64,000 nt of DNA from Promethearchaeota archaeon. Its GTDB lineage: Archaea; Asgardarchaeota; Lokiarchaeia; Sigyniarchaeales; SOKP01. Both the position numbers and the translations under genes were made by a program. This document shows, piece after piece, positions 1 to 64,000 of this stretch. Below the pieces are notes generated by a model. It was not told where the DNA came from. It made no database searches and worked only from the letters and a program-made list of their open reading frames with translations. The stretch covers positions 21,977 through 85,976 of the forward strand of contig JBHLOC010000019.1 in the NCBI GenBank assembly GCA_048940925.1. The letters are read 5' to 3'. The stretch's first letter is position 1; each line of letters opens with the position of its first letter.

Positions 1-745
1 TTACATCTTTATTGTATTAAAAATACTCATTTGGAATCAGGAAGATGAAGTTTTCGAAACTGAACAAATAAGTTTTATCTTAGGTATAAATTTTGTAATA
101 TCTTTTGTAGAACAAGAGAGCAATATTTTCAATCCAATAATTGAAAGAATAGAATTTAAAAAAGGACGGATCAGAGGAATGAACGCTGATTACTTAATTT
201 ATGCATTAATAGATGTAATTGTAGATGATTATTTTATAATTTTGGAACTTATAGGAGAGACTATTGAGGAGATTGAAGATAATTTAATTAAGAATCCTGA
301 ACCTGAAGTCTTACAATCTATTTATCAACTGAAAAGGAATAGTATAGATGTAAGAAAATCAATTTGGCCTTTAAGAGAAGTTATTAATAAGTTGATACGA
401 GTGCAATCAAATTTGTTTTCTGATGAATTACAAATCTACACAAGAGATCTTTATGATCACATTTTTCGTATCAGCGATCTATTAGAAAACTATAGAGATA
501 TAATATTTGGAATGTTAGATATGTATCTTTCGAGTGTTAGTAATAGAATGAATGAAATTATGAAAGTCCTTACAATTATCTCAACAATATTCATCCCATT
601 ATCGTTTTTAGCTGGTTTTTATGGAATGAATTTTATCTATATGCCCGAACTTAAATCTCCACTAGCATATCCAATGCTTATTTTAATAATGAGTTTGATT
701 GCTACTGTTATGATAATGTTTTTTAGGAGAAAAAAATGGATTTAA
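1..745 (+). CDS. corA: Magnesium/cobalt transporter CorA (5' truncated by window edge)
   Basis: Frame is open from position 2 (YIFIVLKIL...EQISFILG...) into the ORF-track protein; GMN signature (FYGMNF), MPEL loop and two C-terminal TM helices ending RRKKWI. Confidence 0.95.
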   Translation, partial: YIFIVLKILIWNQEDEVFETEQISFILGINFVISFVEQESNIFNPIIERIEFKKGRIRGMNADYLIYALIDVIVDDYFIILELIGETIEEIEDNLIKNPEPEVLQSIYQLKRNSIDVRKSIWPLREVINKLIRVQSNLFSDELQIYTRDLYDHIFRISDLLENYRDIIFGMLDMYLSSVSNRMNEIMKVLTIISTIFIPLSFLAGFYGMNFIYMPELKSPLAYPMLILIMSLIATVMIMFFRRKKWI

Positions 746-843
746 CAAAACCTTTATAAATTTGAATTTAATCTTTTTTTATCAAAAACATTATAAAAAA
801 AGGAAACTATAGAATTTTAACAAAAACACATCAAAAATGAAAA

Positions 844-1035
844 ATGATACCAAAAAAAGTAATTGAAAATTTAATAAATAACTACATATATGTTTACGTT
901 AAAAATATTAACAAAGAATTTGCTGGAAAAATTATTTCTATAACGGATGCTGATGTACTAGTCTTAGAAGATAAAAATAATAACCTTGTCAATATTCCAA
1001 TTTCAGAAATAAGTGTAATTACAGAGAGAAGATAA
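844..1035 (+). CDS. Small Sm/Lsm/Hfq-like fold protein
   Basis: 63 aa; N-terminal helix, then beta-strand pattern VYVKN...FAGKII...LVLED...NIPISEISVI typical of Sm1/Sm2 motifs. Confidence 0.6.
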   Translation: MIPKKVIENLINNYIYVYVKNINKEFAGKIISITDADVLVLEDKNNNLVNIPISEISVITERR

Positions 1036-1070
1036 GATTTTCTTATGCATATATAATCCAATGATAACTC

Positions 1071-1673
1071 TTGCTAATCAGTATATCGCATATTGTAATG
1101 TTTTATAATAATGGAACTGTTTTTCAAACTACATTTGAGCAAGAAATTAATGGTCCAAAATTAGGTGAAAATTTAGCCGAATTTTTAACTCCCATAAGAA
1201 ATGTATATAACATTTGTAATTTCAAATCAGAAGATTAGAAAAAACTAATTTTTGAGACCGATGAGATATCTACAATAATTTTAAAGCTTGGAGAAGATAG
1301 TAATATTCCTTTATTTTTTAAAAAAGAAGAAGTAAAAGATATAAAATTGAGTTCCATCAGACGCTATTTAACTAGAATAGAAGAACTAATTGATATGGAT
1401 GAAAAAGAAATTATTCTTCAAGAAATATTAAATAAAGAAGACCAATTAACAAAAATGCAAGAATTTCTCCAACCCAATCAACAAACTATTCAAAATTTAC
1501 ATGAAGAATTAAAGAATCTGGATTCAAGTGAACTCCAAGAAGAATTTAAAAGGGTTGAAGAAGAAATAAATTCTCTAGAAGAAGATTGCATAAAGTTAAG
1601 AAAAGAGATTACTAATAATAATGAACAGATTCTAAATTTAAAAGAAATTATTAAAAAAGGTAAAAATCCTTAG
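1071..1673 (+). pseudogene. Alpha/beta (roadblock/longin/profilin-like) N-domain plus coiled coil, interrupted by an in-frame TAG at 1236-1238
   Basis: The frame of ORF 1347..1673 reads protein-like back to TTG 1071 (ISHIVMFYNNGTVFQTTFEQ...NFKSED*KKLIFETDEISTIILKLG) with one internal stop; the fold call is inference. Confidence 0.55.
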
Positions 1674-1814
1674 ATTTTGTTACCAAATTTAAATATTTCA
1701 GATTGTAAAATTAAAAATTAATCATTTATAAATTAGATATCAGTATAATTTATATTAGCAATATATTGTTTAAAAATTCAAATCTTTTAAAATTAATATA
1801 AAGGTGATTATCAT

Positions 1815-2483
1815 ATGCAAAATTTAAAACAAATTGAAAAAGAAGCTCAAGAACATCGTAAAATAGCTCAGCATGAAAAAGACGTTGCCCAAAAATTAAA
1901 AATGAGTGCTTCAACTGAAATTAAAAAATCCAAAGCTAGAGAAACTTTAATGAAAATTGAATATAAATTAGCAGATATAAAACAAGATTTGGCAGAAAAA
2001 AGAAATAACTTAGCGAAAGAAAAGACAGAAATCAAAAATAATAAGATTTTAGATTTTTCTGAAGAGGAATTAAAAATTGAAAGAGATTATGCTATATATA
2101 ATGAAAAAATAGCTAAAAATCAAAAAGAGATTGCTGAAATCAATAAAAAAATAGCTATAGCTGAGAAAGAAATAGCTGAACAAAAAGTAAAATTAGCAAA
2201 AGAAAAATTAAACCTAGCTAAAACAAGAGAAGAACTAGCGAAAAAACAATTAGCTTTTATCAAGATAGCACAAACTCAGGCTTCAGATGATAAAATTTTG
2301 AAAGCTAAAAATAATGCAGAAAAGCAAAAAGAAGAACTAATTAAAAAAAAAAATGAAATAATAGATTCAGAAAAAAAAGTGAAGAAAAGAGAAAATAAAC
2401 TCGCTAATTTAAAGAAAGATTTATCCTTAAAACTTGCTGAAAGAGAAAAAATTAGACATCCTGGAGTGATTGTAGCGGGATAA
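1815..2483 (+). CDS. Lys/Glu-rich all-coiled-coil protein (paralog 1)
   Basis: 222 aa heptad pattern; GGTGA RBS upstream; collinear with 3584..4240 (shared KARE, AIYNEK, KLAEREKIR). Confidence 0.85.
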   Translation: MQNLKQIEKEAQEHRKIAQHEKDVAQKLKMSASTEIKKSKARETLMKIEYKLADIKQDLAEKRNNLAKEKTEIKNNKILDFSEEELKIERDYAIYNEKIAKNQKEIAEINKKIAIAEKEIAEQKVKLAKEKLNLAKTREELAKKQLAFIKIAQTQASDDKILKAKNNAEKQKEELIKKKNEIIDSEKKVKKRENKLANLKKDLSLKLAEREKIRHPGVIVAG

Positions 2484-2597
2484 TTTTTGAGCTTTTATAT
2501 ATACTTTAGAAAATCCCTTTTAGCTGAATTTTCATTAAAGTTTTAATTGAATTTTATATGGTTTAGATTATTAATTTGAAGTTCTTAATTTATTTTT

Positions 2598-3167
2598 TTA
2601 TTTAAGGTTAAATTCTAAATGAATCAAATTTGATGTTTTTTCTTCTATTGTGATAACAAACTCCAAATTGAAATACTCGGATAAGAGATATTTATAAAAT
2701 TTAGAAAAAAAATTCGAAAATATCTCATCTAGATCATGTAAACCTCTAAAAGTATATATTGTATCTTGGATTTGAATATCAAGAGTATTAAACCATTTTA
2801 ATCCGTTTTTACCAAAAAAATTGATTGAAAAAATAGCATAAGCTTTCAATGACTCATCATTCATCGTTTTAGCTACTAAAAATTTCATTATATTTGAGAA
2901 TAGATCAGCAGAATCCTTAGCAATTATATTTAAATCCTCTTCCTCTAAGTTAGAAAGGATCTTAGAAAAAACCGTTTTAGATATCATAATCATCTCGTTA
3001 GTTTGATTGAATAATTCTAAGTTCAACCATTGTTCAATAGCATCCTTCGCGACCAAACCACGTGTTTTATTATCCTGTTTTGCAAGTAGATCCAATTTAT
3101 AAAGTATTTCTTCTGACAGTCTAAATCCGAGAAAATTGCTTTTTTTTGCTTTTTTTGCCATTGTCAA
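2598..3167 (-). CDS. Ribbon-helix-helix (CopG-like) transcriptional regulator with C-terminal ligand-binding-like domain
   Basis: N-terminal FLGFRLSEEILYKLDLLAKQDNKTRGLVAKDAIEQWL fits the RHH strand-helix-helix pattern; divergent from the 3338 unit; likely ATG start at 3161. Confidence 0.7.
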   Translation of the reverse strand: MTMAKKAKKSNFLGFRLSEEILYKLDLLAKQDNKTRGLVAKDAIEQWLNLELFNQTNEMIMISKTVFSKILSNLEEEDLNIIAKDSADLFSNIMKFLVAKTMNDESLKAYAIFSINFFGKNGLKWFNTLDIQIQDTIYTFRGLHDLDEIFSNFFSKFYKYLLSEYFNLEFVITIEEKTSNLIHLEFNLK

Positions 3168-3197
3168 ATCGTTTGTTGTTAATCGAATCCTAAAACA

Positions 3198-3270
3198 TTT
3201 TCAATGTATATAATTAGTTTTCAATGTATTTAAAGTTGTCGATCAAAGCTATTGTTTTCAAATGAAAACA
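3198..3270. promoter_or_regulatory. Candidate operator: direct repeat TTTTCAATGTAT (3198-3209, 3218-3229) and inverted repeat TGTTTTCA-AA-TGAAAACA (3253-3270)
   Basis: Repeats read directly in the divergent intergenic region next to the RHH regulator; they share a TTTTCAA core. Confidence 0.5.
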
Positions 3271-3337
3271 TTTAAATATAATGAAATCTTCATTGCGAAT
3301 TATAGTTCAAATATTTAAAAATTAGGAGGAATAAAAA

Positions 3338-3502
3338 ATGAATCAAGAAATAAATTCAAAAAAGAAGAAAAAATATGATGAAGATGAAGATTATGATGAA
3401 AATAATGATGGATACTACGAAGATGAAGATGACGAAGATGATTGGGATTATGATGACGATGAAAAAGAAGAAATAGATGATTATGATGAAATCTATAGTT
3501 AA
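3338..3502 (+). CDS. Small hyper-acidic, Tyr-rich protein (54 aa; not in ORF track)
   Basis: AGGAGGA RBS at 3324-3330; MNQEINSKKKKKYDEDEDYDENNDGYYEDEDDEDDWDYDDDEKEEIDDYDEIYS*. Confidence 0.75.
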   Translation: MNQEINSKKKKKYDEDEDYDENNDGYYEDEDDEDDWDYDDDEKEEIDDYDEIYS

Positions 3503-3583
3503 TTCCATTAGAATCATAATAAATAGATTTTAAAAAAAAAATATAAAAAAAATTAAATAAATTAAGTATAGAGGTGTGTATAA

Positions 3584-4240
3584 ATGGAAGAAGTCAAAAA
3601 TGTAGAAAAGTTAGCTCTTGAAAATTCAAACATAGCAAGAGATGAAAAATTAACAGCAACGGAAATGAAAACTTTAGCAAAACAAGAAGTAAAAAAAGCG
3701 AAAGCAAGAGAGATGCTAGTTAAAAATGAAATTGAACTAACGAAGATAAGAGAAAGATTAGCTGAAAAAGGCAAGAAATTAGTGGAGCGAAAAGAAAAAG
3801 TAAAAGACATTTTAAAATTTTCTGCAGAAAGTTTGAAAGCTGAGAAAAATCAAGCAATCTATAATGAAAAGGTTGCTGAGGTGCAGAAAAAAGTAGCTGA
3901 AATTCAACGAAAAATTGCTCAAGCTGAAACTGATGTTGCAGAAGTAAAGGTTAAACTGGCTAATAAGAAACTTGATGAAACTAAAGAAAGAACAAATTTA
4001 TCAAAAAAGCAATATGCATATGTTAAATTAGTAAATAGTAGCGCTCCTGCAGAAAAAATCACAAAAGCTGAAGAAACGTATCTAAAACAACAGAAAGGTC
4101 TAACCAGATTTGAAACTGATGCGATGGAAATCAATAAAGAGATTGTAGATAGACAGAATAAATTAGCTGATCTTAAAAAAGAACTCTCAGAAAAATTAGC
4201 AGAAAGAGAAAAAATCCGACCAGCAGGAAGCACGCTGTAA
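3584..4240 (+). CDS. Lys/Glu-rich all-coiled-coil protein (paralog 2)
   Basis: 218 aa; GAGGTG RBS; collinear with 1815..2483. Confidence 0.85.
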   Translation: MEEVKNVEKLALENSNIARDEKLTATEMKTLAKQEVKKAKAREMLVKNEIELTKIRERLAEKGKKLVERKEKVKDILKFSAESLKAEKNQAIYNEKVAEVQKKVAEIQRKIAQAETDVAEVKVKLANKKLDETKERTNLSKKQYAYVKLVNSSAPAEKITKAEETYLKQQKGLTRFETDAMEINKEIVDRQNKLADLKKELSEKLAEREKIRPAGSTL

Positions 4241-4342
4241 AGAATGATTCAAAAAAGAGAATATATTTCAACAAAATAATTTTTTTTTCTATTCATAGTA
4301 AATACTGAAGAAAATGGGCAGAATAGAATTTAGGTTTTTTAA

Positions 4343-4537
4343 ATGATGTTAAATCAAATAATAATTCTAATCATTCTTTTATTTGGTGTTTTAATAGTAT
4401 CTTTTATATTAGTAATCAGTTTATTTATCAATGCATTAAAAGAAAAGTCAGATAACCTTTATTTCTTCATCTCTTTATTAGGACTTGTAATTATATTCGT
4501 AATACCTGTTATTTTAGGATTGATCCAAGAATTGTAA
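4343..4537 (+). CDS. Small two-TM membrane protein
   Basis: 64 aa with two hydrophobic stretches separated by KEKSDN. Confidence 0.6.
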   Translation: MMLNQIIILIILLFGVLIVSFILVISLFINALKEKSDNLYFFISLLGLVIIFVIPVILGLIQEL

Positions 4538-4749
4538 AAATAAAATTATTTCTTATTAGTTTAAATTAAAGAAAGAATAAAATATTGAAGGAACAAATAT
4601 ACCATTTTTTTATTCATTTTAATTTAATTATAATAAAACATTTATAGATTTATTTAACAAATTTTTTAATTTACTTTTAATAGATCTAAATATTACGATA
4701 TAAAATTGCATAATCATTTAATATTAATATAAAAGAAGTGGAATTGTTA

Positions 4750-5634
4750 ATGGCTAAGGCGGAAGAATATAAAATGTTCCAAGGTTGCGTTATCGGCAAC
4801 AGAATTCCTTTCATTGAAGCCTCTGCTAGAAAGGTATTTGACAAACTCGGGATAAAAACATCGGATGCAGCTTTTGCATGTTGTCCAGATCCTGTCGGAT
4901 TCAATAGTACTGATCATCTTAGCTGGATGGCAATGGGGGCGAGAAATCTTACTCTAGCAGAAAATGATGGAAAAGATATCATCTCACTGTGTAATGGATG
5001 TTTTCAAACATTAAAACTTGTTAATGAAGAATTAAAGCATGATGATCATGAAAAAGAAAGCATTAATAAGATTTTAAAAACAGTTGGTAAAGAATTCAAA
5101 GGGACTATTAATGTGAAGCATTTTGTAGAGGTTTTACATGACTATGTTGATAAAATAAAGGAGAATGTAAAAAATGAGCTGAGCGGATTGAAAGTGGCAT
5201 GTCACACGGGATGTCACTATAATAGACCTTCAGAGAAAATGCAAACAGATGATCCTATGAATCCAGTGAAATTGAGAGAAATTGTGGCAGCAACAGGAGC
5301 TACTCCAGTCGATTATGAAGAAGAGATGCTATGCTGTGGTTCAGGAGTTGGGAATGCAGAAGAAGAGCCAGCAATGCAAATTTTATCAAATAAGTTGACA
5401 AGTGCTATGAATGCTGGAGCTGAAGCAATGATCGTTAATTGTCCTGCATGTTTTCAACAATTTGATAACAATCAGAAGAAGGCTAGTGAAGTTAGTGGAA
5501 AGACATTTAATATTCCTGTGTTGTATGTAACTGAATTACTTTCTCTTGCTTTTGGTGAACAACCAGATGATTTAGGACTAAAGTTTCACCGTACAAGGTT
5601 AACAGCTTTTTTGGGAAAGCATGGATTTAAATAA
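4750..5634 (+). CDS. hdrB: Heterodisulfide reductase subunit B-like CCG-domain protein
   Basis: FQGC...ACCP...CNGC and HTGCH...LCCGSG...CPACFQQFD, ending IPVLYVTELLSLAFG; ATG 4750 preferred over GTG 4738. Confidence 0.9.
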   Translation: MAKAEEYKMFQGCVIGNRIPFIEASARKVFDKLGIKTSDAAFACCPDPVGFNSTDHLSWMAMGARNLTLAENDGKDIISLCNGCFQTLKLVNEELKHDDHEKESINKILKTVGKEFKGTINVKHFVEVLHDYVDKIKENVKNELSGLKVACHTGCHYNRPSEKMQTDDPMNPVKLREIVAATGATPVDYEEEMLCCGSGVGNAEEEPAMQILSNKLTSAMNAGAEAMIVNCPACFQQFDNNQKKASEVSGKTFNIPVLYVTELLSLAFGEQPDDLGLKFHRTRLTAFLGKHGFK

Positions 5635-5667
5635 TTTAACTTTTTATTTTCCTAATACTTGTTTTAA

Positions 5668-6852
5668 CTAAGAAACATACCTATTTAATAGTAATAGTTC
5701 TATTTCTGCTATGAGATCTTCAGGCATCTGTGTTAAATAACCTTGGGAAGATTTAGGGCTTCCACCACCCTTCCCACCAAATTTGTTTATTAATTTTTGT
5801 AGAAGGTCATTCGAATTTATTATTTCATTTAAAGAAAGTATTCTTATTTTATTATTTTCAAATTTGAAAATCAGAAGTGAATTTAAAGGAAAATTATCTA
5901 ATGATTTGTTTATAGTCTTAATATCGACTTCAAAATTGATTAGAAAGAGTGGAATTTCATTAATTAATTTTAAAGGAGATTTAGAAATCAATTCTAATAG
6001 CTTAAAAGATAATTCATTGTTTTGATTTTGAATTTTTTTTATTAATCCTAACCGTTTTTTAAGTAATTCTTTCAGTTTTATTATAGAAGAGTTGATATCA
6101 TTAGCCAGATCAATTAGATCTATATTTAAATTTGTACTCATTTCTAAAGCTTTATTACCTACGACGTATTTAATCTCTTTTCCCTTTTTAAATTCATAGA
6201 TTAATAACGCGCCAATTTCTGTAGTATTCTTTACATGGGTTCCTCCACAACATACTAGATCTAAATCTTGAATTTCCATTAACCGTATATTAGAATTATC
6301 AGGAATAACACTTCTTATTTTCTCAGAATTTTTTACAGCTTCTTCACGCGGAATTATTTTTGCATTCATTTTGAAATTTTGAGTAGTACAGATTTTATTA
6401 ACTTCAGTTAAAAGCTCATTCAATTGCTTATAATTTACTTTTTGAGAAAATTCAATGAAAACATCTTCAAAACTGAGATTCGCGCGTTCAGTATCGATAT
6501 CATATTTTTTTTTAATAACTGCTGAGAAAATATGTTGAGAAGTATGAGCTTTCATTATACCATAACGAAATTTCCAATCAATTTCCCCCTCAACCTGATC
6601 TCCAATATTAAAATTTTTTATACTGTTAGGTGATACTTGATGTAAAATATCTTCTCCATCCTTAACAACATGAAAAACTTCAATTTTTAGATCCTTAATG
6701 CGGAAATATCCACGATCACTTATTTGATTGCCACTTTCAGGATAAAATAAAGTTTTATCTAACACAATACCATTTTCTCTAATAACTTCAATTTTTGCTC
6801 TAAACTTGGTTTCATAAGGTGTTTTCCAATACAGTTTTTGGGTCATTTTCAA
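5668..6852 (-). CDS. alaX: Alanyl-tRNA editing protein, long AlaX type with C-Ala/DHHA1 domain
   Basis: TLFYPESGNQISDRG, Zn ligands HTSQH and CCGGTH, C-terminal GGKGGGS. Confidence 0.88.
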   Translation of the reverse strand: MKMTQKLYWKTPYETKFRAKIEVIRENGIVLDKTLFYPESGNQISDRGYFRIKDLKIEVFHVVKDGEDILHQVSPNSIKNFNIGDQVEGEIDWKFRYGIMKAHTSQHIFSAVIKKKYDIDTERANLSFEDVFIEFSQKVNYKQLNELLTEVNKICTTQNFKMNAKIIPREEAVKNSEKIRSVIPDNSNIRLMEIQDLDLVCCGGTHVKNTTEIGALLIYEFKKGKEIKYVVGNKALEMSTNLNIDLIDLANDINSSIIKLKELLKKRLGLIKKIQNQNNELSFKLLELISKSPLKLINEIPLFLINFEVDIKTINKSLDNFPLNSLLIFKFENNKIRILSLNEIINSNDLLQKLINKFGGKGGGSPKSSQGYLTQMPEDLIAEIELLLLNRYVS

Positions 6853-6975
6853 ATTTCTCTTGAAAAGATTATTATGAGATTAAGTCAATAAATATTGTCA
6901 CATATTTCAAAATATAATATACTTATAATAATATGGCGTATAATTTTGACTTATTTTTCCATTTACTTCTATTTT

Positions 6976-8292
6976 TCAATCGATTAATTTTCCGAATAAA
7001 TTAAAACCATTTATATATACGATTTTTACTCTTACAAATTTACCAAATTTTCCTTTATAATCATCTATAAAAACATTTTTATAGGCATAATTTCTACCAA
7101 AAGCTTGATGCCTTTCTGAGCCTTCATGCAATAATAATACTTCACCCTTCCAATCCTTCCATTTATCGTTAATATGCTCCAGATTATTTTTAAAAACTTT
7201 TGATAATCTTATTGATCTTTGTTTTATTGTTTGACTATCGATTTGTTTCATTTTCTTTGCTTTTGTACTTGGACGAGCTGTGAACTTTGAAATATTTAAA
7301 ATCTCAGGTTTTAACCATTTTATAAAATTAATAGTTCTATAGAAATCATATTCCGTTTCACTAGGAAAACCACAAATTATATCTGTAGCTATTGTAAGAC
7401 TTGGATAATGCATTCTTAATGTTTCAATTTTATCAATAATTTCTGAAATTAAATACTTTCTTTCCATTGTTTTTAGGATATTATTACTCCCTGACTGAAT
7501 TGGGATGTGTAAAAACTGATAAATTTTTGGGAGTTTAAAAATTGAAATCAACTGTTCAGAATTATTAATTAAAAAACTGGGATTAATCATTCCTACCCTC
7601 AAAAAGAACTTAAACTTCAAGCTTGTAATTTTATTAATTAAATTATATAATGAAATTCCATTTGATTGATATACACTGCAATCTTGTGAAGTTAAATATA
7701 TTTGTTTAATCCCTTGTTTCAATTGATACTTAACATTCTGAATTATATTATTAGGATTATAACAGTTTAATGTTCCCCTAGCATTCTTTACACAGCAATA
7801 AGTACAAGATCCTTCACATCCTTCTGAAATTGGAATAATTCCAGTTATTTTTCCCTGACGATGATTAATAAGTATTTCTGCTTTATCAATTGAATGTTCT
7901 GATTTAAATATTAAATTTTTTCCATCCTTTTTAATTTCCTTAAATATTTCAGGAAGTTGAGTAATATTATCTAAATCTATGATAGCTGAAAATGAAGGGA
8001 TCACTCTTTTAATTACTTTTATATAATTTGGAGCTATATGCGGTAAACAACCCGCAATTATAATATACTTATTGGCTATAGATTGATAAAGTTGATTTAA
8101 TTCCTTCAAACGAGCTTTAATTTTATTTTCAGTTTGTTCCTTGACTCCACAAGTATTTATAATGACAAATTGAGCCTCTTCTTGAGATGCTTTGAAATAA
8201 TTCGAATTTAACAAAGTATTTTCGATTATATATGAATCAGCTTTATTTGAAGCGCATCCATAGGTTTCTATATAAAACGAATTCTCTAGCAA
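6976..8292 (-). CDS. tRNA methylthiotransferase, MiaB/MtaB (archaeal CDKAL1-like) radical SAM family
   Basis: UPF0004 ETYGC..N, INTCGVK, AGC; CEGSCTYC radical SAM motif; HIPIQSGS; TDIICGFPSET; TRAM-like C-terminus. Confidence 0.9.
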   Translation of the reverse strand: MLENSFYIETYGCASNKADSYIIENTLLNSNYFKASQEEAQFVIINTCGVKEQTENKIKARLKELNQLYQSIANKYIIIAGCLPHIAPNYIKVIKRVIPSFSAIIDLDNITQLPEIFKEIKKDGKNLIFKSEHSIDKAEILINHRQGKITGIIPISEGCEGSCTYCCVKNARGTLNCYNPNNIIQNVKYQLKQGIKQIYLTSQDCSVYQSNGISLYNLINKITSLKFKFFLRVGMINPSFLINNSEQLISIFKLPKIYQFLHIPIQSGSNNILKTMERKYLISEIIDKIETLRMHYPSLTIATDIICGFPSETEYDFYRTINFIKWLKPEILNISKFTARPSTKAKKMKQIDSQTIKQRSIRLSKVFKNNLEHINDKWKDWKGEVLLLHEGSERHQAFGRNYAYKNVFIDDYKGKFGKFVRVKIVYINGFNLFGKLID

Positions 8293-8407
8293 AACTTTTC
8301 ATTTAAAAAGAATATAATACTTTATAAAAACACCTTGATTATTGACTAATAATACTTTTTTAAATTAAAATAAACTAGCATATTTTAAACAAAAAAGTTG
8401 GGTAGAG

Positions 8408-8845
8408 ATGTCCAAAAAAGTCAAATATGCATATTGTAAAGTATGTAAACATGAAGTAGAAAATGCTACTAAAAAGCCAATGACTACAAGTCAAAAAATT
8501 GGCTGGTTAATTGGTATTGTAGGTACTTTAGGAATTGCTGCTATTGTTTTGGCAATCATTCAATCAAACAAACCTAAAAATTATTGTCCTTACTGCTACT
8601 CTAAATTAGAATACTCAGATGAACCATTTGAAAAACCAAAAAAGAAACCTGAAAAAATGACATCAAAAGAAAAATTACTTGAAAAAGCTGGAATTGAAGA
8701 AGAACCAAAAGAAAAGTCAGAACGAGAAAAACCTTCAAAGAAGAAAACTGAAGAAGTAAAGAAGATATACTGCCCTTATTGTGGAGAAGAACTAGACGAA
8801 AAGTATCCAACTTGTCCATTTTGTCAGTCTGTTATAGAGTTTTAG
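8408..8845 (+). CDS. Membrane-associated zinc-ribbon protein (CxxC-hydrophobic-CxxC, LITAF-like) with second C-terminal zinc ribbon
   Basis: CKVC...GWLIGIVGTLGIAAIVLAII...CPYC, charged linker, then CPYC...CPFC. Confidence 0.7.
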   Translation: MSKKVKYAYCKVCKHEVENATKKPMTTSQKIGWLIGIVGTLGIAAIVLAIIQSNKPKNYCPYCYSKLEYSDEPFEKPKKKPEKMTSKEKLLEKAGIEEEPKEKSEREKPSKKKTEEVKKIYCPYCGEELDEKYPTCPFCQSVIEF

Positions 8846-8980
8846 TTTCAAGTATTATAACTCGAATAGATTTTCATATCAATAAAATAATAAAAATAAA
8901 TAATAGAATAACTAATAATAAAAGTATATAATTTTGAAAATCTAAATTTAATTTTATTAAAAAAAATAGTTGAGAAAATT

Positions 8981-9763
8981 ATGCCGAGAGCAGGAAGGAG
9001 AGCACCCGAGAGAGAATCCCATCCACTTGATGTATATAGTGCGTGGGATCTTCGTTTTGCCAAAGTAATATATTATGGGCTTATACTTGCTACTGTGATA
9101 GTAGTATTAGGAGTGTGGGGGGTAATTATAGGACTCTTGATTCCCGGAGGTGCATGGGAAGCTTTTTTGGAACTTGATCTTGGATATCAGATAGCTATCA
9201 TTGCTGGAGCAATCACAGGTCATTTATTCTTATTAGTTCTCTTTTATACAGTCTTTCGTGGGGGAATGGTGCGTCTATGTCAGGTAATGTTTAAAGATCG
9301 AGCTATTGCGAGTAAATGGCAGGATTATTATGGCTTAAGAATGCTAATAGGAGTTGCTCTTATGGGGTTATATGTTACAATCATAAGTTTGATTATAGGT
9401 TTACTCCCAGCTACATTTGCAGATTTTGTAAAAGATGTTTGGAAGGCGCAAGTGCAAACCTTTAATGAATTTCCAGGATTGTGGATTATGTGGGTAGGGG
9501 GAATTGTTTTTCTTATAGTTGGCATTATATTTTTGGGATTTTTTATTTGGAATCATGGAGTTTTTTGGGTTCTAAGACATGTTAAAGAAATAGAAGAAGA
9601 AATTGAAATTGATGATCGTATTAAAAAAGAAGCTATCCAAAAAGCTGATGAAAGAGCACTTAGAGACATTTATAAAAAAGAAACAGGGCAAAAAGCAATA
9701 TATCGAGGAAAAGAAACTACCGGTTATGTAGCGTGGAAGAAAGAGCAAGGTGTAAAAAAATAA
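8981..9763 (+). CDS. Four-TM hypothetical membrane protein
   Basis: 260 aa, four hydrophobic segments and a charged C-terminal tail. Confidence 0.8.
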   Translation: MPRAGRRAPERESHPLDVYSAWDLRFAKVIYYGLILATVIVVLGVWGVIIGLLIPGGAWEAFLELDLGYQIAIIAGAITGHLFLLVLFYTVFRGGMVRLCQVMFKDRAIASKWQDYYGLRMLIGVALMGLYVTIISLIIGLLPATFADFVKDVWKAQVQTFNEFPGLWIMWVGGIVFLIVGIIFLGFFIWNHGVFWVLRHVKEIEEEIEIDDRIKKEAIQKADERALRDIYKKETGQKAIYRGKETTGYVAWKKEQGVKK

Positions 9764-9806
9764 AACTTTAAAAATAAAATAGTAATTTAAAAATTTTTTT
9801 TATTTC

Positions 9807-10739
9807 TTATCTTCTCATCATTCTTGGATTTCTAAACAAAGATAGTTCTTGTCTGGGCATTTTATAGTCTGTAGTTGCTGTCTTTTTCATTTGTTTGTAT
9901 AACTTTTTAATCATCTTTTCAGCATCTCTCATAAAATTACAAATACATCCAAAAATTATCATATAGAGTATAAAGGTTTTATCTTTTGCATAAGTTTCAT
10001 CTGCAATCTGAATTTCAAAATTCTTTTGAATTCTTTGCCCATCTACTCGAGCAACTTTTTGCTGACCAATATATATCCAATAATTTCTTCCTGGGCCTAC
10101 TATTCCTTTAGCATGAACTATTTGAAGTTTATCATCCTTCTGTTCTGGTAGAAGCGGCCAAGTCCAACGTGTCCCTAATAATCTCCACCCTCGCACAACT
10201 CGTGCTAGATAAATCATTCGTGGTACTTGCATAAAAAATACAGGAGCAGGATGTTTAATTTCATAACTCTGAATTAATGAGTGAGCAACACTTAATTCAA
10301 GACCCCCCTTAAAATTACCTCCTTTAGGTTGAGCATCCATTGTTTCCTCCATAATGGTAAAGATACGGCACGAAAGATGTCTTTCTTCAAGTGGCTTTTC
10401 TTCCCAATCATCCTTACTAAAAGCAATAATATATTTTTTCTCTCCATCAACTTCTACTACGCCTTCAATATCAAAATTTTTGGAAAACCAACGAGTTTTA
10501 GCTTGATATTTAAGTTGTTGATGTATTCCTAATTCTTCATCATGTAATCGTGTTCTCCAAAAGTTAACTTTCATTTTTTTGTATACTGCTTTCTTTGGTG
10601 CTATGGGTTTTTCAGGAGTAGCTGGTGCTTTAGAAGGTTTTTTAACTTTCTTTTTTGCTGGAGTCGTTCTTGATTTTTCTCTAGGCTTTGCTTTTTTTGC
10701 CGCTTCTTCTATTTCTTCTACTGGATCTTCTTCTGACAT
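9807..10739 (-). CDS. Hypothetical protein, possibly Tubby/LURP-one/scramblase-like barrel
   Basis: 310 aa; disordered K/P/A-rich N-terminus, beta-rich core, then KVARVDG...FEIQI followed by a hydrophobic helix (FILYMIIFGCICNF); fold is inference. Confidence 0.6.
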   Translation of the reverse strand: MSEEDPVEEIEEAAKKAKPREKSRTTPAKKKVKKPSKAPATPEKPIAPKKAVYKKMKVNFWRTRLHDEELGIHQQLKYQAKTRWFSKNFDIEGVVEVDGEKKYIIAFSKDDWEEKPLEERHLSCRIFTIMEETMDAQPKGGNFKGGLELSVAHSLIQSYEIKHPAPVFFMQVPRMIYLARVVRGWRLLGTRWTWPLLPEQKDDKLQIVHAKGIVGPGRNYWIYIGQQKVARVDGQRIQKNFEIQIADETYAKDKTFILYMIIFGCICNFMRDAEKMIKKLYKQMKKTATTDYKMPRQELSLFRNPRMMRR

Positions 10740-11075
10740 AACTAATCACATTTCCAAAATAAATTTTAAAATTTTTTTTGTTTTAAAATTAAATCTTTTT
10801 ATTTCATTTTTAATTTTTTCTAATAATAAGTTTAGTAATAAACTAATCATCACGTATTTATATTTTTATTTATATGGAATTAATATTCTTATTTTTATAT
10901 GATTAAAAACGACATAAATTAGAGATATAATTATTAAATTATTTCTAAGACTTAAAGTGGAAAATTATTATCTCTGAATTTCCCTATGCAGATTTCTACT
11001 TTTTAACAAAAATATCAAGTTTCGAAAAATAAAAAATGATTCAAAAAAGCAGATAGATATAAAATTTTAATAAAT

Positions 11076-13331
11076 TTATTTTTCGATATCGAATCTTACT
11101 TCACATCTATCTGAGTCACAGAATTTCTCACCTATGGCTCTATCTCTTGTCTCATCTAAGTTAAATGAAGTAATTCGGTGTATCATTTCTTCATATTGCT
11201 CTAAAGTAATTTCTTCATATGGAGCTTGCCTATAACCATGTTCTTTTATTGGCAGAAAACTTACGCTTTTTAGTTTATCTTCACAAAATTGCAGAACATG
11301 TTCAATTTGATTTGCTTCTTCTTCCTTGAATGTAATTGTAATACTAACTTGATTGTCGCTCCACCTCGCTTGATAATCAATAGCATTAGCTGCTTGTTCC
11401 CAAATAGTGACTCCATTTTTAGAACGATCGAAATATTTCTCATGAATTGGGAACTCTGCAACTACAGTATTAGGCGAATATAAATCATCTTCAATTTTAT
11501 AGCCAGCATTTTTTATTGGTTGAATTAAATCAGAATTTTTTGAGATTCTAATTCGTCGTATATAATATTCTGAATGTGGATAATGAATTCCAGGTGGAAC
11601 CCCCGGTAATAGGCTAACAGTTCCACTAGGTTTAACTGTGGTTATTTTTATAGATTTAGGAATACATAACCAATCAGAGTAGGTTTCATCTAATTCCCTT
11701 AAATAGTTGTATCCTTTATCGCACCATTCTAACATCGTTCTTCTCCCATGTTTTACAAATGCTTCAATAATACCAGTTTGTGAAATACCCATCCTTCGAT
11801 TTTTTAACATAACAGCGTTAGTTTCTTTCCAATGGGTATTGACTAATGTAACTGACTTTGCATATAAGTAAGCATATTTTAAAGTTTCCTGAAATTCTTC
11901 ATAAGACTCATGTCTTGAAGGAAAGGTTTCGACGAGACAACAAAGTTCAAAACTCTCAAGGGTTTGTTCTCCACATGGATTAACTCCTGCTGCTTTTTTA
12001 TCTTTATAATTTGGGAGGTCTCCCATCCTTCCATAATCTCTTGCATTTTCTAACCAAAAAACTCCAGGTTCTCCATTTACTGCAATTTGATTTGCTATGA
12101 AAGAATAATCTAGACCTTTAACTGCAAAAACAGAATTATTGCTTGCCCATCGATGAGAATATAATGCTTCCTCATCTTGCTTAGATGTAACAAAATTTAA
12201 ATCTGTTGGATCACCCAAGGCGATTTCAGCACTTCTCCGAACATTGCCCGCAACTACACATTTACCAATGTGATTCATAATGTCTAAAATATCAATAGAT
12301 GTTATTTTTTGTCCTATTCTTGTTTCTAAGATTTTTTGTATATCTTCTAGCATTTTTTTTAATGGTGCTGGACCAGATGCTATTCCTCCAAATCCTCTAA
12401 TGGGTTTACCCGCAGGCCTAATCTCTGAAAAATCGTAATTTGGAACTTGTTTACCTAGAAAATAAGCTTCTAAAATCAATTTTAAAGCCTCAACCCAACC
12501 TTCCCTACTATCAGGAATTCGGAAATCAAAATGACCTTCTTTTGGTCTCTTAATTGTAATTTTACCAGCCCCTTTTGTATCGAAACCTACCCCTACTCCA
12601 AGCATTAATGCATCCATTACAAATTCAAATGCTTTTGAGTGTTTTAGGTTGATATCTTCAGTAGAGGCGAAACCACAGTTGTTTAAAGACATAGAACCGT
12701 GACGAGCAATGAATTCTGTTCCCATCATCCATAATCCTCTTCCTGGTGGTAAAAATTTGAAGTTCCAAATTTTCTTGAACATTATTTGAGCAGATTTTTG
12801 AGCTTTTTGATCACTCCAAGGAAGACTTAACTTCATACAATGTTCTTTTTGAATGGAATAACAACCTTCCACCACACGACGAACAGTTTCCCAAAATTCT
12901 TCTTTACGATTTTCACCCTCAATAATTCTGGCATAAGTTCGCTTATATGTGATATAGCCAAGAGGCCCCCACATAGGATGCTTTCCTTTATAATTTTTTA
13001 TAAATTCTTCATCAAGTTTGAATCCGATACTTTCTAAATTAATAGCTCTTGCAAATAAGTTTCTATATTTATTCAAACCCCGTTGAGTAAGTTCTACACA
13101 TACTAATTCCCTTATATAATTTGTAGTAATCTCGTCCATACCAAGGCCAATTATTGTTCGAATAACATCTTCTGCCACTTTCTCAGCAATATGGATATCA
13201 AGACCTGTTTCTTTGTTTAATATTTTAGCTATACTATTCTCATCAAATTTTTTCTTCTCACCCTTGGAATTAATGACATATTTTGGGTACAAATCTATTA
13301 ACGAGAATGAATTATCGGTCATGATTTCCAT
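11076..13331 (-). CDS. nrdJ: Class II (adenosylcobalamin-dependent) ribonucleotide reductase, monomeric RTPR type, with N-terminal ATP cone
   Basis: KRTYAR, FLPPGRGLW, SLNNC, GVGVGF, GNVRRSAE, NPCGEQ.L...ELCCL, TVKPSGTVS, C-terminal CDSDRC; N-terminal VINSKGEKKKFDENSI ATP-cone pattern. Confidence 0.93.
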   Translation of the reverse strand: MEIMTDNSFSLIDLYPKYVINSKGEKKKFDENSIAKILNKETGLDIHIAEKVAEDVIRTIIGLGMDEITTNYIRELVCVELTQRGLNKYRNLFARAINLESIGFKLDEEFIKNYKGKHPMWGPLGYITYKRTYARIIEGENRKEEFWETVRRVVEGCYSIQKEHCMKLSLPWSDQKAQKSAQIMFKKIWNFKFLPPGRGLWMMGTEFIARHGSMSLNNCGFASTEDINLKHSKAFEFVMDALMLGVGVGFDTKGAGKITIKRPKEGHFDFRIPDSREGWVEALKLILEAYFLGKQVPNYDFSEIRPAGKPIRGFGGIASGPAPLKKMLEDIQKILETRIGQKITSIDILDIMNHIGKCVVAGNVRRSAEIALGDPTDLNFVTSKQDEEALYSHRWASNNSVFAVKGLDYSFIANQIAVNGEPGVFWLENARDYGRMGDLPNYKDKKAAGVNPCGEQTLESFELCCLVETFPSRHESYEEFQETLKYAYLYAKSVTLVNTHWKETNAVMLKNRRMGISQTGIIEAFVKHGRRTMLEWCDKGYNYLRELDETYSDWLCIPKSIKITTVKPSGTVSLLPGVPPGIHYPHSEYYIRRIRISKNSDLIQPIKNAGYKIEDDLYSPNTVVAEFPIHEKYFDRSKNGVTIWEQAANAIDYQARWSDNQVSITITFKEEEANQIEHVLQFCEDKLKSVSFLPIKEHGYRQAPYEEITLEQYEEMIHRITSFNLDETRDRAIGEKFCDSDRCEVRFDIEK

Positions 13332-13877
13332 CCAATATTATTTAATTTATTAATTTTTAAATTTTATCGGCTATTTTAATTCTATACTAATTAATGATGC
13401 CTTAACCGTCCTATAAATTTATAATTTCTTTTCATTTAAAATTAATGGATAATTTATATTAAGCTATTGATTAATTTCTTTAATTTTAGATTATTTATGT
13501 CTTGACAAATCTATGGAATATACACAAATTAGTAAATATATTTTTATTGGTTTTGTTTAATAAAATTTTAGAAATTTTTTAGTCGAAATTATGTCGGTAA
13601 TTATTTATTATTATAAATAGTCAAATATTTTTAAACAAATATTCATATTAGATTTATTAATTTTAAATTATGATTTTAATAGACAAAAGATAATAAAATA
13701 AAAGGGAAACTTAAGTTTAAATAATAATTTTAGATCAATTTTGTAATACCAAAATACCATTATTTTTGATTTGATTTTTAATCTGAAAATTTTTAAATAC
13801 TCAAAAGTATATAAATCAAGAAAAAAGCAAGAAAATAGGCAAAACATAAATTATATTTTTGTAAGGTAGACATATTA

Positions 13878-14804
13878 GTGGAACTTCAAGAATCTAAAAG
13901 CCAAAAAGAAAATAATTCCAATGATATTATTAAAGAAGAAATTAAATTGCAGCTACACTTATGGTTACCCGCGTTCTTTATTATCTATTTTTGCTCCTTT
14001 TTAATACCAGCCGGAATTTTTATGATATTCATTATGTTGTTTTATTTACCAAATTTCTTAGAGATAAGAAATTTTATTTCTCTTTTGACTAATTTACCTT
14101 CACTTATTGCAGCTTTGACGCTACCTATTGTAATAATAATGTGCTATTTAATACACTTATTTATCGTAGCGTTAATTACTCGGTGGTTTTGGAGATATTC
14201 AGAAAAAAAATCTCCTTCCAAATCGGGTATTATTCCTAGAAACATTCCTAGTAAAACCTTAAATTTTTACCATTTTCGTTCATTTATAATAAAATATCCC
14301 AAAAATGCTTTTTCAAGAGGTCCTTTCCCTTGGCTCCTAAAGTGGATGTATAATTTTGTTGGTTCTAACAAGATTGGGAAAGGTTCTGTCATTGAAGAGC
14401 AACTCGCAGGTGATAGGTTTGTAGAAATAGGTGAAAATTCATATATAGGGATTAATGCAGGTGTTAGTTCACATGCTGTTGAAGGGATATTTGGAAATAT
14501 TTCATTTGCAAAGATAAAAATCAGAAATAATTTTACTGCAGCGGCATTTAATTGTATTGCCCCAGGAGTTGATACCGGAGATAATTCATGGTGGTTACCA
14601 ATGACAGGAGCAACAAAATACAATATTCTAAAAGGGGACAATTTTTATTTTGGTACACCTCTGAGGAAAATTTTTAAAAGAAAAGTTATGGATTATCTAC
14701 AAATAACAGAGGACGATTTAAAAAGAGCGGAAAATCTAAATAAAAAGCTAAGTATATCAGGACAGATAAAAAATAAAACGGAGAATAATAACTCTAATGA
14801 GTGA
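13878..14804 (+). CDS. 2-TM plus left-handed beta-helix acyltransferase-like protein, subunit A (cluster 1)
   Basis: Two TM helices, then hexapeptide repeats (KIGKGSVIEE, EIGENSYIG, SSHAVEG, YFGTP). Confidence 0.8.
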   Translation: MELQESKSQKENNSNDIIKEEIKLQLHLWLPAFFIIYFCSFLIPAGIFMIFIMLFYLPNFLEIRNFISLLTNLPSLIAALTLPIVIIMCYLIHLFIVALITRWFWRYSEKKSPSKSGIIPRNIPSKTLNFYHFRSFIIKYPKNAFSRGPFPWLLKWMYNFVGSNKIGKGSVIEEQLAGDRFVEIGENSYIGINAGVSSHAVEGIFGNISFAKIKIRNNFTAAAFNCIAPGVDTGDNSWWLPMTGATKYNILKGDNFYFGTPLRKIFKRKVMDYLQITEDDLKRAENLNKKLSISGQIKNKTENNNSNE

Positions 14805-15693
14805 AAGTCAAGCTTCTGAATCAAAAAGAGTCAAAGTTGGAAAAGTGGATTATACTATTGATTTTGTAACAAGTAGTGCTATTAGCAGAATTAGCCTTAA
14901 GTTTCTTATTCTTTATATACCAATTCTCTGGATTTCAGGATATATGTCTGTAGCCGTTTTTTTCGACATTTCTAGATTAATTAATAATTGGATAATTACA
15001 ATGTTTCTATTACCTGTATGGTTATTCATCCTTTATTTTATTTTTATTTTCGGTGTAGCTATTTTTACAAAAGCATTCCTTCTAATAATTAACATGATTC
15101 ATAGACCAAAGGAAGGAATATTTAAAGCAGAAGAAGGCGATAAAGATTATGAATTTTGGAGATTGAGAGTAGAATTGAAGAAATTGGTATTCTGGTTGAT
15201 GAATAATGGACCATTATCATGGGTTATAATGTGGGGTTTTCGATGGATGGGTATTCACGTAGATTTCTCTAGTCATATGCAAGATGCTTGGTCAGATGGC
15301 GGATTTATTGAATTTGGTCGAAATATAACAGTTGGACAAGGCGCTGTAGTAATGAGTTCAATGGTTGTAGGGAAATATTTAATAATTAAAAAAGTCATTT
15401 TTGGAGATTATACAGTTGTTGGTGGTGTTTCAAATATTTCTCCAGGTACTATATTGGGTAACGAATCGGTAATTGGTGCGTTTTCTACTACAATTCCAAA
15501 TCAACTTATTGAAGCGGGTTGGATTTATTTAGGCCAATTCGCGAGGAAACTTAAACGAAATAAATATGCTCAGCAAAGAAGAGATTTAATTTATGAAAAG
15601 GTTGTAGATGAAGAAATAAAGTATGAAGTTCAACGAGAGGTTAATATTGATGAAGATAAAAAAGCATTGCTAAATAATAATAAGGAGGGATAA
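14797..15693 (+). CDS. 2-TM plus left-handed beta-helix acyltransferase-like protein, subunit B (cluster 1)
   Basis: Two TM helices, HRPKEG, EFGRNITVGQGAVV, IFGDYTVVG; overlaps subunit A by ATGAGTGA. Confidence 0.8.
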   Translation: MSESQASESKRVKVGKVDYTIDFVTSSAISRISLKFLILYIPILWISGYMSVAVFFDISRLINNWIITMFLLPVWLFILYFIFIFGVAIFTKAFLLIINMIHRPKEGIFKAEEGDKDYEFWRLRVELKKLVFWLMNNGPLSWVIMWGFRWMGIHVDFSSHMQDAWSDGGFIEFGRNITVGQGAVVMSSMVVGKYLIIKKVIFGDYTVVGGVSNISPGTILGNESVIGAFSTTIPNQLIEAGWIYLGQFARKLKRNKYAQQRRDLIYEKVVDEEIKYEVQREVNIDEDKKALLNNNKEG

Positions 15694-15699
15694 AGAAGC

Positions 15700-16548
15700 A
15701 TGTCAGTACCCTCAAGTTTAAAGGTTGGTCCAAACACTACTCTCACCCTAGTCAAGATGAGGTATTTAACTTTTTATATATTTCTAATTTGGATTTCCAT
15801 TTTTACAATCCAATTTGAATTTTGGGTATTTTGGGGACTTTATGAGTCGAAATTTATCCAGTTCTTGTTTTTTCTCCCACTTTTAATTTTTATTATGTAT
15901 TTAACATCGATATTAATATCTTTAATCTTTGCTAAAATATTTCTCATTCTAGTAAATTTAATTCATAAGCCACGTGAGGGAGTTTTTCTTAGACATTCTT
16001 CTGATAAAGATTATAAATATTGGAGTTTAAGGAGTGTTATTAAGAAATGGCCATTATGGTTGTCACATAAATTTCCTTTTCCCTTTATGGATAATATTTG
16101 TTTAAAAATGTTTGGTATAAAAACAAAATTTGCAAATTCTCTTTTTGAAGGATTTATTGATACTGAATTTATAGAGTTTGGTGAAAATGTGATTGTTGGG
16201 CAAAGTGCGATTGTTCAATCAGCGGTCATAGTTGGAAATCTCTTTATTATTAGAAAGACTATTATTGAGGACAACGCTGTAATTGGTGCTCATAGTATTG
16301 TAATGCCGGGATCTCATATTAAGAAAAACTCAATTCTAGCTGGAAGCTCTCTGACTACAGTTGGCCAAGAGCTAGAAGAAAATTGGGTGTATTTAGGTGC
16401 TCCTGCTAAAAAATATAAACCTAATGTGTTTTTTGAAGATAATCTAGAAGATATAATTAGCAAGCAAGGAGAAATGGAAAAAATCTTAGAAAGCGTCTAT
16501 GAAGATTTATATACAATCCGAAAGGATAAACATAAAAAAGTTGAATAA
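15700..16548 (+). CDS. 2-TM plus left-handed beta-helix acyltransferase-like protein, subunit C (cluster 1)
   Basis: Two TM helices, HKPREG, EFGENVIVGQSAIV, IEDNAVIGAHSIVMPG, YLGAPAK; GGAGG RBS. Confidence 0.8.
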   Translation: MSVPSSLKVGPNTTLTLVKMRYLTFYIFLIWISIFTIQFEFWVFWGLYESKFIQFLFFLPLLIFIMYLTSILISLIFAKIFLILVNLIHKPREGVFLRHSSDKDYKYWSLRSVIKKWPLWLSHKFPFPFMDNICLKMFGIKTKFANSLFEGFIDTEFIEFGENVIVGQSAIVQSAVIVGNLFIIRKTIIEDNAVIGAHSIVMPGSHIKKNSILAGSSLTTVGQELEENWVYLGAPAKKYKPNVFFEDNLEDIISKQGEMEKILESVYEDLYTIRKDKHKKVE

Positions 16549-16600
16549 AAAAAAATCCCTCATCCTATTATTTAAAAAATTAAATAAATGCTGATTAAAT

Positions 16601-17389
16601 ATGAAAGTTGGTTATATTCAAACCTCTCCAATTTTTGGGGAGAAGGAGCAAAATTTAGAAGAAATTGAAAAATTAACAAATAATTTGAAAGCAGATCTAA
16701 TCGTTTTACCTGAGTTATTCGCAACAGGATACACATTTACTTCAAAGAAAGAAGCTAAATCTTTAGCAGAAGGGTTTAAAGAAGAAACAGCTCGATTTAT
16801 GATTAATTTATCAGAAAAAACTAATTCCATAATTGTTGGAGGATTTATTGAAGCTGAAAATAATAATATCTTCAATTCCTCTATGATAGTGTCCAATTCA
16901 AAAGTATTGGGAACATACCGTAAAATTCATTTATATTATAAGGAGAAACTATGGTTTTCTCCTGGAAATCGACCTCCTCAAATATTTAGCATTAATGGTG
17001 TCAATATCGGGATAATGATTTGTTTTGATTGGATCTTTCCAGAAACAGCTCGGACTCTCGCTCTTTTGGGTGCAGATATAATAGCTCATCCCGCTAATCT
17101 AGTTCTTCCTTATTGTCAGAAGGCAATGGTTACACGATGTCTTGAAAATCGAATCTTTGCTGTAACTTCAAATAGATTTGGTGAAGAAAACAGAGGATCT
17201 GATAACTTTAAATTTACAGGTCAAAGTCAAATAACTTCTTACAACGGGGAAATTTTATCTTTGGCTCCTAAAGATAAAATATATGTAGATATAATAGATG
17301 TTGATATCAATAAAGCAAGGAATAAAAAATTAAACGAATATAATGATATAATAGATGATAGAAGAGAAGACTTTTACTATAAAAAGTAA
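16601..17389 (+). CDS. Carbon-nitrogen hydrolase (nitrilase/amidase family)
   Basis: Catalytic triad motifs LPEL, YRKIHL, ICFDWIFPE. Confidence 0.92.
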   Translation: MKVGYIQTSPIFGEKEQNLEEIEKLTNNLKADLIVLPELFATGYTFTSKKEAKSLAEGFKEETARFMINLSEKTNSIIVGGFIEAENNNIFNSSMIVSNSKVLGTYRKIHLYYKEKLWFSPGNRPPQIFSINGVNIGIMICFDWIFPETARTLALLGADIIAHPANLVLPYCQKAMVTRCLENRIFAVTSNRFGEENRGSDNFKFTGQSQITSYNGEILSLAPKDKIYVDIIDVDINKARNKKLNEYNDIIDDRREDFYYKK

Positions 17390-17416
17390 AAAAAAAAAAA
17401 ATAAAATATTAAAATA

Positions 17417-18223
17417 TTAAGGCTGTAAAATACCTCCAAAAGCTAGCCATGCCAACAACGATTTAGCTACTAAACTTAATATTATATAAACACGTTCACC
17501 AAAAAGATAATCTTTCCAAGGACCGACTCCTTTATATTGAAGCACCATGTTAATTGCAAAAGTATTAAATAAAATTAAATAGGTATAAAATATCCAATAG
17601 ACAAAGTCAGGTATGCCCTCAGCATCTACTCCATAAAAGTAGCCAAAAATTACAATCCATGGAATTGCTCCAGATATACATCCCATTATAAAAGGCTTCC
17701 AGTTTGTTTTTTCAGTGTATTGATTAACTAATTCCATTACATAACCAAACATTATCATCGTTGCATTTAATACAAAGATCATAACCAAAGACCATACATC
17801 CCATACACCAAAAAGCAGTGAAATGAATACGATCATCACCGAGCTAGAGAAAGCATATTCATACCAACGGTATGGGTTGAATCCTTTCTTTAAATTTTCA
17901 TTATATCTTTTATTAAGCGGATATGCAATTAAAAGATGGGCTAATGCTGACATTAATAGAAAAGACGCTAATATAGCTCCAACATATGAAATTGTAAATA
18001 TGGCCTCAGGATTGGGATAAATGTTAAAGGTATCTGGAGAAATTACCTCATAAGTCAAATAAAAGGTATAAATATCTCTAGAGAAATCTAAGATTAGACC
18101 TACAGTTAACATTAGTATACCTTGTATCAAATGGAGGATTCCCATGTTTCTATTAAATTTCTTCAAATAATCGAATGATATATCTGAATTGGCAATAATT
18201 TCTTGTCGTTCTTTATAATTCAT
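17417..18223 (-). CDS. heR: Heliorhodopsin
   Basis: Seven TM; HLIQG in TM1, SALAH in TM2, NPYRWYEYAFSSSVM in TM3, ERVYIILSLVAKSLLAW with the retinal-binding Lys in TM7. Confidence 0.95.
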   Translation of the reverse strand: MNYKERQEIIANSDISFDYLKKFNRNMGILHLIQGILMLTVGLILDFSRDIYTFYLTYEVISPDTFNIYPNPEAIFTISYVGAILASFLLMSALAHLLIAYPLNKRYNENLKKGFNPYRWYEYAFSSSVMIVFISLLFGVWDVWSLVMIFVLNATMIMFGYVMELVNQYTEKTNWKPFIMGCISGAIPWIVIFGYFYGVDAEGIPDFVYWIFYTYLILFNTFAINMVLQYKGVGPWKDYLFGERVYIILSLVAKSLLAWLAFGGILQP

Positions 18224-18530
18224 TTTAATTGTTTTTTTGTGTAAATTTTATAATATCATTTAACCCAAAAATAAACTTAAATTGTTTCTATATTAATTAT
18301 TAAAATTTCATAAGAAGTAATTTTAGAATAATTGGAAAATTCTTTAATTTTTAATATTTTATTAACGATGATAAATGTGAAATTCAATATTATTGAGTTT
18401 TAATCGAGAGATGTTTACTGCCAAATTTTTATTTGAAATTGTTTTAAGTATTAATTTTAATTTAGAATAAAAAAAAATAATTAAATCAAAACAATAAAAT
18501 AAGTTTCTTTTTTTAGTTGAATTTCGGGAT

Positions 18531-19073
18531 TTAATTATGTTCTACAATACCATAAAGACCTGTCAGAGGATCTTGAAACATAGGTAAATGTGGTGGTAAA
18601 TAAGTAAATAACATAAAAATTAAACCTAAAGTTATAAAAATAATCCATGAGAAAATTATTATTAATTTTGGTACCTTGGATATAGTTAAAATTTTATAAC
18701 TTATTAATTGGCCAACTGCAACTCCAACAATAAAGGAAGAAATATCAATTATTAAGATTTCTGTTTTAAGAATTGCTGTATATGTATAAAATGTAATAAT
18801 TATAATAACTATGCTTATCAACGCAGCTAACGTTTTTCCAACAATAAAGTTGTTTGTTCCTTCTTTTATATATTGATATTCAATTAATGAAAAGATTATA
18901 AGTGGCCAATATGGTAATTTCAAGTGTTCCCAAACACTCTCATTAACAGGAAAAAATCCTCCGATATATTCCCAGTGTCCTAACCATTCAAAAACAAAGT
19001 GAAATAGAGCCCCTACAAGGCTTATAAAAATAATACCACCAATTTCCCATTTTAGTATCGAATTTTTTAACAT
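18531..19073 (-). CDS. DUF6512-like membrane protein
   Basis: LFHF..EW, VNESVWEHLKL, TYLPPHLPMFQDP motifs; five TM. Confidence 0.7.
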   Translation of the reverse strand: MLKNSILKWEIGGIIFISLVGALFHFVFEWLGHWEYIGGFFPVNESVWEHLKLPYWPLIIFSLIEYQYIKEGTNNFIVGKTLAALISIVIIIITFYTYTAILKTEILIIDISSFIVGVAVGQLISYKILTISKVPKLIIIFSWIIFITLGLIFMLFTYLPPHLPMFQDPLTGLYGIVEHN

Positions 19074-19506
19074 AGTTATATTAACACATTGTAATTTAAT
19101 TGGATTTTTATTAAATTAATATGAATTTCAAATACTATATTTTTAATTAAATATGTTTAGGAATAATTAAAATAACTTAGGTTTATTGAATATAAATCAA
19201 ATTTGCTTTGACTTTTTTTATACCATAAATTTTTAATTTTTTTTTATAATTTAGAGTATTTTTTAAATAACTTCTAAATCCTTAAAAAAAACAGAAATTT
19301 TGAACAAGTAAAGAAATTCATCTTTAAAATAAAAATAGTTAAAAATATAAACTTGAATATAACAAAACAATAAGAAAGTTTTTAAAATTTTTTGAATTCG
19401 ACTCCAGCTATTAATTCTAAGAAAGGTTAAAAATATAAAGTAATTTATAATAATACTTTTTAACGACTTTAAAGTTAAATAAAAATATTAAAGTTGTGTC
19501 TAAAAG

Positions 19507-20877
19507 ATGAAAATCAATTCAACTAATTTAATAGGTTTATTAATAATACTGATCTTAGGAGTTTTGGTTGGGATCCCAACATTCAAAGTAGACAATTCAT
19601 TTAAAAGTTTCAATAAAATAAATCCAAAATTATCAGAACCAAATGAACTATTTAGTCTTGCGTTTTCAGACGGCAGCGAAGTAGATCTAAAGTTATGGGC
19701 TCGAAAGACACGTCCTTTACCAGTGGAAGAATGCCTTGTTGATATTACTCAGATTAGCCCTACACAATATCGTTATAATTTTGAAGATATGCCGGATAAT
19801 CCTGATGATTTTAATGATGTTGTAGTAATCCTTTCTATTATATCTAATAATTCTAATTCTCCTCAAATTAAAATCGAGATCCAATCAAGTTCAACTGCAA
19901 GAGACGATGATTTATTATTAACTTTTAATACTACTTTTGGAATTGATATTATTTATACTGATACATTAACTGGAAAGGGTTATTTAAAAGTATCCACTCA
20001 ACCTTGGTTGATATATCAAGAAGTTGAAGAGAAAGTTGGAAATAATATACTTATTTCGTTGAAGAAATCAAATCCGGGATTTAGTCTTGCATTTTCAGAC
20101 GGCAGCGAAGTAGATCTAAAGTTATGGGCTCGAAAGACACGTCCTTTACCAGTGGAAGAATGCCTTGTTGATATTACTCAGATTAGCCCTACACAATATC
20201 GTTATAATTTTGAAGATATGCCGGATAATCCTGATGATTTTAATGATGTTGTAGTAATCCTTTCTATTATATCTAATAATTCTAATTCTCCTCAAATTAA
20301 AATCGAGATCCAATCAAGTTCAACTGCAAGAGACGATGATTTATTATTAAATTTCTCGACAATTTACGACGTCAATGTGGAATACGTAGATAGTTTTTCT
20401 GGAATAGGTAATTTTAAAATTGAAAATGAATCTTGGTTGATATATCAAGAAGTTGAAGAGAAAGTTGGAAATAATATACTTGTTTCATTACAAAAACCAG
20501 AAATGGTTCCTAATATTACTATTAATACACCTTATAAATATGAAATATTTGGGATTAATGCTCCAAAATATAATATATCAATTGCAGGTTTATATGATAC
20601 TCTCTGGTACACAATTGACGAGGGAATTACCAATTTAACTATAAATCTGTTGACAGGAACAATTGATCAGACTGAATGGGAAAAACTCATGGATGGTATT
20701 GTAAATATAACATTCTATGCAAATAACTCTGAAGGTTTTACTGCGAATGCAAAAGTTATGGTAATTAAACATGTAATGGCGAAGGAGCCACCTGCAATCC
20801 CAGGATATAATTTAATTATATTTATTGGAATATTATCTTTAATAACGTTCCTTATTATAAAGAAAAAAACTACTTAA
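19507..20877 (+). CDS. Cell-surface protein: N-terminal signal/TM, two tandem Ca-binding lectin-like (DUF4114/LecB-like) domains, Ig-like domain, Loki-CTERM-like anchor
   Basis: FEDMPDNPDDFNDVVV twice; PNITINTP...LWYTID Ig-like unit; C-terminal PAIPGYN + TM + KKK. Confidence 0.8.
   Translation: MKINSTNLIGLLIILILGVLVGIPTFKVDNSFKSFNKINPKLSEPNELFSLAFSDGSEVDLKLWARKTRPLPVEECLVDITQISPTQYRYNFEDMPDNPDDFNDVVVILSIISNNSNSPQIKIEIQSSSTARDDDLLLTFNTTFGIDIIYTDTLTGKGYLKVSTQPWLIYQEVEEKVGNNILISLKKSNPGFSLAFSDGSEVDLKLWARKTRPLPVEECLVDITQISPTQYRYNFEDMPDNPDDFNDVVVILSIISNNSNSPQIKIEIQSSSTARDDDLLLNFSTIYDVNVEYVDSFSGIGNFKIENESWLIYQEVEEKVGNNILVSLQKPEMVPNITINTPYKYEIFGINAPKYNISIAGLYDTLWYTIDEGITNLTINLLTGTIDQTEWEKLMDGIVNITFYANNSEGFTANAKVMVIKHVMAKEPPAIPGYNLIIFIGILSLITFLIIKKKTT
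19651..20481 (+). repeat. Intragenic tandem duplication, period 429 bp (143 codons)
   Basis: 19651-19921 vs 20080-20350 identical except one synonymous base; 20003-20052 vs 20432-20481 identical; the 81 bp between these blocks are diverged. Confidence 0.95.
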
Positions 20878-21342
20878 ATTAATGTTAAAATTTATACACT
20901 GTAAAAGATTAAATTATTTCTTTTATTATCTTAATTTTTTTTTTTAATTAGGTAAAAATTTATTAAAACATTAATTTAAAGCGGAAATTCTATTAATAGT
21001 CAAATTTTTACTAAAAAATTCAAATTTAGAATGAAGAAATGAACCGATTAGAAATACAAAAATTAAACTGATTTTTACTCTTTATAAATTCTTAACTCAA
21101 AATTTCACATTTTAATCAAATTAACTAAATTTTGATAAAATTTTATTGAATTGGTATGAACTTAAAATCAGTAATATATATTTAGATAGGATATGGTATA
21201 ATTAAAATAGCTCAAGTTGTTAACTAAAACTAACAGACCCACTACAATCTCAAACACAACTCTTAATAAATTTAACTTTTAGTTTTATATAATTAAGATA
21301 TTATTGGAATAAGTTCTAAATACTTTGATATACAATAGTTAA

Positions 21343-22353
21343 ATGATGAAAGCTGCAATTTATGATGGAAAAGAATTATCCATTAATGAAATTCCTAGAC
21401 CAGAACTTTCAGCAACTCAAGTTCTTATTCAAGTTAAAGCAGTTGGGATATGTGGAACTGATTTAGCTATTATAAATGGTTCATTACCGACACCTACTCC
21501 TATTATTCTTGGTCATGAATTATCTGGGGAAATTCTAGAAATTGGAGATAAAGTTGATCCGAAATGGATTAATAAAAAAGTTACTTGCGAAATTAATAGC
21601 AATATTGATTTTGATTGTTATTATTGCAAGCAGAAGCAATATTCACAATGCATTTCTCGAAAAGCATTAGGAATAGATATTGATGGAGCACTTGCTGAAT
21701 ATATCGCTGTAGAATCTTATCTACTGCACGAAATCGCTGAAAATATTTCATTTGAAGAAGCTACTTTTATCGAACCTTTAGCTGCTGCATATCAAATATT
21801 CGAGATGATGCCACTGGATGAGAATGATAAAATAATAGCAATCTATGGACTTGGTAAATTGGGGATGCTTATAACACAAGTTGCGTTAAAAAAAGGACTA
21901 AAATTGATTGTTGTTGATGGATCTCATGAAAAAATTAATTTAGCAAAAAATTTTGGTGCTCAATTTCAAATAAACAGATTTGATGGTATTAATGTCCCTG
22001 ATTCAATAAAAACTTATACTAATGGTTTAGGAGCTGATATTGTTATCGATGCGACTGGTAACCCTTTAGCTTTAAAGGATGTGATAGCTTCATGTAGAAC
22101 AAGAGGCAAAATCCATGTAAAAAGTACACATGGCGTTGACACACCCATAAATTTAACTGATCTAGTTGTTCGCGAATTGACTCTTTATACAAGTCGTTGT
22201 GGACCATTTAAAAAAGCTATCGAGGGATTAAAATCAGGAGACATAAAAGTTGATAAATTAATTACTAAAAAATTTGACTTAAAAGACATTGAAAAAGCTG
22301 TAAATTTTCATATGAAAAACCCAGAACATATTAAAGCTATTATTCGAATATAA
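21343..22353 (+). CDS. Zinc-dependent alcohol/polyol dehydrogenase (MDR family)
   Basis: GICGTD, ILGHE, structural Zn region CYYC...C, EPLAAA, GLGKLG Rossmann motif. Confidence 0.9.
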   Translation: MMKAAIYDGKELSINEIPRPELSATQVLIQVKAVGICGTDLAIINGSLPTPTPIILGHELSGEILEIGDKVDPKWINKKVTCEINSNIDFDCYYCKQKQYSQCISRKALGIDIDGALAEYIAVESYLLHEIAENISFEEATFIEPLAAAYQIFEMMPLDENDKIIAIYGLGKLGMLITQVALKKGLKLIVVDGSHEKINLAKNFGAQFQINRFDGINVPDSIKTYTNGLGADIVIDATGNPLALKDVIASCRTRGKIHVKSTHGVDTPINLTDLVVRELTLYTSRCGPFKKAIEGLKSGDIKVDKLITKKFDLKDIEKAVNFHMKNPEHIKAIIRI

Positions 22354-22386
22354 ATCATATATTGAGTATTTATAGATAAGATTAAA

Positions 22387-24183
22387 TTGCAATCAAGTGA
22401 AAATATTTCAGAAGAAGAAGTTATAAAAGAAGAAATTAAATTTCAATATTTTTGGTATTTGTTTGTGTTTTTTTCAATATATTTAATTTCATTAATCATC
22501 CCTGCTATTTTATTTATAGCTTATATCTTTTTGTTCTTTTTACCCTATTTTTTAGAAATTTCAAATTTTTTTGCAATTTTTACCGAATTTAAATCCCTTA
22601 TAGCATTAATTTCCATGCCCATTGTTATTATTGGTTGTTACCTTATCCGATTATTTTTCGTAGGCTTAATTACGCGTGGTTTTTGGAGTCTTAGTGAAAA
22701 AAAATCACCAAGTAAAAATGGTATCATACCACGAAACATCCCAAGTAAAACATTGAATTATTATCACATAAGAAGCTTTATGATCAAATATGGAAAAAAC
22801 TCTTTTACAAAAGGAGCTTTTCCTTGGCTCTCTAATTGGTTTTTTAACTTTGTAGGGTCAAGTAAGATTGGAAAGGGAACAACATTAGAAGAAAGTATAG
22901 TGAATGATAAATTCATAAATGTAGGTAAAAACTGTTATTTTGGAGTAAATTCTGCCTTAGCAAGCCATATGGTTGATGGAACCTTTGGAAACATTAATTA
23001 TTTCAAGATAAACATAGGAAATAATGTTACAAGTGCAGGATTAAACCTAATTGCAGCAGGATCTGAGGTACGTGATAATTCATATTTACTTCCACTAGCT
23101 TCAACTGCAAAACATAGTATACTTAAAGGAGGTAATTACTATTGGGGATTACCATTAAGAAAAATATTTAGAAGAAAAATCTTGAAATTTCTTGACTTAA
23201 CTCCTAAGAATTTAGAGATAAATGAAAATATTGAGGGATATAAAGATAAACATTTATTAAAAGAGTTAAAAACTAAGAAAATTTTAGCCCAATCTATTAA
23301 AAAGTTAGGAAATAACCAATTTCAAAATAATCTTCATGAGGAAAAAATCGATTTGAATAATTTAACAGAAAAAGATTTAGCAATTGATTTCACAACAAGT
23401 AGCGCAATTGCGAGAATAAACATAAAATTCTTAGCAGTTTATATTCCAATTTTCTGGTTATCTGGCATGATAATCACCATTATTTTTTATACCTTTACGT
23501 ACTATGTCCAGAATATGGTTTTAATGGCTTTTTTACTTCCAGCAATGTTAATATTCATGTGGTTTATTTTTATATTAGGTTGTTTTTTCTTTAGTAAACT
23601 GTTTTTAATTCTAATTAATTTAATTCATAAACCAAAAGAAGGTATATTTAAAGCAGAGATTGGAGATACTGATTTTGAGTTTTGGTGCTTAAGAACTGAA
23701 TTAAAAAAAATTGTCTTATGGCTTATAAGAAATTGGCCTCTTCCTTGGATGGATATATTGGCTTTCAAATGGTTTGGAGTAAAGATGACTTTATCAAGTT
23801 CTTTATATGATTCTTGGTGTGATGGAGAATTTATTACCTTTGGTAGACGGGTACTTTTAGGTCAAGGTGCTACTATCATGTCGAGTATGGTAGTTGGTCG
23901 ATATTTATTCATAAAGAATGTAATATGCGGTGATTATTCACTTATCGGCGGACACACCACTATCGCACCAGGAACAGTAATTGGGGAAGATACTTTTGTC
24001 AGTGCTATTTCGAATACATTATATAATCAAATTCTTGAACCTGGATGGATCTATATGGGAATACCAGTCGTTAAACTTAAAGAAAATAAATATGCTAAAG
24101 AAAGAAGAGATATAATAATGAAAAGAGATGTAGATAAAGAGCAAAAGTTCGAAGTTGAACATGAAGTAAACATTGATAAATAA
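22387..24183 (+). CDS. Fused A+B membrane LbH acyltransferase-like protein (cluster 2; no C gene follows)
   Basis: N half matches 13878..14804 (GIIPRNIPSKTLN, ASHMVDG); C half matches 14797..15693 (IDFTTSSAI, HKPKEG); ends VNIDK*, slightly short of paralogs. Confidence 0.82.
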   Translation: MQSSENISEEEVIKEEIKFQYFWYLFVFFSIYLISLIIPAILFIAYIFLFFLPYFLEISNFFAIFTEFKSLIALISMPIVIIGCYLIRLFFVGLITRGFWSLSEKKSPSKNGIIPRNIPSKTLNYYHIRSFMIKYGKNSFTKGAFPWLSNWFFNFVGSSKIGKGTTLEESIVNDKFINVGKNCYFGVNSALASHMVDGTFGNINYFKINIGNNVTSAGLNLIAAGSEVRDNSYLLPLASTAKHSILKGGNYYWGLPLRKIFRRKILKFLDLTPKNLEINENIEGYKDKHLLKELKTKKILAQSIKKLGNNQFQNNLHEEKIDLNNLTEKDLAIDFTTSSAIARINIKFLAVYIPIFWLSGMIITIIFYTFTYYVQNMVLMAFLLPAMLIFMWFIFILGCFFFSKLFLILINLIHKPKEGIFKAEIGDTDFEFWCLRTELKKIVLWLIRNWPLPWMDILAFKWFGVKMTLSSSLYDSWCDGEFITFGRRVLLGQGATIMSSMVVGRYLFIKNVICGDYSLIGGHTTIAPGTVIGEDTFVSAISNTLYNQILEPGWIYMGIPVVKLKENKYAKERRDIIMKRDVDKEQKFEVEHEVNIDK

Positions 24184-24213
24184 TAAATAGATTGGTTAAA
24201 ATCCTATCACATT

Positions 24214-24609
24214 TCATTTTATGGTCAAGTGTAATTCTATTTTTAAGAAATTTTTTAACCTTTTACAATTTTTTTTAAATTCTTGCTTATCCTGATAAAA
24301 GAGATTAAGTCTAGGACAATCTTTATCAAAAGTACAAATATTCTGGGTGACATCATAGATTAAAGGATAAAATTTACACCCTTGGGGTCGATATTCATAA
24401 ATCATACACTTTTTAGAAAAAAAGTCTAAAAACACGCAGTGATTTGCAGAATTTTTTAACTGTAAAAATCCTTTTTTGTTTTTAAAGAGAAAATCCTTTC
24501 TTTTTATTTTCTTAGGAAAGTTTTTGATTATTAGATCAACATCTTGTTGAGATAATATCATTTCTGTCCTAATACAACATTCTCCACAATTCGCACATTT
24601 GTTGACCAT
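24214..24609 (-). CDS. YkgJ/UPF0153 CxxCxxCC cysteine-cluster protein
   Basis: CANCGECC...CVFL...CMIYEYRPQGCKFYP...CP. Confidence 0.88.
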   Translation of the reverse strand: MVNKCANCGECCIRTEMILSQQDVDLIIKNFPKKIKRKDFLFKNKKGFLQLKNSANHCVFLDFFSKKCMIYEYRPQGCKFYPLIYDVTQNICTFDKDCPRLNLFYQDKQEFKKNCKRLKNFLKIELHLTIK

Positions 24610-24742
24610 AGTAAATTAGTATTTTTGTTTAAATCTCATAAATTTTAAAGGAAGAAAAATATCTATTAAAGTATAATAAGCATCATTTACTTTTTAATAG
24701 GGTAAAAATTACAGAAAAGTAACGATAAAATTTCATTAAACC

Positions 24743-26623
24743 ATGAATGAGGATATAAAAGAAACTGAACTGTTAAATTTTAATGAAAATAACAATGAAA
24801 TTTTAAAAGAAGAAATTAGTCTACAATTTCATTTATATATTTTAATTTTTGCTATAATTTATTATATTTCATGGGTAATACCTGGATTTGTATTTTGGTT
24901 ATACTTTATGATACCTTTCCGTATTTACTTCTTAGAAAATCTAAATTTTGTATCAATTTTTACTAATTTTAATTCACTAATAACACTTTTAATCATGCCA
25001 ATTATCCTTATTGGTTGTTATTTACTTCATCTATTTTTAATCGGTTTAACTACTCGAATTATTTGGAAAATTACTGAAAAAATTTCGCCATCAAAATCAG
25101 GAGTAATCCCTAGAAATATAAGAAGTAGAGCAGCAAATTATTATCACATCAGGAGTTTTATGATAAAGTATGGTAAAAACACTTTTACAAAAGGTATCTT
25201 TCCTTGGCTCTCTAATTGGTTTTTTAATTTGGTAGGATCAAACAAAATCGGTAAAGGTACAACTTTAGAAGAATCTGTTGGTAATGACAAATTTATTAAT
25301 ATTGGAGAAAACTGTTATATAGGAGTAAATTCTACTTTAGCCAGTCATTTAATCCAAGGAATTTTTGGAAATATTTCTTATTTCAAAATAAATGTAGGAA
25401 ATAACGTGACTACAGCTGTAATGAACCAAATCGGTCCAGGAACAGAACTTCATGATAATTCCTTTTTATTACCGTTAGCTTCTACCAGCAAACATAGCAT
25501 AGCGAAAGGAGGTAAAAACTACTATTTTGGAATTCCTTTTAGAAAAATCTTCAGAAAAAAAATTATAAAGTATCTGGATATTACTCCAAAAGATTTAGAA
25601 ATAAATGAAAACATTGAAGGTTATAAAGACAAGGCACTTTTAAAAAAGATAAAGAAGAAAAATGATGTAAAGAAAAAAGTTGATTCTGCTCCTGAAAAAA
25701 GTTTGAGAGGTAATGAATCTAAAGTAGAAAAAGTAAATTATTCTGATTTATCAGAAGAAGATTTAACAATTGATTTTGCTACAAGCTCTGCAATAAGTAG
25801 GATTAACATAAAGTTTTTAGCAGTCTATTTACCAATTTTATGGCTAGCAGGGCTACTTGCTACTATAATTTGGTATTGGTATTCAGAAGATGTAATGAGT
25901 TCAATGAAATTTCAATGGGCATTTTTTCTTTTCTTTCCATTTATATTATTTGGTTTGATCTATATCTTTATTATTGGATGTCTTCTTTTTAGTAAATTAT
26001 TTTTAATGTTAATTAATCTTATTCATAAACCGAAAGAAGGAGTTTTTAAAGCAGAAATAGGAAATACTGATTTTGAATTTTGGATGTTAAGAACTGAGTT
26101 AAAGAAAATTGGGTTATGGTTTATGAGAAATTCTCCCTTACCTTGGACTGATGTAGTGACCTTAAAATTAATGGGCGTTAACATGGATTTCTCAAGCCAT
26201 TTACCAGACGCATGGTGTGATGCCGAATTCATCAAATTTGGACGCAAGAATCTAATTGGTCAGGGAGCTTTAATAATGTCGAGTATGGTAATTGGCCGAT
26301 ATTTAATAATAAAGCAGGTATTTTTAGATGATTATGTAATGGTTGGAGGTCACACAACTATTTCTCCAGGTACATTAATAGGTAAAGAATCTGTGATAGG
26401 TGCACTTAGTTCTACAACTCTTAATCAAGTTTTAGATCCTAAGTGGGTTTATTTTGGATTTCCAGCAATTAAGCTTAAAGAGAACAAATATGCTGAGGAG
26501 AGGAGAGATATTATATTCAAACGTGATGTAGATGAAGCGAAAAAATTTGAAACAATTCACGCAGTTAATATTGATGAAGATAAAAAAAGATTAATTAAAA
26601 TAGAAAATGAGGAGGAAAAATAA
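24743..26623 (+). CDS. Fused A+B membrane LbH acyltransferase-like protein (cluster 3)
   Basis: Collinear with 22387..24183 (ASHLIQG, LEINENIEGYKDK, IDFATSSAI). Confidence 0.82.
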   Translation: MNEDIKETELLNFNENNNEILKEEISLQFHLYILIFAIIYYISWVIPGFVFWLYFMIPFRIYFLENLNFVSIFTNFNSLITLLIMPIILIGCYLLHLFLIGLTTRIIWKITEKISPSKSGVIPRNIRSRAANYYHIRSFMIKYGKNTFTKGIFPWLSNWFFNLVGSNKIGKGTTLEESVGNDKFINIGENCYIGVNSTLASHLIQGIFGNISYFKINVGNNVTTAVMNQIGPGTELHDNSFLLPLASTSKHSIAKGGKNYYFGIPFRKIFRKKIIKYLDITPKDLEINENIEGYKDKALLKKIKKKNDVKKKVDSAPEKSLRGNESKVEKVNYSDLSEEDLTIDFATSSAISRINIKFLAVYLPILWLAGLLATIIWYWYSEDVMSSMKFQWAFFLFFPFILFGLIYIFIIGCLLFSKLFLMLINLIHKPKEGVFKAEIGNTDFEFWMLRTELKKIGLWFMRNSPLPWTDVVTLKLMGVNMDFSSHLPDAWCDAEFIKFGRKNLIGQGALIMSSMVIGRYLIIKQVFLDDYVMVGGHTTISPGTLIGKESVIGALSSTTLNQVLDPKWVYFGFPAIKLKENKYAEERRDIIFKRDVDEAKKFETIHAVNIDEDKKRLIKIENEEEK

Positions 26624-27570
26624 TGTCAGTTCCTAATACTATGCGTGTAGGACCTTTTTGTCCTACTGTTCTTGTAAAAAAGCGCTATTTAATATTCTAT
26701 TTTTTTCTTATATGGATAAGTATAATTCCGTTACTTTTGGAATTTTGGGTTTATTGGAGGTTATTATGGAATTATGAGAGACCAATTCATTTTTATACCT
26801 TTCTTCCACTTCTTTTCTTTGGTATGTATGTATCCATCGTCTTCTTTTCTATATTTTTTGCAAAAATCTTATTAATTATAGTTAATGCATTCCATAAACC
26901 TCGAGAAGGTATATTTTTACGGCTTCCAGAAGATAAGGATTATAGGTATTGGAGTCTTCGTAGTACGATTAAAAGATGGCCAGTATGGCTTGCACATAAA
27001 TTTCCTTTTCCTTTCTTAGATAATATTTGCTTTAAGGCTTTTGGTGTGAAAACGAAATTTTCAAACTCACTCTTTGAAGGATGGGTGGATACTGAATTTA
27101 TAGAATTTGGTAAGGATGTTGTAATCGGTCAAGGTGCTATTGTCCAATCTGCAGTAATAATTGGAAATTTACTGATAATTAGAAAAACAGTTATAGAAGA
27201 TAGTGTGAGAATAGGTTCTCATGCAATAGTTATGCCAGGAACTCATATAGGTAAGAATTCAATACTAGCGGCAAATTCAGTAACTACTGTAGGGCAAACT
27301 TTAGAAAGAATGTGGGTATATGTTGGTATTCCAGCAAAAAAATTTAAAAAAAATTATTTTTTTGAAGATGGATTGGAGGATAAGATAGGGCAGGTTGAAG
27401 ATGTTGAAGCTTTAAGAAAAAAATATGAAGAAATCTATACAAAGCGTTATGATGAGTTGACTCTTAAAGAACGTAGAGAACTTAAAAAAGAAAAGAAAGA
27501 AAAAGAAAAGAAGAGATTTGATGCTGAAACAGAGGAATGGGAAGAATTTGATGATGGTTTTAATATATAA
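26623..27570 (+). CDS. Subunit C membrane LbH acyltransferase-like protein (cluster 3)
   Basis: TAATG coupling to upstream gene; collinear with 15700..16548 (MSVP, DYRYWSLRS, HKFPFPF.DNIC, SLFEG..DTEFIEFG). Confidence 0.82.
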   Translation: MSVPNTMRVGPFCPTVLVKKRYLIFYFFLIWISIIPLLLEFWVYWRLLWNYERPIHFYTFLPLLFFGMYVSIVFFSIFFAKILLIIVNAFHKPREGIFLRLPEDKDYRYWSLRSTIKRWPVWLAHKFPFPFLDNICFKAFGVKTKFSNSLFEGWVDTEFIEFGKDVVIGQGAIVQSAVIIGNLLIIRKTVIEDSVRIGSHAIVMPGTHIGKNSILAANSVTTVGQTLERMWVYVGIPAKKFKKNYFFEDGLEDKIGQVEDVEALRKKYEEIYTKRYDELTLKERRELKKEKKEKEKKRFDAETEEWEEFDDGFNI

Positions 27571-27602
27571 CAGAAATATTATGATTTAATTAACTAAATC
27601 AA

Positions 27603-28316
27603 TCAATTTTCTTTTAAGATAAAATAAATTCTTCTATTATTCTTTCCTTTATTTACTGTCTTAATAAGTTCTATTTTACCGATTTCTTTAAGGTGGTTAA
27701 TGTGAGTACCCCCATCAACTTGTTCATCGATATCTCCAATTCTCACAATACGGAATTCTTTAATATTTTCAGGTAATCCTATTGCTAAGCGAGCTAATTC
27801 AGGTTTCCCTAACACTTCTTCTCTTGACATATAATCTATTGTAATTGGTAAATCTTGTTCAATAATATTGTTTGCTTCATCTATAAAAGCACTTAATTTT
27901 TCAGGAGAATAATCCTGCATTGAGAAATCCATTCTAGTTTTATCAAGGTCTATTTGATTCCCAGTAATTTTTGCATTGGCTCTTCTATAAAGAATATTTG
28001 AAATAAGATGGGAAGCTGTATGATATCGCATGTATGTATATCTTCTTTCCCAATCAAGTTCACAAGATACTTTATCTCCTTCTTTTAATCCAGGTTTATC
28101 AACTTCATGGCTAATATCCCCTGAGAATTTTCCAACATATACAACTTTGTATTTTTCATTACCCTTGAAAAGATACCCCTCATCCCATGGTTGACCTCCT
28201 CCTTTCGGATAAAAAGCAGTGTTATCAAGTGTGATATATTTTCCATCTTTAACACTCTTAACTTTAGCATCAAATTTTTTAAGATATGAATCATCCATAT
28301 ATAATGCTCTTACCAT
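27603..28316 (-). CDS. alaXM: Alanyl-tRNA editing protein AlaX-M
   Basis: TAFYPKGGGQP.D.G, MRYHTASH, VDGGTH, NKGKNNRR; 237 aa. Confidence 0.9.
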   Translation of the reverse strand: MVRALYMDDSYLKKFDAKVKSVKDGKYITLDNTAFYPKGGGQPWDEGYLFKGNEKYKVVYVGKFSGDISHEVDKPGLKEGDKVSCELDWERRYTYMRYHTASHLISNILYRRANAKITGNQIDLDKTRMDFSMQDYSPEKLSAFIDEANNIIEQDLPITIDYMSREEVLGKPELARLAIGLPENIKEFRIVRIGDIDEQVDGGTHINHLKEIGKIELIKTVNKGKNNRRIYFILKEN

Positions 28317-28354
28317 AAAGAGTAAAAAGGTAAATAAATTTAAAATTTTAACCT

Positions 28355-28507
28355 TTAATCCTTTTCATGAATTTCAGAAGGCTTAACGCCATCAAATAAT
28401 TCTAATTTCAAAAATTTTAAATATTTTTTACATTGGGGGCAATAATAGTATCCTTGCTCCCTATTTTCAAAAGAAAAACCACATTCCATACATACTGCGT
28501 AAAACAT
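28355..28507 (-). CDS. Small zinc-ribbon protein (50 aa; not in ORF track), paralog 2
   Basis: MFYAVCMECGFSFENREQGYYYCPQCKKYLKFLKLELFDGVKPSEIHEKD*. Confidence 0.75.
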   Translation of the reverse strand: MFYAVCMECGFSFENREQGYYYCPQCKKYLKFLKLELFDGVKPSEIHEKD

Positions 28508-28534
28508 GATATAAAAAGAAATATGTGTTATTAT

Positions 28535-28687
28535 TTAATTTCCATCATAAAGTTCACTTGGTTTTGTACCACAAAAAACCTTAAATTTAATAACTTTATC
28601 TTGTTTTTGGCATTGTGGACAATAATATAAGCCAGATTGTTTATTTTCAATAGAATATCCGTATTTTTTACAAAGAATAACAATCAT
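28535..28687 (-). CDS. Small zinc-ribbon-like protein (50 aa; not in ORF track), paralog 1
   Basis: MIVILCKKYGYSIENKQSGLYYCPQCQKQDKVIKFKVFCGTKPSELYDGN*; same length and register as 28355..28507. Confidence 0.7.
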   Translation of the reverse strand: MIVILCKKYGYSIENKQSGLYYCPQCQKQDKVIKFKVFCGTKPSELYDGN

Positions 28688-28863
28688 ATTAATATTACAT
28701 TGGAATAGATTTTAATATGTTATAATTATAAACTAGAAAGTATCGAGGTTCTATTAAAACCTTATATAAATTTTTACTTAAGATAATACATAAATTAGAA
28801 GTTAGGCATAATAATTTATATTGAATTATAGATAGTTATTATTATTCAAAAACCATTTATATT

Positions 28864-29910
28864 GTGAATTCTATGAAATCTGTGGAAGTAGCGGGAGTTG
28901 AATATGAAATTCAAAATGGGTTTCTCGATTTAGGTTTATTAGGTATAAAAAATATTACTGAAATAATAGGTTTATCAAAGCTTAAAGGTCTCAAAAACTT
29001 AGAACTCAGTTCAAATGACATAACCTATATCAACGGGTTAGAGGATCTTACAGAATTAGAAATCCTCAATCTAGGTAGTAATAACATAATTGAAATAAAG
29101 GGATTTGATTCTTTAGTTAATCTAAAAATTTTACATTTAATAACCAATCAAATAAAAGACATTAAAGGATTAGAAAACTTAATTAACTTAAAAGAATTGT
29201 ATCTTAGGGGAAATCAAATAAAAGAAATAAGAGGATTGGAAAATCTTAATTCTCTTGAACGATTAGATTTATCTTGGAATGAAATTTCAGAAATTAAGGG
29301 ACTTGAAAGCCTAGTAAATCTTAAAGTTCTATGGATCGCAAGTAATCAAGTACTTAATATAAATAATTTGGAACACTTGGAAAAATTAGAAGTATTAAAT
29401 CTTGCTGGAAATCAAATTTCTAAATTAGAAGGGTTAGAAAATCTAAAAAATTTAAAGAGTCTTTATCTAAATAATAATTCAATTCAAGAAGTAGAAGGTT
29501 TAGATTCTTTAAATAATTTAGAAACATTATGGTTGAATACAAATCACCTATCGGATATTAAAGGATTAGAGAATTGTATAAAATTGAAAATTTTAAATTT
29601 AAAACAAAACAACATAAAACATATTAAAGGATTATATCCACTGACAGAATTAGAAAATCTATTTCTTTCTGAAAATAATATCGGTGAGATAAAAGGTCTT
29701 GAAACTTTAACAAAATTAGAAACACTTGATTTAAATCAAAACCGTATTATACAGATAAAGGGTTTAGAATCTTTACTAAACTTAAAAGATTTATGGCTTA
29801 AGGATAATTTAATTCCAGAAAAGATTTTAGACCAGTTGGGAGGATTAGATTCAGGGGGATGTGCGATTGATCCCCTTAAATTTGTCCAATATTGTCTTGT
29901 AAATCTATAA
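28864..29910 (+). CDS. Leucine-rich repeat protein, SDS22-like 22-residue repeats
   Basis: About 13 units of LxxLxLxxNxIxxIxGLExLxN. Confidence 0.93.
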   Translation: MNSMKSVEVAGVEYEIQNGFLDLGLLGIKNITEIIGLSKLKGLKNLELSSNDITYINGLEDLTELEILNLGSNNIIEIKGFDSLVNLKILHLITNQIKDIKGLENLINLKELYLRGNQIKEIRGLENLNSLERLDLSWNEISEIKGLESLVNLKVLWIASNQVLNINNLEHLEKLEVLNLAGNQISKLEGLENLKNLKSLYLNNNSIQEVEGLDSLNNLETLWLNTNHLSDIKGLENCIKLKILNLKQNNIKHIKGLYPLTELENLFLSENNIGEIKGLETLTKLETLDLNQNRIIQIKGLESLLNLKDLWLKDNLIPEKILDQLGGLDSGGCAIDPLKFVQYCLVNL

Positions 29911-30073
29911 TTTTAATAGTGAGACAACATTTTTTTAGTTTTTATTATATTCCGCTTCAGTAATAATTTTATTTCCAAACTCTTACGATTTTTAAAAAGT
30001 TATATATTTTATTTTAAAAAATACATTAATTAGATCAATTTAAAATTAGTTTTCTTTAAAAAGGTAAAAACTG

Positions 30074-31324
30074 ATGAAACTAAATGCTTTTGATGTGGCT
30101 AGAAAGCAAATTGATATTGTAGCTGAAGAAATAGGATTAGATCCCAATATCACAAAATATATCAAGAGAGTAGAGCGATCATTAATAGTTACTATTCCAA
30201 TTGTTATGGATGATGGGAGACTTGAGATTTTCGAAGGATATCGTGTTCATCATTCAACTGTTAGAGGGCCTGGAAAAGGAGGTATGAGATTTTCCCCAGA
30301 AGTCACATTAGATGAGGTTAAAGCTTTAGCTACATGGATGACATGGAAATGTAGTCTTTTGAATTTGCCCTTAGGTGGTGCTAAGGGAGGTGTTTGTGTA
30401 GATCCTAGAAAATTATCAAGAAACGAAATAGAACGCCTTACAAGACGATATACTTCTGAGATAATTAATATCATAGGACCTGATATTGATATTCCAGCTC
30501 CAGATGTGAATACTAATGCTCAAGTAATGGCCTGGATGATGGATACATATAGTATGAACAAAGGAAGGTCTATCCCAGGAGTTGTAACTGGAAAACCTAT
30601 AGAAATAGGAGGATCAGTCGGAAGGGATTCAGCAACAGGAATGGGATTATTTTATGTGTTAAACGCTATGTGTGAAAAAATAAAAATCGATTTAAAAACC
30701 CAATCAATAATTATTCAAGGGTTTGGTAATGTGGGGGGATGGATTGCACATATATTATTTGAATATGGGTGCAAAATATTAGCAGTATCAGATATTTCAG
30801 GGGGATTATATTGTTCAGATGGATTAGAAATAGAAAAATTATTAGAATGGACTCAACATGGCAAATATTTAAAAGATTATAAAGATAAGAGATATAAACT
30901 AATTACAAATGAAGAATTACTTACAAGTGAATGTGATGTTTTAATCCCTGCTGCTCTTGAAAATCAAATTACGAGAGATAATGCAATAGATATAAAATGT
31001 AAAATTGTATTAGAAGGAGCTAATGGTCCAACCACACCAGAAGCAGATAAGATTCTCTTTGATAAGGGTACACATATCCTTCCTGATATCTTAGCTAACG
31101 CCGGTGGTGTTTGTGTATCTTATTTCGAATATGTCCAAGATATTCGCGCCTACTTTTGGGATTTAGATAGAATTAATAAAGAATTGAAAAAAATTATTAT
31201 CAGGGCATTTGAAGAGGTATATACACTTTCAAAACAAAGAAATATTTCACTTCGTACAGCTGCATATGTTATTGCTGTAACAAGAATCGCAAAAGCAATT
31301 GAGTTAAGAGGATTCTTTCCTTAA
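30074..31324 (+). CDS. gdhA: Glu/Leu/Phe/Val dehydrogenase family, glutamate dehydrogenase
   Basis: GPGKGG.R, MTWKC, GGAKGG, PAPDVNT, TGKP...GGS.GR..ATG, QGFGNVG, EGANGPTT, NAGGV.VSYFE. Confidence 0.95.
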   Translation: MKLNAFDVARKQIDIVAEEIGLDPNITKYIKRVERSLIVTIPIVMDDGRLEIFEGYRVHHSTVRGPGKGGMRFSPEVTLDEVKALATWMTWKCSLLNLPLGGAKGGVCVDPRKLSRNEIERLTRRYTSEIINIIGPDIDIPAPDVNTNAQVMAWMMDTYSMNKGRSIPGVVTGKPIEIGGSVGRDSATGMGLFYVLNAMCEKIKIDLKTQSIIIQGFGNVGGWIAHILFEYGCKILAVSDISGGLYCSDGLEIEKLLEWTQHGKYLKDYKDKRYKLITNEELLTSECDVLIPAALENQITRDNAIDIKCKIVLEGANGPTTPEADKILFDKGTHILPDILANAGGVCVSYFEYVQDIRAYFWDLDRINKELKKIIIRAFEEVYTLSKQRNISLRTAAYVIAVTRIAKAIELRGFFP

Positions 31325-31446
31325 AACAGAATTTTTATACAATAATTTAAAAAAAAGTTTTTAAAGAATTAATCTAAATCCATATTAATTTTAATTTGTA
31401 AACAATTAAAGTCAATGGAAAAGAGCATACGAGGTTTAATCTTAAA

Positions 31447-31815
31447 ATGATATTTGCTTGGTGGGATTTAGGTTTAGGTATAACTGGACTTATCATATTT
31501 ATTATACTTGTTATTGTTATTTCGCTAATTTTTGAAACTATATTTCTGAAAATTTCATTGAGTTTATTTAAAGCAAAGCATACGGATTTTGGAGAAGTAT
31601 TTGTAACAGCATTAATTAATGCTTTGCTTGGTTGGATCCCATGTATCGGATGTATTTTAAGTTGGGTAGTTATTAATTCACGACATGATACTGGATTTGG
31701 AACAGCAATAGTTGTATGGCTTCTAGCGATTATAATAGGATTAGTCATTACGGTCCTTATATTAATAGCCATTCTAGGTCTATTTGGTATAGCTTTAACT
31801 TTACCTTGGCCTTAA
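31447..31815 (+). CDS. Small multi-TM membrane protein
   Basis: 122 aa, strongly hydrophobic, WIPCIGCIL motif. Confidence 0.7.
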   Translation: MIFAWWDLGLGITGLIIFIILVIVISLIFETIFLKISLSLFKAKHTDFGEVFVTALINALLGWIPCIGCILSWVVINSRHDTGFGTAIVVWLLAIIIGLVITVLILIAILGLFGIALTLPWP

Positions 31816-31877
31816 ATAAATTAATAAATAAATTTTTTATCTTTCTTTTAATTTTATTTTTTTTATCAACAATGATA

Positions 31878-32498
31878 TTATGAATTCCTCTCATTTTTTT
31901 TCGACAGGTCAAATAAATTTGGAAGATTATTAGCCTTACAATATTCAAAAAGTAATTTGAATCCTGGGCAATTCTCCCAATCAAGTGAAAATTCACATTT
32001 TTTACAAGTCCTATATAAGCTAAATGCATGATAAGCATTCACTAAAGCTAATGCTATGCCAAATATAAGAAAAAATAATAAAAAATTAATAAAGAAATGA
32101 TTCGGTAATGTAAAAATCCACCAAAATAAAAAGGCTCCTCCAAGATTGAACAAAATCTTTTGAACAATTTTTATAACTTTGATCCTTGTAAATTTTAGAG
32201 GGCTAAGAAGGAAAGTGGACATTAAAATTATACCTGTAGTAAACAGTAGGGTTGATCCCATAACACTGATCAGATTTAAAAAGAAAATTAAAAGAACTCC
32301 CATTATAGCAACTGGATATCCAATAAAACATCCAATACAAAAGCGATATTTTCCAATTTTAAAAGTATGTTCTTTAAATTCTTTACAATTTGGGTGATGG
32401 CTTAAAATAATTGGCTTAAGACTTCGTATATACAAAATAAGTTTTTGTATTAATCTAATGTTATTATTTTTATTAGAATTTAAATTTAGATCCGACAA
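31878..32498 (-). CDS. Cys/His-motif membrane protein (DUF2085-like)
   Basis: LSHHPNC...FKIGKYRFCIGCFIG, four TM, C-terminal CKKC...CPGF. Confidence 0.65.
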   Translation of the reverse strand: MSDLNLNSNKNNNIRLIQKLILYIRSLKPIILSHHPNCKEFKEHTFKIGKYRFCIGCFIGYPVAIMGVLLIFFLNLISVMGSTLLFTTGIILMSTFLLSPLKFTRIKVIKIVQKILFNLGGAFLFWWIFTLPNHFFINFLLFFLIFGIALALVNAYHAFSLYRTCKKCEFSLDWENCPGFKLLFEYCKANNLPNLFDLSKKNERNS

Positions 32499-32647
32499 AT
32501 TTTAATCATCAATTATTTTTAAATTAAACTTTTTATGAGAGTTACTCGTCCTAAGGGTTGAATTAATATTATATTATAACATTTAAGTCATTAAAAGGTT
32601 TTAATATAAAAAAAAAAAAAGAATGAAAATAAGTTTTAATATATTTT

Positions 32648-33733
32648 TTAACTACTCTTCCCATCTATATTTATATTTCCTGTTGTAGTCTCCAAATCAA
32701 GGGTGTAAGTATAATTAGCACTACTATAATCAAGAGAACGAAATGCAGTAGTTCCTATAACTTCAAATCCTCCTGAGTTAGAAGGTTTAAAACTTCCTGT
32801 TGTCATAGTGCCTGAAAATGAAGCACCTACTGTGGATAGATTGTCTATATAATCTATATTTATATTGCCTGTAGTCACTTCCCAATTACCTTGAATATTT
32901 CCTCCCAGATCTACATTTTGAATAATACTACAATGGATACTTCCTGTTGTTGTAGTGAGATCCCAGGTTGAATCACCAGTTATTCTGGTATTATAAGAAT
33001 TAAAATATAAATTACCAGTGGTTACCTCTCCATCTATTTTACCTCCAAGTAAACAACTAGATAGATTCAATCTTAGATTACCTGTAGTAGCCTCCGCAAT
33101 TATACCTGATGTTAAATTAACTTTTTTAGCGTAAATACTTGGATTACCTGTTGTAGCTTCAACTTGAAAATTCCCAATCGATAGTTCTTCTAAAGATGTT
33201 ATTGAATTTCCAGTAGTTGTTTCAATATATAGAGAATCAACATCTGAGTTTTTAGGAATTGTGGTTACAACATTCCCTGTAGTAGCATATATTTCAAGTG
33301 CATATTTAATATCAGATCTAAGCGTTACCTCAATTTCGATTTGTTTTACTGAAAACCACGTAGAAGGATCAATCCAAAGATCTCGTTTAGTTCTTAAATA
33401 AAAAACTGTTTTGTCGTCAGAAGTTAAATTGTGCCATTCAATTGTAAAAAAATCCGAAAATGACTTTTCTATCATGTAAGTTCCCTTAACTTTAACTTCA
33501 TAATCAATTTTAGCTAAATAAGGGGTTGCAGAAGTGTTATAATTAATATCAATATTTCCTACATCTGTCCGTATAACAATAGGTTCTGGATCTGAAGCCG
33601 TTGTGGGCTGATAATAACGAGTGCCAGATGATTCTATTGTTCCTTGAGTAAGAAAACCAATTAAGAAAAAAGTTCCTAATGCTCCGACAATTATAACTGC
33701 TAGAACAATTCCAATAACTTTACCTTTTCCCAT
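32648..33733 (-). CDS. Membrane-anchored DUF4097/adhesin-like beta-solenoid protein
   Basis: N-terminal TM, then repeated (A/T/V)TTGN units. Confidence 0.75.
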   Translation of the reverse strand: MGKGKVIGIVLAVIIVGALGTFFLIGFLTQGTIESSGTRYYQPTTASDPEPIVIRTDVGNIDINYNTSATPYLAKIDYEVKVKGTYMIEKSFSDFFTIEWHNLTSDDKTVFYLRTKRDLWIDPSTWFSVKQIEIEVTLRSDIKYALEIYATTGNVVTTIPKNSDVDSLYIETTTGNSITSLEELSIGNFQVEATTGNPSIYAKKVNLTSGIIAEATTGNLRLNLSSCLLGGKIDGEVTTGNLYFNSYNTRITGDSTWDLTTTTGSIHCSIIQNVDLGGNIQGNWEVTTGNINIDYIDNLSTVGASFSGTMTTGSFKPSNSGGFEVIGTTAFRSLDYSSANYTYTLDLETTTGNINIDGKSS

Positions 33734-33842
33734 TTTTCTAAATCACTTTTTTTTATAGATTTATTTATATAAATATTTCTATTCATATATAAAACAAATT
33801 TAGTCTAATTTTTGTAAAATAGAAAAAATTAAAAGATTCCTT

Positions 33843-34355
33843 TTATAATTTATTGATTATTGATCGAGCAAAATTTTTAGCATTTTCAAGGTCTTCTTCA
33901 TTAGGTCTTCCTTTAAGCCATTTTTTGTGTTCTTCAGCTTCTTTTCGCTTCTCAGGTGGTATCCTTTCTAACATTGCTTTTTGAATTTCTTCAGATATAC
34001 CAATATTATCTCCACAACAATCAAACTCTGCTATTATACTTGAAGAATCCCCAATCTTTCTTTTCACTACTTTAAATCCATCCTGGTAACCCACTTTACT
34101 CGCATGAGTATTAAAAAATACAAATTTGGATGGTAATTCTTGAGCAGCAACTATTAAATCTGAAAGTGATTTGTGCACTCGACTAGCATAAATACCTGAT
34201 CCTAGAAACACGAGATCATATAACTTTAATTTAGTTGGTTCAATTTCATTAACAGGAAGGAGATCTACTTGATGTCCTGTTATACCCTTTTTTATAGCTT
34301 TAGCAATTTTCTCTGTATTACCTGTTTGGGAGAAATATGATACTAAAATTTTCAT
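33843..34355 (-). CDS. Flavodoxin family protein
   Basis: YFSQTGNTEKIA FMN-phosphate loop; YDLVFLGSGIY; GRPNEEDLENAKNFA. Confidence 0.9.
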   Translation of the reverse strand: MKILVSYFSQTGNTEKIAKAIKKGITGHQVDLLPVNEIEPTKLKLYDLVFLGSGIYASRVHKSLSDLIVAAQELPSKFVFFNTHASKVGYQDGFKVVKRKIGDSSSIIAEFDCCGDNIGISEEIQKAMLERIPPEKRKEAEEHKKWLKGRPNEEDLENAKNFARSIINKL

Positions 34356-34428
34356 TAATTACACCTTTTCAGGTTTTTTATACAAAATTAGTTTAAGTAA
34401 TTGAAAATAAAATTTCTTTTTAATATTT

Positions 34429-35343
34429 TTAATACGTTATTTTTAAACTAAAAAATTTTTTAGCATTTTCAACTGTTATTTCACTTACCTGTCTTTGAGA
34501 TATTTTATGAGAAAAAGCAATAGCTGCTATGCCATACCTTACATTAGAAGGGACATTTATAGGTCCTCTTTTATATGGATGTTGATAATATGCATCTGTT
34601 TCCGTAACAAGCGATTCCAATTTAGAGAATCTTGATGCCTTGCGCCATCGGTCAAATCCATAAGCAGAACTTGGCACAGAAAGCATAAAACCTTGATTAG
34701 ATAATGTTTTACTATATTCCTCCGGTCCTGAAAAACAGTGCCATAAGACTCTTTTAGGACTTATATTATATTCTTTTAAAATTCTGAGAATTTCTTTATT
34801 AGCCCCATCTTTTTTATTGAATCTATGTTTTGGATTTTGTCTATCAAATTCATGTTCAGCAGCATTTCTTACATGCAAAATATAAGGCTTATCAAGGTTT
34901 TTTGTTAGATCTAGTATTTGCCTAAAAACATCCACTTGATGGTTTCTCTTAGCTAGTGTTTTTGCATGATGAAAATCTAATCCGATTTCTCCTATTCCTA
35001 AATATTCATCTGAGTTATTTAAGATAAAATTAATCCAGTTTTGCCATTCTGACTCATATTTGTTTTTAGGAGTATAAGTTACCGTCTGAGGGGCCCAGCC
35101 ACATGTAAACCCGAAACCGAAATTATTTTCAAGATTTTTAATAAAACTTTGAGTAAGTTTTAACGTATGAATATCTATTGTGCTTGTAATCAGGTATTGA
35201 CCACCCATTTTAAAAAAATTCTTATACTGTTCCCTATCTGAAGGTAAGTGATCATTTTTAGGTCGTGGAAAAGGTAAGTGACAATGAACGTCAATAAAAT
35301 GGAGTCCTTCCTCAGGTTCAGGAACAATAATCTTTCTCGGCAT
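34429..35343 (-). CDS. tatD: TatD-family metallo-hydrolase/nuclease
   Basis: IDVHCHL, GIGEIGLDF, LHVR, WHCFSG, TETDA, ENAKKFF. Confidence 0.85.
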   Translation of the reverse strand: MPRKIIVPEPEEGLHFIDVHCHLPFPRPKNDHLPSDREQYKNFFKMGGQYLITSTIDIHTLKLTQSFIKNLENNFGFGFTCGWAPQTVTYTPKNKYESEWQNWINFILNNSDEYLGIGEIGLDFHHAKTLAKRNHQVDVFRQILDLTKNLDKPYILHVRNAAEHEFDRQNPKHRFNKKDGANKEILRILKEYNISPKRVLWHCFSGPEEYSKTLSNQGFMLSVPSSAYGFDRWRKASRFSKLESLVTETDAYYQHPYKRGPINVPSNVRYGIAAIAFSHKISQRQVSEITVENAKKFFSLKITY

Positions 35344-35464
35344 ATTAATCTATTACAATATTCCAGCTATCTTTAATATTTGAAAATAAACTTACGATCT
35401 ATTTTTTTTAATCTTGTATGGCTTATAATAATTCTTTAAATAAAGCCTTTTATTTAAGAGTATT

Positions 35465-35878
35465 ATGATTGATCAACTAAACTCTAAACTTGAAGATTTA
35501 GAATTAAAAAAGCAAGATATAAAGCCTAAGATTGATGAGATTAATGCTAGAAGGGAAAAAGAACTCCAAGATGTAAATAAAAAATATGACCACTTGATTT
35601 CTGAAATTAGTTTTGAGATTGAAAAATTAGAGAATGATCTTAATAATGAACTAATTCAATCTTTTGAGGAAGCAATAATGCAAGAATTTGATGCTAAGAG
35701 AAGTAATTCAATGTATGAAGTTACTTCTGTATTTAAAGAATATCGAAACTCAATAACTAAATTTAGTATGTTTCCTAAAGAATTACTTGAGAAGTTAGAT
35801 AAAATAATAGAAGGTGATCTTATAGATAATCTTGCTTATAATCTTGAAAATATCAAAGCAAAATATATGAAATCCTAA
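35465..35878 (+). CDS. Hypothetical coiled-coil protein
   Basis: 137 aa, helical, E/K-rich. Confidence 0.75.
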   Translation: MIDQLNSKLEDLELKKQDIKPKIDEINARREKELQDVNKKYDHLISEISFEIEKLENDLNNELIQSFEEAIMQEFDAKRSNSMYEVTSVFKEYRNSITKFSMFPKELLEKLDKIIEGDLIDNLAYNLENIKAKYMKS

Positions 35879-36128
35879 ACTTCTCAGTCTTATATTTAAA
35901 GATACTATTAAAAGATAGTACTAGTTTTATTTTAACTAAAAGATTATAAATAGTGGATATTCGAATATGATGATAATTGTGGTCTGAGTAAAAATCAATC
36001 AATTTTTTCCGTGATTTTGGAGCAGAGATCTGAATTCGAATATCCTAAATATTATCTCGATATTACACTGATAAATATGTTGTATTGAATCTCTTGGAAT
36101 ATAGGAAAATAGATGAGGTAATAACAAA

Positions 36129-36272
36129 TTGGAACTTTTTGAAGAAGAAGTTGAGATATATAATTCTAAATTACGAGCTCTAAACTGGCTGTACAATGAA
36201 CTAAAGCTCCAACCAGATAGTCTAAGAGAAATTATTAATGAAATGGGTCAGAAATTACCAATTAATCTTTAG
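36129..36272 (+). CDS. Possible small ORF or gene remnant (47 aa)
   Basis: GAGGT 9 nt before TTG; LELFEEEVEIYNSKLRALNWLYNELKLQPDSLREIINEMGQKLPINL*; upstream frame has stops. Confidence 0.3.
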   Translation: MELFEEEVEIYNSKLRALNWLYNELKLQPDSLREIINEMGQKLPINL

Positions 36273-36279
36273 AATACAA

Positions 36280-36843
36280 TTAATTCTTCTTAAAGTACAT
36301 CTTAATTACTACTCTTATTATTTCTTCGATCTTTTTAAGACAAATAGAGAATTCTAAATTCTGAGGTATATGAATAAAAACTACGGGATATTTATTCTTA
36401 GCGAAAATAAGTGCCCAGTAATAAATATAATTACACATATAAGTTCCTGCAAAATAGGATATTGAAACATTTGTCTTATCCTTAAGATTAAAATACAATT
36501 CATTTACATCTAAAATGGTTTTTTTGTAAAGTGGAAATCTCCACCTAATGAACCCAAATTTAACTTTTCTCTCGACATCTTTACCAAATACTACATTCCA
36601 ACCATACTTTTCTATATTTATACGACTTTCCGAATGAATACCTAACAAAAACACTAACTCAAGTTGTGAACTTAACATTTCAATCGTGTGTCTATAATAT
36701 TCTTTACTCTTCTTCCAACTAACAGGTAATATCCTTTTTATTATATTGTAATTGTTGATTTCTGACGCAATTTTTCTTGTAATTTCACAGCTAAGATTTT
36801 TTGTAATATTTCCAAATGGCCCAAAACCAGTTAATAATATCAA
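36280..36843 (-). CDS. pcp: Pyroglutamyl-peptidase I (C15) family
   Basis: ILLTGFGPFG...NLS, LPVSW, INIEK (Glu), AGTYMCN (Cys), FIHIP (His). Confidence 0.85.
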   Translation of the reverse strand: MILLTGFGPFGNITKNLSCEITRKIASEINNYNIIKRILPVSWKKSKEYYRHTIEMLSSQLELVFLLGIHSESRINIEKYGWNVVFGKDVERKVKFGFIRWRFPLYKKTILDVNELYFNLKDKTNVSISYFAGTYMCNYIYYWALIFAKNKYPVVFIHIPQNLEFSICLKKIEEIIRVVIKMYFKKN

Positions 36844-36924
36844 TAGTTAAGCCCAAAATATCATTTATTCAAAAAATTAAGAATTTAATAAATAAAAAAA
36901 AAAATACTGTAGGAATTAAAGAGC

Positions 36925-37362
36925 TTATTCTTCTGCTGCTCTCGCAGCTTCAGCTGCTGCTCTTGCCTTTTCTTTTTCTATAGCATTTAATTGCTTTTGT
37001 AAGGATTTAATTTCTACTTGCACTTCTTTAATTTTTGTCTTCTTTTCTCCGGTAATTTCTTTTAATTTTAGGTTTAATGCTTTTTCTTTCTCCTTTTTAA
37101 GAGTAGAAAGTTCTTTACTTGCTTCTTTAGCAGCAGTTGTTTTTGCTTTCTTTTTCGCTGTCCAATCTGCTGCTTTTTCTATAGCTTCATCTCGTAGAGA
37201 CTCTTCTTCTGCTAATTTGGCTTCAGCAGCATCAATTTTTGGATTAAATTCTCCTTCAATTTCCGTTTCTGCTGATGCTTCCTTCTTTGAAGCATCCTCT
37301 TCAATTCGAGTTATTTCATCTTCTTTGGCACTAATTTGGCCTCTAATATTTTCTTCAGACAT
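36925..37362 (-). CDS. Ala/Glu/Lys-rich coiled-coil protein
   Basis: 145 aa heptad-rich. Confidence 0.78.
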   Translation of the reverse strand: MSEENIRGQISAKEDEITRIEEDASKKEASAETEIEGEFNPKIDAAEAKLAEEESLRDEAIEKAADWTAKKKAKTTAAKEASKELSTLKKEKEKALNLKLKEITGEKKTKIKEVQVEIKSLQKQLNAIEKEKARAAAEAARAAEE

Positions 37363-37626
37363 AAAACATCAGTTTTAATTAATCTTTATAATTAATTTTT
37401 TTTTTTTTTGATATTTTTGTAAATTATTTAGTTATTATAAATTATTGGCTTGTTATAGTTGATTTAAGATAGGCATCTTTTTAAACTTTCTTTCCCCCAC
37501 TTTTTGAGAGTTTTCTATGTTTTCTATTCTCAGCTACTCCAAACTAATTTTACTCTGATCCTCAAATTTGGCGAGATCCAAACTAATTCGTATTGATTTC
37601 AACATGAACCATTCCTATGAATAGGA

Positions 37627-38177
37627 TTATACATTTTGTTTAATCGTAAATTCCCAAGCACACCAATAATTATCAGGGTGAGGATCTGGAGGACAGGCTA
37701 TACATTTTGTTTTAATTCTTGGGTCAATCGTTTTGGCAAAAAGGCCATACTCTATTATACCCACTTGCTTACAAGGAAAGTCTAGGAGTCCCCTTCGTTT
37801 TCTAGCAGATTGTACTCGGCAGTTATTCATTCTAAAAACACATTTTTTCTCTGTAACTTCAATGGTCTCTTGAATATTTATATTAGCATATATTCTATAT
37901 TTTAATGCTTTAATTAAAGCGGGAATTCCTCCATTTTCAGGAATATTAAATCGTTGCATAATTCTTTTAGCTTCTATTACAGTGAATCTCTTCCATTGTT
38001 TTACATCTAATTCAATAGCTTTATCAAGGCCATATTCTGATTCAACAACCTGAAACCAGGTTATAGGTTTAAAGGACTTCTTTAAAACTTTCCATCTATG
38101 GCTAGCCAGTTTTTAGAGATATCTTCAATATAATTCAATAATTCTTCCTTTGATAAATTTAACAAATCTTCTCTCAT
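37627..38177 (-). CDS. DUF6125-like protein, 173 aa after removal of a 29-nt intron (exon 1 38177-38090, exon 2 38060-37627)
   Basis: Exon 1 MREDLLNLSKEELLNYIEDISKNWLAIDG; joined codon ACC (T); exon 2 WFQVVESEYGLDKAIELD...CRVQSARKRRGLLDFPCKQVG...CPPDPHPDNYWCAWEF; the NWLAxDGxWF family motif forms only after removal. Confidence 0.85.
38061..38089 (-). other. Candidate bulge-helix-bulge (BHB) intron in a protein-coding gene
   Basis: AGTTTTAAAGAAGTCCTTTAAACCTATAA; central helix AUGG/CUAU, 3-nt bulges AAA and AAC, 8-bp intron stem; BHB cut sites coincide with frame-restoring boundaries. Confidence 0.8.
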
Positions 38178-38180
38178 AAT

Positions 38181-39068
38181 TCAATTCGAATGTTTTATTT
38201 TTTTATGAAAATTTTTCATACTTTTTGTATTTAATCTCTGGTCATATGAAGAAAATCTTTTACGTTTTCTTTGAAGACTTTCAGAGTAATTATCAAGCAA
38301 CTCATTAATGAGATTTCCACCTATATACATAATATAAGCACACCCCTTGTATATCTTATTTTTAACTTTAAAGAGAGATTCAACTTTTTTTGGATTATAT
38401 TGTATTTTGAATTTGTGTTTTAATTGTTTTAGGAACAATAAGCTAGCTGTGGTTATTCTAGTTGTATTAGCTGTTCCATCACCATCAAAAAATCCTAAAA
38501 GGAATGCTAAATATAGTGTTTTTAAATGAAATCTTGGCAATTTTATATGATAAGTTTTCCTTTTTCCTACGATCATTCCATGCCTGATTAAATGTTTGCA
38601 AAATCCATTTGAATTGATACTAATTCTCCAAAAATTACGTTCCTTCCTTTTTCTAATATATTTATTTTCAAAACCAATGATTTTTGATAATTTTAATAAA
38701 AGAATTTTATCTTTTAATGAAAAACCAATTTCAAAAGTTAATCGGTTATTAGATTTATAACTAATTGATCCATCAGCAAAAATAAGTCCTAAGAAATATG
38801 CTTTCTGCTTTGTATCAATATTTTCAAAATAATTAATCTTAATATTTGGATGATAAAAATAGATTTTATGATTTCTATCTCTAATTAAATGATTATCCTC
38901 ATACAAATTAAACAATTTAAGAACTTCTTGCGTTAAACATCGGTTTAATCTCAAATGTTGTTTCATTTTTGCTAAATCTTTCTTTGAAAAATAGTAATTA
39001 GGATTCTCTCTGCATATAGACATTTTATATTTAAAATAAGATTTATTTCGACTTACTAAAATTCCCAA
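38181..39068 (-). mobile_element. Free-standing two-motif LAGLIDADG homing endonuclease-like gene
   Basis: AYFLGLIFADGSI and AFLLGFFDGDGT motifs, very basic; frame stays open upstream to about 39182 with no ATG, so the start is uncertain. Confidence 0.85.
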
Positions 39069-39366
39069 TTTGTTGTAAGAATATCGATTTCCATGTAATT
39101 TATATCCCTTTTCTCGATAATAATTACCTATTATACACCTTAGAGTTTCAATAAAGGATAAAGTTTGATTTATTTTTCCCCTCTATTTTAGCTTAAAAAT
39201 AGTAATTGAATCAATTTTAATAAATACTATGAGAGACTTGAATTACAAATATAGACTGAAATTTCTTGAAAAGAGGAGTAGATACTTCTATTTGCATATT
39301 TTCTTTACATAAAATTAAATATCCGAGTTAAATTTAAATTAAAAGGAAAAATTTTAACTAGAGTTT

Positions 39367-39498
39367 GTGAAAATTGGAGCTAAACGTGTTATAGATGCAG
39401 GGTTCGTAATAGGAATAGTCTCCTCTGTGATCGGAGGAGTAGCTGTAGTCTGTGCTGTTTCATATTACTATATGGAGAAACAGAAAACACTTGTGTGA
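39367..39498 (+). pseudogene. Remnant C-terminal membrane anchor of a lost surface protein, or a small TM peptide
   Basis: VKIGAKRVIDAGFVIGIVSSVIGGVAVVCAVSYYYMEKQKTLV*; TM plus charged tail; in-frame stop at 39355. Confidence 0.4.
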
Positions 39499-39621
39499 AA
39501 TTTAAAATAATTATAAATCCTTCTTTTTAAATTCTTACAAAAGCAAAATTAAAAAGATTTTATACTAATTATCATTTATATCTAATTCTAAAAGAAAAAG
39601 AAGTTATCATAGTGGAATAAA

Positions 39622-41550
39622 ATGGGAAAAACTCTTACTGAAAAAATATTAGAAAAACACTTGATTGAAGGTACAATAGAAAAAGGGACAGATATAGCGA
39701 TCAAGATTGACCAAACTCTCACACAAGACGCTACAGGGACAATGACTTACCTACAATTTGAAGCAATAGGAATACCGAGAGTACAGACAGAATTATCTGT
39801 AAGTTATGTTGATCATAATACTTTACAAACTGATTTTAAGAATCCTGATGATCATAGGTATCTACAAAGTATTGCTGCTAAATATGGACTTTATTTTTCA
39901 CGTCCAGGCAATGGAATATGCCATCAACTACACTTAGAACGCTTTGCAAGACCTGGAAAAACATTACTTGGTTCAGATAGCCATACTCCAACGGGTGGTG
40001 GTGTAGGGATGATAGCAATAGGAGCAGGAGGTCTTGATGTTGCAGCTGCGATGGCGGGAGAAACATTTAGACTAAAAATGCCTAAAGTAGTAAATGTATA
40101 TTTGACAGGAAAATTACCGGACTTCGTATCCGCAAAAGATATTATATTAGAAGTTTTGAGGAGAATAGGTGTTAAAGGTGCTGTAAACAAAGTCTTGGAA
40201 TATACAGGTCCAGGAATAAAAACTCTTACTGTTCCAGAAAGGGGAACAATTACAAATATGGGAACTGAAACTGGAGCAACAACCTCAATCTTTCCCTCAG
40301 ATAATATTACAAAAGAGTTTTTAGAAGCTCAAGAGAGAGGAGATCAATGGATTCTCTTAGAGCCAGATGATGATGCTATATATGATGAAAAAATTGAGAT
40401 TAATTTAAATGAATTGGAACCCCTTATTGCACTTCCACATAGTCCAGGAAATGTAAAAACTATCGAAGAAGTTAAGGGATTACAGGTAGATCAAGTCTGT
40501 ATTGGAAGTTGTACAAATTCTTCTTTAAGAGACTTGAAAATAGTAGCAAATATTTTGAAAGGAAAAACTATTAATGAACATACCGTTCTAACTGTCTCAC
40601 CAGGCTCTCGTCAGGTAGTAACTCATATGGTTAAATCTGGGGAAATGGCATTTTTAGTCGAAGCAGGAGCCAGAATTCTTGAAAATGCTTGTGGTCCATG
40701 CATAGGTATGGGACTTGCTCCTAAAAGTGACGCAATATCATTACGAACTTTTAATAGGAACTTTCTCGGAAGAACAGGAACGAAAAGTGCCCAAGCATAC
40801 CTCGTTAGTCCTGAAACTGCTGCAGTATCTGCTATTGAAGGGAAAATTACAGATCCAAGAAGCTTTGGAAAATTACCTCAAATTGAAATGCCTAAAAAAT
40901 TCATAGTAAATGATAATATGATTATACCACCATTATCTCCAGAAAAAGCAAATTTGATTACAATTGTTAGAGGTCCAAATATTAAACCTTTACCTGAATT
41001 TAAACCTTTACCCGATAAATTGGAAGGAGAAGTACTTCTTAAGGTTGAAGATGACATAACCACAGATCATATAATGCCAGCAGGAGCAAAAATTCTTCCT
41101 TTAAGATCTAATATCCCTGAGATTAGCAAATATGTTTTTAATGTTATTGATGATCGTTTCCATGACAGATCTTTGGAAAAGGGGGGTGGTTTTATAGTTG
41201 GAGGAGAGAATTATGGTCAAGGTTCCAGTAGAGAACATGCAGCAATAGCACCTAAATATTTGGGAATTAAAGCAGTTATAGTTAAATCATTCGCACGTAT
41301 TCATTTAGCAAATCTTATCAACTTTGGAATTGTACCTCTAACTTTTGCTAACAAAAACGATTATGATAAAATCACGCAGGGAGATCGATTTGAAATTAAT
41401 CTTAATACCTTGGAATCTGGTAAAGTAATATTAAAGATTTTAAATAAAAATTTAGAAATCCCTTTGACTCATTCTCTAAGTTCACAGGAAATTGAAGAAT
41501 TAAAAGAAGGTGGAAAACTTACTTTAATTAAACAAAAACACAAAAAATAG
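39622..41550 (+). CDS. acn: Aconitate hydratase (compact about 640-aa type), copy 1
   Basis: TQDATG, DHN, GICHQ, GSDSHT, IGSCTN, CGPCIG, FNRNF.GR, TTDHI.PAG, NYGQGSSREHAA, SFARIH. Confidence 0.93.
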   Translation: MGKTLTEKILEKHLIEGTIEKGTDIAIKIDQTLTQDATGTMTYLQFEAIGIPRVQTELSVSYVDHNTLQTDFKNPDDHRYLQSIAAKYGLYFSRPGNGICHQLHLERFARPGKTLLGSDSHTPTGGGVGMIAIGAGGLDVAAAMAGETFRLKMPKVVNVYLTGKLPDFVSAKDIILEVLRRIGVKGAVNKVLEYTGPGIKTLTVPERGTITNMGTETGATTSIFPSDNITKEFLEAQERGDQWILLEPDDDAIYDEKIEINLNELEPLIALPHSPGNVKTIEEVKGLQVDQVCIGSCTNSSLRDLKIVANILKGKTINEHTVLTVSPGSRQVVTHMVKSGEMAFLVEAGARILENACGPCIGMGLAPKSDAISLRTFNRNFLGRTGTKSAQAYLVSPETAAVSAIEGKITDPRSFGKLPQIEMPKKFIVNDNMIIPPLSPEKANLITIVRGPNIKPLPEFKPLPDKLEGEVLLKVEDDITTDHIMPAGAKILPLRSNIPEISKYVFNVIDDRFHDRSLEKGGGFIVGGENYGQGSSREHAAIAPKYLGIKAVIVKSFARIHLANLINFGIVPLTFANKNDYDKITQGDRFEINLNTLESGKVILKILNKNLEIPLTHSLSSQEIEELKEGGKLTLIKQKHKK

Positions 41551-41682
41551 ATTGGTATATTTTTTTTTTCTTTATTTATTACCTAATAATCTTAAATCCT
41601 TTAATTTAGTAATTATGTTGAACTTTGTATAATTAAGAATTTTTTAAAAATTACAAATAATAAACGTCATAAAGAAAGAAAA

Positions 41683-42204
41683 ATGCCAATAATTTCGATT
41701 GAAGTTGATGGAAAGATTAAAGCTCCTAAGATTGAACCCTCAAGTTGGATTTCAGAATCAGCATGGATAATCGGTGATGTTACGATGGGTTCTGAAAATG
41801 TTGTATATCAGGGAGTAATAATACGAGGAGATTTTGCCAAAATTGAAATTGGAGATAAGAATGTCTTTCAAGATGTATGTATTATAAACACTGCTGAAGG
41901 ATTTAAAACTAATATCGGTAACAATAATTTAATAGGATTTGGAGCTATAGTTCACGGAGCGACTCTAAAAAACAACACTGTAATAGGCATCCGATCCGTG
42001 TTGATGATCAATACGATAGTTGAAGATAATGCATTAGTTGGAGCCACCTCTTTTGTTGGGATGGGAAAAAAAGTAATTTCTGGTCAGAAATGGATTGGTC
42101 GGGAATTAAAAGGAGAAAATACTCAAGGACAGATGTGGGAACTCGGTAGGCAACAATGGCGCAAAATGGGGTTAAAAATGAGGGAACAAAAAGAAATACC
42201 TTAA
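41683..42204 (+). CDS. Gamma-carbonic anhydrase-like LbH protein
   Basis: AWIIGDVTMG, IRGDF..IEIGDKNVFQD, AIVHGA; only one of three Zn-ligand His is evident. Confidence 0.8.
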   Translation: MPIISIEVDGKIKAPKIEPSSWISESAWIIGDVTMGSENVVYQGVIIRGDFAKIEIGDKNVFQDVCIINTAEGFKTNIGNNNLIGFGAIVHGATLKNNTVIGIRSVLMINTIVEDNALVGATSFVGMGKKVISGQKWIGRELKGENTQGQMWELGRQQWRKMGLKMREQKEIP

Positions 42205-42254
42205 TTAATTTTATTCTTTCTTTTTTTGATAGGAATATCAAATAGATACATAAT

Positions 42255-43166
42255 TTAGATAAAATCCCTTATTAATTCGTTTATCTTAGTTGGTTGTTCG
42301 TTAATAACCCAATGTGAACCATTAGGAATACGCTTAATTGTCAAATCTGGGATATATTCATCAAGACCTTCGAGGTTATGAACAGTCAAAGCTGTATCTT
42401 TTTCAGCCCAAATCACGAGAGTTGGTACATTTATTATCGTGTCATTTACAAAAGTTTCTTCACTCATTAATTGATTTATTTTTTCTCCCTGTGCTGGAGG
42501 TATCATACTTGCGGCTCGATAATAATTTAAACCACCTGTTAATGATCCAGGTTGAGACCATGCATCAATGTACATTGTAGTATCATCATCTGTAAATACC
42601 ATATCTTCCGTTTTAATTATATTGATTAAATTGGAATAATTATTTATCGACAGCATCTCTTCTGCTCGATTAGATCTGAAAAATAGAACATATTGACTTG
42701 ATTTTTGTTGATCTTTATTTTTAGCTAATAACTTGGCAAATACGTTTGGATGGGGGGCATTTATAATTATTAACTTCTCTACTAAATTTGGATGTCTATT
42801 AGCAAATGGGTAAGCAACTACTCCACCCCAGTCATGCCCAACTAAAATAAAACTTTCACGACCAAAATGATCTTCAACTAACGTCCTAAGATCTTCAACC
42901 ATATAATGAGTTTGATATTGTTCGATTTCTTTTGGTTTAGATGAAAGATTATATCCTCTCATATCTGGGGCAACAGCTAAATAATCTTTTGAAAAATCTA
43001 AGAGTTGATTCCTCCACATGTACCAAAATTGGGGAAAACCATGTAAAAAAATAATTAATTTTCCTTCTTCTGGACCTGCTTTAATATAATGTAGTTTTAT
43101 ATTATTAACATCTGCAAATTCACTTTTAAATTGAGGATATTTGCTTTTAAGAATTCTTTTAGACAT
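42255..43166 (-). CDS. Alpha/beta hydrolase, epoxide hydrolase-like
   Basis: LHGFP, APDMRGYN, GHDWGG (Asp nucleophile), LNYYRA, GSHWV. Confidence 0.9.
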   Translation of the reverse strand: MSKRILKSKYPQFKSEFADVNNIKLHYIKAGPEEGKLIIFLHGFPQFWYMWRNQLLDFSKDYLAVAPDMRGYNLSSKPKEIEQYQTHYMVEDLRTLVEDHFGRESFILVGHDWGGVVAYPFANRHPNLVEKLIIINAPHPNVFAKLLAKNKDQQKSSQYVLFFRSNRAEEMLSINNYSNLINIIKTEDMVFTDDDTTMYIDAWSQPGSLTGGLNYYRAASMIPPAQGEKINQLMSEETFVNDTIINVPTLVIWAEKDTALTVHNLEGLDEYIPDLTIKRIPNGSHWVINEQPTKINELIRDFI

Positions 43167-43380
43167 ATTATCAGTTCACCTTTTATTTAATTTAAAATGA
43201 AGTAATTTTGGTGGAAATAAAAACTTTTTTTCTTAATAATGGATTTTGTTGTTCTTGTTTAAGTAACTTTTGACTTGTTTAAAATAAAGAAATAATATTT
43301 TTTTATCAGCCAATTTTTTATATAGAACGCTTAATTTTCTTAAAATTAAGTATGAATTATTCAATATGAATTAAATTATT

Positions 43381-44202
43381 ATGTCTGTCATAGGTATTGA
43401 TAAAGATAAATGTTCAAATTGTAAACAATGCATATCAGAATGTATTCGTGGCTATCTTTATGTATCTGAAAATGGAGAAGTTAATTTCAACGAAACTTTA
43501 GAGCCTTGTATTATTTGTGGACATTGTATTGCAATTTGTCCCGAAGATGCTATTATAACTAAAGATCTAGATGATGTTGAGACTTTTCAAGGAATAGATT
43601 CACCAGGAGAAATTATAAATTACTACAATTTTTATAAACTCATTCGCGCAAAACGCTCAATTAGACGTTATAAATCCAAAAAGGTTGCACAAGAATTAAT
43701 AGAAAAAGTTTTTAAGGCTATGAGATATGCTCCAAGCGCTGCTAATGCCCGATTATGGCGTTATCTAATTATATCTGATCCTGAAAAAATCGAAGAATTG
43801 AGCAACGGAATTATGAAAGCAATGTATAGATATTTGGGATATGAATCAGAAGAAGAAGCACTCAAATCTCTCAAATCTCGAGGAAGAAATGTTTTTTTCA
43901 ATGCACCTCATTTAATTATATTATACTATGAAACTGTTGAAAAAATTAGCACAATGATAGGATTCAGGGGTAATGATGCAGGAATTGCATTAACTTATGG
44001 TATGCTCGCGGCTGAAACTCTTGGGCTTGGAACGTGTTGGATAGGTGGCCTTCAAGGAGCAATTCCTATGAATCGAGAAATTATGAATATTTTAGGAATA
44101 AAAGGTTATGTACTTGGAGCCTTTACACTCGGGTATCCTGCCGTTAAATATCTCAGAACAACACCCCGCCCACCTCTAAAAATCAAGGGACTAGAAAATT
44201 AA
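43381..44202 (+). CDS. Nitroreductase with N-terminal 2x[4Fe-4S] ferredoxin domain
   Basis: CSNCKQCISEC, CIICGHCIAICP; KRSIRRY, APSAAN, LGLGTCWIG, LGYP. Confidence 0.9.
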   Translation: MSVIGIDKDKCSNCKQCISECIRGYLYVSENGEVNFNETLEPCIICGHCIAICPEDAIITKDLDDVETFQGIDSPGEIINYYNFYKLIRAKRSIRRYKSKKVAQELIEKVFKAMRYAPSAANARLWRYLIISDPEKIEELSNGIMKAMYRYLGYESEEEALKSLKSRGRNVFFNAPHLIILYYETVEKISTMIGFRGNDAGIALTYGMLAAETLGLGTCWIGGLQGAIPMNREIMNILGIKGYVLGAFTLGYPAVKYLRTTPRPPLKIKGLEN

Positions 44203-44296
44203 GTACACTTATTCAGATATATTCTATATAAGGAAATTTTCATTCATGAATATTTTTTTTTTACTTTATTTATTAATAAGTTGGCAAGTCAAAATC

Positions 44297-45721
44297 CTAT
44301 AAGCCCATTTCTTTTAATTTTTCCATAATTTCTTGTTTTTTCCTTCCTTTTAAATCAAACCATTTATAAAAGATTAAAGCTCCTACTAGGCAAAATAGAC
44401 ATGGAAATAATCCTTGGATTAAACGAAGTCCGAGTATTGCTTCAGTGCTATGTATCGGCGCATTCGGATTATAAAGTGTGAGTGAATGTATTATTGCGAC
44501 AATGAAACTCTGAATTGTTAAAGTAATGCGAAGGAAAAAATTTCTAACACCTATTAATGTTGCTTCATGATGTTTTTTAGTCTTAACTGCGATCTCATCA
44601 TAACAATCGGCTAAAACAGGAGACAACATAATCATATACATAGCAGCTGCCATACCAGATAAGAAAATAACTAAATAATATTCAAACACATTTGAGACAA
44701 ATAAGTTTAGTAGTAAACTGAGACCAAGAAATAATAAACCTATTACATAAGTTTGAGAGTGACCAACTTTCTTAGCAACACGTATCCAAATAGGCATTGA
44801 TAAAATGGTTGAAACAAGCATAAGAAAAGATCCAAAAGTTCTAATTTCTTGTGGTTCTTTTAATACATCATCTACAAAATTTACAGCATTCATACTCGTC
44901 AAACCTAATGCTACCATGAATAAAGTATAAGTAAATACAGCTAACATGAAGTTTTTTTGCTTGACTGCCATTTTCATTGTCCAAAAGAACGATTTTTTCT
45001 CAGTTGTTTCATATCCTAAAATAAAGCGGTTTTTTATCTCTTCTGATTCTTTCGAACCAGGTATAAAGAAAATTAAGGAAATTCCTAAAATTATTAAACT
45101 AAAAATAGCAGCTATAGTAAATGTAACACGATTGCCAGGTACAATAATTTGTGACCAAAGCGTGATTGCTATAAAATTCGCTATAAAAATAAAGATTTGA
45201 GTTACCATTCCAGCTTTTCTTCGGACTTTATCTCCCCTAAAATGAGCAGGGAAAGCACCGAAAGAATGCGTTTGAAAAAGTGCATTAGAAATATCATACA
45301 AAAAAACCATTATCAAATAATACATTAATATCGGAAAGACACTTTCGATCCCTGTTATAGTCGGTGGTGTAAAAATTAAAAAGAAAAAAATTATGGTGGG
45401 AATACCCCCAATAATGATCCAAGGAGTATGAAATCCTAATTTTTTGGTCCATTTCAGGGGTTTATCTGTAATATAGCCGATAATAGGATTGCTTAACATA
45501 CTAAATATAGTAAAAATTACATTTGTAATTGCCATATATATCGGCCACAGACTAATAACATCAATTAAACCAAGTTCACTTTCATAAAAATGCCAAACAT
45601 AATTATTAAAAGCAGTAATTAAAAAACCGTTTAAAAAATAACCCATAGAAAACAAAATCATCTTTGAATTGCTTGGTTCTTCAATTGAATTTTGTATTGA
45701 CAAATTTTTTGAAAAATTCAA
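44297..45721 (-). CDS. MFS transporter, glycoside-pentoside-hexuronide (MelB-like) family
   Basis: Twelve TM; NPIIGYITD, PWII, ADCYDE. Confidence 0.85.
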   Translation of the reverse strand: MNFSKNLSIQNSIEEPSNSKMILFSMGYFLNGFLITAFNNYVWHFYESELGLIDVISLWPIYMAITNVIFTIFSMLSNPIIGYITDKPLKWTKKLGFHTPWIIIGGIPTIIFFFLIFTPPTITGIESVFPILMYYLIMVFLYDISNALFQTHSFGAFPAHFRGDKVRRKAGMVTQIFIFIANFIAITLWSQIIVPGNRVTFTIAAIFSLIILGISLIFFIPGSKESEEIKNRFILGYETTEKKSFFWTMKMAVKQKNFMLAVFTYTLFMVALGLTSMNAVNFVDDVLKEPQEIRTFGSFLMLVSTILSMPIWIRVAKKVGHSQTYVIGLLFLGLSLLLNLFVSNVFEYYLVIFLSGMAAAMYMIMLSPVLADCYDEIAVKTKKHHEATLIGVRNFFLRITLTIQSFIVAIIHSLTLYNPNAPIHSTEAILGLRLIQGLFPCLFCLVGALIFYKWFDLKGRKKQEIMEKLKEMGL

Positions 45722-45870
45722 AAGTGTTCATTAATTGTGTTTTCTTTTGATATTAATTAATTCGTTTAAATCATTATTAAATTGATCTAATCAAAAATGA
45801 GAATAAAGTATTGTATTAGACTAATTCTAAATATCTTTTTCTATTTTATTGAAAAATTGTTTGGTTAAAC

Positions 45871-46137
45871 GTGATTTCATCAAAATTTAGATTTTATTTT
45901 TCCAGACAAAGTTCCACAAGATTAAATATTTTGACTATCAAATATGGAATAGAGTTAGATGGAACTGGAATAGATACTTGGGGCGTAGATTTCGTCATTC
46001 TAAATAAAAATGATGAATTTGTTGGTTATTGTTATCGTTATTGTGATTTAAGAACAAAAAGAACTCTTAATAAATTGCTAATAAAGTTTAAAAAAGATAG
46101 ATCTTCTTATATCCATTGCCATTTCAGAATAAGTTGA
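45871..46137 (+). pseudogene. Fragment of an FGGY/rhamnulokinase-like sugar kinase
   Basis: GIDTWGVDFVIL...YRYCDLRT matches the internal IGIDTWGVDF...YRDxRT motif; both flanks are missing. Confidence 0.7.
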
Positions 46138-46270
46138 CCCATCTAAAGCATCTAAAATCTTATTATACATAAAATGGAGAATTTAAGTGATAGAAAGAAA
46201 TTTTTTATTATCGAAACTTTAGGAATGATTTTCCTTAACAACAATTTAACATCTTCTTTAAAATTGAGAT

Positions 46271-46963
46271 TTAACGTGCTGAGTTGTTCAATTCTCTTCT
46301 AAAACTATCAAAAATTAACAGAGTACCTATTATAAATGAAATAGGTGTTGTAATGTTAATTAATAATACTATTAAATTTGTTATTTCACTAAGTTTTCCA
46401 TAGTTATATACTATTTCTGGCTGTAAAATGAATCCCAATCCGATAAATAACGCGCCAGAAATTATCTTTAAGGTCTTCATTCTGGGTGTTTCTGTATTCT
46501 TAAAAAATATTAATAAAAATAAAAAAGGAAAGAAAGTAGTTATGAGGAAAATATATACTAATGTTATATTTGATAGAGCAGTAAAACCTAATATGATCAC
46601 CAAAATTAAAGGGATCATACCGGCAAGGTAGTGCTTTTCGTATGTAATTTTATCCATAATTTTTTCTAAATGAATTATTTTGTTCCAAAATGGAAAAAAT
46701 AAAATTAAAATACCTATTCTTAGAATTAAATTTGAAATTTCAGTATTGATTAATATAAATAGAGCACAAATATTTATTACATTTTCAATTGCAATAAAAA
46801 TATAAAATATTTCCCAAGAAAATAAATCATTATAAAGGTGAAAGTCTTTTTCTTTAGAAACTTTCTTAGAAAAATATAGTGTATGAATAATAATTGATGC
46901 AAATGTTAATGATAATATTATATTAACCAAATATTCAATTGCAACTATAGATACTAGATCCAC
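46271..46963 (-). CDS. Multi-TM hypothetical membrane protein
   Basis: 230 aa, about seven hydrophobic segments; GGTGG RBS. Confidence 0.7.
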   Translation of the reverse strand: MDLVSIVAIEYLVNIILSLTFASIIIHTLYFSKKVSKEKDFHLYNDLFSWEIFYIFIAIENVINICALFILINTEISNLILRIGILILFFPFWNKIIHLEKIMDKITYEKHYLAGMIPLILVIILGFTALSNITLVYIFLITTFFPFLFLLIFFKNTETPRMKTLKIISGALFIGLGFILQPEIVYNYGKLSEITNLIVLLINITTPISFIIGTLLIFDSFRRELNNSAR

Positions 46964-47000
46964 ACTTGAACCACCAACTCTTATAAATATGATTCTAAGC

Positions 47001-48290
47001 TTAAGTTAAATTTTGTAAGAAAAATATGACTGCTGGTACCAAATTTCCTTTAAGTGATATTCTCTCATTTTTAGCAGGATTAAGTAAATTAGCTGCCATA
47101 TTATTTATAACTTGTTCTGCCAAATCAAGATGAAATAGTTCTCGATATTTAGAATCATCTGGATCGGGAATAATGATTTTCTGCCATTTCAAACCTAAGG
47201 CATTTGCTTGTAATTGTAACCCCGCCAATGCCATCCCTGCTTCAATTTCAGCCCAATATTTAAGATTCATAAATTTATGCATAACTCCAGCACACGGTTT
47301 TTTTCTATCAATACATATTAGGATTGCATAATTTGTTAAATTTAAGCCGAACTCTTCTTCGATCTTCACTTTTAATAAATCAGAAGTGAATTGTTGAAGA
47401 AAATGATCATAGTTTAGTTTATTATCTACACTAATCCATCTATTTAGTGCGGAATATCCAATAGGATTATACACATATGATCCTTTTGGTATATTAGCAA
47501 GATCTTCCACAATAACAATTGGATAAACGGCATAACCAGCGCACCCAGAAGCATGAACTCTCCCATAACCGTTTTTCTCTAAAATATCTCTGTTTCCATG
47601 GGTTGAATGATCAGTTTCTCCTTCACAAGCCCATAATAATTGAGAAATTTCATGCAAAGTCGCATAATCTGCAATCTTTTTTTCAATTTGATTAAATATG
47701 GCATTGTCTAGGGGTATCCCTTTATATTTTTTCATATATATCTTACGATCCTCGTAGCACGATGGAGTGTTAAGTAATATAGTACCCTCCTTCACCTCTA
47801 TCTTAAGTGGTTCTAAGTTATCCTCTAATAAACCTTCTCGATCTCTTTCTCGAACAGATACTGAATAAAGGAAAGTATAATTTTTATTAAGTTCAATATT
47901 AACGAGTTTATTATACTTTTTTGGAGGTCTTGCCCGTTGTGATATTCCAAGTCCTATGCTTTCCACTTTCAATGAGAGATATTGCCAAGTAAGCCCAACT
48001 TGGATTAATTCGCTTAAGGGAATTGATTCTTTCCAACTTAATTTTGGATAGAGCTCCATTGAATATTGAGTTTTTTCTTTATCTGTAATTAGTGTTAAAT
48101 TTTTGTCTTTATACAAGTAAATCCCGCCCGAATATTCCTCTCCATCAGGAAGCACTATAAATAATGAATTTGAGGATAAAGCTTGGTTAGTTGATCTACA
48201 AATATCTAAAATTTCTCTTCTCGATAAGATTCGTCCTTTTCCTGAGCAATCTTTACGACTTGCTAAACATTGTTGTAAACTCATTTCCAA
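47001..48290 (-). CDS. Divergent SagB/ThcOx-type nitroreductase-fold protein
   Basis: EISQLLWACEG...RVHASGCAGYAVYP and EIEAGMALAGLQLQANALGL resemble SagB-family motifs; N-terminal half may be a degenerate copy. Confidence 0.6.
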   Translation of the reverse strand: MEMSLQQCLASRKDCSGKGRILSRREILDICRSTNQALSSNSLFIVLPDGEEYSGGIYLYKDKNLTLITDKEKTQYSMELYPKLSWKESIPLSELIQVGLTWQYLSLKVESIGLGISQRARPPKKYNKLVNIELNKNYTFLYSVSVRERDREGLLEDNLEPLKIEVKEGTILLNTPSCYEDRKIYMKKYKGIPLDNAIFNQIEKKIADYATLHEISQLLWACEGETDHSTHGNRDILEKNGYGRVHASGCAGYAVYPIVIVEDLANIPKGSYVYNPIGYSALNRWISVDNKLNYDHFLQQFTSDLLKVKIEEEFGLNLTNYAILICIDRKKPCAGVMHKFMNLKYWAEIEAGMALAGLQLQANALGLKWQKIIIPDPDDSKYRELFHLDLAEQVINNMAANLLNPAKNERISLKGNLVPAVIFFLQNLT

Positions 48291-48300
48291 ATCGTAATCC

Positions 48301-48417
48301 TTAATAATTAATTTGAAAATTATTAATTGTTATTTGAATATTTGCTCTCCAATAAACTTCTAGAGGTATTTTAAATTCTCCTAGTTGAGCTTTTTCTATT
48401 TGATATTTATTATTCAT
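48301..48417 (-). pseudogene. fumC: N-terminal remnant of class II fumarate hydratase/aspartase
   Basis: MNNKYQIEKAQLGEFKIPLEVYWRANIQITINNFQINY* aligns by eye to the YRIEKDSLGEVxVPxxxYWGAQTQRAxxNF N-terminus; overlaps the sdhB stop. Confidence 0.75.
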
Positions 48418-49195
48418 TTTTACTCCAATCCTTACGTAATTCTTGATTAATTGCAGTCCCAGGCATGACATTCTTGGGACAAACTTGATTACAAATAAAA
48501 TATCGCTTACATGAGGGTACTCCATCTTGTTCCATCACACGAGAAATAATAGATTGTTGTTTTGTCTTAGGAATCCTCGAATCGTAAATGAATCTACTTG
48601 CTTTAGCTAATTGAGCAGGCCCTAAATAATTTGGATTTTTATTATTTATAGGACAAGCCCAACAGAGGCCACATAAAATGCAATATACATATCGCTCAAT
48701 TCTTTCCATCTCCTTAGGAGTTTGTTTGGATTCTGGTTGCTTATAATTCCATTCCCTTGAAAAATATGGTCCAATTTCTTGAAAATGCGCCCAGAATCTA
48801 TTTAAATCAACTATTAAATCTTTTATAACTCTCATATTGGGGGCAGGTTCTATAAGTATTTCGTTTTTTTCATCCCATTTAGGAAGATCTCCATAGATAA
48901 ATTCAATATTCTTACTCCTTATGAACTGTTCGATTGGTTTTGTGATTTCATTTATCGATGAAATTTGAGTTTTACAAGCTAATAGTGGTACTTTATTAAT
49001 TGTCATTCCACAAGAACCACAAACTGCACCTCTACATGCATATCTAAAAGCTAATGTTGAGTCAAAATGATCTTGAATATAAAATAAAGCGTCTAAAACA
49101 TCCATGCCCTTTTCAACAGGAACTTCATATCGTTCATAAGTTACTTTTCCATTCCCTGGATTTCTATATATTAAGAATTTTTGTTTCCATTCCAT
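48410..49195 (-). CDS. sdhB: Succinate dehydrogenase/fumarate reductase Fe-S subunit
   Basis: CRGAVCGSC...LAC, VIKDLIVD, CILCGLC..CP, YLGPA, C.....C...CP. Confidence 0.93.
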   Translation of the reverse strand: MEWKQKFLIYRNPGNGKVTYERYEVPVEKGMDVLDALFYIQDHFDSTLAFRYACRGAVCGSCGMTINKVPLLACKTQISSINEITKPIEQFIRSKNIEFIYGDLPKWDEKNEILIEPAPNMRVIKDLIVDLNRFWAHFQEIGPYFSREWNYKQPESKQTPKEMERIERYVYCILCGLCWACPINNKNPNYLGPAQLAKASRFIYDSRIPKTKQQSIISRVMEQDGVPSCKRYFICNQVCPKNVMPGTAINQELRKDWSKNE

Positions 49196-50911
49196 TTAAT
49201 ATTCACGCTCCTTTACCTCAAATATACCTAAAATTACTGGTTTTGTTTTTAATTCTAAACTACCATTTTTATTTCTTGAAACAATAGAATGAACAAGGAA
49301 ATTTTCATCATCACGGAATTTAAAATCTCGTCGATAGTGAGCACCTCTACTTTCTTTCCTCCATAATGCAGAATATGTAGTTACTTCAGCGATATCAAGC
49401 ATGGTTCTTAGTTCAAGCGTTCGTGTTAATCCATAATTAAATTTTCTATCTGAAGTATTAACTTGTACTTGTTTAAATTCTTTTTGTAATCTTCTTAAAG
49501 TCTCTAAAGCTATTTTCATATCTTTTTCAACTCTAAAGATCCCTACATTACGATCCATTAAAGCACCCATTTCATTTCGAATTTCAGCAGGTTTCTTTCC
49601 TTGATTATTCTGCCAAATATAAAATAAATCCTCAACTTTTTTAAGAGCTTGATCTTCAGCTTTTTTGAGTAAATCCTTCGAGATTTTCTTGTGTAAACCT
49701 CTCTCTATTAACTTTTTACCAATTAATCTCCCAAATACTGATGTTTCTAGTAATGAGTTACCTCCTAACCTATTAGCACCATGAACAGAAAGACATGAAC
49801 ATTCTCCAAGAACCCATAATCCATTTATATCTGTTTCACCTACCTCTCCTTTATATTTTGTCGCAATCCCTCCCATACTATAATGTTGACCAGGTTGAAT
49901 TGGTATAGGCTCATCAATAGGGTCCACACCAGCAAAGTGAATACTTATTTCTCGAATTCCAGGTAATTTTTTATTTATTAAATCTGCTCCCAAATTAGTC
50001 AAATCTAAATTAACATATTCATCTTGGAAAGCATTTCCTTCTAAAGTTTCAGTTTCTATTGCCCTTGCTACAATATCTCGAGGACCTAATTCCATTGCTT
50101 CAGGAGCATACTTGTTCATAAACCTTTCATGTTTATTATTAAATAATAATCCTCCTTCACCACGAGCTCCTTCTGTTATTAAAATGTTTGAGCCATACAA
50201 AGTAGTGGGATGAAATTGAACAAATTCACAATCCTGCATCGGAACTCCAATACGGAAAGCTGCACCAACTCCATCTCCAGTATTAATTACTGAATTTGTG
50301 GAACGTTTATAGATTCTACCAAATCCTCCTGTAGCTAATATAACATAAGGAGCGCGAAAGATTACTAATTCTCCTGTTGCGATATTTAATGATATAAGTC
50401 CCGTAATACTATTATCTACTTTAATCAAGTCGATTAAAAAGTATTCATTGAAAAATGTTACATTAAATCGAACACATTGTTGATATAATGTATGTAAAAG
50501 CGCATGCCCTGTTCGATCCCCCGCGAAACATGTTCGGGGAAAACCAGCACCCCCAAATGGACGTTGATTTAAAAGTCCATTTTCTAGTCTTGAAAAAGGA
50601 GTTCCCATACTTTCAAATTCTAATACTGTCTTTGGGGCTTCTTCACACATAAGTAATGCAATATTCTGATCAGCAAGAAAATCAGCACCTTTAACTGTAT
50701 CATAAGCATGATTTCTCGGTGTATCATTTTTCCCCTCTTCTAAATTTCCTAATGCTGCATTAATTCCTCCTTGAGCATTTACAGAATGGCTTCTTACAGG
50801 GTATACTTTACTCAATATTGCTGTATTATATTTGTTTGATAATTCTAAACCTACTCTTAAGCCGCTTAAACCAGCCCCAACTATTAATACATCAAATTCT
50901 TCAATTCTCAT
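49196..50911 (-). CDS. sdhA: Succinate dehydrogenase/fumarate reductase flavoprotein
   Basis: VGAGLSG, RSHSVNAQGG (FAD-binding His), QFHPT, TEGARGEGG, HYSMGG, HGANRLGGNSL, ESRGAH. Confidence 0.95.
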   Translation of the reverse strand: MRIEEFDVLIVGAGLSGLRVGLELSNKYNTAILSKVYPVRSHSVNAQGGINAALGNLEEGKNDTPRNHAYDTVKGADFLADQNIALLMCEEAPKTVLEFESMGTPFSRLENGLLNQRPFGGAGFPRTCFAGDRTGHALLHTLYQQCVRFNVTFFNEYFLIDLIKVDNSITGLISLNIATGELVIFRAPYVILATGGFGRIYKRSTNSVINTGDGVGAAFRIGVPMQDCEFVQFHPTTLYGSNILITEGARGEGGLLFNNKHERFMNKYAPEAMELGPRDIVARAIETETLEGNAFQDEYVNLDLTNLGADLINKKLPGIREISIHFAGVDPIDEPIPIQPGQHYSMGGIATKYKGEVGETDINGLWVLGECSCLSVHGANRLGGNSLLETSVFGRLIGKKLIERGLHKKISKDLLKKAEDQALKKVEDLFYIWQNNQGKKPAEIRNEMGALMDRNVGIFRVEKDMKIALETLRRLQKEFKQVQVNTSDRKFNYGLTRTLELRTMLDIAEVTTYSALWRKESRGAHYRRDFKFRDDENFLVHSIVSRNKNGSLELKTKPVILGIFEVKEREY

Positions 50912-50966
50912 ATGAATTATATTCCTCTTTTAATTTGATTTAAAAATTTTCATTATATTTTAGTAA

Positions 50967-51833
50967 TTATTTGAACGATTCTATTAGAGTTTTAAATTTA
51001 TTCTTATCTAGTTCTCGTAAATATAAAGGTCGTTTATCTTTATCATAGATCTGTATACTATCTTCATAAGTAGGCTTATTAGGGTTAAGATATAAGATAC
51101 CTAAGGGTAGTTTCTTAGTTTGTAAAGCTAGATTTAAAGCATTAATTTTATCAAAAGGATCATAATCATCATCTAAGTAAAAGCTATTATCTTTGTACCA
51201 TTGATAAGTATTTACATGATTGAAAGTCACACAAGGACATAAAAGATCTATTAAAGCATAACCCTTATGATTTATTGCTTTCTTTAAGATATTCTTTGTT
51301 TGTTCAATGTCTCCTGTAAATGCTCGAGCTACAAAGGATGCATTTAAAGATATTGCAATAGCTGGTGCATTAAATGGTTCTGTGATAACTCCATTTACTT
51401 GAACAGGTGTTTTAAAACCACGTTGACTTGTGGGTGAAGCTTGTCCTTTTGTTAAACCATATACTTGATTATTATGCACAATGTTAACAATGTCAGGATT
51501 ATAACGAATGGTATGAATAAAATGATTTCCACCTTCACTGTAGGTACATCCATCACCACTGATTGCAATCACAGTTAACTCTGGATTAGCGGCTTTAATA
51601 GCTAAAGCATTTGATAAATATCTTCCATGTAGTCCATTAAAGCTTTGAGCTTTTATAAAATGGGGAAATTTACCTGCTTGACCTATCCCTGAGACTAGTA
51701 CTAAATTTTGGGGTCTTATATGTAGTTCTGATAATGTTTCTTTCATTATTCTTAAAGCATTATAATTACCACATCCAGGACACCAATGAATTTCAATATC
51801 TAAATTATAATTAAAATTATAATTCACAGTCAT
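50967..51833 (-). CDS. korB: 2-oxoacid:ferredoxin oxidoreductase beta subunit
   Basis: WCPGCGN, SGIGQ, LHGR, GDG...NN TPP motif, [17 protein letters not shown]. Confidence 0.92.
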
Positions 51834-51907
51834 TTTATTTAAGCACCTCCTTAATCTTTTGAGATGACTCTACCGGCATAATTCTTCTCTTTTGATTAAT
51901 AGATATT

Positions 51908-53638
51908 TTAATTTACCTCGATCACTTTTTTGATTCGTTTTATCAATTCTTCTATTGAGAAAGTATAACCAGAATATTTTAAAATAAGATGATCAATCTT
52001 TTGATTTGTTTCTAGTTCTATCAATTTTGCAAATTGACCTGTAGGGTTACTCTCAACTACGATTGTTTTAACTGCCTTTGAAATGTAGTTACTAATGCTT
52101 TTATGTATCGGAAAAACTTGTTTAAAATGAAGAAACCCAATATCTGTTTGATTTATAGTCTCTAGTGCTTCTTTAATGAGATAATAACTACTACCCCAAC
52201 TAATAACTAAAATTTTGTAATTAATCGGGCCTATATATTTAGGAGGTAATGCATTTTTCTTAATTAATTCGAATTTCTTTAATCGCTTTTCAACAGTCTT
52301 TATTCTTAAATCAGAATCCTCAGTAATATCTCCATCTTCAGTATGGGTATGAGAATCAGCATCAACTAAACCTTCACCATATCCAGGAATGCCACGAGGT
52401 GATATACCATTTTCAGTGAACCTATATCGCTCATAATTTACATGAGTTTTTATGATATAATTTTTTCTCTCCAAATTTTCATATGCAATTGTATCTATAT
52501 TATAAAATGAATCTACAAAGTATTGATCCGTTAAAATGAAGACAGGAACTTGAAATTCTTGAGTTAAATTAAATGCATCTTGAGTCAAAGTAAATGCCTC
52601 CTTAATAGTACCAGGTGAAAAGATTATCCTTGGAAAATATCCTGCTCCTGCATTCAATATTAAATTCAAGTCCTCTTGTGCGGTTCTTGTAGGCATTCCA
52701 GTTGCAGGGCCAGGACGTTGACCAACAAGAATTACAATTGGTAATTCAGTCATACCTGCTAAACTTACACCTTCGCACATTAAAGAAAATCCTCCCCCTG
52801 AGGTCGATACAAATGCACGAGCTCCCGCATATGATGCTCCTAACGCCTTATTTATTACACTAATCTCATCCTCAGATTGATCGACAATAATTGAAAATTC
52901 AGGACCATGTTGGGCTAAAAATGTACCTATACCCGTGCTTGGAGCCATAGGATAAAATGTAGCATAGTTTGCTCCTCCTGCAATAGCACCTAAACCCAGT
53001 GCTTGTGTACCATCAATAATATAATCATTTACTACTTTATCGTTTGTTTTTATAGACTTTACTCTTTTGAGCTTTCCTTTAGTAATTAATTGTATAGCCG
53101 TTTCAAATCCTTTATCAGCTGCTTGAATATTATTTTGTATAACCTCTGATCCCTTACTCTTAAAATTTTCATTAAGTAAGTTATGTAGAATATTTTTATC
53201 TGCATTCAAAATATTACAGATTAATCCTAAAACGATAATATTTGCATAAACTTTACCTCCTACATCATTAGACATTTCTAAAAATGGAACTTCGATTTTC
53301 ATTCCCGGAACTTCTAAATACCCTTCTATGAATTCTTTTTCTCCGATAATCACGCTTTCTGAAGACAACCATTTTTTAAGATGTGGAATGGCTTTTTCGT
53401 TTAAGGGAAATAAGAAATCTATCTTCTCACTAAATGACCGTACTTTCCTTGAAGAAATTCTAATTGATGTCGAGTTTACGCCACCTCTCACTCTAGACAT
53501 ATACTCTCGAGTAGCAAAAACATAAAAACCAGACTTTTTTAGTGTTTTTGTTAGTAATTCTTCTACAGTTTGAATACCTTGCCCAGCTGCACCGCAAAAA
53601 ACTAAGGTTATATCTTCTTTTTTGTAAAAATTTTCCAT
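51908..53638 (-). CDS. korA: 2-oxoacid:ferredoxin oxidoreductase alpha subunit (gamma-alpha fusion)
   Basis: GAAGQG, SRVRGG, FYPMAPS, EDEIS, TSGGGFSLM, QRPGPATGMPT.TAQ. Confidence 0.92.
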   Translation of the reverse strand: MENFYKKEDITLVFCGAAGQGIQTVEELLTKTLKKSGFYVFATREYMSRVRGGVNSTSIRISSRKVRSFSEKIDFLFPLNEKAIPHLKKWLSSESVIIGEKEFIEGYLEVPGMKIEVPFLEMSNDVGGKVYANIIVLGLICNILNADKNILHNLLNENFKSKGSEVIQNNIQAADKGFETAIQLITKGKLKRVKSIKTNDKVVNDYIIDGTQALGLGAIAGGANYATFYPMAPSTGIGTFLAQHGPEFSIIVDQSEDEISVINKALGASYAGARAFVSTSGGGFSLMCEGVSLAGMTELPIVILVGQRPGPATGMPTRTAQEDLNLILNAGAGYFPRIIFSPGTIKEAFTLTQDAFNLTQEFQVPVFILTDQYFVDSFYNIDTIAYENLERKNYIIKTHVNYERYRFTENGISPRGIPGYGEGLVDADSHTHTEDGDITEDSDLRIKTVEKRLKKFELIKKNALPPKYIGPINYKILVISWGSSYYLIKEALETINQTDIGFLHFKQVFPIHKSISNYISKAVKTIVVESNPTGQFAKLIELETNQKIDHLILKYSGYTFSIEELIKRIKKVIEVN

Positions 53639-53936
53639 AATCTCAATTTTTTTGATTTGTCTGAATTAATATCATTTAATTCAATATGATTTATTTTAAA
53701 ACTGACAATTAGAATTAAAAAATCTCCTATAATAATTCATAAACTAATTAATAAATTCAGATTTACAGAAATATCCTTTAATTTGTTAGATTTGATCCTT
53801 TAAAACCATTATTAAATAATGAAATTATAGATTTTAGAATCTTAGAATTAAATAAATTTTCACCCATTAGAAGAGAGCTCTGGAATTCATCCTAAAGATA
53901 AAATAAAAAAGAATAAATCAATTTCATCTTCTTTCT

Positions 53937-55097
53937 TTAAAGAAGGTTGTGTTCTATACGAAAGTAGTAATTATGAAATAGTGAAGAGATAAAATATGAT
54001 TTAATCAATCTAAAATCTTTCTTATATCTGAAGAGATCGTAAACATAATAAGTTCTTTTTAACAACCATGCTATAATTCCTCGAATAACATAATGATTCA
54101 ATAAATGAGCTACTCCATAATTTTTTCCTAAAGATATAAACATGAACTTAATAGGCTTTAATTGTAATGGTTTTAATTTTTTTCCTTTTATTTTCCTGAC
54201 TAGTAATTTAGAGAGATAGTCTGCTTGAATCTTAGCCACCTGGGCTAACATTGGTGCATTCCCATTTAGATAAGGAAAATTAGCAGCATCACCTATTGAA
54301 TATACATCATCAATTCCTTCGACTTGACAAAATTGGTTTACCCTGTAAGCTCTTTTAAATTGAAGATCTGAGTTGATTAGTACTGGTCTAGATCCAATAC
54401 AAATAACAATAAACTCAGAAGGATACTCTGCATTCTCCGTATAAATGATATTCTTTTCTATTTTTAACACTTTTTCATTGTATAGAATATTAATATTTAA
54501 TTTTTTCAGCTGTTTATCAATTATAGAGTGAAATTTAGGGATGCTTGGAAAAAACTGTTTTTCTGCTACAAACAAGTCAATAAAAATTTCTTTTTTTAAT
54601 GTTTTAGCTAAAGAAGCTATTTCTGAAGCAAGTTCAATCCCAACAGCTCCTCCACCAATAACGGAAATCAAAGGTTGATATCTTCCTAAAGCTATTTTCA
54701 GATGACTATTAATCCGAATTGCATCAAATATAGTTTTCATAGTTGGATAGTTCTCTGATCCTTCAATCACTTTTAAAGGAGACGCACCGGGAGAAATAAT
54801 TAAATAATCATATTTATAAAATTGAGAGTTTTCTAGTTCAATTTCTTTTTTGTTAAAATAAATCTTTATTACACTTGATCTTATAAACCAAGCTCTTTTT
54901 AGCTCTTTTTTAATATCAAAAAAAGGAACTTCCTTTGGGATTTGTCCTACGCTCGCTTCATGTAATAAAGGATTATAAAGGAAATGGTGAGAAGGGTTAA
55001 TCAATAAGATATCAAAATTCTTGAATTTTTCAATCTTTTTAGCTAGTCTAAACCCAGCGAATCCCGCTCCAATAATAATTACATTTAACCGTTTCAT
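53937..55097 (-). CDS. ndh: Type II NADH:quinone oxidoreductase-like flavoprotein
   Basis: GAGFAG, YNPLLHE, GGGAVGIELA.E, SIGDAA, AQVA..QA, ISLG, G..AW. Confidence 0.8.
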   Translation of the reverse strand: MKRLNVIIIGAGFAGFRLAKKIEKFKNFDILLINPSHHFLYNPLLHEASVGQIPKEVPFFDIKKELKRAWFIRSSVIKIYFNKKEIELENSQFYKYDYLIISPGASPLKVIEGSENYPTMKTIFDAIRINSHLKIALGRYQPLISVIGGGAVGIELASEIASLAKTLKKEIFIDLFVAEKQFFPSIPKFHSIIDKQLKKLNINILYNEKVLKIEKNIIYTENAEYPSEFIVICIGSRPVLINSDLQFKRAYRVNQFCQVEGIDDVYSIGDAANFPYLNGNAPMLAQVAKIQADYLSKLLVRKIKGKKLKPLQLKPIKFMFISLGKNYGVAHLLNHYVIRGIIAWLLKRTYYVYDLFRYKKDFRLIKSYFISSLFHNYYFRIEHNLL

Positions 55098-55733
55098 AAA
55101 AAACTCCGTTAATGCCTAAATTATATTTAGTTTAATCATAACAAAGTTACTTATTTAGTTGATATATTTAGTAGATTTCGAGATCAAAATTAAAAGATAA
55201 TTGACATATTTTTAATTTTTTATTATGTTTTTAAATCTATGATGATCCTTTATAATAAAATGTTTTATCTTATGATTTATTAATTAATTTTTACTTCAAA
55301 TTTAGCCAAATTTTAAAAAAGATAATTTATGAACATGTTATTAGCATTTAAACAAAAAGATATCATCTTAAAAAATTTCTTTTAATTGTAGGTAATAGAG
55401 TCGTTTCGATTAGATATTATGGTCATTCTTTCATTAATTACTAGTAGTACTTATTATTTCTTCGTGGATTTAATCAACATTGTAATCAATACAAAATCCT
55501 TTCAATTTGATTTATATAGTTTGAGGAAAGACATTTTTTTTGAGATTATAATATCTGAGAGTATAAATTCACTACTCATATCTAGTGAATTAATAAAAAA
55601 GTAGGGATTAGCATTATATTGATGTTACATATTCATACATCTAGGATTTTTCATAAAGAATTCTATTTCAATTTTAGATTAAAATTATTATATTAGACAT
55701 ATTTAAAAAAAATTAGTTTAAAGGTTCTATATC

Positions 55734-57686
55734 TTAAGCTTCACATAACCTTTTTTCTACTTTTGGATACAGATTAATAAAGCTACCTGCGATAATTGCC
55801 CTTATTTGTCGTTCACTTAATGTATGTTTAGTATTATACGTTTCATCTTTAGTTTCATTAATTATCTTTATTTGGACACCTTTTTGAATGACTTTGATAA
55901 TATTTTCTATTTTAAGAGAATCACCTTGATCAATTTTATTCCAGTCATCTTTATTAGCAAAAGTAAGCGGTAAAATGCCGAAATTTACTAAATTTTGCCA
56001 ATGAATTCTCGCAAAACTTCGTGCAATTACCAACCGTAAACCCATATATCGTGGAGCTAATGCTGCATGTTCTCGACTGGAACCTTGACCATAATTTTCT
56101 CCCCCAACTATAGCAAAACCTTTTTCTTGATATTTCATTGCTCGTTTATAAAAATCAGGATCAATAATGTTAAACACAAACTTACTAATCTCTGGTATAT
56201 TACTCCTGAAAGGTAATACTTTTGCTCCTGCTGGCATTATTTCATCTGTAGAAATATTGTCTCCAACTTTCATAACTACATTAAGGCTTAGTATTTCGGG
56301 TAATGGTAAAAACTTTGGTAATGATTTAATATTTGGTCCTTTTCGTAAATCTATTTTTAAGCATTGTTTTGGAGGTGGAACCAACATTGAAGTATTAATT
56401 ATTAAATTTTTTGGCTCATTAAAAGTTGGATATTTCATATCTAATGTGCGTGGATCAGTTATAACACCAGTAATCGCTGAAGCAGTTGCAGTTTCTGGAC
56501 TACATAAATATACCAGATCTCCCTTAGTGCCAGATCTACCTGGAAAATTACGAGGTACAGTTCTTAAACTTTTACCGTTAGTTGGGGGCGCTTGTCCCAT
56601 TCCAATACATCCATTACATCCAGGTTCATGAATACGTGCTCCTCCTCGCACTAAATATGTAAAAAGTCCCATTTCAATGAGATTCTCTAAAGTTTGCCTT
56701 GTTGACGGATTTACATCAAATGAAACTTTATCTTGAACTTTTTTTTCCTTAAGCATTAAAGCACAAATCCCAAAATCTCGTAATCCAGGATTAGCAGAGG
56801 ATCCAACATATGATTGGAGTAATTCTTCTCCAGCAATATCAGAGACAGGTTTAACATTACCAGGACTGCTTGGTAATGCAATAAGGGGTTCAATTTCGGA
56901 TAAATTGATTTCTTCATCATAATCATAGTCACAATTATCATCTTTTAAAATTTGCTTATAATCTTTAATACGTCCTTGTTTTTCTAGGAAGATTTTCACT
57001 TCATCATCAGCAGGAAAGACACTACTCGTGGCTCCAAGTTCTGTACCCATATTACATATTACATGGCGATCCATAGCAGTTAAGTTTTTCACTCCTGGTC
57101 CATAGTATTCAATTATTCTATTCACCCCTCCTTTAACACCATGTCTTCTTAGCATTTCTAAGATTACATCCTTAGCACTAACCCAATCTGATAACTTCCC
57201 AGTTAATTTTACACCCCAAATTGCTGGATATTTTATAAAAAGAGGATTACCAGACATAGCTAGCGCTACTTCTAACCCTCCTGCTCCAATTGCTAGCATA
57301 CCAAGTGAACCTCCTGCAGGGGTATGACTATCAGATCCAATCATACTTTTACCTGGAATCCCAAAACGTTCCATATGAATCGGGTGACTAACACCATTTC
57401 CAGGTCTGCTAAACCATATACCAAATCGCTGACAGGCAGTATATAAAAATAAATGATCATCAGAATTTTTAAAATCTGTTCTGATTAAATTATGATCAAC
57501 ATATTGAACAGATATTTCAGTTTTAACTCTATCTAATTCCATAGCTTCTAATTCCAACATTACCATCGTTCCAGTAGCATCTTGAGTCAATGTTTGATCT
57601 ATTTTTAGTCCGATTTCTTCCCCAATCTCCCTTTTACCTTCAATGAAATGAGAATTTATCAATTTTTCTGCTACATTCAAGCCCAT
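55734..57686 (-). CDS. acn: Aconitate hydratase (compact type), copy 2
   Basis: TQDATG, DHN, GSDSHT, GSSAN, CNGCIG, PRNFPGRSG, STDEI.PAG, GSSREHAA. Confidence 0.9.
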   Translation of the reverse strand: MGLNVAEKLINSHFIEGKREIGEEIGLKIDQTLTQDATGTMVMLELEAMELDRVKTEISVQYVDHNLIRTDFKNSDDHLFLYTACQRFGIWFSRPGNGVSHPIHMERFGIPGKSMIGSDSHTPAGGSLGMLAIGAGGLEVALAMSGNPLFIKYPAIWGVKLTGKLSDWVSAKDVILEMLRRHGVKGGVNRIIEYYGPGVKNLTAMDRHVICNMGTELGATSSVFPADDEVKIFLEKQGRIKDYKQILKDDNCDYDYDEEINLSEIEPLIALPSSPGNVKPVSDIAGEELLQSYVGSSANPGLRDFGICALMLKEKKVQDKVSFDVNPSTRQTLENLIEMGLFTYLVRGGARIHEPGCNGCIGMGQAPPTNGKSLRTVPRNFPGRSGTKGDLVYLCSPETATASAITGVITDPRTLDMKYPTFNEPKNLIINTSMLVPPPKQCLKIDLRKGPNIKSLPKFLPLPEILSLNVVMKVGDNISTDEIMPAGAKVLPFRSNIPEISKFVFNIIDPDFYKRAMKYQEKGFAIVGGENYGQGSSREHAALAPRYMGLRLVIARSFARIHWQNLVNFGILPLTFANKDDWNKIDQGDSLKIENIIKVIQKGVQIKIINETKDETYNTKHTLSERQIRAIIAGSFINLYPKVEKRLCEA

Positions 57687-57692
57687 TTTAAC

Positions 57693-58982
57693 TTACCTCT
57701 CAGAAATTGGAATATATTTCTTATCGATTTCTCCAATAAAACGGAGTCGAGGACGTATTAATTTATTATCCGATAGTTGTTCTATAGCATGGGCAACCCA
57801 TCCAGCACTTCTAGAAGCTGCAAACAATGGTGTAAATAGCTTTGTCGGAATTCCAAGAGCATGAAGTAATCCAGCGGAATATAGATCAACATTTGGGTAT
57901 ATATTTTTAGATTTTATCATAAAATCCTTAAGAATTTCGGTCATTTCATATATGTTATCAATATGTTGGTGATATTTTTCATGTTCCATATTAGGTATCT
58001 TTTCAAAAGATTCTCCGCTTTCAATTTTATCCCAAAAAATCTTTGAAAGTTTTCTCAAAATTAAAGCACGAGGATCCCATTTATTATATACTCTATGTCC
58101 AAAACCCATAATTAATTCTTTCTTTTCTAGTTTATTTTTTGCCCAAGGAATGACATTATGTTTTTTCTTGATTTCATCTAGTATCATTCTGATAACTCTC
58201 TCATTAGCACCTCCATGAAGAGGGCCTCTAAGAGTACCTATAGCACTTGTAATACCGCTATAAATATCAGAAAGTGTAGATACAGTAACTCTGCAAGAAA
58301 ATGTGGATGAATTAATTGAATGATCTGCATGACATATTAATACTTTATCAAATGCTGAGGTGAATTCTTCATCAGGTTCATTACCGGTCATCATGTAATA
58401 ATAATTGCCTGCGTGAGATAATTTTTGAGAAGGTTCGATAAGAGGAAGATTAGATTGAATACGATGAGAAAATGCTAAAATTGTTGGAATTTTAGCGATA
58501 ATTCGAATTCCTTTTCGAATATTTGCTTCTTCAGAATAATTATAATCATCAGGATCATATAATGAGAGGGCTGAAATTGCGGTTCTGAGTAATTCAATTC
58601 TAGTAGTTTCGCGAGGAAAACTCTTTAAAATTACTAAGATATTGTCGGGGATTTCTCTTTCATTAATAAGTCTATTCTTTAAATCTTCAAGTTCAGATTT
58701 AGTAGGTAATTTTCCATATAAAAGGAGATAAACAACTTCTTCGAACGTTGAGTTGTCCACAAGATTTTCAAGTGAATACCCTCTATAGTACAATTTACCA
58801 TGTTCTCCATCGATATAAGTTATTTTACTCTCATCAACATAAATTCCAACTAATCCTTTATATATCTTTGAACGATCAATTTCACATAATTTTGATTCCA
58901 CTTCTTCTTCATAATCTTCACAAACAAAAGATGTTGTAGTTTCGCATGATTCTAATTTTAAATTCACTTTATTATTACTCAT
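57693..58982 (-). CDS. gltA: Citrate synthase / 2-methylcitrate synthase
   Basis: LYYRGY, HADH..N.STF, GPLHGGAN, MGFGHRVY...DPRA, PNVDLY, GWVAH, LIRP. Confidence 0.93.
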   Translation of the reverse strand: MSNNKVNLKLESCETTTSFVCEDYEEEVESKLCEIDRSKIYKGLVGIYVDESKITYIDGEHGKLYYRGYSLENLVDNSTFEEVVYLLLYGKLPTKSELEDLKNRLINEREIPDNILVILKSFPRETTRIELLRTAISALSLYDPDDYNYSEEANIRKGIRIIAKIPTILAFSHRIQSNLPLIEPSQKLSHAGNYYYMMTGNEPDEEFTSAFDKVLICHADHSINSSTFSCRVTVSTLSDIYSGITSAIGTLRGPLHGGANERVIRMILDEIKKKHNVIPWAKNKLEKKELIMGFGHRVYNKWDPRALILRKLSKIFWDKIESGESFEKIPNMEHEKYHQHIDNIYEMTEILKDFMIKSKNIYPNVDLYSAGLLHALGIPTKLFTPLFAASRSAGWVAHAIEQLSDNKLIRPRLRFIGEIDKKYIPISER

Positions 58983-59509
58983 ATAACCAATTTTAATATA
59001 TTTTTAGCTTTAAGTAGATTAGATTGATATATAACTCTAATTCTTTTAAATCATTAATGGTAAATTTGTAAATTATTTAGCCCCATATTTAGCTATTATA
59101 GAGAATAGCCGCAAATATCACTAAAATCTGTAAGTTTTGCCTATAACGTAGGGAACTTGTTCAGAATTTTTCAATATTGATTATATAAATATCTTGATAG
59201 ATGTATATAGTCAAAATGGGGCATAGACTGCAGAATTAAATTAGAATATTCATAAATTTAGAACAATATAACATCTAAAAATAGAAGAATTTAATTTAAT
59301 AGGAAAATCGAATTAAATATCAAAAATATGGGATTATAAATTAAATTAACATTGAAGAAAAGATGAAAGATAAAATTATCAAGTAATCAAACTGTTATTT
59401 CAGAATTGGGTTATCAATTTGATTTAAATATAAAAAAATAAAAGATTGAAGAAGCTAACTAGATCCATGGAAACTCTAATAGAAGAAATTATAATATAAA
59501 TTTAGTAAG

Positions 59510-61498
59510 TTATTCTATAACTTTTAAAATATCACCATTTTCTTCTAACACTCTCGCAAACTCATAAACTTTGCTAGGATAAAAAGGATGGTGGAATTCT
59601 AATGTTAACATTGCACAAATTTCTTTAAGATTTAATGATGACCCTATAAAATTTAACATTTCTTGGACATCCCCTCCCCAAATATCTGGAGGTTCTGGAA
59701 CCTTGAACTTTTCATAATCTTCTGATAATAATATTGGAGTATAATATTTCAAATTCCTTCTCCCTACAAAATTTAAAACCCATTTTTGGTGAATATGATC
59801 TGGTTCTTTAATAAGATTAATGTCAATAGATGCCTGTTTACATAACTTACTCCAATAAGATAATAAGTCTCTTTTTAATTCTTCTAAATCCTTAACTCTT
59901 TCAAAAAATAATTTTTCAATTATTTGTGATGACGAATTAAGTTGCTTTACTGAATCTAAAATAGATTTTTCATAAGTGATAAAGGAATTTATTAAAGATT
60001 TCCCCATCAATGTAATCTCATTTTTTGACATTGAAGATGATGTATTTTCTTGAATGAGTTGGTTATAAAGAGCGAGTATTATTTCTTTTAATTTACCTAT
60101 CCGTTGGTAAAAATTAGCTTCTATAATAGGCCATATTGAAATTAATGTATCCTTGTTTTGTATTGAAAATAAATAACTAGTACAAAGAGCAATAGCAATA
60201 ATACGTTTTAGTTCTGTTGAATCACATTTTTCTATTGTGTCAAGGGAGCTATGCCAAAAAGGATCTTCATGTCCAATCATAATACCAGGAATACATAAAG
60301 GTTGTGTTACAAATACAACATGATCGCTTCCACCTGAATATGGAACTATTCGATATCGCATTTGCATTTGTGTGCCATTTATTGCTACACCCTGTGGGTG
60401 ATCTGCAATTATTCTCGTAAAATATTGAATTATATCATTTAAGATTGAAGGTCTTGAATAAGGTCCTAGACAAATATTACATGGAGTTCCGACATTTTTA
60501 GGATGTTCTCCAATCATGTCTAAATTTATGTTAAAAAGTGCATTTTTCACAATATATTCGTGTTCCTTAACCCAAGGAAAAGTTCCATGAAATTCAGGAA
60601 CCCAAAGAAATCTTATTGTTCGCAATGGGTGTTGCAATATGTTTTGCTTTATTAATGCTGTAAGTGAACGTGCTAATTCTAATAATCCTGCAGATCCACT
60701 TGCATTATCGTTTACTCCCGCTGCAGGGTGACAAATATGTGCTGTTAAAATAATCTCTTCATGAGGTTTTTCTATCCCTCTAATAGTAGCAGAAATTACT
60801 TCCAATTCCCCATCATAAATCTCAGCATCAATTTTAGCATATAATTTAACAGGTCCCTTTTTTAACAAATCTTTCAAGTATAATCCTTGTTCAAAGGGAA
60901 TACTAAACCCAAAAGATGTTTTTTCTAAATCTTCAGCTATAGCAGGAAATCTATTATATATAATCATACCTTTATAACCCGCTGCTCGCTCAGGACCGGG
61001 ATATACAATAACCCCTAATGCGCCCTTTTCTGCATATAATGGAGGAATAATGATTCGTGGAGCTTCCATTAAAACTATTTTCCCTTCTATATCTAATCCA
61101 TTGAAGTCTTCTTCTTTAACACCTTTCCCAACATCTATTAATTCTGCTGTTACATCACAACTCTTTGATCTTCCTACTATGCACATAGGAATATCCTGAA
61201 ATCGACATAAGATTTCTTTTTTTGGTTCGATCAGGCTTAATTCCCCTGATTTAATCTCCCAACTTTGAGTTACTATCCAATCCCAAGTTTTAGTTTTTCC
61301 GTCTGCAGGATATTTATAGACTTTTATTTCGTCCAAACCAAATGTTTCCAGTTCATTTACTACTCGTTCTATAATTTCATGATAATCGCTAGAACCTACA
61401 ACTCTATTATATTGCGAAATTTTTGCTACCCAATCTAAAGCGTATTTTCCACTAACTTCATTTAATACATCATCTATTAATTTAGAGATATCTTTCAT
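59510..61498 (-). CDS. M28-family peptidase with PA domain (DUF4910-like)
   Basis: TAHICHP..GVNDNASGS, WVPEFHGT, NLDMIG, GSDH, WHSSLD. Confidence 0.85.
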   Translation of the reverse strand: MKDISKLIDDVLNEVSGKYALDWVAKISQYNRVVGSSDYHEIIERVVNELETFGLDEIKVYKYPADGKTKTWDWIVTQSWEIKSGELSLIEPKKEILCRFQDIPMCIVGRSKSCDVTAELIDVGKGVKEEDFNGLDIEGKIVLMEAPRIIIPPLYAEKGALGVIVYPGPERAAGYKGMIIYNRFPAIAEDLEKTSFGFSIPFEQGLYLKDLLKKGPVKLYAKIDAEIYDGELEVISATIRGIEKPHEEIILTAHICHPAAGVNDNASGSAGLLELARSLTALIKQNILQHPLRTIRFLWVPEFHGTFPWVKEHEYIVKNALFNINLDMIGEHPKNVGTPCNICLGPYSRPSILNDIIQYFTRIIADHPQGVAINGTQMQMRYRIVPYSGGSDHVVFVTQPLCIPGIMIGHEDPFWHSSLDTIEKCDSTELKRIIAIALCTSYLFSIQNKDTLISIWPIIEANFYQRIGKLKEIILALYNQLIQENTSSSMSKNEITLMGKSLINSFITYEKSILDSVKQLNSSSQIIEKLFFERVKDLEELKRDLLSYWSKLCKQASIDINLIKEPDHIHQKWVLNFVGRRNLKYYTPILLSEDYEKFKVPEPPDIWGGDVQEMLNFIGSSLNLKEICAMLTLEFHHPFYPSKVYEFARVLEENGDILKVIE

Positions 61499-61584
61499 GT
61501 ATGAGCAACTTTGTAAAAAAACGAATTTATCAATTAATTTGATATTACACGCTATTAAAATATAAAATTTGCGTTCTCTAAGAA

Positions 61585-62556
61585 TTAATCAAAGAATGGG
61601 ATATTGTTAAAACTACCAAAACTTTGATTGTAACTTATAAGTTCTTTAGTATTCATATTAAAATCATATTGAATATACATCGCTCTTGAACGCACCATCG
61701 GCTCTAAAAAGAAAAATCTTATAGAGAATACACCATCATTTCTAAAAAATATTGGCAAAACAGTCCATTTTGCATAATAATAATTTTCCATGCATAATTC
61801 CATTCCTTTCTTAAAAATTTCCATTTCTAGTTGTTTGAGGTTTGAATTATTTTTATACATAATTTTAGGTCTCGAAATGTAAGATTTTTTTTCAAGACAT
61901 AAAGATAGGTTATTGTTTACAATCTCTTTTTCGAATATATAAAAATAAAATGGTAACACCCCAGGAAAATATTTTTGATTCTCATTAAGATGAAAGCTAA
62001 TCCAAACTTTTGTAATAATTCTGAAAATATAATAACCTATTATAAAATATGTATAAGAATTAATTACTAAGAACCACAGGGTTATATCAGGAAAAAAATT
62101 ATAGATTATTATAAGACTTGTTATAAATATCCAAGAAGTCAGTAATGTAAACGAGCTACCTGCCTTTTCGACATAAAAACAATATTCTTTTTTGGATAAT
62201 GGATAAAAACAGGGTATTTTTGTAGTAGTTAGTAAGTCAAGAGATACATGGATGCCATAAAAAATAATTCCTATAAGCCAGACAATTAAGAAGGATTGTT
62301 TAGTTAAAAGTGAATAAATTCCTCCTATAACCGTAGACATTATAATACCAATAAAATAAGAGTGAGAACCAGAACGATGTTCAAGATAGTTTGATTTGAA
62401 TTTTCGCTTTAATGGAGAGATGAATATATCCAAATCAGGTAAAACTGCAAAAAACATAGCATAAATCAAATAAGTAAATGTAACTTCTTTGAAAAAGAAA
62501 GTATACATCAGTGCTCCAAAAACTAAATGAGTGAAAAAGTCCATATATAAAATCAC
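61585..62556 (-). CDS. Membrane-bound metal-dependent hydrolase (YdjM/LexA-binding family)
   Basis: MDFFTH, LPDLD, HRSGSHS, HVSLDLLT. Confidence 0.85.
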   Translation of the reverse strand: MILYMDFFTHLVFGALMYTFFFKEVTFTYLIYAMFFAVLPDLDIFISPLKRKFKSNYLEHRSGSHSYFIGIIMSTVIGGIYSLLTKQSFLIVWLIGIIFYGIHVSLDLLTTTKIPCFYPLSKKEYCFYVEKAGSSFTLLTSWIFITSLIIIYNFFPDITLWFLVINSYTYFIIGYYIFRIITKVWISFHLNENQKYFPGVLPFYFYIFEKEIVNNNLSLCLEKKSYISRPKIMYKNNSNLKQLEMEIFKKGMELCMENYYYAKWTVLPIFFRNDGVFSIRFFFLEPMVRSRAMYIQYDFNMNTKELISYNQSFGSFNNIPFFD

Positions 62557-62590
62557 TATTGTTTATTTTTTTTTTCAATATCTGACATTT

Positions 62591-63475
62591 CTAATTTTTA
62601 GTTTTGTTACTATTCATAACTAAAGCATTCACAATACGTGGTATGAGCTCACGAGGAAAACTATGACCCATTCCGTCTAAAAGCAATAATTCTGCACCAG
62701 GTATTGTTGATGCAATTTCTTTACCAGCTTCAATAGAATTAAAGGGATCCTCTTTTCCATGAATAACGAGAGTAGGCGCTCTTATTGCAGAAATATAAGG
62801 TTGGATATTACCAGGAACAGCTGTTGCTGCCATTTGGCGAGCTATACCTTCAGGATAATAACTTCTATCGTATTCCTTTGTTCTGTACTCTCTCCCCTGG
62901 ACTTCATCATATTTAAAATTACCATAAATTAAATTATCGCGTTTAACCATTTCTTTGATATAAGCTTCACGTTCAGATGGGACTGGGGCAAAAAATTGTG
63001 CCATTATTTCTGGTTTTGCACGTGGTAAAGCAGGATTTCCTGTCGTGCTTATAATTACAGTTAGAGATAACACTCGAGAGGGATGTTTATATGCTAGTAT
63101 CTGTGCGATTATTCCGCCCATTGAAGCACCGCAAATGTGTGATTTCTTTATATTCAGAATATTTAAAACACCAATAGCATCATCAGCCATATCCTCTAAA
63201 GTATAGGGGAGTTTGGGTACTTCTCCACGATTATAGGCGGCGGCAACCTCCATCATGTCGGGTATTCCTGCTTCTTCAAATTTTGTTGATAACCCTACAT
63301 CCCGGTTGTCGAATCTGATGACAAAAAAACCATTTTCAGCTAGATTTTCACATATCTCATCCGACCAAGCAAGTAATTGACCACCCAATCCCGCTATTAA
63401 CAATAAGGGTTTTGAATTTGGGTCTCCAATTGTTTCATACTCAATTTCTATATCATTCACTTTCGCTTTTGGCAT
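62591..63475 (-). CDS. Alpha/beta hydrolase (esterase-like)
   Basis: RFDNRDVGLS, GASMGG (Ser nucleophile), HG.ED, GMGH. Confidence 0.9.
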   Translation of the reverse strand: MPKAKVNDIEIEYETIGDPNSKPLLLIAGLGGQLLAWSDEICENLAENGFFVIRFDNRDVGLSTKFEEAGIPDMMEVAAAYNRGEVPKLPYTLEDMADDAIGVLNILNIKKSHICGASMGGIIAQILAYKHPSRVLSLTVIISTTGNPALPRAKPEIMAQFFAPVPSEREAYIKEMVKRDNLIYGNFKYDEVQGREYRTKEYDRSYYPEGIARQMAATAVPGNIQPYISAIRAPTLVIHGKEDPFNSIEAGKEIASTIPGAELLLLDGMGHSFPRELIPRIVNALVMNSNKTKN

Positions 63476-63705
63476 AATATATGATTCTCATTTTTATTTT
63501 AAATCACATTTAATATATGTTATTTGATTAGAAAAATTTGTTTTTTATAAATTAAAAACAGGAAAATTGATGTAATATTGAATTGCTTTACTTAGTTTTC
63601 TTATGAATCTATATGATTCTGAGGATTATTTACAAAATAATGTATATTTTTAAATTTTTTTTTCAAATTAATATATTTGTTAAATTAAGCATTTAGATTA
63701 TAAAT

Positions 63706-64000
63706 CTAACATAAAATATCAGAAGAGACGTCTCTCAATGTCCTACAATTCGTCATTTTCATTGCCTTTAACAAAGTTTTTCTCATATAATCCATATGTA
63801 TTTGGACGCCTTTAATTCCTGCTCCCACCGAAGCACGGATAATGTCTCGACCTATTAGAACCGATTCAGCCCCAAGTGCGAGCATTTTTAACACATCATA
63901 TCCCGTACGGATTCCTCCATCAACAATAATTTTAATCTTCCCTTTAATTTCCTCTACAATACTAGGTAAAACTTCAGCAGTTCCAAGAGTATGATCTAAA
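63706..64000 (-). CDS. FMN-dependent alpha-hydroxy-acid dehydrogenase family, C-terminal part (5' end beyond window)
   Basis: Frame open to the window edge: LDHTLGTAEVLPSIVEEIKGKIKIIVDGGIRTGYDVLKMLALGAESVLIGR. Confidence 0.88.
   Translation of the reverse strand, partial: LDHTLGTAEVLPSIVEEIKGKIKIIVDGGIRTGYDVLKMLALGAESVLIGRDIIRASVGAGIKGVQIHMDYMRKTLLKAMKMTNCRTLRDVSSDILC

Follow-up and report, generated by a model that had tools for sequence, protein, structure and literature searches.

Split and carrier-less relatives of the Pls/PosA terminal domain in an Asgard archaeon

The window, a 64,000-nucleotide stretch of a Promethearchaeota genome, encodes three clusters of membrane-anchored left-handed beta-helix (LbH) proteins, which raise the question of what a module resembling the terminal region of Pls and PosA does when it is encoded apart from the adenylation and carrier domains to which it is joined in those enzymes. 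Pls and PosA are single-module NRPSs, the epsilon-poly-L-lysine and delta-poly-L-ornithine synthetases respectively; they alone have been characterised among proteins of this architecture, and both are polymerases (PMC10522769, PMC4668381). We found no solved structure of their polymerising end, the mechanism of which is obscure, and no account of split or carrier-less forms in the literature on TIGR02353, Pls structures and membrane-anchored hexapeptide acyltransferases. The present annotation of the Asgard family goes no further than "DapH/DapD/GlmU-related".

Units, types and order of the clusters

An ORF check returned the six plus-strand genes of the initial annotation (g1 to g6) with their boundaries unchanged, and its reading of them as eight units of two transmembrane (TM) helices plus an LbH, falling into three types (A, B and C), was borne out. 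The first cluster has one gene per unit: g1 (13878-14804, +; 308 aa) encodes a type A unit with two TM helices and a degenerate LbH bearing a conserved Ser-His (H199), g2 (14797-15693, +; 298 aa) a type B unit in an 8-nt overlap with g1 (ATGAGTGA), and g3 (15700-16548, +; 282 aa) a type C unit that begins 6 nt after g2 with GGAGG upstream. The second cluster consists of g4 (22387-24183, +; 598 aa), an A-B fusion without a C unit of its own, orthologues of which are intact in same-genus and same-family genomes. The third pairs another A-B fusion, g5 (24743-26623, +; 626 aa), with the type C gene g6 (26623-27570, +; 315 aa), the two overlapping in TAATG. The A-B-C order holds in all three clusters, that of g4 ending after B, and the window totals are three A, three B and two C units.

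All units begin with a pair of strongly hydrophobic helices (19-residue Kyte-Doolittle mean >2), after which comes a hexapeptide region, and positive-inside counts place the LbH on the cytoplasmic side of the membrane. For g3, g5 and g6 the Pfam Hexapep score exceeded the cut-off, while g1, g2 and g4 remained under it. In BLASTP comparisons, mutual identity is 52-67% within type A (g1 and the N-terminal halves of g4 and g5), 51-60% within type B (g2 and the C-terminal halves of g4 and g5) and 64% within type C (g3 and g6), as against ~35% between B and C and 21-26% between A and either of the others. Type A is strongly diverged (Hexapep 14.9 bits), and a sequence search of the PDB with it returned nothing significant.

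This arrangement is not a chance one, as it recurs in 20 loci from relatives and elsewhere in the same genome (contigs C55, C19 and C27). The linkage of A, B and C expected of relatives was found in these 20 loci, where the genes keep the A-B-C order, whether split or fused, and amount to 37 A, 36 B and 33 C units. There are exceptions, among them contig C19 of the same genome, with some relatives' clusters holding two A units or two unit types only; together with the orphan A-B gene, these make a variable stoichiometry possible. Natural single-chain C-A-B fusions (P0121 and P0123) also occur in Asgard genomes, as do C-A fusions, and a unit tree groups the three units of the C-A-B chains with types C, A and B respectively (SH-aLRT 96-99). 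The family is present in 25 of 25 genomes searched of the same family and 2 of 2 of the sister family; each genome has numerous copies, which make up four to five paralogous sets.

Three neighbouring genes are putatively linked to the clusters. A Zn-dependent medium-chain dehydrogenase (polyol/threonine dehydrogenase-like; 21343-22353, +), located 33 nt upstream of g4, is kept as a neighbour in 9 loci of the same family, a CxxCxxCC (PF03692) protein between g4 and g5 (24214-24609, -) in 10 loci, and a carbon-nitrogen hydrolase (archaeal nitrilase-like, below cut-off; 16601-17389, +), which follows g3 by 52 nt and has its own A/T-rich upstream region, in 5 loci. AlaXM is also found near clusters in the window. 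The dehydrogenase, CxxCxxCC protein, DUF6512, RNR and C-N hydrolase recur among close relatives only, so that no universal partner came to light; the same neighbours were not found in a more distant genus (L051, L052, L055), and outside one family the neighbourhood survey gave no coherent hint of a pathway.

Homology to the Pls/PosA terminal region

The resemblance to the terminal region of Pls and PosA proposed in the initial annotation is a real homology that goes beyond a generic LbH likeness, as indicated by TIGR02353 matches, a reciprocal profile and a shared signature after TM2. TIGR02353 is the first or second NCBIfam match for five of the six window proteins and covers their TM part, at scores of 23.6-47.4 bits against a curated cut-off of 423.1 bits; g1 had no match, and P0255 and P0215, which genuinely belong to the family, reach 642 and 471 bits respectively. 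Reciprocally, a profile of the B/C units matched genuine Pls/PosA NRPSs (E 1e-25 to 1e-31) over profile positions 22-261, comprising TM2, the linker and the LbH, so that an HMM match to the Pls C domains was found from both sides. Further matches of the same profile were to bacterial proteins with three units and no carrier, to proteins with a single unit and to the Asgard C-A-B fusions. The signature H-K-P-x-E-G-I/V-F follows TM2 in the B and C units (g2, 15100-15123; g3, 15964-15987; B half of g4, 23626-23649; B half of g5, 26024-26047; g6, 26893-26916; all +) and corresponds to a short beta-strand between TM2 and two helices; its Glu is invariant. In the form P-x-x-E-G-x-[F/Y/H], it is common to the window family and Pls/PosA. 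A one-to-one correspondence of A, B and C with Pls C1, C2 and C3 was ruled out, all Pls units scoring best against B or C. The units of the bacterial carrier-less triples form their own clade in the unit tree, which points to separate Asgard and bacterial carrier-less triplications; as judged from the tree, the Asgard event is indicated to be independent at least of the bacterial one.

Conserved histidine and predicted assembly

We consider it probable that one A, one B and one C unit form a 6-TM pseudo-heterotrimer with a single active site, which carries out acyl transfer from a free thioester. The three types would be diverged paralogues of one unit, in which an N-in TM hairpin is followed by a short beta-strand, two helices and an LbH in the cytoplasm, and one of each would assemble into the same overall build as Pls/PosA C1-C2-C3, encoded by sets of two or three genes with translational coupling. 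Prediction by AF2 of the natural C-A-B chain P0121 gave one confident body (pLDDT 87, pTM 0.87), in which the order of elements in each unit is that of the published PosA model, and the A-B fusion g5 was predicted with a mean pLDDT of 78.8 and a pTM of 0.74. These values, and the fact that A-B, C-A and C-A-B fusions join the types in one chain in a fixed cyclic order, argue against A, B and C being separate homotrimers, each a membrane LbH enzyme or binding protein in its own right and linked to the others by the operon alone. Classical enzymes of the LbH superfamily form homotrimers, single-unit relatives exist, nearly all of them with the histidine described below, and the A-B gene without a C partner and the duplications of A would also suit such an arrangement; however, B and C lack this histidine, and the overlapping or SD-coupled gene junctions suggest equal dosing, making separate homotrimers very unlikely. 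The conservation of gene order, the natural C-A-B fusions folding as one body and the confinement of the histidine to type A instead point strongly to a hetero-oligomer of the three types. The 6-TM pseudo-heterotrimer initially proposed for each cluster is supported as an A/B/C hetero-oligomer, but not for the g4 cluster, which has A and B only and cannot build a trimer alone.

The histidine in question shares a column with His115, the catalytic residue of E. coli LacA, whether MAFFT is run in local or in global mode. Within the window, this column holds His in type A only (g1 His199 in the motif SSHAVEG, codon 14472-14474; the equivalent g4 H194, 22966-22968, and g5 H202, 25346-25348; all +), with Ser in type B and Ala in type C. 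The residue is retained in 25 of 26 non-Asgard single-unit proteins and 51 of 59 type A units, and in 10 of 55 type B and 6 of 77 type C units; in the bacterial carrier-less triples it is found in unit 2 only, and in Pls/PosA, where it lies in the motif T-H-L-F-E-D, in unit 3 only (4 of the 5 proteins aligned). As this putative general base is kept in type A only, the pseudo-heterotrimer would have one active site, B and C serving as diverged subunits in a partner or scaffold role. Among solved structures, the AF2 models come nearest to LbH acetyltransferases that depend on CoA (Foldseek E 7e-6, TM-score to target 0.54-0.61, VIA Z 15-16.5); no CoA-binding residues were identified in the family.

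Loss of the histidine from two of the three units might also be taken as a sign of a non-catalytic membrane LbH module, either a scaffold or a gamma-carbonic-anhydrase-like protein. In mitochondrial complex I, gamma-CA subunits form an LbH heterotrimer that is attached to the membrane and whose sites are not all intact, and complex-I gamma-CA subunits were the best PDB matches by sequence of a single-unit relative (P0222). We regard this reading as highly improbable: the one His strictly kept per assembly, aligned with the LacA base in three separate lineages, argues for catalysis, and both characterised homologues, Pls and PosA, act as enzymes. Furthermore, only one LbH His is conserved in the aligned units, that of type A, and no zinc-binding His triad is visible, on which ground a gamma-carbonic-anhydrase identity was rejected.

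Acyl donor, reaction and comparison with known systems

As initially annotated, the window has no adenylation or carrier gene, and AMP-binding and PP-binding domains are absent from the whole contig to which it belongs. Adenylation or thiolation (A or T) domains were not found near any of the clusters, and a search for PP-binding domains was positive for 4 of the 40 sister genomes and 0 of the 4 genomes from the same genus. With PP-binding in only 4 of 40 sister genomes, a carrier-bound donor is effectively excluded as a general mechanism, and with it the trans-encoded carrier that had been put forward as one option. The only ACP of the genome, part of a 3,503-aa FAS/PKS-like megasynthase on contig C46, was rejected as a donor source, not being co-distributed with the family. 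Nothing was found in favour of a second suggested donor, aminoacyl-tRNA, AlaX being present in 3 loci only and on the opposite strand. We infer that the donor is a free thioester, most likely acyl-CoA, from which the acyl group would pass to an acceptor nucleophile held at the cytoplasmic membrane face by the helical base.

A different reaction would be that of a carrier-independent polymerase making iterative amide bonds to yield a poly-amino acid or another polyamide, and perhaps exporting the product, with an aminoacyl-CoA, aminoacyl-tRNA or acyl-adenylate in place of a PCP-bound monomer. Homology to Pls and PosA, the sole characterised members of the architecture, could be read in this way, as could the AlaXM and C-N hydrolase genes near the window clusters, a FemAB-like gene adjoining one Omnitrophota relative (the FemAB family uses aminoacyl-tRNA) and 27 stand-alone AMP-binding ligase genes in the genome. 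These ligase genes are, however, unlinked to the clusters and all below the amino-acid adenylation cut-off, AlaX and the C-N hydrolase are limited to the few loci mentioned above, no A or T domain is cluster-linked and most family-bearing genomes are without PP-binding domains. The bacterial relatives also point elsewhere, their GT, GMC oxidoreductase and SDR context or fusion suggesting small-molecule, sugar or lipid chemistry. We therefore think a polymerase unlikely, and the analysis produced nothing in favour of the polymerase reaction named in the initial annotation.

The findings imply that the Pls-type membrane LbH machine also exists free-standing, as a split, three-subunit and carrier-free enzyme, and they define a multi-copy, order-wide Asgard membrane enzyme family, the substrate of which may bear on membrane or envelope chemistry. 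The presence of His in one of three units provides a testable one-active-site model for Pls itself, and separately expressible subunits may ease biochemistry relative to a 1,300-residue NRPS. More speculatively, and with little confidence, the family may represent carrier-independent membrane polymerases or lipid/envelope-modifying enzymes specific to one Asgard order, each paralogous set making or decorating its own membrane-associated product (such as a polyamide that is secreted or a lipid whose head group is acylated), with the one-active-site, three-unit layout being general to the Pls superfamily and derived from homotrimers at least twice.

Among known systems, soluble CoA-dependent acetyltransferases of the maltose/galactoside O-acetyltransferase type (LacA, Maa) and of the serine, PglD and PerB types share the LbH fold with the Asgard units, and the His115 column of LacA holds the family His. 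These enzymes differ in being soluble homotrimers with three active sites, whereas the Asgard units are anchored in the membrane and fall into three kinds, each assembly having a single His. Membrane attachment distinguishes the complex-I gamma-CA-like LbH subunits, which have no relation to the family beyond the LbH superfamily. Closer are the uncharacterised bacterial carrier-less triples of Planctomycetales, Omnitrophota and Elusimicrobiota MAGs (P0185, P0181, P0204, P0207 and the SDR-fused P0190), which likewise have three units of two TM helices and an LbH, with the His in one unit, the post-TM2 signature and neither A nor T domains, but are encoded as one chain and score 157-184 bits against TIGR02353. 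Their neighbours include GT1, GMC oxidoreductase and SDR genes, in what is thin evidence from 3 loci obtained by a scan with a four-sequence alignment. The C-terminal domain of Pls/PosA (TM1-6, C1-C2-C3; TIGR02353) has in common with the Asgard proteins the succession of TM hairpin, short strand, two helices and LbH, a secondary-structure order also seen in the published AlphaFold model of PosA, as well as three units per assembly and, in 4 of the 5 proteins aligned, one His-bearing unit among the three. Pls and PosA are nevertheless single chains with adenylation and thiolation (PCP) domains in cis, whereas the genes of the window encode either one unit or two and have no such domains on their contig, and the His of Pls/PosA is in unit 3, whereas that of the Asgard proteins is in type A, the middle unit of the C-A-B fusions.

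Units of three types and their spread

The six open reading frames described in the initial annotation were found at exactly the coordinates claimed, all on the + strand: g1 (13878-14804), g2 (14797-15693), g3 (15700-16548), g4 (22387-24183), g5 (24743-26623) and g6 (26623-27570). Their units had been described as two transmembrane (TM) helices plus a hexapeptide left-handed beta-helix (LbH), and each unit does have a pair of strongly hydrophobic helices with a hexapeptide region after them. BLASTP of the eight units recovers the three proposed types: A (g1 and the N-terminal halves of g4 and g5; 52-67% mutual identity), B (g2 and the C-terminal halves of g4 and g5; 51-60%) and C (g3 and g6; 64%). 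B and C are ~35% identical, and A shares only 21-26% identity with either. The claimed A-B-C order also holds, as A/B/C, then A-B, then A-B/C (slashes mark gene boundaries); g4, the middle gene, comes without its own C unit. The observation was confirmed, and its interpretation is partly supported. An 8-nt overlap at g1/g2, a 6-nt spacing with GGAGG upstream at g2/g3 and an overlap within TAATG at g5/g6 suggest translational coupling at these junctions. Lysine plus arginine residues number 3-6 N-terminally, 1 between TM1 and TM2 and 4-6 beyond TM2, a distribution that predicts, by the positive-inside rule, a cytoplasmic beta-helix.

Elsewhere in the same genome, contig C55 carries a C-A fusion plus B, contig C27 a single A-like gene, and contig C19 (L010:8036-11247) a two-gene variant in which it is the B-like unit that bears the conserved His (see below). 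After it come a C-like unit, a calcineurin-like phosphoesterase of 533 aa and, a further 600 nt along, a Gtr1/RagA-type GTPase. We found 680 homologues of g6, of which the best 120 listed derive from MAGs of Asgard/Promethearchaeota or from unnamed metagenome contigs, with generic annotation only. Among 150 genomes sampled across the phylum, strong matches occur in 25/25 genomes of the window's family and 2/2 of its sister family (2-14 unit matches per positive genome), and outside these families only generic LbH-level matches were obtained (E about 1e-13).

Homologues and a putative assembly with one active site

Searching 1.84 billion representatives with a profile built from nine B/C units retrieved true Pls/PosA NRPSs (E 1e-25 to 1e-31, profile positions 22-261), bacterial single-chain triple-unit proteins without a carrier (two from Planctomycetales and Omnitrophota MAGs, two from Elusimicrobiota, and one more fused to an SDR), many single-unit proteins of 220-240 aa, and, from Asgard, the naturally occurring chains of three units P0121 (797 aa) and P0123. 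In an Omnitrophota MAG a FemAB-like GNAT (L063:1626-2780) is encoded upstream of a bacterial carrier-less triple-unit gene; the FemAB-like family uses aminoacyl-tRNA.

Across 20 fetched loci the A-B-C order is near-invariant (A/B/C, AB/C, AB, CA/B or A/A/B/C) and unit totals are close to equal (37 A, 36 B and 33 C). The A/A/B/C loci, L047 (G113:C24) and L060 (G071:C4), have two adjoining type A genes ahead of B and C, suggesting exchangeable catalytic subunits. In the unit tree, units 1, 2 and 3 of P0121 and P0123 group with types C, A and B, respectively (SH-aLRT 96-99), which makes these proteins C-A-B chains, a cyclic permutation of A-B-C. The AlphaFold2 model of P0121 is a single, confidently folded body (mean pLDDT 87, pTM 0.87), each unit consisting of TM1, TM2, a short strand at an E-G-I-F motif, two helices and the LbH, an element order identical to that of the published PosA model (PMC10522769). 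The model of g5, the A-B fusion of the window, has a mean pLDDT of 78.8 and pTM of 0.74. These findings are evidence for a heterotrimer of A, B and C, whose three-fold packing we infer.

Alignment of units to the unit profile identified one LbH position at which His is present in 25/26 non-Asgard single-unit proteins and 51/59 Asgard type A units (g1 H199, g4 H194 and g5 H202 in the window), in 10/55 type B units (mostly Ser) and in 6/77 type C units (mostly Ser, Ala or Asn). Bacterial carrier-less triples have it in unit 2 only ("LLPHA") and Pls/PosA NRPSs in unit 3 only ("THLFED"; 4/5 aligned, the fifth being poorly aligned). In both local and global MAFFT alignments, His115 of E. coli LacA (K-12 record), the catalytic base of galactoside acetyltransferase, falls in this column. 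A P-x-x-E-G-x-[F/Y/H] motif immediately after TM2 is common to Asgard, bacterial triple, single-unit and Pls/PosA proteins, its Glu being invariant in B and C and lost from most type A units. The single His-bearing unit points to an assembly with one putative active site.

Donor, acceptor and neighbouring genes

No adenylation or carrier domain was found near any LbH cluster. PP-binding and PPTase domains of this genome are confined to one 3,503-aa type-I FAS/PKS-like megasynthase (contig C46:17991-28541, - strand; L064:3989-14500) comprising NMO/ER, KS, AT, three PP-binding stretches, KR, DH and PPTase. Its gene is native by GC content (29.7%), with genes for acetyl-CoA carboxylase carboxyltransferase and for biotin carboxylase flanking it. 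The megasynthase was detected in only 1/25 other genomes of the window's family and therefore does not track with the LbH modules; elsewhere in Asgard it is patchy (2/2 in the sister family, 12/13 and 4/4 in two further families). PP-binding domains were detected in only 4/40 sister genomes and in 0/4 genomes of the same genus (completeness 94-99%), which together with their absence near the clusters rules out a Pls-style carrier-tethered donor as a general mechanism. The simplest alternative is a free thioester, e.g. acyl-CoA, which fits the nearest solved folds being CoA-dependent acetyltransferases.

Bacterial relatives adjoin GT1 glycosyltransferase, GMC oxidoreductase and SDR genes or are SDR-fused, and a polyol/threonine-dehydrogenase-like Zn-ADH lies upstream of the Asgard AB/C set. 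These contexts hint weakly that the acceptor may be a small molecule, sugar or lipid head group with a hydroxyl or amine function rather than a poly-amino acid. Recurrent neighbours in the 20 loci encode a CxxCxxCC protein (10), Zn-ADH (9), DUF6512 (8), RNR (6) and C-N hydrolase (5), all confined to close relatives and absent at loci of a more distant genus, and we therefore treat the module as self-contained. A 348-aa LRR protein (28864-29910, + strand; LRR_4, E 2e-50) has relatives near LbH clusters in 4 loci. The window also encodes a heliorhodopsin between the first and second clusters (17417-18223, - strand; PF18761, E 1e-95) with an adjoining DUF6512 gene (18531-19073), a protein of 456 aa whose only match, to DUF4114, is weak (19507-20877, + strand), and two AlaX-type alanyl-tRNA editing paralogues on the - strand, one AlaXM-like (27603-28316; 298.6 bits, cut-off 300) and the other longer, with a DHHA1 domain (5668-6852).

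Comparison with Pls/PosA

TIGR02353, the Pls/PosA terminal region, ranks first or second among NCBIfam matches for 5/6 proteins, with coverage of the TM part in g4 and g6. Scores of 23-47 bits are far under the 423-bit cut-off (the Pls/PosA NRPS P0255, which has an adenylation domain, scores 642), and the reciprocal profile argues for homology much more strongly. The proposed resemblance to Pls/PosA thus stands as homology, but the HMMs built for the three types do not match C1, C2 and C3 one to one. In the unit tree the three bacterial triple units form one clade (SH-aLRT 99), Asgard A and B+C lie on separate branches, and the long-branched Pls units are unsettled in placement. Together with the HMM result, this branching makes the Asgard and bacterial triplications look independent; both end with a single His-bearing unit. 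The [2 TM + LbH] architecture is absent among solved structures, and a literature search found no published description of a split or carrier-less system. Although the Asgard modules fall short of the Pls/PosA family in model score, A-T domains and single-chain organization, and are therefore not filed as its members, they are homologous to its terminal domain and appear to work alike.

Follow-up and report, generated by a model that had tools for sequence, protein, structure and literature searches.

A predicted bulge-helix-bulge mini-intron in a DUF6125 coding sequence of an Asgard archaeon and its pairing with a free-standing LAGLIDADG endonuclease gene

A minus-strand gene of the DUF6125 family in the window (the whole 64,000-nucleotide stretch of DNA that was analysed) is broken by 29 extra nucleotides, and the question raised by this locus is whether the gene is dead, is read by an unusual translational route, or has the 29 nt removed from its message. 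Read unspliced, the frame opened by the ATG at 38177 continues to ...NWLAIDGKF-stop and ends after 31 aa. A second frame, open from within the insert to a stop at 37627-37629, encodes the remaining DUF6125 protein. Removal of positions 38061-38089 joins the two frames as GGA A|CC TGG, giving NWLAIDG-T-WFQ and a product of 173 aa with the predicted junction peptide NWLAIDGTWFQVVESEYGLDK. The Pfam matches of the two exons end at profile position 24 and restart at position 26, so that only the split Thr codon is absent and the 29 nt are the sole addition. The boundaries of the insert can slide by up to 2 nt with the product unchanged, owing to AA repeats. An earlier reading made from the letters alone (hereafter, the sequence-only reading) had described both the 29-nt break and the two products of 31 and 173 aa; the sequence and the continuity of the Pfam matches bear out the break, and both products were reproduced. 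The DUF6125 protein had no match in PDB or NCBIfam, and literature searches on DUF6125 found nothing. The source genome (4.8 Mb, 90 contigs, 29.6% G+C) is labeled G000 below; other G numbers denote genomes of relatives, and L numbers denote metagenome contigs or loci. The features of the locus are collected in Table 1.

Table 1. Positions in the window of the interrupted DUF6125 gene, the predicted bulge-helix-bulge (BHB) elements and the neighboring genes.
Feature	Position	Strand	Description
Exon 2, DUF6125 gene	37627..38060	-	Thr codon bases 2 and 3, then 143 codons and stop; Pfam profile 26-164, E 2e-70
Outer exon-exon helix, 3'-exon strand (CU, then GGUU)	38054..38059	-	Pairs with AG 38096-38097 and AGCC 38100-38103
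3' bulge AAC	38060..38062	-	Predicted cut 38061/38060
Predicted BHB-type mini-intron, 29 nt	38061..38089	-	Homologous 28-29 nt inserts at the same codon elsewhere
Central helix 3' strand CUAU, in intron	38063..38066	-	Pairs with AUGG
Intron hairpin (helix h')	38067..38088	-	GUUUUAAAG, loop AAGUC, CUUUAAAC
5' bulge AAA	38089..38091	-	Predicted cut 38090/38089; 3-nt bulge recovered independently by RNAalifold
Exon 1, DUF6125 gene	38090..38177	-	29 codons and base 1 of the split Thr codon; Pfam profile 2-24
Central helix 5' strand AUGG, exon 1	38092..38095	-	Pairs with CUAU 38063-38066
Free-standing two-motif LAGLIDADG homing endonuclease gene	38181..39068	-	Pfam LAGLIDADG_3 and LAGLIDADG_1
Rest of the ~1.3-kb insert around the endonuclease gene	39069..39621	.	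Between the DUF6125 gene and the aconitase gene
Aconitase gene, divergent	39622-41550	+	Bounds the ~1.3-kb insert

Orthologs were sought in 61 relatives and then in all 135 genomes of the same family, about 95 of which carried a DUF6125 ortholog. Most orthologs were uninterrupted and read NWLAIDG-T-WFQ; about 89 of the 95 had no intron and an identical protein sequence around the site. An insert of 28 or 29 nt at the same codon was found in six species genomes: G000 and G010 within one genus, and G115, G118, G133, and G144 within another. A pattern scan of public metagenomes added 14 further contigs with an insert at this codon. In all 20 intron-bearing alleles the spliced reading frame was intact, with no other lesion in any of them. 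The presence of the insert in about 20 independent assemblies excludes an assembly artefact, and the 29 nt are real DNA.

Selection on the coding sequence was estimated from pairs of alleles with and without the insert. The ratio dN/dS was 0.10 for G115 and G133, a sister pair in which both members carry the insert (dS 0.70), and 0.08 for G000 compared with its intronless sister G108, while pairs of intronless alleles gave values of 0.05-0.14. The exons flanking the intron are under normal purifying selection, and relaxed selection on exon 2, which the sequence-only reading had named as the expected mark of a pseudogene, was not seen. No start codon lies in the exon-2 frame inside the insert, and translation from the first in-frame ATG of exon 2 would drop ~33 well-conserved residues. 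Evidently the full-length DUF6125 protein is produced, which requires that the insert be either removed or skipped.

In the source genome the sequence around the insert can be drawn as two 3-nt bulges on opposite strands with a 4-bp helix (AUGG/CUAU) between them, and an 8-bp intron stem that has a single bulged U and is capped by a 5-nt loop. All of the pairings listed by the sequence-only reading are present, namely the central helix, the AAA and AAC bulges, the intron stem and the exon pairs. The archaeal splicing endonuclease EndA is described, in the parts of PMC2738675 drawn on here, as cutting between the second and third bases of a bulge. Applied to both bulges, this rule gives the predicted cuts of Table 1, which are the boundaries that restore the frame, as had been claimed; the rule is valid for the 28-nt variants too.

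Covariation was assessed in an alignment of 17 distinct alleles; for 11 of them the retrieval pattern had predetermined certain columns, which leaves the unconstrained columns as the only informative ones. Standard pairs filled 91.5% of cells, compared with 24-56% when the 3' partners were slid by 1-3 columns. Changes on both sides of a pair occurred in 18 cells against 4.8 expected, and none of 500 shuffles reached 18. Within the intron hairpin 92.6% of cells were paired, and four of the eight pairs had both-sided changes. The closing pair of the intron stem, which is stacked on the central helix, was G-C in seven alleles, A-U in five and U-A in five, and was never unpaired; another intron-stem pair was A-U in 13 alleles, G-C in three and G-U in one. 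The intron hairpin is maintained through compensatory changes. Both the intronless orthologs and the same-site introns with covarying stems, for which the sequence-only reading had proposed that related genomes be aligned, were found.

Two pairs of the central helix were invariant across the 17 alleles, one was GU or GC, and one was A-U in 12. The first central-helix pair was mismatched in five alleles and the exon pair beside the 3' bulge was broken in 3-6, which makes the motif of these alleles relaxed, not canonical. The 3' bulge read AAC in all 17, of which only the six genome alleles are independent, AAC having been required by the retrieval pattern for the other 11. In the outer exon helix (2+4 bp) 89% of cells were paired; this helix is constrained by coding and so carries little independent weight.

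RNAalifold, with no structure supplied, recovered the intron stem together with three core base pairs of the central helix and the 5' bulge of 3 nt. When the 69-76 nt were folded in isolation, the computed energy minimum (-16 kcal/mol) was a structure other than the BHB, which came to about -4 to -7 kcal/mol; the competing exon-2 hairpin is confined to the source genome. As folding of single sequences does not return the BHB, covariation was relied on instead. Using a BHB descriptor (2+4+4 bp, two 3-nt bulges), a scan of 2 x 4.82 Mb of this AT-rich genome at 37 spacer lengths gave 39,611 raw hits, or about 1.1e-4 of the (position, length) combinations. Matches this rare make a chance fit at the single place and length that restore the frame unlikely.

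A pseudogene, silenced by a 29-nt insertion or transposon footprint and with its exons decaying, would suit both the early stop of the unspliced frame and the genuinely broken ortholog with internal stops that occurs in the same genus (G028), but this reading has next to no chance of being right and was rejected on the strength of selection and the number of intact alleles, given 20 insert-bearing alleles free of further lesions, the low dN/dS of intron-bearing lineages (including the sister pair in which both carry the insert) and the compensatory evolution within the insert.

The machinery that splicing would call for is encoded in the source genome. Two EndA paralogs were detected (111 and 84 bits against a TIGR00324 cut-off of 59.6), in the regions C58:74241-74465 and C18:73532-73780 of G000. 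Only one of them has the Tyr/His/Lys catalytic pattern; in alignments with fused EndAs, the two match the catalytic and the structural half (alpha and beta-like). RtcB is encoded as well (E 9e-167). Asgard EndA is reported to be an (alpha-beta)2 enzyme whose L1 loop gives it broad substrate specificity (PMC5829648), and this breadth fits the existence of relaxed BHB alleles. An (alpha-beta)2 EndA would cut the DUF6125 pre-mRNA at both bulges and RtcB would join the exons, as for the tRNA introns of the host, while an unspliced message would yield the 31-aa peptide only. ARAGORN placed introns in 22 of 34 tRNA predictions of the source genome, in agreement with published work in which Asgard tRNA genes are intron-rich, with repeated gains (PMC11291895; bioRxiv 10.64898/2026.10.13.758758). 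These tRNA introns share the motif, and presumably the enzymes, with the DUF6125 insert, whereas the two reports concern tRNA genes only.

The sequence-only reading had also suggested scanning the genome for other frameshifted genes with BHB geometry, and at least five were found. The scan recovered the DUF6125 intron together with inserts of ~30 nt and the same geometry in conserved motifs of other genes, which split the genes for EF-2, Elp3, an AMP-phosphorylase-like protein, methylmalonyl-CoA mutase (MM-CoA mutase), and an AIR-synthase-related protein. The count is of genes confirmed by motif or Pfam continuity. Per-exon Pfam matches were consistent with a split in 5/5 of these sibling genes, and direct profile continuity was seen in MM-CoA mutase (profile 2-54 and 58-512). 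A filter that combined structure with ORF restoration returned about 1,570 hits that restore an ORF, whichever bulge size (1, 2, 3, or 4 nt) was set, with a modest excess of such hits at 29-32 nt for 3-nt bulges. The background of this filter is high, and for this reason no genome-wide total of coding-sequence introns is given.

Recoding during translation would leave the RNA unspliced, with ribosomes either bypassing the 29 nt in the style of phage T4 gene 60 or shifting frame. A stop codon near the gap and a hairpin within it are features of gene-60-type bypassing, and the DUF6125 gene has a stop soon after the Gly codon as well as a hairpin in the gap. The take-off and landing codons, in contrast, are unmatched: in G000 they are GGA and, 29 nt on, AUA; G115 and G133 also differ at both codon positions, and the other alleles provided no match. 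Bypassing does not call for covariation of a closing pair, nor for its stacking on an exon-intron helix that carries two 3-nt bulges. The many such inserts in the same genome and the use of the same motif by tRNA genes also speak against recoding. With no matching codons, and with the covarying BHB geometry left unexplained, translational bypass was rejected; recoding of any kind is exceedingly improbable.

Overall, the identification of the 29 nt as an archaeal BHB intron within the DUF6125 coding sequence is supported. The sequence-only reading had proposed a non-spliceosomal mRNA intron that pipelines would miscall as a frameshift, and sequence evidence of several kinds favors this proposal: recurrence at the same codon, intact exons, purifying selection, covariation, frame-restoring cuts, the presence of EndA and RtcB, and sibling introns. 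For the locus as a whole, the best joint explanation, which we hold to be probable, is a BHB intron removed by EndA and RtcB combined with collaborative homing by the adjacent LAGLIDADG endonuclease.

Watanabe in 2002 and Yoshinari in 2006 are said to have reported on the pre-mRNA intron of cbf5 in Crenarchaeota. Among the literature searched, crenarchaeal cbf5 is the sole documented archaeal protein-coding gene with a tRNA-type intron. In the parts of Yokobori 2009 (PMC2738675) drawn on here, the cbf5 intron is patchy, with gain and loss, has predicted cuts between the second and third bulge bases, and is too short to encode an endonuclease; those parts report no endonuclease partner. As far as these parts describe it, the cbf5 intron is like that of DUF6125 in being a short, ORF-less BHB or relaxed-BHB element in a coding sequence and in its dependence, predicted in the case of DUF6125, on a hetero-oligomeric, broad-specificity EndA. 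On the same footing, the DUF6125 intron is unlike it in being one of several in its genome and in its link to a free-standing endonuclease, and its splicing is predicted from sequence whereas that of cbf5 was demonstrated by cDNA. The host gene and lineage also differ (DUF6125 in Promethearchaeia, as opposed to cbf5 in Desulfurococcales/Sulfolobales). The mechanism class would be shared with cbf5 and with archaeal tRNA and rRNA introns, but the DUF6125 intron does not belong to the cbf5 intron lineage.

The literature search for BHB introns in Asgard protein-coding genes found no paper, in line with the statement of the sequence-only reading that none was known in this gene family or lineage. 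Relative to the literature searched, the new elements are the gene, the lineage, the occurrence of several introns per genome, and the pairing with a free-standing endonuclease. The DUF6125 locus would extend the phenomenon known from cbf5 to another gene in Loki-type Asgard archaea, with population-scale support from alleles, covariation and selection. Because gene callers will record genes of this kind as frameshifted or truncated, annotated Asgard proteomes would contain systematic errors.

The endonuclease gene ends 3 nt before the DUF6125 ATG in G000, and 51 nt before it in L146 and L157. The interval between the DUF6125 and aconitase genes, which holds the ~1.3-kb insert in G000, measures ~150 nt in the sister genome G018, whose allele is intronless, and ~225 nt in G010. 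A remnant of exon 1 was looked for in the inserted DNA and none was found. Orthologs of the endonuclease gene lie directly upstream of intron-bearing DUF6125 alleles on three metagenome contigs (L146, L152, and L157). These orthologs are 68-71% identical and intact, retain both motifs and have a dN/dS of 0.18-0.24. Altogether, the endonuclease gene was present at 4/20 intron-bearing loci (G000 and the three contigs) and absent at 16/20. It was found beside none of 79 intronless loci, most of them with about 1.5 kb of upstream flank, and beside none of 27 intronless loci from a search of relatives' genomes.

A gene tree of 73 spliced DUF6125 coding sequences revealed that intron-bearing alleles are scattered, requiring at least 10 changes, with at least five forced by well-supported branches alone. 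The endonuclease label required three changes on this tree, and the three endonuclease-linked lineages occupied three different clades. Exon 1 of the endonuclease-linked alleles was 89-93% identical across clades, while their exon 2 sequences had a mutual identity of about 70% vs 84-98% to local relatives. Informative sites changed parent at spliced positions 90-99 in G000, 81-110 in L146, and 102-110 in L157; the intron site is at spliced position 88/89, and Fisher p values for the parent switch ranged from 3e-4 to 1e-8. In an AU test, monophyly of the three endonuclease-linked alleles, a group defined once the data were known, was rejected for exon 2 (p 2e-72); for exon 1 it was not (p 0.29). 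A single base separates the introns of L146 and L157, and the introns of their nearest exon-2 relatives are quite unlike them. Exon 1 and the intron being shared and exon 2 not, the endonuclease gene, exon 1 and the intron appear to have moved as a cassette into three unrelated DUF6125 alleles.

In each of the three recipients the foreign sequence stops 2-22 nt beyond the intron site. Tract ends near the intron site are the expected signature of a break at or near the insertion site in an intronless allele, and their position hints at such a break. The recombination breakpoints also fall where the gene is most conserved, and because crossovers would be expected there anyway, we can only infer where the endonuclease cuts. 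Under collaborative homing, the endonuclease would cut alleles that lack the intron, at its insertion site or close by, with a presumed target in intronless DUF6125 DNA near GATGGNACNTGGTT. The intron would split this target site, so that the carrier would be protected with its protein undamaged, and repair of the broken allele would copy in both the endonuclease gene and the intron. Orphan introns would be left wherever the endonuclease gene was subsequently lost, which would explain the patchy intron distribution.

Collaborative homing by F-CphI and the psbA intron was reportedly described by Zeng, Bonocora and Shub in 2009. In this system, following the parts of PMC6083498 drawn on here, the group I intron in psbA of cyanophage S-PM2 blocks self-cleavage and the free-standing endonuclease F-CphI mobilises the intron. 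T4 mobE with I-TevIII is another collaborative homing case (PMC2790892). The DUF6125 locus resembles F-CphI/psbA in having the endonuclease gene outside the intron and adjoining the intron-bearing gene, in exclusive co-occurrence of the two, and in a co-conversion mosaic. It is unlike F-CphI/psbA in that a 29-nt BHB intron, predicted to be spliced by proteins, sits on an archaeal chromosome, where the other system has a group I ribozyme in a phage; its endonuclease, in comparison with F-CphI, belongs to the LAGLIDADG family and has a cleavage specificity that is predicted only.

LAGLIDADG endonucleases are also encoded by archaeal rRNA BHB introns, e.g., I-DmoI and I-PorI. Such rRNA introns with endonucleases are mentioned in the parts of PMC2738675 drawn on here. 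The DUF6125 locus is like them in pairing an archaeal BHB intron with a LAGLIDADG homing endonuclease. It differs in the placement of the ORF, which for I-DmoI and I-PorI lies inside a long rRNA-gene intron and here lies upstream of the gene, with a minimal intron in the coding sequence.

In HAC1/XBP1 splicing the nuclease is IRE1, the process is stress-regulated, and RtcB is the ligase in metazoa. By analogy, the sequence-only reading had raised the idea of a switch in which conditional splicing would control production of the DUF6125 protein. The two systems would be alike in protein-only cutting and ligation of an mRNA and in an intron whose removal alters the reading frame, and they differ in the nuclease, here predicted to be EndA and not IRE1. 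What speaks for a switch is the architecture only, in that the unspliced mRNA would give a 31-aa peptide. The ~89 of 95 orthologs that do without the intron, with the same protein sequence around the site, speak against it, as does an intron distribution that tracks the mobile cassette and not lineage or habitat. The exon-1 peptide, moreover, has no conservation independent of the full-length protein. The analogy gained no support from these comparisons, and a regulatory switch is very unlikely.

The reading that survives best beside collaborative homing accepts a real BHB intron and has the endonuclease target some other nearby site, so that the intron would hitch-hike with the cassette, or have been in place beforehand, and would give no immunity. 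It would sit well with the absence of the endonuclease gene from 16/20 intron-bearing loci, with breakpoints located where the gene is most conserved and crossovers would naturally occur, and with three other LAGLIDADG paralogs inspected in the source genome, none of which is followed by an intron-bearing gene. Set against this, the intron is present at all four endonuclease-linked loci, and the endonuclease gene is at no intronless locus. In three independent recipients the tract stops about 20 nt or less from the intron site, and the near-identical introns of L146 and L157 are unlike those of the nearest exon-2 alleles. We consider hitch-hiking plausible in principle, though unlikely at this locus, and retain collaborative homing with EndA/RtcB splicing as the preferred explanation.

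A broader proposal is that free-standing homing endonucleases generally plant ORF-less BHB micro-introns in conserved coding motifs of Asgard archaea, the intron being an immunity device and the orphans being left after endonuclease decay. We advance this tentatively, as a possibility that falls somewhat short of being probable. If it is true, the closest prokaryotic relatives of eukaryotes would routinely gain mRNA introns via a selfish mechanism acting at the DNA level, and ordinary as well as essential Asgard genes would need tRNA-splicing enzymes for their expression. Through its link to a mobile LAGLIDADG gene, the DUF6125 intron suggests a concrete, testable way for very small introns without an ORF to enter protein-coding genes and spread among them, which is relevant to the possible origin of intron-rich genes before, or in the absence of, a spliceosome. 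A scan of 29 LAGLIDADG homolog loci in relatives yielded one plausible mini-intron, at L188.

Thirty- to 31-nt inserts with bulge-helix-bulge (BHB) geometry split five further genes of G000, the genome from which the window derives, and each insert lay inside a conserved motif. At all five loci (5/5), the Pfam domains flanking the insert were compatible with a single gene. Two more 30-nt candidates were identified in G000 on the basis of the motif alone; their removal restored HWDRE/W and WDIAGQ/PQF, respectively.

Features outside and inside the window, by contig or locus
Feature	Location	Coordinates
BHB-type insert, EF-2	G000 C32 (L161)	27895-27924
BHB-type insert, Elp3	G000 C40 (L162)	183124-183154
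BHB-type insert, AMP-phosphorylase-like	G000 C64 (L164)	13177-13206
BHB-type insert, methylmalonyl-CoA mutase	G000 C71 (L165)	54629-54659
BHB-type insert, AIR-synthase-related	G000 C30 (L160)	66095-66124
Candidate 30-nt insert, GH38-like gene (HWDRE/W)	G000 C43 (L163)	76068-76097
Candidate 30-nt insert, Rab-like GTPase (WDIAGQ/PQF)	G000 C78 (L166)	59767-59796
30-nt insert, related genome	L188 (from G095 C4)	1000-1029
LAGLIDADG paralog	G000 C57	75739-76566
LAGLIDADG paralog	G000 C17	6182-6997
LAGLIDADG paralog	G000 C26	35470-36249
Small ORF (+)	window	39367-39498
DUF6125 ortholog	G028 C53 (L041)	25400-26505
Duplicated DUF6125 fragment	L094 (from MAG CSMAG_2237)	1973-2098

A whole-genome ARAGORN search of G000 found just 34 tRNA genes, 22 of which contained introns, some of these at non-canonical positions. 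This tRNA set is clearly incomplete, suggesting that multi-intron or split tRNA genes were missed by the program.

The insert in the related genome G095 had a perfect 9-bp stem, a GAUG/CAUC helix and two 3-nt bulges, and a LAGLIDADG homolog was found within ~0.5 kb of it; together these may represent another endonuclease/mini-intron pair. G000 itself encoded three additional LAGLIDADG paralogs (28–40% identity), those on C57 and C17 being near-identical to each other across the first 150 residues. None of the three (0/3) was directly followed by a same-strand gene. Within the DNA inserted along with the window's endonuclease gene (39069-39621), no remnant of a displaced DUF6125 exon 1 was found; the small ORF in this segment encoded a hydrophobic product of 43 aa.

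DUF6125 is a family common to more than one domain of life. Metagenome-assembled genomes (MAGs) labelled Anaerolineae, Deltaproteobacteria, Calditrichia and Spirochaetota, among others, carried DUF6125 proteins with 46–62% identity to the archaeal one (L105-L145), and all of these genes were without interruption except one broken paralog (L142). The ortholog in the relative G028 matched only across residues 57-169, contained internal stops and was located near the end of its contig. This copy has probably undergone genuine decay and makes a useful contrast with the intron-bearing DUF6125 alleles. In the MAG CSMAG_2237, the intact DUF6125 gene was followed immediately downstream by a second copy of a 42-residue fragment (residues 46-87), which lay in a different frame.

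Follow-up and report, generated by a model that had tools for sequence, protein, structure and literature searches.

A free-standing LAGLIDADG nuclease gene and a 29-nt bulge-helix-bulge intron as a candidate collaborative homing pair in an Asgard archaeon

Nuclease gene and intron-bearing DUF6125 gene

The window, meaning the whole 64,000-nt stretch of DNA that was analysed, carries on its minus strand a free-standing, two-motif LAGLIDADG homing-endonuclease gene (38181..39182), assigned by Pfam, orthologue identity and a PDB profile match. The frame spans 333 codons from stop to stop, its body is intact, and it matches Pfam LAGLIDADG_3 with 38.8 bits (cut-off 22.5) and LAGLIDADG_1 with 23.2 bits (cut-off 23.1). 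Motif 1, LGLIFADGS (38766..38792), contains the invariant residues A136, D137 and G138, and motif 2, LLGFFDGDGT (38472..38501), contains the invariant residues D233, G234, D235 and G236, with the acidic residues D137 and D233/D235 kept in all ten aligned nuclease sequences. Identity to the nine metagenomic orthologues is 63-73%. The best solved relative is I-Tsp061I (2dch, E 4e-6), and the I-DmoI/I-CreI chimera (1mow) also matches the nuclease profile (E 0.004), so that, judged by sequence, the solved structures closest to it come from nucleases of archaeal rRNA introns. The AlphaFold2 model, built from 10 sequences, is of low confidence (mean pLDDT 54, pTM 0.36). The stop codon TGA (38183-38181) sits 3 nt ahead of the DUF6125 ATG (38177-38175); Pfam and these coordinates agree with the first-pass annotation, which had described a two-motif reading frame with both acidic residues, ending 3 nt before DUF6125 on the same strand.

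The DUF6125 gene, also on the minus strand, is composed of an 88-nt exon 1 (38090..38177, Pfam DUF6125 profile positions 2-25), an ORF-less 29-nt mini-intron of the bulge-helix-bulge (BHB) type (38061..38089), and an exon 2 (37627..38060, profile positions 26-164) that lies in a different reading frame. The whole BHB motif (38057..38098) comprises an outer helix (38096-38098 with 38057-38059), a central 4-bp helix AUGG/CUAU (38092-38095 with 38063-38066), the bulges AAA (38089-38091) and AAC (38060-38062), and an inner stem (38080-38088 with 38067-38074). The geometry is that of a BHB, with a 4-bp central helix, two 3-nt bulges on opposite strands and predicted cuts after the second base of each bulge. 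These cuts would join GAT GGA A|CC TGG, encoding DGTW and restoring the frame, and the joined exons read DGTWFQ, identical to the intronless alleles of relatives. Over 11 distinct alleles, 94.5% of the cells in the pairing scheme are paired and four pairs are changed on both sides; none of 500 shuffles is as good, and in slid controls the paired share never exceeds 53%. The RNAfold minimum-free-energy structure of the junction does not contain the BHB (z -1.1), so the motif was assigned by geometry and covariation. Rfam and tRNA scans of the window returned no matches. The window's genome (G000) encodes two EndA splicing endonucleases (PF01974) and one RtcB ligase. From this sequence evidence we infer that the 29 nt are removed from the DUF6125 mRNA as a BHB intron.

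A palindrome in the exon just before the insertion, TGGCTAGCCA, had been singled out earlier. It is present at 38099-38108 but is not conserved among alleles; it was rejected as a meaningful site and, as it merely encodes W-L-A, was given no weight.

The window's nuclease copy differs from its orthologues at both ends. According to protein and DNA alignments, TAG (39183..39185) stands where the long-form orthologues P0003 and P0009 start with ATG, and AAG (Lys25; 39108..39110) marks a lost start codon where the short-form orthologues P0002, P0004, P0007 and P0008 start with ATG. The first canonical in-frame start remaining is TTG (39066..39068), giving a product of 295 aa, 14 aa fewer than in the short form of the orthologues; the only other start left in the frame is ATG 39023. 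At the C-terminus the orthologues end after SYDKK, and the window copy, devoid of that stop, runs on for about 17 codons (38181..38237), as delimited by the end of the orthologue alignment and by the spacers of orthologous loci. This run-on traverses the spacer that holds an A/T-rich, promoter-like region of DUF6125. An intact, translatable gene is found in the orthologues and not in the window. Having lost its stop codon as well as the two starts seen in orthologues, the window's nuclease copy is probably decaying, and it may be inactive; such decay would fit the expectation for a homing gene after fixation of its site. The first-pass annotation had remarked on the want of a clear ATG, an observation now sharpened to TAG and AAG in place of the two orthologue starts; the decay that these losses indicate was missed in that reading.

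Co-distribution, mosaic genes and displaced exons

About 120 related loci formed the basis of comparison. Among some 105 loci sampled by DUF6125 alone, seven carry the intron and four of these seven carry the nuclease, which lies beside none of the approximately 98 intronless alleles. This sample includes 36 loci of the genus, of which G000 and G010 carry the intron and G000 alone carries the nuclease, and 69 informative loci from JGI metagenomes, five of which have the intron (three of the five with the nuclease) and 64 of which are intronless, none with the nuclease. Sampling by nuclease instead yielded nine metagenomic orthologue clusters on 11 contigs (L094-L099, L223-L226), and an intron-bearing DUF6125 lies directly downstream in all nine; with the window copy included, ten of ten nuclease orthologues adjoin the same intron in the same gene. 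The arrangement of a free-standing nuclease next to a gene with an ORF-less intron is found in the window, in these 11 contigs and in L112/L114/L170. The naive Fisher p for co-occurrence is about 7e-6, or about 1e-4 with the duplicate pair L112/L114 merged, both values overstating independence because the loci are phylogenetically related. The tabulation of intron and nuclease across DUF6125 loci had been proposed as a check on the pairing, and it places the nuclease only with intron-bearing alleles; the accompanying caveat, that commonness of LAGLIDADG genes might make the adjacency a matter of chance, fails for this clade, being contradicted by the co-occurrence counts. Three intron-bearing alleles (G010, L110 and L117) have no nuclease, so that the nuclease is not needed for the persistence of the intron, nor perhaps for its movement.

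In the DUF6125 tree, G000 is sister to the intronless G018 (support 100/99) and G010 is sister to the intronless G023 (100/96), and the tree forces at least three changes. An intronless sister allele in each case indicates that the intron spread horizontally and not vertically. Exon 1 of the window gene is 91% identical to that of L094/L099 vs 83% to that of G018, which is the sister of exon 2; exon 2 itself is of the native (crown genus) type. At informative sites, G000 has 12 donor-type vs 5 native-type states in exon 1 and 31 vs 77 in exon 2 (p 0.0006-0.006), and the first informative sites past the intron are all native-type. The corresponding donor-to-native counts in G010 are 11:2 in exon 1 vs 18:81 in exon 2 (p 3.6e-6). 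In both genomes exon 1 resembles the nuclease-bearing alleles, exon 2 resembles the sister, and the switch falls at the intron, with the reservation that exon 1 is short (about 87 nt), so the test rests on 17-23 informative sites. These mosaics suggest two independent events, in G000 and in G010, in which the exchange tract ended at the intron site. Comparison of the upstream spacer of G010 with that of its sister is prevented by A/T-richness, which does not permit alignment.

Additionally, the metagenomic contig L096 retains a second, old copy of exon 1 upstream of the nuclease, which matches as far as nt 85 of 87, beyond which the sequences part, and which ends 3 nt from the insertion site. 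A displaced exon 1 of this kind was found in L096 only and is absent from G000, L094, L095, L097-L099, L112 and L170. The pattern in G000, a native exon 2 combined with donor-type exon 1, intron and nuclease, is that of co-transfer. The putative imported cassette, comprising the intron, exon 1, the nuclease and about 55 nt upstream, spans 38061..39240 on the minus strand; its right edge is exact, at the intron/exon 2 boundary, and its left edge is approximate, donor-type homology stopping near 39240. We infer that this cassette entered the genome after the split from the G018 lineage. Beyond it, a unique spacer (39241..39621) extends to the aconitase start, whereas in relatives no more than 155-224 nt separate aconitase from DUF6125, and BLAST of 39183-39625 found no match in relatives, in donor-type loci or in the rest of the genome.

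Comparable pairs, with nucleases paralogous to that of the window, occur at two further genes. An acetoacetyl-CoA-synthetase-like (AACS) gene carries a 30-nt intron in 8 of 35 loci, with a nuclease or its remnant beside five of the eight intron-bearing loci vs one of the 27 intronless loci (exception G014). The rpoN gene carries an intron in 9 of 39 loci, with a nuclease beside five of those nine vs one of the 30 intronless loci (exception G012), and in G000 an old copy of rpoN exon 2 begins at the intron site. The displaced 3' tails of AACS begin 274-313 codons past the intron site and so give no pointer to a break at the AACS intron.

A scan of the whole of G000 for BHB motifs whose removal merges reading frames gave about 16,800 hits at loose settings, a number equalled by shifted-geometry controls, with gene boundaries and chance open frames as sources of background. 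A modest excess was confined to introns that are 28-32 nt long and have good inner stems (72 hits vs about 43), corresponding to a surplus of about 29 mini-introns in 4.8 Mb; owing to the large background, the scan serves solely to gauge mini-intron density, at roughly 30-80 in the genome. The rpoN intron was missed by it. Four mini-introns lie within 1.1 kb of the seven LAGLIDADG genes of G000, where 0.36 were expected. LAGLIDADG homologues are present in 29 of the 54 genomes of the genus, and the same scan applied to 28 other LAGLIDADG-homologue loci of the genus showed no excess (23 hits vs 28 and 34 in shifted controls), which indicates that the pairing belongs to particular clades and not to the whole LAGLIDADG family. 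One candidate among these 28 loci, in a phosphofructokinase gene of L057, looks real.

Proposed mechanism and competing explanations

The nuclease gene and the 29-nt mini-intron of DUF6125 probably move as a single unit, in collaborative homing. The nuclease would recognise the conserved intronless DUF6125 sequence TGG YTN GCN ATH GAT GG|N ACN TGG TTY CA and would cut the intronless allele at, or a few bases from, the intron insertion site. With the nuclease-bearing allele as repair template, the recipient would acquire the intron along with exon 1 and the nuclease gene that lies upstream, and the intron, by interrupting the recognition site, would leave the carrier chromosome uncut. Excision of the intron from the mRNA by the host EndA and RtcB ligase would then keep DUF6125 functional. 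The cleavage site, the protection conferred by the intron and the splicing are predictions drawn from sequence comparison. The first-pass annotation had proposed that intron and nuclease spread together, and in its sequence-testable predictions the proposal is borne out by the co-distribution, the tree, the mosaics and the displaced exon 1.

An unlikely alternative is that the nuclease homes elsewhere, for example on the 5' end of DUF6125 or the upstream spacer, and that the intron is a passenger in the co-conversion tract instead of the determinant of immunity, tracts tending to stop at the intron since a 29-nt heterology blocks extension of the heteroduplex. Phage homing genes of the free-standing kind frequently target the gene next to them and carry flanking markers with them, the displaced tails of AACS do not coincide with the intron site, and the intron occurs without the nuclease in G010, L110 and L117. 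However, the old exon 1 of L096 is unbroken up to a point 3 nt from the insertion site, as expected of the left end of a break there, and the old rpoN exon 2 of G000 has its beginning at the rpoN intron position; were the break upstream of exon 1, two independent events would not each have converted the whole of exon 1 and left exon 2 untouched, and a passenger role sits poorly with a nuclease that is beside none of the intronless alleles. Descent from an ancestor that possessed both elements, with loss of both in most lineages, would make the co-occurrence a matter of shared ancestry and not of joint mobility. In its favour, the nuclease-bearing metagenomic alleles lie near the base of the DUF6125 tree, and divergence is about like that of the host gene, with 79% identity between the introns of G000 and G010 and 63-73% between the nuclease and its orthologues. 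Vertical inheritance would nonetheless demand about a dozen precise intron losses in the crown clade vs two gains, and it leaves unexplained both the duplicated exon 1 of L096 and the differing nearest relatives of exon 1 and exon 2 in G000 and G010; discordance of the kind seen here refutes it, and we consider it very improbable.

Still less credible is the idea that two elements, each common in its own right, came to lie side by side by chance in a genome rich in introns. LAGLIDADG homologues are indeed widespread in the genus (29 of 54 genomes), yet with about 29 mini-introns in 4.8 Mb the four that lie close to LAGLIDADG genes far outnumber the 0.36 expected, and the co-distribution, with all ten nuclease orthologues beside the same intron of the same gene, contradicts such an account. 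The protein might instead be a maturase-like splicing cofactor of the neighbouring mini-intron and no DNA endonuclease at all; some organellar LAGLIDADG proteins are group I intron maturases. Little weight can be attached to this idea, given that both catalytic acidic residues are invariant, that G010, L110 and L117 retain the intron without the protein, that many other mini-introns of the genome have no such neighbour, that BHB introns are cut by EndA, for which genes are present, and that the mosaics and duplications at the DNA level indicate DNA breaks. Collaborative homing of the nuclease gene and the intron is our preferred reading.

Relation to known systems and significance

The closest parallel is the free-standing F-CphI, which adjoins the intron-containing psbA of cyanophage S-PM2 (Zeng, Bonocora & Shub 2009, via PMC6083498). 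As that system is summarised in PMC6083498, both loci share a free-standing nuclease gene adjoining a gene with an ORF-less intron, the nuclease accompanies only the intron-bearing allele, and the intron lies at the break site, a position that is predicted for DUF6125; the DUF6125 intron and nuclease also appear to be co-spreading. By the same summary, cleavage and protection are demonstrated for F-CphI, whereas at DUF6125 both are deduced from comparison. The summary also describes a phage host, an Endo VII-like nuclease and a self-splicing group I ribozyme; the DUF6125 locus has, instead, a cellular Asgard archaeal chromosome, a LAGLIDADG nuclease and a 29-nt BHB intron that would depend on host tRNA-splicing enzymes.

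The nucleases of archaeal rRNA BHB introns (I-DmoI, I-Tsp061I, I-PorI) belong to the same family and include the nearest solved relatives, and the introns are of the same class, BHB and cut by EndA, whose insertion disrupts the target site. In those systems the nuclease ORF is situated within a long intron of an rRNA gene, unlike the DUF6125 arrangement, where the intron is 29 nt long, ORF-less and in a protein-coding gene, and the nuclease lies outside it, about 90 nt upstream. A BHB intron also occurs in the cbf5 pre-mRNA of Crenarchaeota (PMC2738675), which shares with DUF6125 its location in an archaeal protein-coding gene and a patchy gain and loss among relatives. For cbf5, which belongs to a different phylum from the Asgard host, no associated homing endonuclease is described, whereas at DUF6125 comparative evidence points to the mobilising enzyme. 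Displaced gene ends adjoin the nuclease cassettes examined here (exon 1 in L096, rpoN exon 2 in G000, the AACS tails). Paquin, Laforest and Lang are said to have described in 1994 a similar case, a free-standing homing gene inserted with a duplicated host-gene end; that case is reportedly organellar and without a protective intron at the junction.

We know of no autonomous mobility of BHB introns. A 2026 preprint on Asgard tRNA introns states that their route of arrival "remains open" (10.64898/2026.10.13.758758). The DUF6125 locus offers a concrete, testable route, in which a nuclease encoded outside the intron would break the intronless allele, repair would copy the intron, and the intron would shield its carrier; the sequence pattern suggests that this is one route by which BHB introns spread. 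Collaborative homing, so far described for phage group I introns, would thereby reach the chromosome of a cellular archaeon and a class of introns that is spliced by proteins. Intact nuclease orthologues and natural intronless substrates are available for a direct cleavage assay.

A broader reading, possible but somewhat doubtful, is that free-standing LAGLIDADG nucleases quite generally drive the insertion and spread of BHB mini-introns in Asgard protein-coding genes, with one nuclease clade per host gene (DUF6125, AACS, rpoN and perhaps an MBL-fold gene) and with this genome's many orphan introns of 29-31 nt, located in conserved motifs, as leftovers of decayed nucleases. The findings at DUF6125 indicate that mRNA introns in Asgard archaea can be gained recently and horizontally, which bears on ideas of intron origins near the eukaryote root. 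If the broader reading were true, introns in the prokaryotes most closely related to eukaryotes would be gained by a route that is driven by breaks and takes place at the level of DNA.

Condition of the nuclease gene and its split neighbour

The two-motif LAGLIDADG ORF at 38181-39182 (-) is open over 333 codons, exceeds the Pfam cut-offs for both LAGLIDADG_3 and LAGLIDADG_1 in profile searches, and retains an undamaged ORF body and both catalytic motifs. PDB matches of a profile built from the nuclease and its orthologues, I-Tsp061I (2dch, E 4e-6) and I-DmoI, are archaeal rRNA-intron nucleases. The DUF6125 ATG lies 3 nt after the nuclease stop codon, confirming the first-pass annotation of such an ORF directly upstream of a split gene. 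Nine metagenomic clusters are orthologous at 63-73% identity, one of them labelled Lokiarchaeota LAGLIDADG homing endonuclease by its source. In alignment, orthologues start with ATG at either of two positions, where the window carries TAG (39185-39183, -) and AAG (39110-39108, -), in agreement with the earlier remark that the ORF has no clear ATG. Orthologues end after SYDKK, while the window ORF runs on across the spacer for another 17 codons or so and stops 3 nt short of DUF6125. We read this copy as an early stage of decay, in which translation could still begin from TTG 39068. On L112, a 16.5-kb JGI contig with an intron-bearing DUF6125, the adjoining nuclease orthologue (1359-2321) survives as two separate ORFs, 101 and 154 codons long, and is a further decaying copy.

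The 29-nt bulge-helix-bulge (BHB) intron at 38061-38089 (-) separates exon 1 (38090-38177) from exon 2 (37627-38060). Codons 1-30 of DUF6125 cover Pfam profile positions 2-25, and positions 26-164 lie in a second frame. Predicted cuts after the second base of each bulge yield GAT GGA A/CC TGG, the DGTWFQ of every intronless allele. Across 11 distinct intron-bearing alleles, BHB pairing holds in 94.5% of cells, with four pairs changed on both sides; none of 500 shuffles reached this value, and slid controls gave at most 53%. The profile split, restored motif and covariation uphold the intron call. The palindrome reported in the preceding exon, TGGCTAGCCA, does occur there yet shows no conservation among alleles; it is the sole exception to a first-pass observation otherwise confirmed throughout. 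The window's genome (G000) encodes RtcB and two separate EndA genes that carry the tRNA-intron endonuclease catalytic domain (C58:74241-74465 and C18:73532-73780), which would fit a two-subunit, broad-specificity kind of enzyme.

Co-distribution and allelic history

Sampling from the nuclease, all nine ortholog clusters, represented by 11 contigs of differing sample origin, have a same-strand DUF6125 directly downstream, across a spacer of about 25-85 nt, with the 29-nt intron at the same site. Sampling from DUF6125 within the genus (36 full loci, 54 genomes), the intron occurs only in G000 and a second genome, G010, and the nuclease only in G000. In JGI metagenomes, 5 of 69 informative loci carry the intron, and the nuclease accompanies three of these five versus none of the 64 intronless loci. 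Pooling both DUF6125-first samples puts the nuclease at 4 of 7 loci with the intron and at 0 of about 98 without it. A naive Fisher test gives p of about 7e-6 (about 1e-4 once the duplicate pair L112/L114 is merged), values that overstate independence because the loci are related. The proposed tabulation thus associates intron and nuclease in both sampling directions. A rough scan of G000 (4.8 Mb) gave about 29 mini-introns above background, four of them within 1.1 kb of its seven LAGLIDADG genes (expected 0.36). Less in keeping with this, most other LAGLIDADG homologues of the genus showed no adjoining mini-intron in the BHB/ORF scan.

The order pcp, coiled-coil gene, DUF6125 and divergent aconitase is kept across the genus, with a DUF6125-aconitase spacer of 1445 nt in G000 versus 155-224 nt in most relatives. 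On the exon-2 tree, both intron carriers have an intronless sister, G018 for G000 (support 100/99) and G023 for G010 (100/96), and nuclease-bearing metagenomic alleles fall outside the crown clade containing G000 and G010. Exon 1 of G000 shares 91% identity with the nuclease-bearing loci L094/L099 and 83% with G018, while over the initial 60 nt of exon 2 identity is 92% to G018 and 72% to L094. Donor-type (nuclease-bearing) to native-type (crown-genus) informative sites of G000 number 12:5 for exon 1 against 31:77 for exon 2 (p 0.0006-0.006), with all sites right after the intron native. The ratios in G010 are 11:2 versus 18:81 (p 3.6e-6), with an L098-like donor, unlike that of G000. BHB pairing constraints do not explain the donor-type sites of exon 1, because these reach 75 nt from the intron. 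The switch in both genomes therefore indicates two independent exchanges ending at the intron/exon 2 boundary.

Between the putative imported cassette (about 38061-39240) and aconitase, the 380-nt spacer has no match apart from this contains a 43-codon ORF with a hydrophobic core (39367-39498, +), which by eye appears G+C-richer than its surroundings. In G033, which among intronless relatives is nearest in protein identity, a 228-aa MBL-fold-like gene (L007:2161-2847) is inserted in the DUF6125-aconitase spacer, and G015 and G008 have other genes there; in this genus the spacer is a variable spot.

Paralogous nucleases beside other genes

Paralogous nucleases (31-39% identity) adjoin other intron-split genes in G000. 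An acetoacetyl-CoA-synthetase-like (AACS) gene carries a 30-nt intron between WMM and WNW in 8 of 35 loci. Its carriers are spread over the exon-2 tree, which forces five or more changes, and the intron alleles have compensatory changes in the BHB. A nuclease or remnant adjoins five of these eight loci, compared with one of the 27 that lack the intron. Upstream of AACS on the same strand in G012 (contig C53, L038/L082), an AACS-type nuclease orthologue (74-84% identity) forms part of a fused open frame of 605 codons; its counterparts in G000 and G064 are downstream of AACS and convergent with it, therefore one nuclease clade stands beside the same gene in two arrangements. C-terminal remnants of the AACS-type nuclease, 31-40 codons long (68-77% identity), lie just past the AACS stop in L081 (G014) and L092 (G002), one by an intronless and one by an intron-bearing allele. 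Copies of the last 30-68 AACS codons lie 0.6-1 kb downstream of the gene in L076, L077, L082 and L090 (G005, G008, G012 and G076); such tails also occur in intronless genomes and start off the intron site.

In rpoN, 9 of 39 loci carry a 31-nt intron, with a nuclease beside five of these and beside one intronless locus, in G012. There (contig C75, L206) the junction reads M-I-T-S-H versus the usual M-I-V-S/G-H, and protection may come from target mutation rather than from an intron. In G000 (contig C26, L004:3123-3179), a second, slightly altered rpoN 3' end (YVDFLDLIDELLKFPRLQ*) follows the functional gene by about 60 nt, and this old exon 2 copy starts at the position of the 31-nt intron. Together, the families suggest a tie between each nuclease clade and one host gene.

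Two further candidates were seen. A scan of G000 alone gave a 30-nt BHB-like insert in an MBL-fold gene (C54:3358-3387, -; spliced ...IAIPMHNWGKDL...); a LAGLIDADG fusion ORF of 1084 codons ends about 100 nt away. In G073 (contig C97), a candidate 30-nt mini-intron (L057:224-253, -) lies within a phosphofructokinase-like gene, where it splits the GGDD motif (...AIGGDDTLGV...); a LAGLIDADG domain in a 1308-codon frame is about 0.8 kb away.

Displaced exons and proposed collaborative homing

A Logan contig (SRR34261176, L096) carries a second DUF6125 exon 1 copy (75-159) upstream of the nuclease, which is followed by functional exon 1, intron and exon 2. The displaced copy, about 81% identical to the functional one, matches as far as nucleotide 85 of 87 (...ATA GAT G), beyond which similarity is lost, so that it ends 3 nt before the insertion site; it is what one would expect as the footprint of a break there. 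A cut at the insertion site would have opened the recipient DNA, its exon-2 end would have invaded a donor and copied intron, exon 1 and nuclease, and the new DNA would have been joined to the old exon-1 end without homology. Separately, an intact intronless DUF6125 is followed directly downstream by a partial decayed duplicate of the middle of the gene (L121:3000-3120; ...FTVFEAKRIMKSFNIPPNGGIPALIKGLKF...).

The main rival, a nuclease aimed at some nearby site with the intron as a mere passenger where conversion tracts stop, appears unlikely beside the L096 footprint; the AACS tails begin far from their intron and misfit a break at it, so that the AACS nuclease may have its cut site close to the 3' end of the gene, or resection may have been long. 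Chance adjacency, which the first-pass annotation had allowed for, is poorly supported given 4 of 7 versus 0 of about 98 loci. Pure vertical inheritance of the pair, set beside the two exchanges, and a maturase role, which the LAGLIDADG protein would play, are likewise poorly supported.

Among described systems, the nearest is F-CphI, which adjoins the intron-containing psbA gene of cyanophage S-PM2; the intronless allele was shown to be cleaved there, and the intron to be protective (PMC6083498). Here the setting is not a phage but the chromosome of a cellular Asgard archaeon, the nuclease is a LAGLIDADG protein related to enzymes encoded inside archaeal rRNA BHB introns, the intron is a 29-nt ORF-less BHB in a protein-coding gene, and cleavage and protection are inferred. 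The literature searched contained no description of a free-standing LAGLIDADG gene paired with a BHB mini-intron. Collaborative homing is the best explanation of the pairing, and a probable one: the nuclease would cut the conserved intronless DUF6125 site, break repair would copy the intron in with or without the nuclease gene, the intron would split the target site and protect its carrier, and host tRNA-splicing enzymes would keep DUF6125 functional.
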